DNA of 58,577 bases, the filler included, from Basidioascus undulatus (lineage: Eukaryota), in NCBI GenBank assembly GCA_000826855.1. It is 3 parts of 3 records of this genome, joined end to end, with 100 filler letters (N's around TTAATTAATTAA, not from the genome) between each part and the next. Parts side by side here need not be neighbours in the genome. Positions count along the whole stretch, not along the records: positions 1 to 19,474 come from JTLS01000418.1; 2 more parts are not named here. One strand, written 5' to 3'. The translations under genes were made by a program, and so were the position numbers. The notes below the pieces were generated by a model. It did no database searches and was not told where the DNA came from. It saw only the letters and a list, made by a program, of their open reading frames with translations. Below, one piece after another: positions 1 through 58,577 of this stretch (the first letter of the stretch is position 1; every line of letters starts with the position of its first letter).

Positions 1-129
1 ACTGGTCTCATATTCCTCATCATCCTCCTCCTGCACGCCCACCTCCCTCTCCCCTCCATCCCTAAACACATCCTCCCATATCCCATCCTTCCTCATATCT
101 CACTCTTCTCTCCCCTCCCGGAACGCTAG

Positions 130-1075
130 GCCAGACTACATGCGAGCAATAGGTACGCTTCCCCCTCCCTCCTCACTCCCTTCTCTTCCGCCCCGCCCAC
201 CCACACTCAACCGCCCTTCTACCAACCGCACAACAGCCAAGGTCGACCCCGCACCGCTCGCGCAATCCGGTGTCCAACTCATCGCGATCACGAACGCCGA
301 GTGGCGGATGATCAAGGCGTTCAAGCGTGGGTCTTCCTCTCTGCCCCCCTCCTCCTTCCCCTCCCCTCCTCCCTCCTCTTCCCTCTTCCCTCTTCCCTCT
401 TCCCTCTGTTCCTCGGGTGAGGAAAGACCCGAGCTGATACCAGACCCGACACGATCAGGCATGACGCACTATGCGCACCCCTTCGAGCTCTACACGGACC
501 GCTCGGGCGCGCTGTACGAGGCGCTGGGCATGACGCTCAAGCCGTTTGCTGTGCGTGTCTTTTTCTCCTCCGTCTACTTTGTTCCCTGCCATCCTGACAC
601 CCCACCCCGCGACCCGTAACAGTTCGGAGCAGAGTGCGACAAAGGCTCGTACTGCACGCGGAACATCCTATCCGCCTCGCTCAGTGGTCTCTGGGTCCTT
701 TGCCTTCCCTCCCTTCCTCCACCTCCTCCCCATTCCTTCTTTCTGACATCGGCACATCCGCAACCCTCAGGACGGCCTCACCTGCCTCCCCCTGCACTAC
801 CCGGGCGACATCTCCCAGCTCGGGGAGAGTACGTCCTCGGCCCCGGGCTGCGGTGCGAGTCTGCCCACCGCGCGACGACGCAGCGCAACTGGTCCGAGCC
901 GGGCATGGTCGTGCGCTGGGCGGGGGTGGGCGCCCCGCACCCGCAGGCCTGGGCCGAGAGGGAAAGTGGGGAAAGGGAGAGGGAGAGGGTGAGGGAAGGG
1001 GAGGGGGACGAGAACTGGGTGCCGAGGAGCGAGCCGGGCGTGGAGACGATTAGGGAGTGGTTGAACGAGGATTGA
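130..1075 (+). CDS. AhpC/TSA-like (peroxiredoxin-like 2 / FAM213-type) protein, 5'-truncated, multi-exon
   Basis: Spliced reading gives DYMRAI-AKVDPAPLAQSGVQLIAITNAEWRMIKAFK...FELYTDRSGALYEALGMT...PGDISQLGGEYVLGPGLRCESAHR, ending at TGA 1073-1075. The YxDxxxxLYxALG and GDxxQLGGEFV motifs are typical of this family. Confidence 0.7.
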
Positions 1076-2335
1076 GGGGGCCCGGGCGTCGAGCAGGGAG
1101 GTTTCCTTGGAGTCTATATTTGCATTTCTGGGGAGAGACGGGAAGAGGGGGGATGGAAGGGGACTTGCATTGCTCTGCATTGGTTCACTTATTTAACGCA
1201 CTCGTCTCGGCTCCGCGGCGGTGTGCTTCTGTGACCATGGCTGGAATGGCTGTTATCGCTTGAGACAAGCTAATTTACAACCAAGAAGAAAGTCCAAAAT
1301 GCCTGATGCCGTCTACGGTGCTCTGAAAGTGTGCATGCGTATGCCATTGTCTGCCGGATCTTGACGCCTACCCCTGTGGGCCATACCTCGATTCTACCTT
1401 CTGTGATCACAGGTGGCTTGAGAAAGTCTCTCACGCTCTCGTGTGATTCTATCGCAGACCAGGCGCAGTCGCTGTCCCCACCGCCACGCTTCTGCGGTGA
1501 CATAGTCCAGACACCCGGGAAGCTTAGCGTTACTGCAAAGTCGGCGAGAGTGATTCGACAGATGCTATTTCCAGACGAAGGCGAGTTGATGGTCCTGCCA
1601 GTGGGAACCTCTAGTCTCGTCTCGCAGTCGTGCAGGAATGCCGTGAGTAGGTATCAGCGACCCACCTTTAGACGCATCAGAATGGCAATTCTCAAGATTT
1701 TCTGAGCATTGAAGACCGATTCGGATTATTGGGAGTTCCTGCGGTCGCAGTGTGCTTCTCGTCGAGTCGATGCAGCAGGCTGTCTCTCTGCCTCTGATGA
1801 GCAGGAGGGCCGCTGCATCGGTACCCGCTCTTCAGAAGCCGGCGCCCACAGGAAACGCCCGAGTCGAGTCTAGCCATGCTGTGCCGGTGAGTATGCGGCA
1901 CCTGGACCGAGATAAAGAGAGTGTGCGAATTGTGGCGGCAACAACGGAGATCAGGCTGCTACATACTTACAGCTAGCGGCTCCTCCGTTTGGCCAGCGTT
2001 GGCCGGTGCCCAGCAGCACATGCACATGTCTACCGGCGAGCTCGGGCCATTATCACTGATGTGCCTGACCTTGAAGCACACGAGGAGATAAGCTTGGCGC
2101 AATCGGTTGCACGCGAGCACTTGTACAAATTGAGATGGCTTGCATGCGGCTCGCTTCCGGCGTCCTTATCGCCGTCGACAGGCCAACGAGGACGAACTGC
2201 CAACGAGCGTGTGACTGGAGACGGGACGAATCACAATACAAGAGTCTGAGAGTGGCGATCATCTTCCCTTTCTCCTTCTTTTGCCACATTTGTTCTCCTT
2301 TCAATTCCTCAACACCCCTCAACACTTGCCCCAAG

Positions 2336-5300
2336 ATGTCGGAGGGCGTGCCGAGAACACCCCACATCGACGAGACGATTCACGCTCTTCCTCACCATGA
2401 CGAGAAGCCTTCGCTGCCGTCGTTCGACGAAGACAAGAAGTCGGTGCAGGGCGAGACGAGCGTGAAAGTCGACGATGCAGAGGAGTTCTACGTGCGTCGA
2501 CCGCGGAAGCCTTGAGTCTGATGGCACTCGCTTATCGAGACAAGCTGCCAGGACATCGCCAGCGGCAAGCCGCTCGCTCCCATTGAGGGCCCGGCGGAGC
2601 CTCATCAACTCACCGCTCGCGCATTGGTGATCGGGTGTGGTTTGGGGTGCCTCGTTGCGGCGTCCAACGTCTACCTCGGGTTGAAGACGGGCTTTACCTT
2701 TGGTGCTTCGCTGGTGAGTAAAGAGCACCGTCATCTCCTCTGGCACCGAGCATTGCGCTGACAACCTTCTCCAGTTCGGAGCCATCTTTGGGTTCGCCAT
2801 CGCCAAGGCGCTCGCGAAAGTCACGCCGCACTTCATTCCGACCTGGCTCGGCGGTGGCTACTTCGGGCCCAAGGGTGCGATTCGAAACACGGCTACTTCC
2901 CACGGTAGCTTACGGATCTCCCATTAGAAAACGTGACGATCCAGACCGCTGCTACCGCTGCAGGCTCAATGAGCGGACTCTACGTCGCTGCTGTATGAGA
3001 GCTCACGTTCTTCTGTGTTCGATGTTCTCTGACCACCTGCATCCCTGCACAGGTCCCGGCTATGTACCAGCTCGGCGTCATGGGCGACCCCTCGAAGGAC
3101 TTCGGAAAGGTCAGTGTTCTCATCATGACAGGAACCCTACACAGCGCCGTCTAACCATGGCTACGCCCGGCAGTTGATCACTTTCTGCCTCGTCCAAGCT
3201 TATTTCGGGGTACGTCCATGGGCATGTGGCTAACCGATTAAGTGGTGTGCAGCAACTGAGAGCATAGATCTTCAACTGCAGGTGTTCTTCGCCATTCCGC
3301 TCCGGAAATGTAAGTGTCAGAGAAAGCTACGCGTATTTTAGAAATTTCCATTGCTGACATCGTTTCATCTAGACTACATCCTGAAGCAGAAGGTATATCG
3401 TGATTCTTTCAACCGAGTGTCAGCTGTACTAATCTGATATCCAATGCGTTGCATTCCTTGTAAAGCGTACGTCGCTTGAGTGGCTGCAAGGCGCAGGGAT
3501 CATGGCTGACCTCAACGCGTCTTCCCGGGAACTCCATCGCAGTCATTTTCCCGACTCCCACCGCCACCGCCCTTACTATCCACTCCTTGCACCAACCGCA
3601 CGGTGAGGAGGCGGCGCAGCGCAAGGTCAAATGGCTTGGATGGTCCTTCATCGGTGCTTTGCTCCTGCGTGTTCTCAGTAGCGGTGCTCCGGGCATTCTC
3701 TGGGACTGGCATAGTGAGTCGCGGGTGTTCGAGTTTTGTGGGTAGTTACTGAAGTTCTTGTGGTCAGTCTTTTGGTGGCTGTGGACTTGGGGCTGGAACC
3801 ACAAGGGCATTGCGCAGGCGGAGTCTTGGTGAGTCAAAGAACAGGTTCCGAGCGGCTGAATTGGACTGATGATCTTTGTTTTTTTGCGCACAGGGGATGG
3901 TGAGTTTGGAACTTCACGTATCAATAGGCCCGTGGCGAAGGATCTCACGACTGTACCGCAGGTTGATCGAGCTCACGCCCGCCTTCTTCGGCAACGGCCT
4001 TTTGGTCGGCTTGAACCCCTCCTACTCCTTCTTTGGCGGTTCGGTACTTGCTTGGGCGTAAGTCCAACCTTCGAGCACTGAAACACTGAAGATCCGTGCC
4101 TGACGCACTTGACTTTTAGCATCATTGGGCCTCTCATCAACGGTACGTGTGAGCTTGCACGGGTGCATTTCATTTTACTCACAGACACCTTTTTGGTTCG
4201 AAGGTCAGGTGGCTTTCAGCTCGCCTTCTGGCCTCGGTCCGGCATTTGCGAATTTCCAGGTGGGTCGGGCGGCCTTGCATTCCGACGTTTCGGCCGACAT
4301 TTGTTCAATTTCTTTGCTTTGCACAGAGCATGAGCAAACTCGATGACCCCGTGAATCGTCCTTCCCCGCGTTACTGGCGTGCGTATAGGTTACTACGGAC
4401 CTGCATGTGCGGGCATTGACGTTGTCCTACAGTCCTGTGGCCCGGCGTGCTCCTCATGCTCGTCGCCTCTTTCGTGGAGATCTTGTAAGCGAATGTTCAG
4501 TGTCGGGTACTGAATAAAGACTGAATTCAGCTTCACAGCATGAACGGAAAGATGATCCTTTCCGCATTGAGGAACGCTGGCGCGTCCATGTGGAACGCAG
4601 TGGCGCCCAGGCTCGGAAAGCGCACTGTCGGACCGCAGGTCAACTACGAGGTGGGTCTGTCCCTTGACTCCAGGAACTGTCTAAGAGAGTGCTCACCTGC
4701 ATGGACCAATGCTGCAGGACGAGGACCCTACGACTCCCGAAGAGCGTGTCCCGCTCTGGGCCTGGATAGGAGGTCTGCTCGCCGCCATCATCCTGACCTG
4801 CGTCGTCATGGGCGTCGCCTTCGACGTCGGCGTCGGATTGACAATCCTGGCTCTGGTCATGGGCTTCATCTTTGCTTTCGTGCGTCCCTACTGCCTTGCG
4901 TGTTTAGGTTGGACCTTACCCGTGATTCTCTTCAGATCGGGATTGAGTCTTCTGGACGGACAGACGTGTGAGTGAAAACACCAGCAACGTGAGCTCTTCA
5001 GGTTATTTGGATACTGACGCAAAAAGGAGGAAAACAGCAACCCTTTGACTGCGTGTGCTAAGGTAAGCAGAAGATTCCAGCCCTTGAGGGCCCTTCAGAC
5101 TGATTCGGTGGCTGTGTGTGCCAGGCATCGCAACTGGTTTTCGGAGGTGTCACGAAGAACAATTACTCCGTGAGCAGGCCGCCACTTGGATGCATCACGA
5201 ATCTGGCCTAACTGTCTTGAATCGCAGACGGATCATGCCCTTCGCGTGAACGTATGTAGTGCTGCGGCAATCCTCAGGTTGGCTTGTTTCTCATAAAACT

Positions 5301-6544
5301 CTCCTCCCCAGTTGCTTGCCGGCAGCATTGCGAGCTCCGCGGCGTCACACTCGGTCGACATGATTGGAGATCTTCGCAGTGAGCATCCTGTTACCCTTTC
5401 CCGGGGGAGCTGTATGACTGACTTCTCATTCACTGCAGCTGGGCACCTCCTCGGCGTTTCGCCGTACTCCCAGTTCATCGCTCAGTAAAGTCGCTCTTCA
5501 CGTTCTCGTCTCCCTCCAGCTCAAACTAACAGGGGTCCACCACGTAACCAGATGTGTCGCTTCCATCGTCGGCTGCTTTATCTCTACCGGCCTTGCGTGC
5601 GTAGACACTTTCGTCTTACTCAGCGCTCCAGCGAACTTCTGATCTCACGTTACCCCCATAATGTCACACAGAATTGTGTTCTTCACGGCCTACCCGTGCA
5701 TCATCACTGGCGATGAGTGCAAGCAGTTCTCCGCTCCTTCAGTTGCCGCTTGGGTTGCTGTTGCAAGTGCGTCCAGTGCCTCTCCGTTTGCCAAACGCCG
5801 TGCCTCACACCTTGCCCCATCTCAGAGGCTGTGGTTCTCCCCCACCTTCCAGTTCCTCCTAGCTCTGGATACACTGCGATTGGATTGAGTGTCGTACGTG
5901 CCAATTGCTGCCTTCAACTGTAGGCGTCACCCACCGAAGCTTCGCGTCCCAGGCTGCCGCAATCACGATTGTCGCAAAGCACACTATCGTCCCGGAGCGC
6001 TACCGCGGGTGGGTGCCTAACTGGTGAGTTCTCTTTCCTTGGTCGTGGGTGCCTCCGCGCATCTCAACGGTCCCCCTCTACAGGAATGCCATCGGCCTTG
6101 CCTTCGTCGTCCCGCAGCCGTACTACAGCGTTGCGATGGTACGCGCATTCTCCCATTTGTCCACACGCCCACCAAGTCCCCCTGCTCACCGAGCACTTCG
6201 AGATCCTGCAGATCATTGGGTCAACTATGGCCTACTTCTGGAAGCGCCGCAACCCGTCCTCCTTCGATGCCATCGCGTTCAGTCTCGCTGCAGGCATGAT
6301 CGCCGGAGAGGGTATTGGCGGCGTGATCAACGTTCGTCCTTCCTGCTCAGATCACAAGCATGTTCGAACGCACAGTATCGGCTGACTGCGCTTTCTTTGC
6401 AACGCAGGCTGCCGTGACGATTGGAGGCGGCAAGTGGGAGGACGTTGGCTCGGCCGTCGGGTGTCCAGTACGTCGTTTGCCAGAGTGGTTCATTTATGGG
6501 ACTGACTGACTTTGACTGCACAGGGCAACAAGTACTGCGGCTAA
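2336..6544 (+). CDS. OPT superfamily (YSL-like) oligopeptide/metal-chelate transporter, very intron-rich
   Basis: ATG 2336 (MSEGVPRTP). Exons read RALVIGCGLGCLVAASNVYLGLKTGFTFG, GPKENVTIQTAA, PLRKYYILKQKLIFPTPTATA, IELTPAFFG, SVDMIGDLR and AAGMIAGEGIGGV. TAA at 6542-6544. Confidence 0.93.
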
Positions 6545-7238
6545 TGCGCCTCTCATCCGTCTCACGGGCGCAGCCTTTCAAAACAGCGACTGCGTTGCTC
6601 TTTCTGTTTCTCGTGGCCTGTACGGCTTGAAATGTCACCGTGTACGGAAATGTGATGCACTCGTTCTCTTGACTTGCTTTGGGTGTCAGCTCCCGTTGTC
6701 AGCGGCGTCAACTCCATCTGTTTGTGGTGACGCGGCGAATGGCTGCACCGCTACTCTGCTCTCCTATACTTGGAGGACTTCCCGTAGCCAAAACTTCTAG
6801 TTTCGCACCGCTAGAATTTGGACCTCCAAATGTCAGATATCTGGCAGCGCTACCGTAGGAGACCGAAGTCCGCCAGATTGCCAGTCTGGCGCGAGTGTTC
6901 GTGCGTCGGGCTGCACAGCATGTATCGTAGCTGGCAGTACACCGGGCAGTCGCGCTGTCCTTCGGAAGATCTGCCCAACGACCACAAATGATCTGGAGGT
7001 GCTGTCAATCATCTGGGGAGGGGTCGGCCCCTCCCCAGACTCGGTGATCTGGAGGACCTCTCTGACCACGTGGTTGCTGTCGCTCACGGTCCTCCAAACG
7101 GTGAAATACGCAAACTGGCACCGCTAAACAAGGAACCTGGCCTGCGGTAAGTCCTCCATTGAACTGCGGGCCAAGGTACCACTATACTACATGTTATGGC
7201 GCCACCGTGCGCGATCTCCCATCTGCAAGAGGCGGATA

Positions 7239-7498
7239 CAGCGGTTTGCAGGATCTTTGTCCTACGCCCTCTTTTCCTCGCATCCTCCGCCCGACTAGAG
7301 CCCGCTTAGAGCTTTCAGGGGCTACGTACTTATCAAGTAACCCTTGATAACCTGAAAGAGGACGACGTCTGTGCTGTAGTCCATACAAAGTCTTTTAGAA
7401 TACACATATACAGTACTGTCGTGGGACACCGCACAAAGCTACTGTTTAGTTGAGAGGTGTTCGTCTTTATTGATGAGGGACGATCCTGCAAACCGCTG
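7239..7498. mobile_element. MITE, Tc1/mariner-like (non-autonomous, 260 bp)
   Basis: Perfect 17-bp terminal inverted repeats CAGCGGTTTGCAGGATC (7239-7255) and GATCCTGCAAACCGCTG (7482-7498). Each side is flanked by TA (7237-7238, 7499-7500). The interior has no convincing coding capacity. Confidence 0.75.
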
Positions 7499-7856
7499 TA
7501 CAAGAGAGGGATGCTGCTGCAGCAGAGTGTGATCGGGGTGACTACTCAGATACTCAGATACTGAGCAGTCAGTGAGCGCTGGCGGAGCCGGAAGTCAGAA
7601 GGGTCTTACTGAGCTATTCACAAACGCTGTATATGTGTTTATATCAGATCAAGAAATCATCATCACGAGTGTTTGATCCTCACTATGCCATACCTTGCGT
7701 ACGGCAGACTTGGCAGCCAGGCTCGAGGGTCGCGAGCCTCCATGCTTTGCCCAAGCGCAGCAAGCGCAGCCCAAAGAAACATTAGACACCTGCAGAATAG
7801 CAATACGAATTCGCATCAACCCATAGAATATGTAGCAGCACTAGCCATCCGACCCT

Positions 7857-8790
7857 CTACGCGCCAGTCCTCTTCTCGTAAGCCTTCCACCCAGCTTCCC
7901 TGTACCGCTTCGCCTCCTGCAGAATACTCTCCTTGTCCTTCCCGCCGCCATAGATCCCGCGCCCAACAATGATCACGTCCGCCCCCAATCCCACGACCTT
8001 CTCCGGCGTCCGGTACTGCTGCCCCAGCCCATCGCCCTTGACGTCCAGCCCCACGCCAGGGGTCATGACGATGAAGTCGTCCTCCGGTCCGCTCCCGCCC
8101 AGGCGCCGCTGCGCGATGAAGCCGACGACAAAGTCGCGGTGCCGCCGCGCCATGGCGAGGGAGGCATCGGTGTAGGAGCCGACGGCGAGGGAGCCCGCCG
8201 AAGACATCTCGCCGAGGAGAAGCAGGCCGCGCTGGAGGGGAAGCCCCACTTTGGCAAGGCCCGAGACGATACCGTCTCCCGGGAGCGCATGCGCGTTCGT
8301 CAGGTGTGACCAGGAGGCGATGCGGTAGACGCCGGAGGAGTATTGGAGGGAGACCGTGTTGCCTGTTTTGAGCTTCGAGTGTTCAGCTCCTTTATGGCTA
8401 TACGATACTAACGGAACATGGGCGCACCAATGTCGGCAAACTTGCGGTCCTCAAAGATCATAAAGTCGTGCTTCTCCGCGAGCGCCTGCAAGCGCTCGAC
8501 GAGATCCCAATCAAAGTCCTCGACGATGTCGATGTGAGTCTACGCTCCGCCGCACGACCTCAGCATATCCGTCCTACGCGTATAGTTTTATCAAGTAAGC
8601 GTACCTTAACAAGCGCCACCTCCGGTCCGACAGCATCGACGACGCGGAGGAGGTCCTCCTTCTTGGAGAGGTCGACCGAGACGCACAGGTTGGTGCGCTT
8701 GCGGGCGAGAAGCTCGAGGATCGCCCGCCCGGTCGGGTTGGTGTGATTCTGGACGCGTGCGGCGTAGGACTGCGTGTGCGGCGTAGACAT
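7857..8790 (-). CDS. URA3: Orotidine-5'-phosphate decarboxylase
   Basis: MSTPHTQSY...[67 protein letters not shown]. Two introns. Confidence 0.98.
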
Positions 8791-9118
8791 AGTGAATGGC
8801 GCGTCGTAGATGAAGATGGAGATGGGCGGAGAGCAAGTCCAGAGCAAGTCGAAGCGAGAAGGCCGTATGGCTTTTCCCACGCTGGCTGTCAGGCCCGGAC
8901 ACCAGGCGAGTGCGGCCGCACGCGCTGGTTGCCAAGTTGCTTCGCCCTGTTTCGTTCCAATCAGCCCTTTTACCTGGCGACGCCGGGACATAACAACCGC
9001 TCACGCTGGTTCATTTTCTGATTCAAAACCATGCTCACCGTTCTTTGCTCTTGATCCCATCCATACACCTTTCGATCGCTGGGGAGCACTTACTCACCCC
9101 GCCGCACACCTTCGAGCC

Positions 9119-10073
9119 ATGTCGACTCCTACCCTCTCGCTTCCAAGCCGCAACATCGCACCCTCGAACAGCTCCATATCCTCGTACTCGCGCGCGACAA
9201 CAGGCCTCTCATCCCGCGTGAATTCTCATCGGACGAGACGATCCCGACCGCGAGCTTGCTCCGGGAGGGGGAATCTGCGCACGATGCGTGCTTTGAGGAG
9301 GGCGGAGGAAGCGAGGCGCAGCAGGCTGGTTTAGTGGACGGGGCGAAGGGATGGTTTGGGAGCTGGCCGACAGGGAAGGGCTCCGCGATGGGAGGTGAGT
9401 ATCACATAGCACTCGCGCTGAGTGCGGGCATTGCGCACATGAGGCCAGACTGGTCTTACTGGAGGGACATGGGATAGACTATGAGCCCACGATACGACAG
9501 CCTCTCAGGCGTAGCTCCCGTTGGCGGTGGCGGCGGTGGCATCCTTGCGAGTTGGACCAAGAACATTTCTCGAGCGGTAGGCATTGAAGACGGCTACGGT
9601 GCGTTCGGTCACCTGCTACTTTTTCGGTTTTGACAATGTGAGCACCCACCCTGCTCACAGCGAGCGACGCCTCCGACTACGCCGGCGGGGATTCGCATCT
9701 GTGCGTGCACATCCTCGCCCAGTTCGCTACGCCACTTTGCTGATCCTGACGCCCTCGCCCCATTTAACCAAAAAAAGGACACGCATCCTCAAAGAATATT
9801 ATCTATCCAAAGCCCATTCGCGCGCAGACCTCCCAACCTGGCTCTTCCTAACCGACGCGCGCCTACCCCCGCCTTTCCAGCCGCCGCTTTCTGAGCGCAG
9901 CTACGCCCCTTCGGAAGACCCGCAGATCTCTGCGCGTCCTGGCGTCTCTCGTGCGATGAGCGAGCGCGGCTGGAGCGGGGTGGGCGAGGTGGAGCAGCAG
10001 GGGGGATGCGGCGTACGAGAAGCGGCACTAAGGCGGAGTAAAGACTGAGGGCTATGCGGAGGGGAAGGAGCTG
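9119..10073 (+). CDS. Putative Mso1-like (Sec1-binding domain) protein; reading frame appears disrupted
   Basis: Spliced segment DYAGGDSHLTRILKEYYLSKAHSRADLPTWLF resembles the Mso1 N-terminal motif. A frame change is needed near 9220-9255 and again near 10000-10040. Confidence 0.45.
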
Positions 10074-10476
10074 AAGTTTCAAGAGGAGGGAGAGAGCGTA
10101 GAGGACCGAGGGCGTGGGGGAAGCGGCGTTGGGGAGATGGTGCGGAAAAGGTAACGGGTGAGGTATTCAATTTTTGGTGTACTCTCTCCGCTTCTTCCGG
10201 CCGTTTCATACAGATGAACGCAAATGTGTTTCTTGTCCGAATGACTGCGCTTGTCTCAAGTAAAAGATATGCAACTGCATCGCAGCTCTGTTCTCGACGC
10301 GGTGAGCGGCACACAGCTCTCACAGTCGCCTAATTCAGCCGCTGGCGTTGCGTGGAGCTTTCAGGTCATTACGTTACACAGAAAACACTTGTGGGATTTG
10401 CGGTGGCGCTATGCAGTTTAACTGTTTCAAATATGAAATCGTACAAGGTGTGATCCCATTGACTCTTTAGGCTGGG

Positions 10477-13400
10477 TTACCAGGCTAATCGCGCCACGCA
10501 AGAGCGCGGCCAGCGGCGGACGCAGTACTTCCGCATCTCATCGACGCTTTGGAAGGAGATACGGAAGAGCACACAAAACCAATTTCCCTCCACCATCAGA
10601 ATCCAGGATAATCTTTTCGACCGGCAATAGTGTGTAACGTACAAGAGAAGGCCTAAGCCGCATGCGAGTGCGATTCCGTAGATTTCGCCAGGGACTGAGT
10701 GGGTGCCCAGTGTGCGTTGACTGCCAAGTGTAGAAGCGCGTTAATTCTGAAATCACTGTCATTGCATAATCCTCTTGGTCAGACGCACAATAACGGGATA
10801 TACGAGAAAAAGCTCGCGAGTGCGAGGGAAGCGAGCATCGCGGGGAACAGCGCCAGATTTTTGGTGGGAGGGTGCTGGAAGATGCTGAGATGTCGAGTGC
10901 GGGTCGCGAGGAGATTACTTTGATACAACAATTCAAGTCAAGTTCCCATCAATCTAACGATCAGACGACTCGAGCGTACCCCCATTGCATGAGCACCAAA
11001 GTGTGGAAGTAGATGGACCGGGTCTCGTCGAGTCGCGCCGGGGTGAGGCTGGGTGGGTATCGGCCATAGCCAAAAGCAAGGGACGAGAACGGCACGCCTG
11101 CATGGGGGCGTCTTCATATAATCTGGAATATAGCCAAGAAATGGGCTTACCATGGCGCTGCAGATAGCTGAAGGCCAGTGCTGATGCGCAGCATGCTTGC
11201 ATGGGGCCGATAAAGAAGAAGGCGTGCAGGAGAAGCTGAAAACACCGGCACCTATAAATTATACTTGCGAGGAATAAAGAAGGTTCTCGCTCACCTTCCA
11301 GTCCACCAGATGGTCCTGCTTGACGTTGCGGGGAGGCTCCTTGAGCAACCTCGTCTCTGGCTGTTCTCGGACTAGACTGAGCGCGGGCAAGACGTCGGTC
11401 GCACAGCTTATGATACTGCCCGTCCTGGATTTTTAATGACTAGAACGATCATGGAAACGGTGGGCCTTCTCAAACGTACATCATTTGGATGGGCGACAGA
11501 ATTTGCGGGAGGCCGAAGATGACGTTCAGTAGGATGGGCGTCAGCTCAGATAAGCTAGACAGACGATGTAAGCTTCTTTAGACTTGTTTTATAGTAGTAA
11601 GAGAAGGGACTCGCCATCCAGCCGGTAGAAGGTACAGCAGTGTCTTGCGCAGGTTCACAAACACCAAACGGCCTTGCTCGAGCTTCGTACACAAGGCGCG
11701 TTGTCAGCACCATGTGTTCTTCAAAACCAGGCGACATGTCTAAACACACTGCAGTGACAATGAGCGGTAACGAATCCAGAAGTACAATCTGAATTGCAGC
11801 GTTAGCGGAAGGGTCGGGATGCAGGCAAAGGAAAGTCGGACTGACATCGGCAGCTTCGCGCGGGACCTCGGATCCACTGCCCATAGCTATGCCGATCTAT
11901 TTAAATGGGTTAATAGACATTATACGGTAAATTTTCTAACTTCTTAGAAGATGAGGCGAACATCGGCAGCCTTGAGGGCAGGGGCGTCGTTGACTGCAAG
12001 CATGTTCAACGTTGAAGCGCTGGCAATGCAACGACAAGCTGTGGTGCGCACCGCCATCGCCCGTAACTCCCACAACGTGAGATCTATGATAAAATGGTCA
12101 AACGGTTAACTTTTTTGTCTGAAAAGTTTGCGGTAGTCAACATACCGCTCGCGTAACCGTTCAACGATGAGAAGCTTTTGCTCGGGCGTCGTCCGAGCGA
12201 AGACGCACTCCTCGTACGTAACGAGACGATCCCATTGCTCATCCGTCTGTTAAGCTGAGTCAGTATATCTATATTCTGACAAATTAAGCCGATAAACTGT
12301 ACCAATTGGTCGACGTCGGATCCCAACAGCACGATCGCGCGAGGTACCCGCTCCAGCCCCGACGAAGTAGAGGGGATACTCAAGGAGGTAGGAGTGTCGC
12401 CCTTGAGGTGAGCTGCCGTGTGGGTGTTCGCATAGTCCGTAATGATTCCGGCTGCTCCAGCGATGGTGACGGCGGTGACCTACCGGACCTCGCTTAGTTC
12501 AGTCATGAAAGATAGCCATACAGAAAACAGCGCACTCACCGGGAAGTCCCCCGTGATAACGTACAGGCGCACATGCGCCTCACGGCAAATACTATCAGAC
12601 CCAGATCGTGCATAAGCTTACCGGTAATTTGCAGAGCACCGGACTGCTTACCGCACTGTTCTCGGAATGTCGTGCTTGAGGGGATCGATCAAGCCAAGGA
12701 AACCGACAACCTGAAAAATGACCTTAGCATAAAGGTCGCTACAATTGAATATCACGAGACCTGTACGCACGGTGAGTTCACGAGAAGCAATACGCTCCAT
12801 ATGGTCCTTAAACGCTGCTGTCCCGGGCTCGGCACCCTTCACATCGGCGCGGGTCACTGTGCGCCGAGCGAGAAGAATCACCCGCAATCCTTGAGCCGAC
12901 AACTCCTTTTGCACCTCCTCGAGGCGGGCGAGCGCCATGAGATGGAGCGGGACCGGGGTACCACTCGCGGGATTGATAAAAGAGTTGCAGTACTGAAGAA
13001 CGACTGGGAAAACAGTCGCCAATTATCAACTGCCATATGGTGAAAGCTTGGTGGGGTCAAGGCGTTACCGTCTGGAGCCCCTTTGAGAGTGAGAAGGTAG
13101 TCGTCAGGGTCAAAGTCGTCGTGAGGCAACATCGGTGGAGGCGGCGGTCCGCCTGCCTCGACACGTTTTAAGAGCTTAAGCATGAACCGGGTACTGCTAC
13201 TGAAGTCGACTTTGAAGACCTCCTTCCACGGCCGCCTAATCTCGTCAATGTCGACAACGGATACGGCAAGCTTTAGAATCGCCGCATCTGTCAGCCTACA
13301 AACATTAGCTCAGCGTTTCAAGGACCAAAGCAAGAGGACTACTGGCCCGTGGCATCTCCAACAACGGCGACCGCTTTCTTTTCTTCTACATCGGAGCCCT

Positions 13401-15573
13401 CCTTGACCTCCACTACTGCAGCGTTGCATAGCGTCGCGACAGAGACCAGCTGGAGCCATGCCTCGCCGGTCGGAAAGCCCTCCTGGATCTTGTCGCGGAG
13501 TTTCGACGCCGGTACTTCGGTGTCGAATACTGCTGTATCAGTACACGTCCTGCAACCCACAAGAAGCAACTCCAGGTCAGGCGCGACACGGCGTGACACT
13601 ATATGTAAAGGCCAGCGGAACGAAATCTGGAGCTTGTGAGAGGGGGGAAGACTTTCATTTCGTTCGAGGTCAGGGTGCCCGTCTTGTCTGTGCAGAGTAT
13701 GGTTGCGGATCCCAACGTCTCGACGGCGGAAAGTGTTCTTGGGGGTTGGACAATGTCAGACTTTACGGAGTGTCTCCACCATTGTACATTCTTACTTGCA
13801 CAGGATCTTGTTTTTGGCAAGCAACCGAGCGCTCCGAGCCAGCGACAATGTCACACAGACAGGTAACCCCTCTTCCACCACCCAAATTAGCCTCAGTACA
13901 AATGATTGTTGGGTTGGAAAATTAGACCGACCAGGAATGAAGGCCACGGTGACTGAGACGGCGTTGACAAGCAGAAGTGGGACAGGAATAAATCCGGGGT
14001 AGTCACGACGCAGCCATCTGTACAACGAGCAGCCCGCGAACCGTCAGTCCGAGAAAGTATATGTTTTAGTTTGGATGGAGCATGACTTGGCGTACACAGC
14101 CCATAGTATGATATACAACACACTGACCGCAAGCGCAAGAGAGACGATGATGGCCACCTGCGGAGTTGGCACCCTGTTCATAATAGCTCGACGAATTCTC
14201 GATAACAAAAACCATCGGGAACACTGCACTCACAAACCGATATATATCTCTCTGAAGTGTGCTCAGCCTCGTCGAGCTCGCCACCGTCAATCGGGCGATC
14301 CGACCGAAAGCCGTCTTGTCCCCGCACTGCACGACCAGTCCGACGCCGGAGCCACCGACTACAGACGTGCCCTGGAGGCCGATGTTTCCCGAAAAGAGGT
14401 AACTGCGGTCGGTAGCATCCAGAGTTGCGAGTGCAGGCTCGCTCTGTTCGCAAGCAATGTAATTGACTCCTTGGATCACGATGACAATAGCGGCAGAAAG
14501 CGACGCACCTCGCCAGTGATCACGCTTCGATCAAAGCGCAGGCCACCACTCTTCTCGATAATGCGCAAGTCAGCGGGAAGGCGTTGTCCAAGCGAGAGGA
14601 TGACAAGGTCGCCTGGAACGAGGTCGACAGTGGAAATGGTGCGCCGCTCGGAATCTCGCATGACTATTGCGGAAGTAGGTAAAAGAGAACCAAGGCTCCT
14701 GTAGAAAGACAGCGATAACGGGGAGCCCCATACATTAAGAGGAGGACAGTCTCACGTCATGACCCGCGACGTGGAGATATCCTGCCAGGCTTGGAAAATC
14801 GCTTGGATGAGAACGACGACGAGGAGAATGATGGCGAGCGCGAGGTGATTGACGAGAGAGTTCGGCTGGCCCAAGGGGCCCCTGTTCCCATCCGGCCCCA
14901 TGAGGATCTTTTCAGCAGCGAAGAGCGCCATTTGCGTACCATGCAACAAAACAGATAACAGAGGCGACGAGGAGCAAGCTCCCGAAGCCGCCGAAAATCC
15001 AGCTCAAGACCTTGGCATTTTCCCCGTGTGTAAATTAGCTCCCCGGTTCGGGAATTGAGAACCCAGATACTCACCTTCCGGGCAATGTGACGGGGCGGAG
15101 GAGTAAGTGGGTTCTTGCCTTCAAGGGCAAGCCTGCGAGCGGCCTGCGCGCTGTCGAGTCCGGTAAGCGGCGAGACTGCTAGACGTTGCAGCGCCTCGTG
15201 CGATGTTATAGACTGCCAGTCCAGCTTCAAAAGGTCTTCGGTGGAAGGCGCCGAGTTCCATAAGCCCTCGCAGGGGGGTGACCTTCGTGAAGGGGCATCT
15301 CTTGACCGCACCTTTGGCCACAGCATCCCGTTTGGCCCACCCCTTACGCGAGGCAGGCTCCTCCCTCTCAGGATCCTGTACGGAGAGCGTCAGATAATGC
15401 ATGAGCCTGCGACTCGCGACCGGCGGAGACGAGCAAGGCCGGGACGCGTCCTTCTTGGGTCGTCGTCCTTTTTGGTGCCGCCCCCGCCATGTTGGACGCC
15501 AGGAACTGTCCGCGCGATCGCTTATTTTGAAAGGGGTTCTCTGAGATTCGAGGTCGGACTGGTGTTCTGCCAT
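10477..15573 (-). CDS. P-type ATPase, Na+/K+-ATPase-like (fungal ACU-type K+/Na+ uptake pump)
   Basis: FDRSVITGE, VAFIPEGLP, LCTDKTGTLT (phosphorylation site), KGAPD, ITGDFP, GDGVNDAPALKAAD, EQGRLVFVNLRK, YLLPAG, ATRTRHLSIFQ. The C-terminus VARLAW ends at TAA 10477-10479. Confidence 0.92.
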
Positions 15574-16789
15574 TGTGCCGCAACGAGGCCGAACGGGAGG
15601 AATCGAGGAAGTCGAGCTTTGAAGGTGGGTGAAAGCCGGACGAGTATCGCGGCGGATGCAAGAGTCATACCAAGAGCGTTTATTTCAAAGTATTCTTTTG
15701 GTGCGAATAGCCAGACCGTCATAATGAGTGAGCAGACGCCGACAAAGTTAAACGACAGCTCCCTGTGTGCGCGTCCGGGAAGGTAGAATTACATCTTTGA
15801 ACTTTTTTCAACGAGAGCACCGAAAGGTTCCGTTCTTTTTGTAGTTGCCACCACCTAGGTGAGGATCGGAAGAGTCTGCAAACAGGCTGTTACAAGTTTG
15901 CGCAGGGAAGTTGCACAACAACCGTCCGGCTATTTCACTGCAGCATCAAGATTGCACCGTCCTCATTATTGCCTTTACATAAACTGCCCACTTGGCAATG
16001 CTATGTAGGAACTGGATATCTTGAGGAATGCGGACACATCCGTTTGCTATGATCAGGCGGGTCGCCGAGTCTGTTTGAGCATGACTTGTCCTGCAAGCTG
16101 AGGTACTGGATGGAAACCAACAGGGAACATTCTTACGGTCTTGGCAGTACAGGCTATAGCGTGTCTCCCAGTGTCCCTTTCAAAGCGTTCCAAAGCGTTA
16201 GCCGCAGTCTACTGTTGCACAACTGTAATTTGTAACTGCCGTATTGTGACATTCAGACCAACACCTCGTCTCCTGAACCCGAAAGAGAAACGGCCCAACA
16301 AAAGGCAATTGTTTATGGGATTCAGGTCCTTTCTGGAGCCGAGGAGGGCTGTAGCGATGCATAGTCCCCCTTTGTTTAACCTCCAAATAAATGATATTAA
16401 TACCTCCGCTCCCATTGATGGTTCGGTGGTTGAGTCGTCCTAAAGCGGTGTTGAAACTTTGCCCTGACCCCGATAGCAGTTCCTTGACGACGAGCTCCCT
16501 CCGTTCGTGGCCGCTCGTTCGCCGCTCGTTCGTGCGGTCTTTGCATCTTTTCTTTTTCCATTCCTACCATCAAAATCTCTTCATGGCTAATTAGACGGCT
16601 CTTTTTCGCTCACTCAACTTTGGCTTCGACAGCTACACTTTCAGCATCTCCGCTGGTCGGTTACTTTTACGCAGTGCGTCGTTTGCCCTTCTCACCGCTG
16701 CCGACGCGAGCTGACGCTCCCGTTCCCATTCAGCTCACCGTAGAGAGTACCCCCAATGCCATCCCCTAATCCTCTCTCCCCTCGATCAA

Positions 16790-18334
16790 ATGCGCTCCGT
16801 CGCGACCGCCTCTGCCCTCGCCCTCCTCGCCGCGTCCGTCGCGCTCGCTATTCCTGAGCAGTATGACCAGGGCGGGAACGGGAGACAGTACCAGGAGAAG
16901 TCCAGCGGCCAGTATCAGCCTCAGTGAGTCATCTCCTTCCGGCTTTGACTACGTTTGGGCGTTTCGCTGACGTTGGACGCATGGCCCGTCAGGTACGGTT
17001 CTGGGAAGGAGAACTCGTGGAAGAATCAGTACGACATGTGCATCCAGCGTGCGTCTCTTCTTCGGCCTCCGGATTCACTCCTACAGTCGAGACTGATGGA
17101 TTATAAGGCGAACGCAGAATGCAACCAAGGCTACGAGCAGCAGCAGGGCCACGCGCAGCAGCAGCAGCAGCAGCCTCCGTCGCCGAACGACAACACGACC
17201 GACAAAACGACCACACCCACCCCGACCGCAGGCGGAACGGGCGGACGCACACGATCGTGGTGGCGCCGGGACGCGGAGGTGAGGGAACAAGCTTTCCTGA
17301 TGTTCAAACTCAGGCGCGCTGTCCGTTGATCGCGTATCTTCCAGTACTTCGCTTTGCTCCCGCCGGCATGAACACTGCATCGGGGGACACGGTCGTCTGG
17401 CAGATCATGAACGGCAATCACAGCATCACGGTACGTCCTTCGTCTCAACGCCCATATTGAGAGCCATTTTCTCTGACTGCTTGGGCCATCCGTCAGCAAT
17501 CGTCCCCCTCGGAATCTGCAACGTCACTGCAGCAGGGTTCGACTCGAGTGTGCAGCCCGCGCCGTTCACGTTCTCGCAGCCAGTCGCCTCAAACACCAAC
17601 ACGACGTTCTTCTACTGCAAAGTCGGCGCGGTAAGCCGCTCCTCGAATGTCGCCGACCGTTCGACGAGCTGATGCTTATTTTATTTATGAAGCACAGCCT
17701 TGACGGGATGTTCGGCCTCCTGGACCTGCCGTGCGTAGGGGACGTGAACAACCCCGCCTCTGTCGGCACTGCCATGGCTGCGCTGGCCGCCAACGTCCGT
17801 CCTTCTTTTTTCTTTGCCCCAGCGGTAGAAGGCTGACCACTTCAAGGAGGGAACTCGCAGTCGAACGAGTTCTCCAACATGATGGCCGAAATCCAGGCGA
17901 TCAACACGAGCTGCTCCGCCGCTGGGCCAACGGGCTGAGGCACGCAATGGGATACCTCCGCCCTGGAGGCGTGGGCTGTGCCCAAGGTTGTCGAGAACGT
18001 GGCGTGCGTATCCGACCGCATGGCTCTCGCTCACAACCCTGGCTAAACAACTTGTCCTCGCCTTCGCAGCTACGCCCAGGCAATCATGTGCTCGAACCAC
18101 GACTGGCAGCCCGGCATGGCGATCTCCGAGTCCGCCATCATCCCGGACGTCAAGGCTCTCGCGTAGCAGGCCGCCGCCGTCTCCGTCGGTACAAAGTCCG
18201 GAACAGCCTCCTCCAAGTCCAGCGCGACCGCCGGCGCCGAGAACATCTACGCGAGCGCGGGCGAGCCGAGCGTCGTCTACGTGGCTGAGCTCGCGCTCAT
18301 GACGCTTGCGCTCTCCTTCTTCGTTCTCTCTTGA
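16790..18334 (+). CDS. Secreted Gln/Thr-rich cupredoxin-fold protein with GPI-like tail (frameshift plus in-frame TAG; possible pseudogene)
   Basis: Signal peptide MRSVATASALALLAASVALA. THTIVVAP-GVLRFAP..GDTVVW...NHSITQS...FFYCKVGAH..GMFG matches fungal extracellular cupredoxin-like proteins. Hydrophobic end LALMTLALSFFVLS. Frameshift at about 17240 and TAG at 18164-18166. Confidence 0.75.
17137..17175 (+). repeat. (CAG)n-rich polyglutamine-coding microsatellite
   Basis: cagcagcagggccacgcgcagcagcagcagcagcagcct inside the cupredoxin-like gene. Confidence 0.8.
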
Positions 18335-19239
18335 TCATCACTCAAATTTGTTCTTTTTCTCTTCACGCGCTAGGCTTGTAAGCCCTATTCACCTGTTGAC
18401 TGACTTTTAACCTCGATCTCGGCACTGGCTGTCTTCACCTATCTCACCCCCCTTTCGCGATCCGTCTTCTACCGGCTACAAGTTTATGAGTTGAGCATCG
18501 AGAAACGTCTTTAAAATACCTCCAAAAGTGAATGCGAACTTGCGTGCGCATAGGCTCTCCTGAACAGCAAAAGGGTTGCACAGGTGAAACTGCATGCATT
18601 GCTCAAGCTCGAACGAGTATCGTAGCCAGCTTCCCTGATCGGTAGCGACTGTGATTGCACCAATCGAGTAGAGTTATATTGTATTGTTGCGGCTGTATGG
18701 ACAGGATGCTTTCGAAGAGGGCATTAAACGCGAGAACGCATGTGAGGCTTTGAAAGGCCGTGCGTAGAATGCGGTCCAGCTGCATGCCGTACTTCGTCCC
18801 TGACAATTAATCATTGTCAATAAAATGTGGTTCGCATTCATGCGTCCCGAAGATGTTGCGCGTACAGTGCTAGTCAATGAGCTCCCACAGGGCCGAGAAC
18901 GGCACGTACGCAATGGGGCGAGACGCGGAAGGCAGCATTTTCAGCTTCGCTCATCTTCATATAAAACCATGCTCATACCAACCAAAAAGATGCATACAGT
19001 TCTATAGGCACACGAACAGCCAGTCCTCACGTCCCCCATCACGCCCCTACGCTCTGCCTACATTACCCAGCCCTTGCCCGAGCGAGAATCGCCGATCCGC
19101 GGACGGACTGATAATCATTCCCATGCGCATTCCGGATTGGACAGAATGGACGAAGAAAGCAAATATGTGCCCCGCGCAGTGTTTAAGTCTCTGTTGCAAA
19201 CATGCCCTCATCTATCCAAACAAGCCCTCAGCACGGCCT

Positions 19240-19474
19240 CTACTCCTCGAAGTGCTCCGCCCAGTGCCGCACGACCGCCTCCCCGCCGCGTCCCTCCCCC
19301 AGCGTGAACCGCTTGTCCCGCACGATCAGCATCCCGTGCGCGTTCCGCACGGGGTGGATGAACGCGAGGTAGCGCCTCAGCTGCGGGAGGGCGGTGAGGG
19401 ACTTGCACGCGTCTTTTTGCGCGGGGGTTAGGATCGGGCCGCGCGGGTCGGGGTCGGGGTCAGCGTCGGGGGAG
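19240..19474 (-). CDS. C-terminal fragment of a putative serine esterase/lipase (DUF676-like), cut by the gap
   Basis: PILTPAQKDACKSLTALPQLRRYLAFIHPVRNAHGMLIVRD...GEAVVRHWAEHFEE*. The RNxHxxIxxR...GxxVxRHW tail is recalled from fungal DUF676 hydrolases. Confidence 0.65.
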
Positions 19475-19574
19475 NNNNNNNNNNNNNNNNNNNNNNNNNN
19501 NNNNNNNNNNNNNNNNNNTTAATTAATTAANNNNNNNNNNNNNNNNNNNNNNNNNNNNNNNNNNNNNNNNNNNN
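19475..19574. other. Assembly gap with artificial TTAATTAATTAA six-frame-stop linker
   Basis: 44 N + TTAATTAATTAA (19519-19530) + 44 N, 100 nt in total. Confidence 0.98.
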
Positions 19575-19827
19575 CTTCCACCTTCTCCCCTTTTGCCCCT
19601 GTTTCCCGTTTCCCCCATCTCCTGCGCCTGCGCGAAAGTCCACCAAGCCCGCCCCCGCCCCCAAACGCTCCTCCCATACCATTTCCCCCGAAGTCGAGGT
19701 CGTCGCCCCCTCGCCGTCGCGCAAACGGTCGTCGCCCGCTCCTCTTCCTGCGCCCCGCAAGCGCTCGCGTCCTGCACCTGAGCCCTCGTCGCCGCCGACG
19801 CGGGCACAGCACCCGCTCGGGATCGAC

Positions 19828-22222
19828 ATGGCCGAGTTCGAGCATGTTCCTGAGGACTTTACGGAGCTGCTGCAGCTGCTCGACAAAGTCACGGTGCGTT
19901 AGCCGTTCGGTGTAGAGGACGTTAGAGTCGTTGTGCTGATGCTGTTAATGGAGTCCGTTACAGATCGCTCGCGACCGCGTGGAGACTGGCATGAAGGCTC
20001 TGCGCGAGGGTAGGCCATCGGACCCGACGCTGTCGATGAGCCAGCTTGTCGACCTCTACAAGCGCCTCGGAGTGCGTTCTCCGTTGCTCGTTCTCTCTCT
20101 CATCTAGTCGATCTGACCTAATCCGCCTCCTCCACTCACCTTCCACAGCTCGCCACCAACCGCATCGAAACCGCCATTGCCGGTCCCTCGCAGCCCCGCA
20201 ACGACAGCGCGTCCGAGCGGCGGGAGAAGGAGGAGAGGGAGCGGGAGAGGGAGCGAGTGAGGCGGGAAGAAGAGGAGGAAGAGGCGGAACGCGTGCGTCG
20301 CGAGGAAGAGCGCGCTCGCAGGAAGGAGGAGAAGAAGCGGAGGCGGGCTGAGCGCGAGCGCGAGGCGGCAGCGGCAGCGGAGGCTTCGACTTCTGCGGCG
20401 GCTATCGCTGTGGCACCGCCCCCGGCGAAGAAGACCAAGGTCAAGAATTCCGCTGGGCAGCAGAACGCGGGGGTGTCGTATCTTGAGCATGAGGCATTCT
20501 CGGCGGTAAGCTTTCGAAGTCGTTTGGGCTTTTGAGGGATGTTTGACGCGGAGGCTTGCGGACAGGTGTACTTCCGCAGTCCGAGCGAGGACAGGAGTCG
20601 GGTACGTCCACCGCTTCACTGGCTTGATATGCTCGAGACTGATGGATGATCTTCTTATAGGTGTTTTTGAGTGCGTATGCCTCGCTCAAGCGTGCGCTGT
20701 TCATCCTGGAAGCTGACTGAAGGTACACAACTTTCAGACACATCCGCGTACATTGTAAGTTTCTTCTCGTTTCGACAGCCTTTTCACCGGCTGAGCTGGA
20801 CCTCCGCAACAGGTCAACATCGGCGTCAAGGGCATCATCCAGATCTTTGACAAGATGGACATCTTGTGAGTCACCCATTCTCCTTAAGGCTCGCAACATT
20901 CTTTCTGATCCCTTTCTTGTACAGCCATGCGCCTACGATCCACGCCATCCGTATGGACGCTACGCGCGAGCAAGTTGAATGCGCGTGCTTGATCGGCGAC
21001 AATGTCGTTGTCATGGGTATGTGAGCGTCGGAAGTTGCCTTGCTCGCAGTGATATTGAAACAGTCGTGATGCAGGCATCGCGAACAACAAGAGCCCGAAT
21101 ACGGGACAGCTCAACGACTGCCAGCATCAAGTCGTGCTTCTCTCGCTCCACGACTCGGTGCGTGCATCATGTCTCCTTCCTCCTGTTAGCCCATTCTTAA
21201 CTACCGTCACACAGGCCGGCGTTCTCTCCCCGCACACCCAATACCTCACTCCTCGGCCGCACCGCAAGGGCGTGCACTCCATCTGTGCTCTGCCCTCGTC
21301 CAGTACCTCCCTCTGGTTCGCGACCGGCGGGCCTGACCACAAGGTCTGCCGCTGGTCCGTCTCTCGCACCGGCAGCGGCAGCCCGACTGTCGAGTCGCTG
21401 CACTCGGAGCATACCTCCGCCGTCACTTCCTTGGCGTACGTGCGGTCGCGCAAGTGGTTGCTGTCGGGCGGAGCAGACAAGCGCATTGTTGTAAGTTTGT
21501 CCATGGTGTTGGTCGTGATGGTTGAGCAGTCAGCTTACCGTCGTGCTGCCGTCGTGCTGCGTTGGACAGATCTACGACCTCGCCGAGAGCATGCGGAGAG
21601 TCGTACTGAAGCAGATTTACACCGGAGCGGTAAGACTTCGCATGGCCTCGACGTGATTCTTCGCCAATGCTGATTAATGGGTTCTTGCGTGCAGGTCAAC
21701 CAGCTCATCGCTCACCCGCAAGACGACACGTTCGTGCTTGCCGAGGTGCGCTGTCCTCGCATGCCTTCCTACTATGCGAAACGCAGCTGACATGGCCCGA
21801 CACGCAGCTCTCCTTCATCGAGAAGCAGTTCCTCGTGCTCGAGTTGGCAACCTCGTCCAAGCAGTCGTCGCGCTCGTACCTCAACCCGGTCCTCACGTTC
21901 GGCATGAAGGTCGACAAGAACCTGTCGCGCTACGCCTCGGGCGCGTTCTCCATCGACGGCAAGGTCTTCGCGCACGGCGACGGCGGCGTCGTCCGCCTGT
22001 GGAACATCGGCAGCAAGAAGGCGCCGGTGCAGATCGTCCAGCTCGCCGACGAGAGGAAGGAGGGGGACATCAGACAGGTTAGTCTTTGCGTGCTTACTGG
22101 ATGATTTGAAGAGAGGTTGAGCGATGCTGATGCCGAGACTTTAGATACTCTTCGACGGCAAGGCGCTCATGGCTGTGACGCGGGAGCGGCTGCACCGCGC
22201 ACCGGTCAAGGTCAACCTGTAG
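19828..22222 (+). CDS. WD40-repeat protein with N-terminal E/R-rich coiled coil and basic NLS-like motif
   Basis: MAEFEHVPEDF..., EEEEEAERVRREEE, PPAKKTK, FATGGPDHKVCRW, HTSAVTSLAY..WLLSGGADKRI, GDGGVVRLWNI. TAG at 22220-22222. The start could lie further upstream, in the gap. Confidence 0.75.
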
Positions 22223-22892
22223 TCCGCTCGTTTGATGGTAGCATGGAACACAATTCATCCTCATCTTGGCATCTCGCATAACTCGCATGTACTATTTTTC
22301 GCATAGCCTATCCCACTTCACGAGCATGGTTCGCATCGTTACGAGCGGGCGTGCAGGAATGCTGCGCGCATTTCGCGGGCGGCGAGCGGACCGCACCGCC
22401 GCCCAGCGCTGTTCATTTCACCCTACATTTCCTATCTCGCTCCTGCACTTAGCTCAGACCCCTCGAAGGTTCGGGTTCTATAGTAATCTGGATGCATCAC
22501 GCGGTACCAAATTTTATCTGGAGGAGAGGCGAAAGAAACAGCGAGGAACAGGAACGGCAATGTAGTGTGGCTGCGACGCGTGGAAATCAGGAAGCTTTTT
22601 CCGGCTTGGTCACGAAGATCTCGTCCCGTCTGTCAACGGTCACTAAGTACCTTTAGAGGCAGGTTTCGAAAGAACTATCACCACTGCAATGCCTATAAAG
22701 GTAATGTTGAGGCCCTGTGGCTTATGGCTCCAATATGTCGGCCGATAGAAATCAATACTCGGAGCACCGTGTCTCTTGGGTTACCTGCGTTCCTCGACTC
22801 GTGAGTCTCTCGAATGACCTCCATCCCATCGCGCACCTCTTTCCTCATCAGAGTTTGGGGATCACCGCCATTTTCGAAGCTCATCTTCCAGC

Positions 22893-25207
22893 ATGTGCGT
22901 ATCCCTGTATGCTCCCCTTCTTAGACAGTCATCGAATGACCGCCGATTGCCAAATACAGGCCGCCGGCGGTTGCGTCGACTTCAGCCGAACCTGCGAAGG
23001 AGCCCGCGAAACAGAGGTCGCGGTCAGGGTGCGAAACTTGTAGAATGTAAGTAACAATCACCTCTCAAAGAACCCTATCAGCTTTCTGACAACGCGTTCT
23101 GATGTAAATAGACGCAAGAAAAAGGTTACTTCGTTTCGCAATCTATGCGGGAGCACTGCGGCCAAACGGAAAACTCACGATGTGGCCTTCTTCTAGTGCG
23201 ATGAGACGTACAAGGGTGGGTCTTGCGGCCGGTGCGAGGCGGCAGGCTACGTCTGCACCCCTCGTCTCCCAAAGGCCCGGCGTCACTTCGACCCCATGGC
23301 GTCGTCCTCTGCCCGCCGCTCGTCGCCCGTCGCTTCGACATCTACCCTGCGACCTGACCCTCCCGCTCCTCCCGTTCCTCTCGCTCCTCCCGCTCCTCCC
23401 GCTCCTCTCGCTCCTCCCGTCCCTCCAGCAACTTCTACCTCCTCCGTCGTCACCCCTTCCGCTTGGCCTTCCACCGACTTCTCGTTGTCCCCGTTTTTCG
23501 GCTCCGCAGACATGATGGGTTTCGACCCGTCCTCGCCCGGAGGCAGAGGGGACCAGATGACGGATGCCGCGGCCGATATGGGCCTATGGATGGCGCAGCA
23601 GGCCATGCAGAGCTCTGTGCTCGCGTCCGCGGTCAGGTTCCCGAAGGAGCCGGAAGTGGCAGAAGTCGATTTCTGTAAGTTCTGAAGTGTGATGTGACGC
23701 TGGGCCCGCCGTGCTGACTCTGAAGAGCTTCCAGACTCGCAGCACGTCGCGGGCCTCTGGTTCCTACCCAACATCCAGGATGTCGCAGCGACCATCCAGC
23801 GCTGGGCGACGCGCTCTCAGCTCTCGGCTGCTTCGAGTCGAGCCGCATCGGCTGCGTACAAGTCGCTCCAGCTCAAACAGACGTGAGTGATGGCTTCGGC
23901 CAGTCTGCGGCTCGCCTTCCCGGTACCCATACTGAGGCGACTGGATCACCCACGACCAGGCATACGCGGATCCTGCCCGACTCGCCCGACCCACTCGGCT
24001 CTGAGCACAGTAACGATGCGGCCGTCGTGACCATGCGCGCTGCCTCACAGTTTTACTCAGACGCGTTGCAGCTGTTCAAAAGTCCGACATCCGTCGACGC
24101 CGACTCGCTTCCGGAGCAGTTACAATCAGTGATGGACCTTCAGGTGCATCCCCGTTCTTGCCACTCTCAACCAAGGCTCTCAATGATACACGGCATGTTA
24201 CGCTGTACAGCTCTATCACTTCGCCTCGACCAGCGCAAAAGCGTCGTACGCGGTCCTCGCGATCGGCGACAGCCTCGTCCACGCGGTGTACGGCATGTCG
24301 CTCGTGTTCGACGTGAAGACGCTTGAGCGACGGGAGAACGTCGCGCTCCGGCAGTTCTTGCTTGCCGACCTCAGTCGATGCTTGGCCATCCCAGGCCGTA
24401 AACCCATGTGCGCTGCGCGTGTCTACATGAATCCGAGCTTCCGACTGACACAGAGTTGAACGGGCCAGCTACGACCTTGTTGCCAACACCAACTATTCCT
24501 CGCCCGCCTCTGTCCGGTCGAGCTCGTCAGTCGAAGACGAGGATTTGGATGAAGTTCCGTATCTGGTTTTGCCCCTTCTCCTCGCAAAGTACTTCCTCGA
24601 CATCGTCAAACTCTCGCTCGCCCAAACCCAGCCTGCCGACCTCGCCGCGCAAGCCGCGGCCCTCGAGTCCGCAATCCGCGCGTACGCTCCGCCCGCGTTC
24701 TCCTTGCCCACGCTCGCATCCGACAGCGCGGCGCGCGTTCGGAGCTTTGCGGCGGTGGAAGTCTGGCGACACGGCGCCATCCTACTCCTCCATCGTGCGC
24801 TATGCTTCTTTCCCCTTCTCCTTCTCTCCTGCCTCGCTGACCTTTCGCGCACTGTCTCATCAGAACTCATTCACAGCACCGGCCCGCTCCACCCGACTGT
24901 ACAGGACTCGCGCACCCAGATCATCCAACTCACGTCGCACGTAATTGACCCGCACCAGCGTCCGTCTACGGAAGTCTCGATCGGCGGCCTGCACGCGTTC
25001 CCGCTCTTCCTCGCCGCCACGATGTCCATCACGCCCCCGGACCGTGAGGCGTGCATGCTCCGCCTGCGCGAGACGGGACCGGAGCGCGTGTTCGAGGACA
25101 ATAGGACGTTTGTGCAAGCCTGCTGGGACGAGTCGGATTCCACCGGGTGGCCTGTTGATTGGCGGGCGGTGGCAAGGAGGGACGGGAAGGTGCTTGCATT
25201 CTTTTAG
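22893..25207 (+). CDS. Zn(II)2Cys6 fungal transcription factor with C-terminal fungal-specific TF domain
   Basis: Spliced RSRSGCETCRIRKKKCDETYKGGSCGRCEAAGYVC (CX2CX6CX8CX2CX6C). C-terminal EVWRHGAILLLH...FPLFLAA...VQACWDE...VDW resembles Fungal_trans_2-type domains. Confidence 0.9.
23358..23428 (+). repeat. Tandem 9-nt (cctcccgct-like) repeat coding a Pro/Ala linker
   Basis: PPAPPVPLAPPAPPAPLAPPVPPA in the transcription factor. Confidence 0.7.
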
Positions 25208-25906
25208 TATCGGCGGCGCTGGAGTTTTAATCCTTTTGTCCATATTGCCATCCTGTTGTTTAATGCATGTACTGAATATCTCTAACGCTTGAACGTGGTT
25301 GACTGGTGCTCATTAGTTGCGCCTTCCGCTCAAAAGATGCGTCGTAATCACGACATGCTAATAAGTTGGATTGCTATGACACCCAGGATTCCGGGGAATG
25401 CCTTAGAACAATCATAATTTGCTTTTTGAATGCGTTTCGCAACATTTCGTGAGCTTTGGTTAGCCTGGCGGTTGGCGCGACGGCAGTCTAACAAGTTCAG
25501 TCAATTCCTCCAGGCCACTTGACCTGAACATGCTTATGAAACGGGGGACATTATTTGTTCTGTCATTGATGTGGTTAAACCTCCGACATGGTGTGGGAGG
25601 CCGAGCATGGCCTCGTCCGAAGACTCCATACAGGAGCTCAAGCGAGTTCAGCGTTGAAAAGAGCCATCAGGTTGCCTCGATCCATTGTCAACCACTCTTT
25701 ACTTTTACCCTACCTGGTGAACACCCGGCAAAAATTAAGTGAGCTCTCCCTGGACGGGGTTGAGAGCCCCTTGCTAGAGGCGCGGTGCGCAGTACAACCA
25801 CACTCGGAAGACTGTACGATAGTGAAGCTGTATCTTCGCGAAGGCGACAATAAATTTGGCAGGCCCAAAAATGCATATATACAAAACGGTGGATCTATGA
25901 ACTGGC

Positions 25907-28900
25907 TCAGAGACGAGCGGTGCTAACGCAGCACATTGCAGGCGTGCTTTGGTTGACCTCCTGGGTGCTTGGCGGCACATCCAGTGCCGGTTTGGCATCG
26001 AAGAAGTTGACGGGCTTGATCTGATTGAGGGGATAATAGGCAGTAAGTTTCAAGGGGTATCTGTAATGCAAAAAGGTAGGCTTACGTTAAGACGAAGCGA
26101 CTCGACCGGCATGATCTGCAGAACCGCAAGTCAGCAAGCTGCGATGGTTTGCAGTCGAAGTCGGAGTGCTTGCTTACGGGCCAGTCCTCGAGACGAGGGT
26201 TATGCGTGAAGCCGAACGAGTGCCTGAGCGATACTTGTGAGTAAGTAGTTCAGGATTCTACTCAAAGGACCCCGGGCTTACCAGATGACAGGCGAGCCGT
26301 CCAAAGCGTCTCCTCTCGCGGCCCAGTCGCGGATACCATGGCCGCAGCGACTCTGGTTGGTAAAGTCCGAGCCGCTGTAGAGCTCGTCATTCGAGTACTT
26401 CGTCACGCTGTGAAAGGCCAACGAGGCATACCAATAGGTCAGTCACCTCCCACCAGTGACAGGAGCGAAGAAAACGTACTAGAGAGCGTGGCGGGCGAAC
26501 TCCGCACGGTAGGCATGCATGGAGTTGGGATGCGCGAGCAAGAGCTGGGTCGCAGCGGGCGTGAACTTGTAAGCGCGGGGCTTGCCGCAGACGGGACTGA
26601 TATCGTTGCGGTTGACAAGCTTGACAATTCGGTTTGTGAAGGTGAGGCGTCGGAGTGGCCAGCACGGTCGATGGGCGTCTCCCGAGTCTCGTACCCGAAG
26701 CAGTGCGGGTTGGACTCGTCCATTGGAAGAGTGTGAGACTCCTCGAGCACGACGGAGGTCGAGCAAAAACCGTCAATCGCCTGAAACGTCGAGATGGAAT
26801 TAGTTGGACTGACACATACTGGTGCGGACTGGTGTGGGAACGTACAGGGTCCAAGCGAACGTTGAAAATGTGCTGGTGTGAAGGTGCAAACACCCCGTCC
26901 GCGACGGTGATGCCGTACTGTCAAAAATGTAGGAGATTGAGCGAAAAAGAGGGTATATTATCCATCTGGAAGAACGTACGCCAGACTTGTGGATGCCGTG
27001 AGTCAGGGGCACTGCAATTGCGATGGATGGATGTTCGTTAGTTATCTGTAAGGAGCAGCTGAAAAGCAGAACCTACCGGTCGACATGATGCCGGTCGCCT
27101 TCACCTCGAAGGCGACTATTCCTTCTTGAGAGAAGTTCCAGTAGAACGCATATTCCTGTTACGATTCTATCGGTCAGACACGTTCAGAAACAAGGGCCAT
27201 TAGCCGTACATAGTTGGCAACAGTGATGATGGTTTGGAGAATGAGCTCCCTGTTGCGGATCAGAGACGCAGCGCCAGTGCGGGGGTTGGTGTCTGCCAAC
27301 AAAAATAAACCAATCTTCTATTAGTATTGATCTTTATCTTCCACATAATGCGACATCCGGCAGCGGTGAGGTGCGTTTGAAGCGATGTAGTTGATCGGCG
27401 AGACTCACGCTTCCAGCCGATACCGATGTCTTGCTCGCTGCGAAGATAGACATGCTATCAGGAAGAGTGCCAAGAGCGTTGAAGTTTGAAGGCTTACTGC
27501 ATGCAAATAGCGTTCGGCATCTTGACGGGCTCACCGGCCTGGTTCGAGATGTAACCATCAAAGTAATGGATAGAGCAAAGGCAATCGCAGCCAAGCTGGA
27601 AGAATCACACATTAGGGTCAGATTTATAACATTAGTTTCGGACACATGCTCACCTGGAGGTTGTTGGCGCACGCGCCAGCACCGTAGTCACCAAGGTCGA
27701 ACGCGTTCTTGCGGTGGTAGGGGTTGCGTGGGTCGCATGTTTCGTTCCGAAGGGAATTAGTTCAGCGAAATACTTTCAGAATAGGAAATAATAAAAACCC
27801 TTACCGTACGGCACACACATCTCGCTCAAGCTGGCGCGGTAGAAGACGTGGCGACCATCGTACTTGATGTTGCGAAGCACCATGCCCTCGCGGTAGTTGA
27901 AATCCAAGATGAAGTCCCACTTTTGCCACCGAACACGGCTGCCTTCAACCTCGGCTATTAACGGTCTGTCAGAAAAATTCACACCGCTTCATGAGGTCTG
28001 GTGACGTACCGTGAAGGACACGCCCTTCGGCTGCACGATTTGAATTGGCTTGTAGTCAGTGCGGAGGGGGAGGTCTAGCAGTTCGGGGGCCTGGAAATTA
28101 ACCAATGTCAGCAAAGAGCGCATCTACCCAAATTTACAAGACAAATTCACATATTGGTTGGCCTTCGCCTTTCCCAGATTGTGTCTTCGGAAGAAGCAGA
28201 GTTGGGGTCAAGCGTCATGCTGTGAATGAAGGATGCGATGAGTTACTCTCTTCCAACATAGACAGGACTTCGAAAGCTTACGGTAGACGATCAATACGAA
28301 CGACTCTCTTCTCCACGTCGTCGATGACGCAAGAGAAGTCCAAAGGCTGTAGAGCGAACGGAAAATGTAACAAGGGTCGACTTGAACGACAAACGAGGAA
28401 TTTGGTCATACCAGCGAGTAGTAGTTGAACTTCGGGTGAGGTTTGCCATAGAAAGAGTTGATGTAGAACCAGCACTGTTACAAGGTATATAATCAGGCTC
28501 TGCGAAAGGGCTCAGGACTGAATGCAGAATGGGCGGATCACATACCTGGAACATGCGCCGGTGGTCGTCCACGCCATCCGAACCATACGGCCACGGGTCG
28601 CAGCAAACAGTCGCGCCATCAGGAAGCTTGAGACGGGTGCTGGGATCAAATGGTGAGTTAATGGTGCGCTGATGGTGCATGCAGCCAATATTTAAGTGCG
28701 TACATCTCGGCCTTCACCCCCTCATCCGCAAGGGCAATCTGCTCGAGGACTTCGATCTCCTCACCCTAGATACAAGTTAAAAAGTGGTATTCAGGAGAGA
28801 TTCAAGGGAAGGCACCGACGTACCTCTCCAGGGGCGTGGAACTCAGCGGGAAGCTGGCGTTGTGAAAGTACTTTCCGCTGCTGACGTCCACAAGCGCTTG

Positions 28901-29237
28901 GTGGAAGGGCGCCTGGCCGTCGTAGTAGAAGTTGGCACTGTAAAAAGAGGGTGATATGAGTTATCCTCCCCAATGCGAATAATAGCGTAAAACGGGCGTA
29001 CAAGCAGATGCGAACGGGGGCAGGAGGCAAGGGCTTGCCGGCTGCCTCAGCGAGCAGAAACGGCACAACCTGCGCCTTGGGCAGCTCCTTGAGCGCAACG
29101 GTCTTAAAGAGGATCGTATTTTCGTTGGTCGAGTTGAACTCTCGGACGAGTCGGCTGGCGAGACTGATCTCGGAAGGGCGAACAGGGTCGAGCGGGTGGG
29201 GAGGAGCAACGGGTTGAGCTTGAGAAGACACCTTCAT
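25907..29237 (-). CDS. Copper-containing (TPQ) amine oxidase, peroxisomal
   Basis: HPLDP, DPWPYG, FNYREGMVL, YRASLSEMCVPYG, AFDLGDYG (active-site Asp), TVANYEY (TPQ consensus), HQH and THNPR.EDWP (Cu ligands). The C-terminus is ...STARL*, a PTS1-type ARL. Confidence 0.95.
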
Positions 29238-29998
29238 CTTTTGGAGGGTGGTGAGAGCTGCTGTGGTCAAATTGAGTGTGGCGAATGGATGGATAAATGT
29301 AACAACATGAGCGGCATGCATTTATACTTCGACGTCAACTAGCCGCGCGGATAGCGAGCGACGCAGTCCTCCTCGATCCTCACTGACGCACATGACGGTC
29401 CCCTTCCGAGCATAAGGCGTATCTGCCTATCCAGGGCCCTGCATTATCTATATAAACAAGGCTTATCTAATCAGGGATTGGAAACTTCTATTAAACGAAG
29501 TATCATCAACGTTATAAACAGTTGCGTCGAGTTACCCGCGCGCGCACGAGACGACCCGCCAACTGCCGCCGCGACTCGCCGCGAACCGACCTATGCCGCC
29601 TATGACTGGCCTCCCAGGCCCCCTCGTATTGAAAAGCTTCAACAATGTTGAACAGGGGTAATACAGCCCGAGTGTAGGTAGCCTCACGTGTTGGCTCTCC
29701 AGCTTTGGCCGTCAGTCATGAAGACATGCAGATCAAAATCGTTGCATTCGGCCTGATCAGCTGTCGAGTTCAGACGATGGCGCCTATCAAGGCACTAATC
29801 CCTCCTTTCTGTGCAAGATAGGCCTCGTAATATCTCGCCCATTGTCATTGTACCGCGATAAGGCATGCACGCTCGGCCTGCGGCAGATAGTCTGATCTGT
29901 CCTTATAGTCGTGCGTCCGTACTTCAACGAAAGGCAGCTCTCTCCCGTTCATCCAAGCTATACGACAGCAGGCGGGCGTAAATACCCCCATCTCTCTG
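29238..29998. promoter_or_regulatory. Shared divergent promoter with clustered GATA (HGATAR) sites
   Basis: TTATCT 29444 and 29463, CTATCA 29784, AGATAG 29816 and 29885, CGATAA 29856, all between the head-to-head amine oxidase and permease starts. Confidence 0.55.
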
Positions 29999-32865
29999 AT
30001 GTCTATCCATTCAAGCAACAAGGACGTCCTTCCAGTCGACTCGGCGGCGGTCCCCAAAGTTGGCTTCCACGTCCACGTCAACCCCGTTGACCACATCTTC
30101 GAAAATGCGACGGACAGGAAAGGTACAAGCTTTGAAGCATAAGTTTTCAATATGGTACGTTGTCTTTGCGGCGGGAGAACTCCATCGAGCAAGGGTGTGC
30201 TGATCGTGTTGGGTGTCGCTGCAGGTTCCTTCTCGCCGTCAGCTTGACGATCATCGCGTGAGTTTCTTTTGAAGCTCGACCAGACCGGAGCACGCTCACC
30301 ATCAAAGAACGCATTCAGTACCTGGCCAGCAATAGCGTCGAGTTCTGCGAGTGCCCTTGCCTCTGGCGGAAGAGTCGCCGCTGTCTACGGGTTTATCCTA
30401 GTACTTCTTTGCGGTTATTGTGTAGCATCAAGCTTAGGGGAGCTTTGCAGCATCTGGCCAACGGTTAGCGTTCTCTCTGGTGACATTGTGGTAGTCCCTT
30501 CCTTTGACTGATTTGCTTGTTGGCGGACGACAGAGCGGTGCACACGTCAGGACCTTCATTTGCTGACACCAGCGCGCTGAGATCTGACATCTATTGGTGC
30601 GGTGTGATAGTATCACTGGGCAGCCATGGTAAGCTACAGGGAGGGGATTATTTAGCAATTAATAAACTCGCTGACGTTTGTTTCTTTCCAGGTCTCGCCC
30701 CCTAAACATTCTGCTCTGATCAGCTGGTTACCGGATGGTTTAGTTTGTTGAGTTCATAAAGCTTTCTCAGGTGACATTGGGGCATTACCTGAGAACACGG
30801 CCTTCTTTCTATTCAGGCGGGGCAAATCGCTTTCACCGCTAGCGTAGGTGACGTACCGCGGAGATTGCGACGGTTGCTTCGAGTGGTAGTATGCCGCTAG
30901 GCACGTACTTCCACAGGCCGCTTTCGCAGCAGGTATCGAGGTCCTCTTTACTCAATGACAAGAACAACCGTCACTGAAAAGTGCATCGCTCATATTTACC
31001 AGCTCAACTTACCTTCTCCCGCGTCCTGATCTTCCACACATTCGATTACCAGCGCTATCAGGTGTTCCTGGTTCGTCAGTAAGTCTTCGTTTCAATGGAG
31101 TAGTTGCTGAGTGTGTCAGCGGTTTGCAGGTCGAGTCCTAATTCTCACCATATCCATGTTGATTAGCGTACGTTGTCGAATTCCCTACTCAAGTTCGAAT
31201 AGACTTCATGCTAAGCGGCGTTGTGGTGGACAGCTGTTCGGGTCTCGCTCAATGCCGACCAACAACTTCCTCGGGCGTACGACTTTTTCTTTCATTTGGG
31301 CCTCCAGGGGAGGTCCTGACACGGTAGACACAGTCTGGCTGCTGCTCCTTGGAGTTGTTGTTACCATCGTTGCTTTGCTCGCTATGACTCATCCCAAGGC
31401 GAGCTCGACGTTCGTCTTTGCCGAGTTCACGAACGAAACTGCGTAAGACGGACGCGCTATAAACCGTTTTTGGATCTTGATTCAGACGATCTTTTTTTTA
31501 AAAAGCTGGTCGAGCGACGGATTTGCGTGGCTCCTTGGTCTTTTGACCATGTCCTATGCATTGACCGGGGGTTCGACGGCGCTGCCCATGTACGCTCTAC
31601 CCAGCTTTCGTACGACGCTTTGTTACGCTTACAAGCGCTTGAACTGACTAATGCCCCTTTCTCAGGTGGCTGAGGAGGTCAGAGTGGCTATTTCCCTCTT
31701 CAGCTGTGAAGAGCTTCTGACCGTGAAGTTGACATAGATGCACAAAGCTTCCGTGGATGCCCCTCGCGCCATGGTCCTTTCTGTCTACACGGCCTTCATC
31801 ACCGGTTTCCCCTTCTTGATCTCTCTTCTATCCTGCATCAGTAAGTTGCGTGTGCGTTGGCAAGTCTCTGGAACAGCCTTTGACGTGCTTCCCGAAGATC
31901 GCAGATGATCTTCCCGGGGCTCTGGGCACATCCCTCGGGTGAGCCTCGAAATAAATTGTGACACTTTCGCATCTGAGTTAGCACTTTCCCAGACTGCCTA
32001 TCGTTCAGGTCTACCTAGATGCAACGAACCCCCATGGTGCGGTTGGGCTTACCTCGATACTAATCAGTGAGCCCCACTTCCCTCTCAAGCACATTTTCCG
32101 TTCGACTGACCGTGAGGCGGTATGACAGTCACCACCGTCTTTGCGGTCATCCCGTCCACTCTTCCAACTCTCGCACTGTTTGGGCCGCTGCAAGGGACCG
32201 CCTCTTGCCCGCCGTGTTTACGAAGGTCAACAAGAAGCTCGACGTGCCCGTGAACGCCTTGTTCGGCTGCTGGTTGTGCCAATGCCTGTTAGGAATTATC
32301 CACATTGACTCAATCAGTGGTAAGTTTTTTTAACCTCTATCAAAAGCTCATAACTAATACACTCCCTGCTCCAGCTTTCCAAGCGATTCTGTCAATCGAC
32401 GTTATCAGCCTGAACCTCTCCTACCTTCTTCTAATCCTCTGTGTGGTCCTTCGCGGCAGAGACTGCTTGCCCTCAAGAGATTGGGGGTTCACTCGATTCG
32501 GATACATACCAAATTGGTGGGCACCTCCGAACATATTGTTTCGCGCGGCGCTGACCCAAACTGCGTCTTTTCAGTGTCGCCGTTTGTTACTGCGCCTTGA
32601 TCTCGATTCTTTTCGTTTTCCCTCCATCGATGCCTGTGCAAGGTGTGACAATGAGTAGGTTGATTTTCGGTTTATATGTACACATGGCACTAATAGTTTC
32701 TCTTCAATAGACTACGCTTCTCCGGTTCTGTTCCTCGTCCTCCTGGCGGCAAAGCTGTATTGGTTAATCTCCGGACGCAAACACTACTGTGGATTGTTCT
32801 CATTCGTCACATGGGATTGAAGCCGTTGATTAAACCCGTTCTACTCAGCTGGCCCGGTGATCTAG
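29999..32865 (+). CDS. APC-superfamily amino-acid/amine permease (choline/GABA permease-like)
   Basis: SLGELCSIWPT, FVFAEFTNET, WSSDGFAWLLGLL..SYALTGGFDGAAHVAEE, APRAMV, SRTVWAAARDRLLP, VPVNAL, MNYAS, GPVI. Apparent 1-nt frameshift near 30727. The exact 3' end (32865 or about 32907) is uncertain. Confidence 0.85.
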
Positions 32866-33327
32866 CTCGAGGAGTCCGCTATCCAGGCCGCCGTTTCGAA
32901 CACTTAGTCTTACCGCAACTTTCGGTAGAAGGGCGCTGCTTCTAGCGGGAGCGTGACCAGCGCCTAAGCTGAGCTCCTTTCATTTGACTCGAAAAGTATT
33001 TTGCTATGTTCCAATCCTTGATGCCGTCGTTTGATCGCTTCCCCTCTATCCGTGTCCTCGCAAGCCCACATTGATAGTCTACGCGAGATGAGCCTGTCAC
33101 TGCCGACTGCTTCCAGTACTTATCCAGCCGGAGATTGCTCGTGTGGCGCCCAAACAAAGCTTCAAGAGTTTCAATATGTGCGATGCTCAGAGGACTAGGC
33201 AGAAGAGCTGTGCCGCTAAACCAACCACGTAATAAAAATAAGCAACGTTTCGACACCAAGACATTGTTGCAGATCGCGGAGACAAGAGACTGGGAGAACC
33301 CACATTTACAGGTCGCGCAGAAGCGCA

Positions 33328-35195
33328 TCATATGGTCTCAATCACCTCCCTCACGCACTGGGCCACATTCACCGCCCTCGCTCCCACCCTGTCCGCCGGC
33401 CCCAACTGCCTCCCCAGCCCGCCAAGCACGCCCTCCCTCTTCCCTCTTCCCCACAGCCGATGTCGTACAACACCCTCGAGGACGATCCGCACATGCGCCG
33501 GCACGATGGTCTCGTCCCCGCTGAGCGCCGCCGCGGCGCGCACGAGGTCCTCGAAGTCGCGCAGCGCGCGCGCGGTCAGGTGCGCCTCGAGCTCCGGGTG
33601 GTGCCGCAGCGCGGTGAGCAGGTCGTTCATCATCCGCAGGACGTCGGGCGAGATGTACGTGTGCGCGCGCGCGTGGTGCGTGAGCGTGATGAAGGTTGAG
33701 GGGTGGATGTGCGCTGCGCGCGGGAGGTGGTGGATCGGCTGCTGGGGAAGGGACGAGCGACCGCGGGTTCGGGAGGGGAGACGGGGTTGCCGAAGCGAGG
33801 AAGGGAGGCTGAGAGCAAGAGCGAAGTAGTCGATCTGAGAAGAAAGGGGATGTGTTAGCGTTGTTGAGGGAAAGAGTGGCAAGACTACGTACCAGACTGC
33901 GCAAGACATCCGGCTCATTCTTCTCCCTGACCCATACCAGCATGAAGCGCCTCGGCAGATTCCACACGCCGCTTTTAACCTCATTATCGGCTGCAGCAGC
34001 GGCCGCCCACCTTTTCGGCCTGAGACCTACTAACGCCTCCTCTTCCTCCTCCTCCTCGATCACCACGCGTCGAGACCTCAAGATCTCCAGCAGCGCCTGC
34101 AAGACGCTCCGCTTTGCGCGTCCAAGTCCGCTCACGATGAGCGCCTGAGGCAGGTACGGAACCTTTGCCCACTCGCCGACGTCGTCCGGATCGAGAGCCG
34201 GGCCATCGTCCGACGGGAAGAGCGACATCTGCTCCATGACCGCGCGCGTCGAAGCGGCCTCGGAGGCCGTCTGCTCGTGGCAGGCACTCACGGGTCGAGC
34301 ACGGCCGGGCGCCCAACGGGTTCGCGCAGTATAAGGCTGCTCAAGCTGGGGAGGTGCCGATCGGAGCGGCTGGAGCTCGATGCCGTCCGCATCGGAATTG
34401 GAGTCAGAGCCGGAGAGCGACGATGGCGACTCTGTCAAACGAGTTCGTCCGAGCAGAGGCTGTGCAGCGTCGGGAGAGGTGGGAGAGAAGGGGTCGAGCG
34501 CGGTGGTGGTTGTTGTAGGATCGGTTTCGGTTGTCGATACGCTCGATTGGGGAAGAGGGATACTCTGGCGGAGGGGACTCGGTCGCGGCCGTGCCTCTGC
34601 GGGCGGATCTAGCGGAGGCTGTCCCAAGCGCGCGGAATGGCGGCAAGAGTTCAGGCTGGATGGTCGCGTAGACGAAGGAGAGGGTGCGCGGTTCGATGTG
34701 GGTGGAACGAAAAGCGCGGTGAGAAATTGGGTGCCCGAGGTGCGCGAGGACAGGGGCACATGGTGAGAGTGAAGGCCGAGCAGCCCGGAGGTGATCTGAT
34801 ATTGTGAGCGCGATCGACAGCAATGATCAGGTGTTGCGAGGTTTATGATCGAAATTTAGATTGTTCGAAAGTCAATCGAGGTCGTAGAGAAGAGTCAGAA
34901 GGACAGAGGGGCGAGTGCACAGAGTCTGGTGTAAGCTTCCCGTGGCGATCGCTTGCACAAACGATCGCAGACCGACCTCTGCGACGTTTCTCACGCGCTC
35001 ATCGACTTCTCCGGAAGCTACGTCGACGATGATGTTGCTATTGGCGACAGCGGCGGCGGCAATGCTCGCGAACAGGTCGGTGTCCAGCTGCGGCTGCACC
35101 GTGTCCCGCAGCGCGGCGTACGTCGAGGAAAGGAAGTCGGGCGCTCCTGGAGGTGGAAGACGCTTTATGTGTGTAGGTGGTGCTACAGGCTCCAT
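33328..35195 (-). CDS. Hypothetical protein, degenerate AAA+/Mg-chelatase-lid-like (MTC2-like)
   Basis: Long exons with LPQALIVSGL..A...VLQALLEILRSRRV and YISPDV....DLLTALRHHP....LTARA..DF...AHVRIVLEGVVRHRL, reminiscent of ChlI/MCM AAA lid helices. Confidence 0.55.
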
Positions 35196-35708
35196 GGGGA
35201 CGCGGGAGGAACAACAATGTGGAACGTGGTCAAGCAGCGGTCAACGACGTCGGAACATACGACTCCGGCACCTAACCCAAGGCAGGCTTCGCCATGTTCA
35301 CCATCGCACCTCTAAAACTTCATACCAAGCCCGAATTTTTGAGAAAGAGAGAACGCAGTATCATTGTGCTATGTTGCAGGCGGCTGATGAGCATGCTGCG
35401 CCAGAGCGGAGCTTGGCCTTCACTGCGGCTGTTGCGACAGCGGGCTGACGGGATCGACTCGTATGAGAGCACACTTTGTCTGCACTGCGTGTGTATACAG
35501 CCCGTGGGTAATCGTTGTAGAAGCGAGGCGCAGCATTCCGGCAAGCACAGCGCAACCACATAGCAAGCACGTCTATGTTCTCCATCAGCATCCCACCTGG
35601 GAGCCGAGTGATCAAATGCAAAGTATCAGAGACAAGCGGAAGGGATCTACAAGAACAAGGTATAAAAAATCGAGCGATTGGCTCTAGTGCGGAATTGTGC
35701 GTCGTCGT

Positions 35709-38080
<2,372 letters not shown>

Positions 38081-39028
38081 TTTTCTAGGAGAACAAGGGG
38101 GGAGTCCCGGCGAAATCAAGGGAGGGTGGGGGTGAGAACGAAAAGAAGGTGTGGTCGCCGGGTTGTACGACGTTCGACGATGGGGAGAGGCCAGGCAAGT
38201 GCGAGGGGGAAAAGGAAGACGCAGCGGCTGGCGGGCGGGAAGTTGCGGGGAAAGCTGAGCAAGCCCCAATTAGCGATTGCGACATCGCTCATAGCTGCTC
38301 CCGTTCTCGGCGCCAGTCTGAAGCGTTATAAACCGAACCACTACCGAACCTGACGCAAAATATCCTCTCCTTTGCATGTGCCTGATACTTTCTGGGCGGC
38401 GACAGTGGGAACACTCGCTGAGTCTCGCTGCGAGTACACCGTGCAGCTTGGCAGCAAATGCAACACCGGATTGGCCTTGATTGGACGCGCCGACGACGCG
38501 TTACACGACTTGATGCACATGAAAGTCCTCGACTTTAATTCGATTCGCGCTGAGCAATACACTGTTGTTACAAATCCTCCTCAGGCATGCCTGCGGAACA
38601 ATCATTTCTTTACCTACATCCTCAGAAGATCGTTTTAAAGCTTCCGCTTTCAGATCCTCGACCACGCGACGCTGTGCACCGAGAGCTATTCAATGCAGTC
38701 CTTGGCACGTCTCGCAGCCTCACTCTTGGCCTGATGGGGACATTGAGGCACCGAAAGACCCCAGTGAAATGGAGAAGGCTCGAGAGTTACTGTATTCTCT
38801 GTGCTGGCCTTACTATCGCAGTTCAGACCCCGCCGAGGATCTTTGCGCCGGGTAGGCTGCCATCTTGTGTTCTACCACTGCTGGCTCAACTGCTACTCTC
38901 TACAAAGAGAAGCCCATAGGTTTGAATGCTCGGCTCGAATTCCTTATAACCAGTTTGCTATTCTCTCCCCCCCCCATGCACTCTCCTAGAATCAAATGCT
39001 GATAAGAGGTGCACATCCTGGACAGGCG

Positions 39029-39128
39029 NNNNNNNNNNNNNNNNNNNNNNNNNNNNNNNNNNNNNNNNNNNNTTAATTAATTAANNNNNNNNNNNNNNNN
39101 NNNNNNNNNNNNNNNNNNNNNNNNNNNN
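39029..39128. other. Assembly gap with artificial TTAATTAATTAA linker
   Basis: 44 N + TTAATTAATTAA (39073-39084) + 44 N. Confidence 0.98.
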
Positions 39129-40093
39129 CGCGGGCCTGGGAAGGGGGAGGGGGAGAGGTGATGATGATGATGATGATGGCTGGATGAGCATGAGCATACA
39201 TTACGTTACCCATGAGCTGTATAATTAATACTCTCCGCATATTGTTTTAACATGATCTCGTGTTTGGTTTTCTGTGCTGCATACGTGAGTGAGACGCTTC
39301 GCAACTGTCCGCCGCCGCCGCTCGCTGGCTCCCTGTGGCTGCATGCACACTAACGTGACGTCTAGCCGTCTAGCCCTCTTCATTGGATCACTCCTGTCAC
39401 TGAGCATTCCATGCTTTACAACACCCACCTCCAAAGGCGTAGGTCTCAAACAGCCCTATCCCGTCCGACGTGGAGTAGTCGGCACTCTGCCCGCCCCCCG
39501 CGGATTCGGCTCTTGCGGTCGAAGAAAGCTGCGAGATTTGTCCGGTCGCAACCCGGCTCTCGAGTTAACCTTCTTGTATTACGCAAACTTATGCAAAGCA
39601 TCAAAAGGACATTGCCCACAAGACAGCAAAGGACCTCCATTGTTGGTCTGCTGAAGGTTCTTCTGCAAGCAAACGATAGGCTCTCGTTTATTTCAGCTTG
39701 GGGCTTTCTGAGCATTCCGACATGCACAGCTTTATCATGTAAACGAGAAGTTATTGTGAGGAACCCAGCAAGGACGAGGTAGACCGTAGCAGGGACTACC
39801 CGCAGCTGAGATTATCGAACAAGAGTTAATGTCAAGGGTAAGGAACTACGCAAGTAGTGAGAAGGTAGGGTCAAGGACAGATGGAGAAGACAAGACCGGA
39901 TGTGGAGCTGAGGACGAGTTACACGAGGGCAAGATAAAGGCAAGGGCGAACAAAGGAAAGAAGACAGAGAAGAATGGCTGCCTAGATAACAAGTGGTGTG
40001 GACAAAGAAGGGAAGACCGAAGAGGGGACAACAAAGGCAACGGACACAGAATATACGAACATAGGAGGAGGGAGGAGCGTGTGTCCGTTCCGG

Positions 40094-40133
40094 ACCATAA
40101 CCATGACCGTGACCGCAACCGTGACCGTGACCG
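40094..40133. repeat. Degenerate hexamer tandem repeat (ACCGTG/ACCATG)n
   Basis: accataaccatgaccgtgaccgcaaccgtgaccgtgaccg. Confidence 0.7.
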
Positions 40134-41842
40134 AGCCTTGTAGGTTCTGAAAGATGTGCAGTGAATGCCATGCTCGTGGAAGAAAGCTCGCTATAAGTAC
40201 GGCAGTAGGACGTCGCAGGCGCTAAGTGGAAGGGCATTGCACTGACAGGGGAACAGCGGTTTGTTTCGATATTTACTCCATGTTCTCCTTTGGCACTGTC
40301 CAACTGTGGTAGGTGCTAATACTTCTGCTATATACTGCACCTCTTGCTGTCATAGTGGTGATCTACAGCGTTGCATGGACGCTCTCTGTCCGCTTCCCTG
40401 CCTGGATACTGCAGAGCAGCACACCATGCAAGTTCCTGCGGTTCCTGCCACGGTGCCAATTACACATGGGCTTTGTGCGCCCAATTGTCTTCCAGGACAT
40501 ATGCGGACAGCCGCAGGCCGGCAACCAGAAAACTGGGGAAATCAAACTGCACGCTTCCGCGAGGTCAAGCGGAACTTCGTTCGGAAGGTGGCTCCGTCTG
40601 TCCTCGCTTCTTTCCCGTTGCAATGGTTTACGGTTTTTTACGCACACTCAAAGGTACGGCGAGAGCACTGGTCATGACGTTATGAAGTGGGCACGTTGTG
40701 GCAATGAGCAGCTTCCCGAGGGCCTGGCGAGTGATAGTGTGCTCAATACAGTACGCACCGCTGATTGCTTAGCATAACCGTACATAGCCTGGCCCGGCTG
40801 GTTGCTGGAGCTGCTTCAGAGAACTGAAATTTCCTTGTTGGTCCCGCCTGCCCAGTTTGTCAGGACTCGCCATGCCATACAGACACCAAAGGCTCAGTCG
40901 TTTGCCCCCCTCGGAGACCCATGCCCATACTCTCCTCCCAACTTGCAATGTGATCCGGTAAGCACTGCCTTCCAACGCAGTCCTTCACACAGATGCTGAC
41001 CTGTCTTTGTGCCTTTGTTGATGTGCATGCCAACTAATGCTTACGCAAATTCTCATCTTCAGCAGGGAGGCTTGCATTCTGTTACGCCTCACAGAGTAAG
41101 GAAAGAAAGTCATGTACGCACATTTGCACCCGAGGAACTATACAACGTACCGCCCCGGTTGAACGGGCGCACGGGCTGTCGTCACGTCCTCAAGCTGCAT
41201 TGTCACTGTAGGCAGAGTGTGTGCAGCCTGGCTCTGGCGTGTCCTTCCTGGCAGCCAGTCGGGGACCCTGCACAGGACTACGAATTCCATTGTGTTCCGA
41301 GTGTATCCGCAGCCTGCGTTTTTTCTGAGGCAAGAAGGCCCTTACAGGGCTCGTACATTTTTCGACTAGATAGCTACGCACTATCCTTGCAATGATAGCC
41401 ATACTTGCAAAAGGTCGAATATTGCCGCACACCATGTCTTCGTGATGAAGTCGCACAACTACTTGACCCGCCTGGCGTCCTCCGGCGTCCGACTTGCCGC
41501 ATACGACTACGCTTCCCCTCTGGACTGAGAGTTACTTTGCGCGCGCTATGTCGAGCGATCACATCTGGCTCTCATACTCGGCACGTTGTCGGCGTGCTCG
41601 TCACCACCGATGTGCCAGCGGACTCGGCACGCTCGAGCGAGGCCGTCGAACGCGAGTTCCACATACGGGTCGACGAACCAAGCTAACGCGTCCTTGCGAG
41701 GTCTACATTATGTGATCGTCTAAATATAATGTTCTAAATGTAATGTGTACGGAGCGAAATGATCCACGTCTAGCTCGGGGGACTCGTTTCGAGGGGCCAT
41801 CTCACTCCCTCCGCGGCCACCCATCCGCTATCGCCTTTTTTT

Positions 41843-42904
41843 TTAGTACTCGTAAGGAGAGTTGGCCTGAGCCTCGTAGACGTAAAGGGTCGAGTTGTGC
41901 TGGTCGGGGAGGAAGTAGACGCGGAGGCGACCGTTGACGATGTCGACGTCGAAGGGATTCATCGGGACGAGGGTGCCGAGGTCGCTGACCATGGTGATGG
42001 GGACCTCAGAGACGGGAACCATGGACTCCTCGTCGACGAGAGCGATACCGCCGATGGTGGCGTTGCCGAGGGTGGTGACGCCGGAGCAGATCATCATGCC
42101 GCGCTCGTTGTAAAGGCTAGGGTGGCCGAGGAACTTGCAGTCCTGGTAGTCGGCCCAGTAGCTGGGGTTGCGGGTGACGGCGAGGGGCTTGGTGACCGTG
42201 GTCGAGTTATCGGCCTTGGGCGTGAACGTCTTGCCGTCGAGCTGCCAAGTGGAGGCGTTGCGAGCGCCCCAGTTGAGCGTGTAGAGCCTGTCGGCCTTGG
42301 TGTCGTGGACGACTCCGCCGTGGTGGTCGGCGGCGTGGAGGAAGGTGGTGGGCTGGAGAGTGCGAGGGTCGATGCGGACGAAGTGGGCGGTGGTGTTGGG
42401 ACGGTACTGAGCGATGGTTGCCCAGATGTACTGACCGTCGTAATCGACGCCGCCGTTGTGGTATTCCAGGGCGCCGGGCTCGGTGAGGGTGGCGTCGGCG
42501 ATGCGTCCACCCTTACCGTCGAAGACGATCATGTGGGCGAAACCGGAACCGGCGGTACGGTCGGTGCCGTTGACGATGGTGCCGTTGTAGGAGACGGTGT
42601 GGCTGGTGTACTCGGCGGCGCTGACGAAGTACCGGTCATCACCGATGCGCACCATGCCCTCAGGTTCGTAGGTGTCGCCTTGGAACTTGACCTTCTCCAC
42701 GAGCTTCCAGACGGTGGTGCGACCGAGGTCGTTGAACTGCTTGACGATCTCATCGCAGTTGGAGGCGGCGAAAGGAGGGGGGAGGCGCTGGGAGGTCACG
42801 TAGGGGACATTGGGCTGGTAGACGGTGACGTTGAGGGCGAGCGAGAGGGAGGAGGTGAGGAGGGTGACCGCCCCAGCGAGGGAAAGCGAGGAGGAGGTGC
42901 GCAT
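41843..42904 (-). CDS. Secreted intronless beta-propeller-like protein, DUF6454-like
   Basis: 353-aa single-exon ORF with a signal peptide. Motifs PEGMVRIGD, YHNGGVDYDGQYIW..AQYRP, DHHGGVVHD, NWG, NPSYWADYQDCK and GGIALVD are recalled from DUF6454 proteins. Confidence 0.75.
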   Translation of the reverse strand: MRTSSSLSLAGAVTLLTSSLSLALNVTVYQPNVPYVTSQRLPPPFAASNCDEIVKQFNDLGRTTVWKLVEKVKFQGDTYEPEGMVRIGDDRYFVSAAEYTSHTVSYNGTIVNGTDRTAGSGFAHMIVFDGKGGRIADATLTEPGALEYHNGGVDYDGQYIWATIAQYRPNTTAHFVRIDPRTLQPTTFLHAADHHGGVVHDTKADRLYTLNWGARNASTWQLDGKTFTPKADNSTTVTKPLAVTRNPSYWADYQDCKFLGHPSLYNERGMMICSGVTTLGNATIGGIALVDEESMVPVSEVPITMVSDLGTLVPMNPFDVDIVNGRLRVYFLPDQHNSTLYVYEAQANSPYEY

Positions 42905-43299
42905 CGTTGGCGTGTGTTGTCTCAGTCACCCAAAGCCGGCGTCGAGCGAGCACTGAGACGAGCGAGGACCGGCCAGGCGCGCGGCCATGTTCATATATAT
43001 CCTGTGCGAGAAGAAACTTCCTGGCGCCCCTCCGGCGGAGGTGATCTGGTCGTTCAGGTACGACCGAGGACGGGCGACAAAGAGAAACGGCCAACCAGCC
43101 CGTCCAATTGCCGGGCGCGCCAACGGGCAACGTGACGATGCATGGACCTTGCCGTCCGTTGGCAGTGGGGAAGGTTTGGTTATGGCCGTGTCTGCCTCTA
43201 TGGCCGTGCTCTCATGTCCCCTGCCTTTCTGATGCGTTCGCTGACGGTCTATCCATTGACCCCCTCTCTCTCCCCCTTCGTCACGATGATGCCGTCCCC

Positions 43300-44110
43300 G
43301 GTGCTTCACTCGTGCTCAAAGTCGAGGAGGACGAGCGAGGTGTGCCGCAAGGTCTGGGCTGGAGATCGCGAGATTGTCCAGCTTGAGGTCGCCGTGGAAC
43401 GTGTGCGCGACGCGGTGCAGGTGGTGCACGGTGGACGACTGTCCGGCCCGCTAACCAGCACATCCATGGTCTGCAATTGCTGGTGCACTCGCCGCACCGG
43501 CGGAGGTACGACGTGCAGCTGGCCGCCATCGCGTAGTGGCGTTCTGTCCAGACTTTGCTTGGCGATTGAGCGGAGCGTTGATCGCGAGCTCCTCCAGGAA
43601 CGGATACGAAACAAGCAGATTTTGAAGCACTGTACAGGTCACCGGGCACTTAATGCACAATTGAGGACGCGCGAATGAACAAGCTACTCGCCAGCACAGC
43701 GAAACTAAGATCATTCACAAGAAAATTGCTACGGTGTCGAATTCGAGAGAAGCGGTCACTGGCCAGTCGGTACTAACCAGGCGTGCTGCTTCTATAGTAC
43801 CGGTGCGGGTGACGGACAGCTTGCGCAGATGAGCAAAAGGCAAAGCCAGAGGGTAGCTCAAGGGCTCGGAGCATGGCAGCAGTGCTGTGCTCCGTGATGG
43901 TGATGTCACCAAGTTCCGGCAGGTTGGGAAAAAAAGTAGGGAGGATACGTTTACCGCGCCCGTCGCAATGACAATGCCCACGTAGGATGTACATCGCGGG
44001 GAACGACAGACCTGCTAGCAGGAAGGCAGGATCATCTTTGGGGTATATCGTAAGGAGACGGAGCTGGCGCAGATGAGGTGCACAGCAGATCGGGATTGTC
44101 GCCAACAACG
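43300..44110 (-). pseudogene. Possible remnant of an F-box/LRR-like hypothetical gene
   Basis: Short broken ORFs with LRQLRL, FPNLPEL and YPFLEELAI leucine patterns. No intact gene model. Confidence 0.25.
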
Positions 44111-44336
44111 AAAATGCATGTGACCTGCTGAAGACTTTTGATCAGAGATATCAGCGACTTCGGTTAGGCGTTAAGAGCTCTGCATGCGACGCCGCTAGTG
44201 GGCAACAGGAGGGGTAGAGTACAGGAGCGAGAAGGGCTGCTAGCGAGTAACGTGAGGGGATACAGGAGCGGGAAGGGGCCAGGCCAGCACCAAAACCACA
44301 TGGGCGAAAGCTTTGCACCAGCAGGAGAAGAATAGA

Positions 44337-45050
44337 CTATGTAGGGATGAGACGGTGTTCGGATGCTTGACGGAGGGTGGACTCGATGGCGCGGAGGATG
44401 GGACTGGCAACGTGGGGGGCAGTGTTGAGGAGGCGGTCGATGAGGGTGATGCCGGGGATGGCGTGGGGTGATGGGGGTATCAGGGAGCGTGGCAGCGATG
44501 GCTGAGTTGACGCAGGCGGTGTGGTGCGGCGGAACGGGCGGCCGCAGAGGCAGATCCTGCCTTGGGCTGACTTGCCTCTACGCCAGCGGAGCGCAACAGT
44601 GAGGTCGGAGGGAGGGAGGGAGAAGATGGGGTCGACTAGGGAAGGTGTGTGGCGGATGTAGCGACCAAGTGTGCCAACATTGGCCTCAGCGGAGAGCCAG
44701 TGCCGGCGATGGCTACAGAGGAAGAGCTGGACTAGGGACTTGAGTGCGAGTGGGTCACCGCTGACCTTGGCCCTGAGGGCTGTGCGTGCCTCTTTTGCAA
44801 GTGGCAGTGCAAGGAGACGGCGGATGGGCTCATCTGGGAAGGGAGGTGGGTGTCTCGTCAAGCGACGGATCGGATTAGGCGGTGCAGCATGCACAAGACA
44901 GTGTGCATACAGAACCAGAGCGAGGTGCTCTAGGCGCTGGCGAGGAGGAAGACACCCTGTTATTGCTGCTGCGATCTTGGCTTCCTGTGTCCGGCCTGCA
45001 ATGACCCATGTCACGGCTTCCACCCAGACCCTGTGAGCGTCCTCGAGCAT
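44337..45050 (-). mobile_element. Remnant of a non-LTR (LINE-like) retroelement ORF, C-terminal region
   Basis: Intronless 237-aa frame without a proper start, containing ALRWRRG...CLCGRPFRR and IDRLLN. This resembles the zinc-knuckle tails of fungal LINE reverse transcriptases. Confidence 0.45.
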
Positions 45051-45107
45051 GGGCTAGCGCAAAAGACCAGATCAACCTACCGCCCCGGGCTACCGCTCGC
45101 CCCTGCC

Positions 45108-45775
45108 ATGCCCCAGTCAACTGCCGAGCCTATTGTTCCGGAACACCAGCCCATCCCAGTCGCCAACGACCTCTCGGACATCATGCAGATGATCGGCAGC
45201 CTCCATACCCAGCTCCAGGCGCTCACCATCCAGGACCAGCACCTGCAGGACACGGTCGCTCAACTGGCGGCCCAGAACAGTGCCCTCCAAACCGCTGTGC
45301 ACCATCGTCAGTCATCCGCGTCTGCCCCTACCCAGGCCCCGACCTCAGCCCCAGCCACTGCCCCTACTACCCTCGAGAACCGCTCCTTGGAACCCCCCGT
45401 GCCCCCGGTCAAGCTCAATAATCCCCCCGAATTTGATGGGAGGGACAAGAGGACTGCCAACACTTTCCTCACACATCTCCAGCTCCACTTCCTCGCCTCT
45501 CCGCACCTCTTCCGGGACGACCGCTCCAAGGTTCTTTTCGCTGCCACCTACCTCCGAGGCCCCGCGTTCACGTGGTTCGAACCTCACCTCTTGAGGGATG
45601 GTGACCCTCTCATTCGGTCCTGGGCAGCGTTCCAAGAAGCCTTCCTCAGGTCCCTCGGTGTCCCGACCGCGAACGCACTGTCACTCGGGAACTCCAGACC
45701 CTCACCCAGACTAGTTCCGCTGCCACCTATGCTGCCGAGTTCTTCCGGCTCTCGAGTCTCCCTGGTCACCCAAGT
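45108..45775 (+). mobile_element. Ty3/Gypsy retrotransposon gag (capsid) fragment, frameshifted and truncated
   Basis: Coiled coil followed by KLNNPPEFDG...FLTHLQLHF...F.DDRSKVLFAATYLRGPAFTWF...WAAFQEAF. It continues in another frame as RELQTLTQTSSAATYAAEF. No pol follows. Confidence 0.9.
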
Positions 45776-48183
45776 TTGACCTTTGCACACCTTTGCACAT
45801 ATTGTCCCTCAGTCGTCCCTCGTCGTAGCTGCTGCAGCGTATTCGGTCCCTCAGGGCGTGGCGATCCTTCTCCACAGCTCCCGTGCCGACATGCACCCAT
45901 AGCCTCGCTTGTTCCGGATCGACATCCTCTTGCTGCTGCGCACTCAGATGTACAACAGCTACCACGACGCCGAGCGCACTGAGCGCAAAGAAGCATCTTG
46001 GGCGTCAAGCACTTCCCTTCGTGCGCTTCTCGGCCGGCGGCGCCTCAGCAAACGCGGACGGCACTGCGCAGTGTTCCACATCATCCTCCCCCGTCCGACA
46101 CCTTCGAGCACCGAAGACATCCCTTTCTACTTTCTGTCGGAGCTGTCGGCTTCCCTAGCCCTTCCAGCACAACCTCTCCCCCTACCCCTACCGGTGCTCC
46201 TACCTACCTTCTTCTTCATCCTCCACCGCTCGTCGTACAGTCTCGACACTCATGGACTGCAGAAACTTCTCGCGGCGAGTCCTCGGCGTGGTCGACTTCA
46301 GAGGTTGACTGGACTGCTCGGAGTGGGGAGGCAATTGAGAGAGAAGGAAGGAGCAGATCAACTTCGGTTAAGACCTTTTCTCTCAATGTCAATCCCCACA
46401 AATCTTGGGTGGGTGACCAGTGGATCTGGAGAGTCGGGTCAAAGCTGCTTCGGTTCCTGGGCAGTCCCTTACACACATCCTCACTTCGGAGAACAGATCC
46501 GACTTACATCCTACGACATGTCCTACCTCCCTTACCTTCTTCCGATCCTGCGCAACGACTCCCCGTCCCAAACCTACAGGGAGGCTGGAGTGCGACTTTG
46601 TCCGGTAGCGGACTTCAGCACCACTGACACTGCACTTTTTCCCTACTACGTCTTCATCTGTGCTTTCTCCGCAGGAAGCCGTGCCTACCATACCCCCTCC
46701 CTCTATGCCGTCCACGCACCCTTCTATTCTACCCGTCTCATCAAGTTTTGTCGGCGTCATGTCCTTACGCGAGCGAGCCGCCCGTCAAGGTCGGGCGGAA
46801 ACGTGCGACACCCGAGCAAGTTGCCATCCTTAGGGCTGTATGTCATTTTACGTCTGCTTTTCGCTCCCTTTTTCTGATATCATGAGCGTACATCAGGTGA
46901 GATCGCTTCCAACTGGAGCTTTCGCGAGCGAGGTTGCCTGCCTGTTGGTTTTTGGACTGACACAATCCTGTGCACTTTTCCATTCCGCCAAATCCGGATC
47001 TGGGTGCAGAATCGGCGACAGAGCCATCGCAACGCTTGCATAAGCGCCGCGGCTCACGAGCTGGGCCAGGCGGCGGTCGCTGAGCGGGGAGGCGGTAACT
47101 AAGAGAGTGGAGGAAGTCAGGAAGCGAAAACAAGAAGTCAAAGGCAAGAAGTACAACAGTACATGCGAAGGAAGCTAATTAACGCAGATGAGACGGTGAA
47201 TAGCGGTACACCTCTACATTGGTACCGGGGAAATCATCGCGCAAGCATGTCTGATCGCAGTATACGCGCTGCGACCGCATTCTTCGCTCATATTCCTAGT
47301 CTTAAGATGGCCGTGCCATCATAAGTAGGCACAATATTTCGGTGATTGATTAAAGGAATGCAGCACGATTGTCTGGACAGTACTTGACAGTCCAGCCACT
47401 TCACGCCACCAACGTCGGGAACGCTCCGCCGTGCACGCCTGACCAATCACTGCTCGTCCCCCCCTCCTCCCTTGACCTTGTTGGCCCCCGTGCCTACTTT
47501 CCTCACCCGAATACAATGACCTCTTGTAATATTGTACCAGTTTTGTCATCTAGTGATAAAGTGCCGAACCTCCCCTTCCTTCTCCGTCTGCCTCGCACGC
47601 TCTCTCTCGTCACTCTCCTTGTTCAAGCTCGAGTAAAACTCCTCGTGCCGCGTTTGCTTCCCTTTAGAAGCAAAACTACAGATAACTCGCGACCAATAGT
47701 CAACACATTGGCCTGACTTGTTCCTCTACGCGTTCCCCCCCGGCCATCCGCCGACCACTTCAGCTTCGCAGTCTCCCGAGACGCCCAACGACTAACGCAC
47801 CTTCTGTGCTGTCTGTTCCGCACGCCAGGATAGCTCACCTCTGCCTGACGAGAAGACCGCCCTTTCTGATGGTGTGCTGGCCGCATGGCGCGTCTTTCTG
47901 CAAGACAACGCTCGTTAAGGAAAATAAAGGCTGTCCTGCCAGCCCTTTCTCGCCCGCAGCACGGGGGTGGCCAGCGACGGGTACGTGTTCCGAGCTGGGC
48001 ATGTCGCAGAACGAGAACGCAGCCCGTACGAGAGAACGGGAGAGCTTTGGGGTTCATCATAGCCTCAAAAAGGACGTCTCCCGAGCCTAAAATCAACCAA
48101 ACACGCAATGGATACGTCTGCTCTCCCCAGTACCAACGGACGCTCTGGACACCCGTTCAGATGCTTGGTCCTCCCATTCTCCC

Positions 48184-51100
48184 TCACGCCGCCATCGTTC
48201 CCGCGCGCATCTTCATCCAAGCCCAGCGGGCATCGAGCCCGAAGCCAATAGCGACGACGGGTAAAACGCTGACGACCTCGCCGAGGCCGGCCCAGCGGGG
48301 CTCGATGCGGATGCCGACAAGTGCGCCCGAGGCAAAGAGGATGGCAAAGATGTTGTAGATGACGCACCAGGCCAGGGCGGCGCGCGCGTGCGTGCGCGCG
48401 GCAGACGCGACGTCAAGTAGCGTGAGAACGCCCCGCTGGAGATCGGAACCGAGGAGGACGGCGCCCGCGGCTGTGAGAGCGACATCCGAGCCTCCTCCAG
48501 CAACGGCGAGTGCGACGTCCGCGCGTGAGAGCGCCGGCCCGTCATTCGTACCGTCGCCGACGAAGCACACGCGCCGCCCTGCAACCTGCAACGCGGTGAT
48601 CTCGGCATCCTTGTCGGCGGGCGTGCACACGCCATGGGCGGCCGCGCGCGGAATGCCCACGGCGTCCGCGAGGCGCTGCACGGCACCGGGCGTGTCCCCA
48701 CTGAGGATCATGACGGCCTTACTGCGGCGAACGAGCTCCGCGACCAGGGCGGCGGATTCGGGCCGGGGCGTGTCAGCGAGACCGAAGAGCGCGATAGGCT
48801 TGCCGCCGAGGGTGACGGTAAAGAGAGTGAGGCCGGACTCGAGCAGCTCCTGCGTGAGCGGGTGGATGCTCGCGCCCGTAAATGTCGCGCTTCCGCCGAG
48901 GAGCGGGTACCCCGCGAGCGAGGCCTTGATGCCCTTGCCCGGAAAGGAGACGACGTCGGTGACTGCGCTCGAGGCCGTACCCAAAGCGCCGCGTCCGTCG
49001 AGGTAGCGCAGGACGCCCTGCGAGATGGGGTGCTTGTTTTCCTTGACGAGCGCGCGCACGATCTCCTCGGCGCCTTCGACGAGGATCTCTGCGCGTTCGG
49101 TCGAGAAGAGACCCTGGGTGAGCGTGCCGGTCTTGTCGAACACGACGGTGCTGACGCTGTGCGCCGTCTGGAGCATGTCTGCCGAGCGGAACAGCACGCC
49201 TTCGCGGATGCCGATACGCATCGCGACGGAGACGACCATAGGTACCTGCAAGGACGAAAGAAGGTGACAGAGTCAGCCAAAGTCTGCACAGAAAGAATGC
49301 GTGAGATAGGGGAGAAATCACGCACAGCAAGACCGAGGGCGCACGGGCAGCTGACAACAAGGACGGCGATAGCGTATGTGAGGGCGTCGACGGACGACGA
49401 CGTCGCCGAGCGGTCGCGAACATAGCGGTTGACGAGAATCCACACGAGGAACGCGATGGCGGCCGAGGCCGCAGCCACGGGGAGGATGATGGCGGAGAGC
49501 TTGTCAGCTAGATCCTGGACGGGCGAGCGCGAAGCCTGGGCCTGCTTGACGAGCGCGGTGATGCGTGAAATGGAATTCTCGTGCACGAGCTGCGTGACTT
49601 GGATGTCGAGCGTGCCCGCCATGTTGAGCGTGCCCGCCATGACTCGGCTCCCGCGCTGCTTCGGCACCGCAACGCTCTCGCCCGTGACGGACGACTCGTC
49701 GACGTCGCTCGAGCCACTGACGACGATGCCGTCGGTGACGATGCGCGTATCGGGCGAGATGCGGACAATGTCGCCATAGTACAGCAGCCGGGCGTCGAGG
49801 ATCTGGGAGGAGGACTGGACGGCAGAGTCCTCCGAGACCAAGGTGACGTAGGTCGTCTGAAGCTTTTGGAGCTCGCGGATGGCGGAGCCTGTCGCGCGAC
49901 GCGTGGCGGCTTGGATGGTGCGGCCGAGGAAGATGAGCGTGACGAGGAGGGAGCTGGTCTCGAAGAAGGGGTCCGAGAAGGGCTTTCCGGAGACTTCGAA
50001 GGCATACGCGACGATCGAAAAGACGTAGGCCGTGAGCGTACTGACCGCGACGAGGACGCTCATGTCCGCCTGGCGGAGGTAGACGATGGTGCGCATAGCC
50101 GAGGAGAGGATTGGGTACGCGATGAGCTGGATCGCCGTCGTCAAACCGACCGAGACGCCGCCGTACAAGTGAGGCCTGTCCGGCAGTTTCGCCCAAGCGA
50201 GGACGAGAACGGGAATGCAGCACGCCGCACACGCGATCGTGCGCAAGCTCACGTCGAGTAGGTCCCGCGTCGCCATATCGCGCCCGGCGTTGGCAACGCC
50301 AGCGGGGATGAGCTCGGCGCCGAACGGCTGAAGTTGGGCCAGTACGTCGCGAGGCTCCCGGGCGCGCTCGCCCTGGATGGGGAAAGAGAGCTCGACGATG
50401 TTGCGCATGGATCCTGGACGCGCGTCGAACTCGTCCAGCACGCTCGAGGAGGGCATGCACGAGAACAAGACGGGAAGCGTCATCAAGCCCGCTGCGCCGC
50501 CTTTGAAAGTCGATGTCGTTGTCTTGATGCCGAAACCGGTAGCGCGAGCCACATACTTGATGATCGCCTCGGGGCTGATCATTTCGGGATCGTAGCGCAG
50601 CTGCGCCGTGCCGCTGAAGTAGTCGAGATCGAGCGGCGTCACGGACGGCAGGCGTGCGAGAGCGCGCGTGACTTTGGGCGCGCAATCGGCGCAGTCCATC
50701 CCGCGCACCTCGAGCTCGAGCTTCTCGCCAGCGGCGGGGGCCGCAGCGACGGACGGCAACGGCAGGTCGGTCTTCTCCTTCGCCTTTGCCGTCTCCTCGC
50801 GCTGCCGCTGCTGGCGAGTCGCCGGACGCAAGCGTCGGGAGGCGCCCGCCGGCGGCTGAGACGGCCGCGAGACGAAGCAACACGCGCGGCGGACGCAGTA
50901 CTGCTCGAAGGCGGCACAGCACGCGCGGAGCAGGCGGACATGCTCCGGCGCGGTAGCCGCCGCTGCGTCCACGAGCGACGAGGCGGTGGCGGTCTTGGTC
51001 GAGGAGCGGGGCAGCGCTGGCGCTGCATGCGACATAATAGGTATGACTTAGCTGAATGTGCTGAAACGAGACGGGGACAAAAGAGGCTCGATGACTCACC

Positions 51101-52260
51101 GTCCAGGTCGGGGTGCTTGACCAGCACGTCGATGCAGCACGGGCATACCGAGTCTGGCGAAACGGAAGTGCAGGTTAGTCGACGATGAGCAGATCTGAGA
51201 GTGAATGTCGAAGAGGAGGGAGGGCTGAAAGGGCGTAAGGGGGAAATGGACGAGAAAAGACGCACCGTCATCGTCCTCCTCCTTGTCGCTCTCATTCTCG
51301 TCGCAGCAGCGCTTCTTCTCGGTGTCCTTCTCGACGTCGCGTCCACCGCAGCACGAGTCCTTCTCATCCTCGTCCTCGCCGCCGCAGCCGCCGCAGCATG
51401 CGTCGGCCTTCTCCTCGCCGCCGCTGCCGATTCCCGGACAGCAGGAAGCTTTCTCGGGAGGGGTGCCGCAGCCGGCAGTCGGGGCTGCTAAATTGCAATG
51501 CGAGATCGTCAGTCGCACGCTAGAAAAGAGGGGATGAAGAGTTGCGCTTCTCGGGAAGAGTTGGCGGCTTGATAGAAAGGACACACCATCATCGGTGTCA
51601 TCTCCCTCGTCCCCGCAGGGCTTCTTCTGCGTGTTGCCTCCACCGCAGCATGAGTCCTTCTCGCCGTCAGCGACCTCGTAGCAAGCGCTCTTCTTCTCGC
51701 GAGCGTCGCAGCAAATGGCCTTCTCGACGTCGATTTTGACCGTGCCGCCGCCGGCTGTCCCGCAGCAGGACGCCTTCTCGGTCGGGGCGCAGCACGAGCT
51801 GGTGGTCGGAGCTGTCTCTGGATGTCGTCGAATCGATGTTGATTCAAACGCTGTCAGTACTTCGTTGTCGGCGCAGCAACCGCAGACGGAGTCTGCAAGG
51901 CCGGCCGAGGCGTCAGTAACAATACCCACAGAGCATAAGCTTGCCAAGCATCCCATCCAGAATGCCACTGTACTACAGGAGAATACTAACACACCGTCGT
52001 CGATTTCGTCCTTCGGGTCGCTCTCTTTCCCGCCGCCACAGCACGGGCTACGCTCCTCCCTGTCCGCGTCGCCGCGCGACTCGACGCTGCCAAGCCCGTG
52101 AGAAGGGGACAGTGCTGTCCGAACAAGCAGTCTCAGCGAATCAGTTTTAGGTATCGCGACCGCAAACCGCCGCGCCCGACAAATTGCCAGCGCGCTCCGG
52201 ACCGTCAGCCTCCCGGGGCACGCTGTGCGGCGGTGACGTTGGCGCCCACGAGCACGACAT
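48184..52260 (-). CDS. P1B-type heavy-metal (Cu/Cd) transporting ATPase, PCA1-like, with Cys-rich N-terminus
   Basis: HMA motif GMDCADC, FFETSSLL, DESSVTGES, VVSCPCALGLA, FDKTGTLT, KHPIS, GDGTNDGP, YN in the penultimate transmembrane helix. The N-terminal exons contain many CC pairs. The exact start is uncertain. Confidence 0.93.
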
Positions 52261-53951
52261 TGTGGTTGATGGTATAGGCGCGTGGAAGCCAGCAGGTGTG
52301 CCAGGGAGTATGAAGACGTGTATGAAGACGTCGAGAGGAAAATACTTAAGGTAAACGTTCAAGGCAAAGGCGGGCATTCTCGATCACGCGCACGCCAGCG
52401 CATGTAGATTTGTCGTTCTCTCTTGTCTCTTGGCCTTGCGCGCAGCCGCGGGCGACCCGCAAATCGTGACCTTGGGAGGCGTGTCGAATGCAGCTTTGAC
52501 TGCGATTGCTCCCGTCTTTATCTCCAGACCCAAAGCACGCTAAGAGGGATGTGACTCTCATGAGAGGTAAGTTGACTCTGGAGCGATAATTGTTTAGAGG
52601 CTTCAATCGTGATCGTTGTTGTTTCGCTGACCTGGAAGATGACCTGACTTCCAAGCCCAAGCCGACTTTCTGACCATTCCTCTGGCAATGCGGTTATATC
52701 TCATCCAATGGAGCCTCATTTCCTCATCGGCTTGACTTCATTCACCGCCACTGGGCAGAGAGCATAAAAATCTGGGGCTATCGTGCCTACCCTGCGTGTC
52801 CTGGCTGCATTGAGCCGCAGATGCGCCTCTAGCCTCATTCATCTCGAAGCCCACATCGCTTGAGGAGCAAAGCTGGACTTCTTTTCTGCACTGAGCTTCC
52901 AGCACGTCGGCTACCTTTGGATGGACGCCGGCTGTGCACATTTGGTAAGTTCCGGACCACTTGTTACCAGACTTACTGAGGTTAAGAAGCTGGGGCTGCC
53001 GGCATGCATGACTGGTCAGGGGCCTCCGAATGCTTTGGGCTCTCAACAGCCGCGTTCTCTTCGCTCACTACATTGACATTGAATTTGACTGAAGGTTTTT
53101 CCCGGCTCCTTTCCGATTTTCTGACCAGACATGGCAAGCAGCTGAAGGTCATTGGTGTTCAAATAACACATGTGAACGCTAACATCGCAGCCGTCCATCG
53201 CAGCCGTCCTTGCGCTTTGCTCTAAGTCTCCACGCACTTGAGGTCTCTCTAGACCCGCAAATGCAACTGCGGAACTTGAGTGAACCTCTTCTCTTGAGGC
53301 TTAACTGCCTGACCTGGGCCTCGCCTACACTTCCTAACCACGTCTCGTCATGCTCGAAAGAAGCGTAACATGCGCGGCCCATACACAAAGGTGTCGCTTT
53401 AACCTTCGCCTCGGAGTGCTTCAGGTTGGGGCAGATGAAAGATGATGCCTTTTTGGCAATGGGCTCTTAATATGAGTGTCATACTGGAACATGGCGGTAT
53501 TCAGTTGCGCGATGCGGTGGGCGCTCACGTTTGTGTAAATCCGGCTCGAGGTCAGTGAGACTGTGGAGGTGGGTTTGATGACACATTGGGTGACTACATG
53601 CATCATTCTCGTGCTTTTCAATTGCCACTGTGTCTACATGCCTTCAAGACCTGTGTATTCGACTGGCTGGATGAGTCTGCGTTCTCAGAATTGCCTTTCT
53701 CCTGATACATACGTATACAAAGGCCTTGAAGGTCTGTTTCAAATATGAGGGGGAGGAGGGATTTCACTGTTTACATTCCCTTGCACTTTATGATTGAACT
53801 GGAGCCCCAATAGGAACAGAAGAGGGAGAATCGGATCTGCCGGGCGTAGCCCCAGCCATATCTTTACTAGTGGACTGAGGTAAAACCAAACCAAACACCA
53901 TTCGAGCACTAGAGTGTCCTTCGATGGTAACTTGAAAAAGAAAGGTGCCCC

Positions 53952-56900
53952 TCAAGCGAACAGCGCAACCGCAACCGTGACGACAAGCGTAGCCCCAGCT
54001 CCCACACGGAATGCCGCTACCGTCGGTTCCCGGCCTCCTCCTCACTGCCGGCCTCCCCGTTTCCATCGCCCTCGCAGCCGCCGCTCCACGGCTGGCTCGC
54101 CGCGAGCTGGCTCGCCTGCGCGGTCGGCTGCGTGCCGATCTCCCCGCTGCCAACCATGACCCACTGGCCGATGCTCGGCACGCCGTCGACGACGATGAAG
54201 AGAAGCGCGGGGCCGGGAGCGAAGATGTTGGGGTTAGGTGGGAGCTGGCCGACGTGCAGCGTCCCGGCGCCGGCGGACGTGGCCGTGTAGGCCGTGGGGA
54301 GCTCGAGGTAGCGCTGTCCTGTTGGCGTTGGGAAGGAAGTGTGGTTTAACTGCCAGGAATATCTAAGAGGGTAAAGGAAATGAAGACTGACCGAAGTTGA
54401 TTGCATGCGTGGAAAAGCCGGTGCGGATGACGATAGCCTTGGTCTTGTTCAAGTTGTCCGAGTCCCCCTTGAGATCCTGCACACCCCATTTTTCGCGATC
54501 AGAACATATCCCCCGGCCCAATTTGTTTACTTAACGCACCTCATCACTGAGAATCACGTCAACCTTGTCTCCGCCGTACGAAAGCGTGTCGGGCAAGCCC
54601 TGCGGCTGCGGGCGCCGGTCGTCGTACCAGAGCGGGTACCAGCGCTCGACTCGATATTCGGTGTTGTAGAGGCGTTCGGGCGTAGTGATGACGTCCACGT
54701 TAGCGTTGGAGCCTGATACCCAGACCGAGCCGTCCTCGAGGAGGGTGGCGACAGAGTGGTACATCCTATGACAGGGTGGAAAAGATCTTGCTCAGGATGA
54801 AGTCCAACCGATTGGAGTTAATTGAACAGGGCACCCACCGATCAACAGTCGAGTTCTTAAGTCCCTCCCTTGAGATGCGGCTGCCGCGGGGAGCGTCCGG
54901 GTCCCAGATGAGGGGTTGGTGAAGAGGGTGGTCGCCGTAGCTCTGACCGATGGCGAAAGACTGTGGAAGAGCGGTATTTATAATCAGTATCGGAAGAAGG
55001 CTGGTTCAAAAGGGGAAAGCGTTAACGTACGACGTTGCCATAACCCGCAGTACCGGTCTCGCAGCCGTTGAGGAGAAGCAGCTTTCCGTCCGGCAGCCAG
55101 ATCTGCAACGTGCAGCCCCAAGGTTGAGAGGAGGTCGGCCGCAGAAGTTTCATATGGAAGAGACCTACAAAGTTTCCCATCGTCCTTCCCTCCGGAAGCG
55201 GGTCTTCCTCGACCCACTGCGCGCCGGGCGCGTCGGGGGCGATCGACACGCAGCTGGTGTCCGCCGGCTTCTGCACGACGGTCTCGGGCGGCGCGCCGGC
55301 AGTCCCCCACTGTCGTCCAGGAAAGATCACATCAGAAAAGATCATTTTTGGGGAGTTGAGGGAGATTAACGCACCCCGTCCTGCGGAATGTCCTGCCCGC
55401 CGCAGAAGAGGAACGAGGCGGTGTAGTTGTTCGCCGGGGTGAGGGGCAGCATGGCTGTCGCACCAGACGCGGGGTAGACACGAGCAGCATGAGGGATCTG
55501 CAGCCGGAATTTTTCCACAATGTTAGTGAAAGAGAGAAGAAGTTGAGAGCTAACTTCAGGGGAAGAGTGAACGTACGTCGGGGATGGCAGTCTCCGTCTG
55601 CGTGTCGAGGTCCCAGACCATTGCGGCGTACATCGCCTGGAAGAACAGGCGGCCGGAAGGAAGCAGCCAAAGCAGCGCTGTTTTGAGGAATTGAGAGAAT
55701 GTGAGCTCTGGCGCCGCGGTCGGGAAAAGGAGATGGGCGATGAAAATGCACGGTAAAGCTGTATGAGCGAAGATGTTCAGAATGCTGGACAGAACAAATA
55801 TAGGTGGGGAGACAACGGCACTCACGTTCACTGGCATCGTCCGTTCCTCAAGGAAGTCCAAGTGGATAGCCGCCCCGCCCCTGGGGGGGTAAAACTCATA
55901 CGTCCTTTCGCCCGTTCTCTCCCATTCAACCTCCTTGTTCTGAAAATTCGCTCGAGTCTGCGAACTGCGCTTACGGATTGTTCTGACCGGGGTCGTTGAT
56001 GTATCCACTGTCGAAGGCCGGAAAACGAACGGTCAGTCATCGCCGTTCGTGAACAGCAGAAGCGACAACGGGAAGTGGCGTACCCCCACTGGTCCCCGCC
56101 CACAATGATGGCCGACCCATCTCCGAGCGTCTCGAGACTCGGGTACCAGCGCCAGCCAGTCATGAAGTCCACCCCTTCCACCCACTCGTCCGACGCGCGG
56201 AGGTCGAGCGTGCGGATGGCGGCGCGGCCGTCGCCGTTTCCGTACGGGTTGGGGCGAACGGGTCCCGGCTGCTCGTTCACAGCTGCACCGCCGTAGGTCA
56301 CGGCCTGAAACAAGGATCAAAAGAAGGGGAAAATGCGTGTCAGCAGCATCTTGTATGAAAAAAGCAGGGGTAGAGTCGAATGCGCACTTGGTTGCCGCCG
56401 ACTGCGAGGGGAGAATGGGTCAGACGGAAGTCCGGGAGGATAGGGGAGAGATAAAGGCGGTCGAAAACTCACCGTTCAGCCACCGCCCATCCCCAAGGAC
56501 CGTCCCTCCAGCACAGAACGAGTTGGTCATGACGTCCTTGGCGACCCACTCGTTCGTCGTGATGTTGTAGACGGTGGCCCACGCCTGCAGCCCATTCACT
56601 CGTTGAGCTTCCAATCCCCCAGACTGCAGGGTCGTCAAGCGCCCGGTCCGCAACGCACCGGGTGTCCGTTGATCTGGGGAGGATTGTTCTCGGTCTTGTC
56701 GATGATCCAGACGTTTCCATCCTGAGCGAGGAAGGCCTGAAGGGAGAAGATTTGTGTTCTGGGTCAGCCACGGGCAAGTCCACCGGGGTCGCCCGCAAGC
56801 AGGAAGGGTCTGAAAACGAAGAGACGGACCATCTGAGCTGACACTCCGGATTCACCGACGATCTCGAAGCCCCCCAGGTTGGCGGCCGAGGCGAGAAGGG

Positions 56901-56958
56901 GGAGCGCTGCGACAAGCGCTGCGACAGTCCTGGGACGAGGACGAGAACGGAAATGCAT
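53952..56958 (-). CDS. Copper radical oxidase / glyoxal oxidase family (AA5_1), secreted, probably GPI-anchored
   Basis: Signal peptide, ESGVSAQM, IIDKTENNP, NSFCAGG (Cys), RWYP (Tyr), MYHSVATLLEDGSV (Tyr-His), TGFSTHAINF (His), PPNPNIFAPGPALLF. The main frame stops at 54017. A hydrophobic tail in another frame ends at 53952. Confidence 0.93.
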
Positions 56959-58492
56959 GTCGCTGCGTCGCTGTCGAAGTCGAGCGAAAGGAGCGATAAG
57001 TTTGGGGTGGATCGCGATGGAAGGAGGCAATAGAGCCGGGGGTGATGGCGAGGACCAAAGGAGGTAAAGCAGCTGAAAGTGAAAAAGGAAAGAGGGCAGA
57101 CTAAAACAAAGAAGAGAGTGGTCAAAGGTGAAGAGGAAGTGTGTCGGCGCATCCACACCACAATCAAGGCAGCGCCTCGGCCGAGGGCAGGGCACGCGAA
57201 CGAACACAGCCCGAGCACTTGGCGGACGGGCCGTACCTTGCCATTTGGACGGAGACACCAGGAGGAACACAGGGCAGAGGGGGATCGGCAGGAAGGTTGG
57301 CAATCACGTGTACCGTGTGAAACGAGGCGGCTGTGAAACGACTGAATTGCCCTAGATAACGTTGTTTCAGGCTCGTTGGTCCTGGCTCTGTGGAATACCA
57401 AAAATTGATTTACTTAGAGTAACTGAATTAAATATGGAGACAGACTTTGGTCGCAGTTCTGCCGTTCCTTCACTTTGCCGAGACTGCAGGCGATGGGCTG
57501 AACACGCACAGCAACAGCACGGCGTCCCGGCACAACGTCGTGTGGCAATGGCACCCGCGATTTCGAGTGCCAGAGATGCACAGCAGGGGAATGCATGTCT
57601 ATAAATATTATGAAACTCCAACTGATTCTCATGTTGTAGCAAGCGGTACGCCACGGTCCAGACACGCCCCTTGCAGTCGGCTTCTAGCCTCTTCTTGAGA
57701 GTTCGTAAGGGGAAAGTCCCATTATTTTGATGGTAAGCTGGCTCTACGACTTAAGGAGCTCTGCGGGGTCCTTGTCAGCTTCCCGAAGGACTTGCCGATC
57801 CTGCCAAGGGAGGAAACAGTACGCTGAGCATGCGTCCAGTATCAGCGCTTCGATGTTCACATTGTGGAAACTCATAAAACCTCTCAAATTCCATAGAATT
57901 ATGTCAAATTTATGTAGGGTCAGCTCTGCAAAGACAGCAGAGAGCTCAGCAGGCCGCCCACGTCCATCATCGCATTCGATCGTCTGTTATAAAGTCTCCT
58001 GAAGAGTTTAAAGAGCATAATGGGCATTGAACCTCGCATGCTTCACACTATCCTGCCCCTCCAGGGTTTTCTCGTTTCGTCTCTTTGCGAACCGGGCCGA
58101 CAGGGTTCCAACACCTTGGCTCGTATGCAGATTATTCGGGGATTGAAAACAGGTGAATGATTGTATATATATATGTAACTTTCATTTGATATGATTCTTT
58201 GCTCGGATCGCCCGTTCGACGGTTTCTGTGCCCTCTGAACGTCGCACTGGCAGTGCGTCACAGTACTGTCTCGCATCATTGTAGCGCTGTGTTGGCAATA
58301 CAGCGTTAGCTTAAAGTGATTCAAGGGCTTTTCTGGAACTAGGATCAGAGCGATGCCTCATGGCACCCTCGGAAAGCCGTCTTGCGGCTTTGAACCTTTT
58401 CGGACATAGGACTGACGGTCACCGGGGGGCGTCCGGACAGCGCGATTCCAAGGCCGGAATGGCGTGTAGTGCAAGAAGCAGCAACGCTCTTG

Positions 58493-58577
58493 CCCTCCTC
58501 GAGGACGGCTCGGTCTGGGTATCAGGCTCCAACGCTAACGTGGACGTCATCACTACGCCCGAACGCCTCTACAACAC
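58493..58577 (+). repeat. Exact inverted copy of glyoxal-oxidase exon sequence (54661-54745)
   Basis: 85 nt ccctcctcgaggacggc...ctctacaacac equals the reverse complement of 54661-54745 and runs off the window end. Confidence 0.92.

Follow-up and report, generated by a model that had tools for sequence, protein, structure and literature searches.

The C at position 3466 of the window forms, we conclude with high confidence, an exon of a single nucleotide in the main transcript of an OPT-family transporter gene of Basidioascus undulatus, where it lies between two separate GT-AG introns. The window is the whole stretch of DNA that was analysed, 58,577 nucleotides in length. We regard the exon as real because an assembled spliced contig carries the C, genomic contigs are identical to the window, the base occupies the only AG-C-GT between the flanking exons, the reading frame depends on it, and the resulting protein fits its relatives.

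The coding part of the gene runs on the plus strand from an ATG at 2336 to a TAA at 6544, and its 2190 coding bases (729 codons) are divided among 33 exons by 32 GT-AG introns, an unusually high number. The model was made by reading the frames in the sequence and was then corrected with the joints of a public sequencing run, X3, described below. Introns are 53–76 nt long with a mean of 63 nt, one for every 68 coding bases, and seven of the internal exons are 30 nt or shorter (28, 20, 1, 6, 23, 25 and 24 nt). A single intron of 157 nt at 5767–5923 was rejected, as the X3 joints give two introns, 5767–5825 and 5894–5952, around a 68-nt exon. Four single exons match the PF03169 profile with 25.5, 18.4, 17.5 and 25.7 bits; none of them reaches the threshold of 25.8, but their matches are collinear, at profile positions 1–35, 137–174, 351–398 and 579–618 of 623. 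The spliced model also aligns end to end with its nearest protein, P0157 (50.6% identity over 751 alignment columns), which itself scores 324.9 bits on PF03169, and it is by these collinear matches together with this identity that we place the gene in the OPT family. Elsewhere in the window, on the minus strand at 48708–51047, a copper-ATPase ORF has its best named relatives among the Agaricomycetes, with Suillus at 68–69% followed by Lyophyllum, Agrocybe and Mycena, so that by this gene the fungus is Agaricomycete-like.

All of the features around the single base lie on the plus strand. Exon 8 (3373–3392) is 20 nt long and ends in phase 0 with ...AAG CAG AAG; its 3' end at 3392 reads ...CTGAAGCAGAAG, and the GT of the following intron begins at 3393. 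Intron 8 (3393–3465, 73 nt) has a weak donor, GTATAT, a branch-like TACTAAT at 3427–3433, and a weak AAAG acceptor, the intron terminating in TAAAG at 3465. The one-nucleotide exon (3466–3466) supplies the first base of a Leu codon split as C|TC. Intron 9 (3467–3542, 76 nt) opens with a strong donor, GTACGT at 3467–3472, contains a branch-like GCTGAC at 3505–3510, and ends in a CGCAG acceptor at 3542. The branch-like sites of both introns are of the form CTRAY, with the A 33 nt from the 3' end in each. Exon 10 (3543–3713, 171 nt) begins TCATTTTCCCG, reading TC ATT TTC CCG, and encodes (L)IFPTPTATA...WDWH; it is the exon that matches profile positions 137–174 of PF03169. An initial annotation of this DNA had given the coordinates of the exon end, the C, the donors and the acceptors and had named the two branch motifs; all are correct on the window sequence, and the accompanying remark that both introns have the normal local size holds as well, their 73 and 76 nt comparing with 53–76 nt for the other 30 introns of the gene.

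Three public sequencing runs cover the stretch, X1 from one study, and X2 and X3 from a single sample of a second study. None of the three is on record as RNA, and the kind of X3, which is one run, is guessed as 'DNA?'. Sampled words of the stretch are all present in X1 and X2 and in a proportion of 0.31 in X3; the share of 31-letter words lying wholly within exons of the gene model is likewise 0.31. Over positions 2300–6600, X1 and X2 each yield one unspliced contig, at depths of 20.2 and 50.2, respectively, with 0 letters differing from the window and 0 gaps. X3 yields two contigs over the same interval, of 1546 nt (depth 615.5) and 852 nt (depth 847.6), which contain 30 joints; the 15 joints listed are all GT..AG and skip 53–76 nt. 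Both ends of the coding part are covered, the contigs extending past the start and stop codons into untranslated ends, and the joints were sought in the X1 and X2 contigs over 2300–6600 and none was there. X3 thus behaves as a cDNA-like run, although its record is silent on the matter, and for these reasons (the GT..AG joints, the extension past start and stop, and the absence of the joints from the DNA runs) we take it as cDNA.

The decisive observation is that the larger X3 contig departs from the window at 3392 and resumes at 3543 with exactly one letter, C, between. The joint is known from the list of joints with their intervening letters and from the numbering of the contig, in which 208 letters separate the pieces 2774–2873 and 3543–3713, the sum of 66, 57, 36, 28, 20 and 1 in the model; the same arithmetic holds for the other X3 pieces listed. 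The piece 3543–3713 has 0 other letters. The initial annotation had predicted that cDNA would read CAGAAG-C-TCATTTTC, and the contig has precisely this C between 3392 and 3543. Two outcomes that it had named as telling against the exon, a cDNA lacking the C and a cDNA using other splice sites that keep the frame, do not appear in the contig, which carries the C and skips the acceptors at 3490 and 3496. Contigs lose rare variants; the contig speaks for the main transcript form, beside which a minor isoform using the acceptor at 3490 or 3496 may occur.

Could the C in X3 be an artefact, either because X3 is not RNA (a set of modelled transcripts, for example) or because the contig was mis-assembled? 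The kind of the run is merely guessed, and the evidence is that of one run, as contigs. However, both contigs include untranslated ends and are deep (615.5 and 847.6), whereas a modelled set would be without such depth. We also calculate an overlap of 30 letters between them, which is typical of fragments from a read graph. The remaining joints are, moreover, consistent with the frames as read independently from the sequence. We consider an artefact very unlikely.

Given the RNA of the contig, the route to it is narrow. A single excision cannot yield it, since the bases at 3393 and 3542 are both G. Within 3393–3542 ten C residues have an AG before or a GT or GC after, and both are found only at C3466; the AG-C-GT at 3464–3468 is thus the sole canonical route to the observed mRNA. 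A U12-type or AT-AC reading of GTATATC was dropped because of the contig joint at 3392.

The strength of the splice sites was scored with a position weight matrix (PWM) trained on the other 30 introns of the gene, donors being ranked by leave-one-out scores. The donor at 3467 (AGC|GTACGT) scores 8.8 bits, the best of the 12 GT dinucleotides in 3385–3544 and higher than 24 of the 30 other donors (mean 6.7), and the acceptor at 3542, with 7.2 bits, exceeds 20 of 30 acceptors (mean 5.0). The sites of intron 8 are weak by comparison, the donor at 3393 (GTATAT) scoring 4.4 bits, above 2 of the 30 other donors, and the acceptor at 3465 (AAAG) 2.1 bits, above 6 of the 30 other acceptors. All four scores lie inside the range of the gene, the pair of intron 8 being low. 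Rival acceptors at 3490 and 3496 score −0.3 and 2.8 bits. We note that the pentamer AGCGT by itself is no more than chance: at window frequency 0.19 occurrences are expected in 146 positions, or 0.58 for AGNGT, and an internal AGNGT is present in 6 of the 32 introns of the gene. The site exceeds chance because the contig carries the C, because this is the sole AG-C-GT in the gap, and because the donor at 3467 is the best available.

With C3466 included the protein reads ...PLRKYYILKQK-L-IFPTPTATA... and the frame stays open for 729 codons. When the base is left out, a stop codon comes up at residue 289 of the 729, and if introns 8 and 9 are both kept a stop follows at residue 223. It had been claimed from the start that the C restores the OPT motif and that a single 150-nt intron shifts the frame, and this proves correct. 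The spacing of the model (PLRKxYIL-KQK-L-xFPTP) is shared by 21 of 35 aligned relatives, the other 14 having a form longer by four residues (..YVAREL..), and at the residue whose codon is split, 33 of the 35 have L, one has M and one has I. A hidden 13-nt exon, suggested by four residues missing relative to the first five homologues, was rejected, the short form occurring in 21 of 35 relatives and the contig having only C at this point.

A start of the downstream exon at 3491 or 3497 also leaves the frame open, with 18 or 16 residues inserted before IFPTPTATA. The sequence could accordingly be read as one intron, 3393–3496 (or 3393–3490), with the remainder of the gap coding and 16 (or 18) residues added. 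This is the probable choice of a gene predictor; the two acceptors give open frames of 744 and 746 residues, and the acceptor at 3496, at 2.8 bits, scores slightly above that at 3465, at 2.1 bits. The X3 contig, however, has C alone between 3392 and 3543, and no insertion between the K and the L occurs in any of the 35 aligned relatives. The supposed coding stretch would furthermore contain a strong donor, a CTGAC branch-like site and a CGCAG acceptor. As an account of the main transcript we judge this reading to be highly improbable.

A further possibility is that the genome sequence lacks a base, that there is a single true intron of 150 nt, and that the missing base mends the frame. An error of one base is what most often lies behind an apparent frameshift, and the window may have been assembled from X1 or from X2, so that at most one of them is independent. 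Nevertheless, X1 and X2, at depths of 20.2 and 50.2 and from two studies, match the window throughout 2300–6600, and the missing base that the initial annotation had listed among the observations that would overturn the exon is not to be found, neither DNA contig having a missing or an extra base. The C of the mRNA cannot derive from the exon edges, 3393 and 3542 both being G, and an intron of 150 nt would be twice the length of any other in the gene, the largest of which has 76 nt. We therefore hold a missing base to be extremely unlikely. Finally, we give almost no credence to an origin of the C from elsewhere, be it another C of the gap spliced in by non-canonical or nested sites or an alteration or insertion at the level of the RNA. 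No particular observation favours it, the nine other C residues with an AG before or a GT or GC after never have both, non-GT-AG sites or at least three excisions within 150 nt would be needed, and base insertion into nuclear mRNA is not known to occur in fungi.

The one-nucleotide exon is accompanied in the same gene by a second micro-exon, the 6-nt GGGATG at 3894–3899 on the plus strand. The X3 joint from 3829 to 3961 has GGAT between, which with a G on each side gives the GGGATG of the model. In the X3 contig only two exon-to-exon gaps exceed 76 nt, at 150 and 133 nt, and there is a micro-exon in each. Every apparent intron of roughly double length in this gene, two in all, conceals a micro-exon, which offers a simple way of locating further ones.

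As to mechanism, short fungal introns are thought to be recognised across the intron, and it is most likely that introns 8 and 9 are each recognised in this manner, like the other 30 short introns of the gene. Only one base separates the acceptor of intron 8 from the donor of intron 9, where two spliceosomes would hardly fit, and because of this it is plausible that the two introns are removed one after the other rather than simultaneously, a sequential, intron-definition splicing that the initial annotation had likewise proposed. The order can be guessed at from the strength of the sites: with intron 9 strong and intron 8 weak (a GTATAT donor and an AAG acceptor), intron 9 might leave first and intron 8 second. 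After the loss of intron 9, the acceptor of intron 8 would face a normal exon of 171 nt.

The origin of the arrangement was considered through comparison of the introns with each other and of the protein with its relatives. Introns 8 and 9 align with a score of 7, against a shuffle mean of 6.6, a score reached by 224 of 500 shuffles, and the best of all 496 intron pairs in the gene scores 12, with no pair standing out. As shuffling reproduces this degree of likeness, an origin by duplication or from an introner family was rejected. Among short database proteins, P0126 and P0148 have 15–22 extra residues after PLRKxY(I/V), and P0127 and P0166 have extra residues after L(V/T)F, in no case between the K and the L; all four resemble open frames that continue through an intron. 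They hint, though no more than that, at introns sitting elsewhere within these 20 codons in relatives, which would fit a recent turnover of introns there. A scan of metagenomes with exon 10 gave one locus, L001, which shares a mere short chance peptide and is not an OPT gene, and no close ORF fragment matched the open frame spanning intron 9 and exon 10.

We put forward tentatively, and with more doubt than belief, that the exon is young, a second intron having arisen or slid to within one base of the first, and that the weak intron 8 has become removable only after intron 9. If the exon is indeed young and the order enforced, the locus would be a naturally occurring variant of recursive splicing among short introns, with one base left in the RNA, and it would offer a handy fungal model for the minimum distance between splice sites. 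Quite apart from this scenario, a pair of introns of such unequal strength, separated by a single base in a fungus whose introns are short, is of use to splicing research, being well suited to tests of the order of removal and of steric limits.

C3466 is a well-supported further case of the rare, already described one-nucleotide exons. It provides a transcript-supported example in a new gene family, the OPT transporters, and, it seems, in a new fungal lineage. There is also a warning here for annotation, as a gene predictor would either break the gene or add 16–18 false residues to a conserved motif. In the literature on single-base exons available to us we found no report of a one-nucleotide exon in an OPT gene, and the printed cases that we found there are one plant gene, one Fusarium P450 family and a list of 13 Coprinopsis genes.

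The plant case is APC11 of Arabidopsis thaliana, for which Guo and Liu (2015, PMC4674806) demonstrated a one-nucleotide exon with reporter assays. The authors favour intron definition with the introns removed in turn, cite a 9-nt exon of potato for which the second intron is removed first, and name recursive splicing at zero-length exons as a model (PMC4674806). The Basidioascus exon resembles that of APC11, as described there, in being a single base between two spliceosomal introns on which the frame depends; the APC11 exon is constitutive and was missed by annotation. The differences are that APC11 belongs to a plant and was studied with reporter constructs and base changes, whereas here the gene is another one and the evidence is one assembled transcript. 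Elsewhere in plants, a micro-exon database spans exons of 1–15 nt; a single-base exon reported from placozoan mitochondria belongs to another splicing system.

Among fungi, the CYP621A P450 genes of Fusarium have an AG-G-GT one-nucleotide exon conserved in 20 orthologues (Nelson and Syed 2026, PMC12940212), and that paper calls it the second example overall and the first fungal one. A long-read annotation of Coprinopsis cinerea contains 13 one-nucleotide exons, spread over 13 genes, as well as 57 exons of 2 nt and 27 of 3 nt (Cell Genomics 2025, PMC12230235). One-nucleotide exons are by virtue of these 13 already on record for the Agaricomycetes (PMC12230235); neither OPT nor PF03169 is mentioned in five supplementary files of that paper. 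Our exon shares with that of CYP621A a fungal host, short introns, a position within a conserved motif and support from public RNA-type data. In both, the apparent intron is roughly double the normal size: 139 nt in CYP621A, where the median is 56 nt, and 150 nt here, where introns measure 53–76 nt. The two are unlike in that the CYP621A exon is a G in an ascomycete, whereas the present one is a C in an OPT gene of an Agaricomycete-like fungus.

Two other arrangements invite comparison. In recursive splicing an AG|GT ratchet point contributes no base to the mRNA, and its role is in the removal of very long introns. The site described here is similar in that after a first excision the upstream exon would join a 5' splice site (here AAG-C|GTACGT) or, in the alternative order, excision of the downstream intron would give the upstream acceptor a new exon; it is unlike a recursive splice site in that one base between the AG and the GT stays in the RNA and in that both introns are short. 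In the stwintrons (spliceosomal twin introns) of filamentous ascomycetes the donor, branch or acceptor of an outer intron is broken up by an inner one, and the mRNA keeps no base between the two. The OPT gene has in common with these the contact of two spliceosomal introns and an ordered removal, which in our case would follow from the spacing of the sites. It differs in that introns 8 and 9 each have complete signals of their own and that one base is retained between them.

The transcript contig from the public run X3, whose contigs are spliced and behave as cDNA, reveals a six-nucleotide exon, GGGATG, at positions 3894–3899 (+) of the OPT-family transporter gene, lying between a 65-nt and a 62-nt intron; the letters GGAT are present in the contig between 3829 and 3961. 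Computed omission of this exon keeps the reading frame and removes Gly-Trp from ESWGWLIELTP. The OPT transcript is represented in X3 by two contigs with depths of 615.5 and 847.6, split at window positions 5147–5169 and, by arithmetic from the coordinates of the contig pieces, overlapping by 30 letters. The split may mean that the read graph forks here, as it would for a variant or an additional isoform near exons 21–22.

The OPT gene (2336–6544) contains 32 introns, or one per 68 coding bases, whereas the copper-ATPase gene (48708–51047, minus strand), 42 kb away along the joined records of the window, includes an unbroken stretch of 779 codons. These genes thus differ greatly in how densely introns are spaced. 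Just upstream of the copper-ATPase ORF, sequence reading identifies an open stretch of 420 codons (51096–52358, minus strand) in which repeated Cys-Cys-Gly-Gly motifs are abundant, and a Pfam search with this stretch returned no match. It may be either a metal-binding N-terminal extension of the copper-ATPase or a separate cysteine-rich gene.

Elsewhere in the window, a DUF6454-family ORF of 360 codons without introns lies at 41843–42925 on the minus strand (169.8 bits), and 24449–25207 on the plus strand is an exon belonging to a fungal-specific transcription factor (PF11951; 59.2 bits). An ORF at 44934–45779 (+) has a weak match to a Ty3 capsid-like domain (PF19259; 19.7 bits against a cut-off of 29.1), and probably represents what is left of a Ty3/gypsy-type retroelement.

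Among database proteins related to the OPT gene product, some fragments, such as P0145, are unbroken from MYQL to DWH, a region with five introns in the OPT gene. Four short proteins of relatives (P0126, P0148, P0127, and P0166) are longer by 15–22 residues, inserted at two other sites within the PLRK...FPTP stretch, and these additions look as if they were read-through introns. Lineages may differ in the positions of their introns within the PLRK...FPTP stretch.
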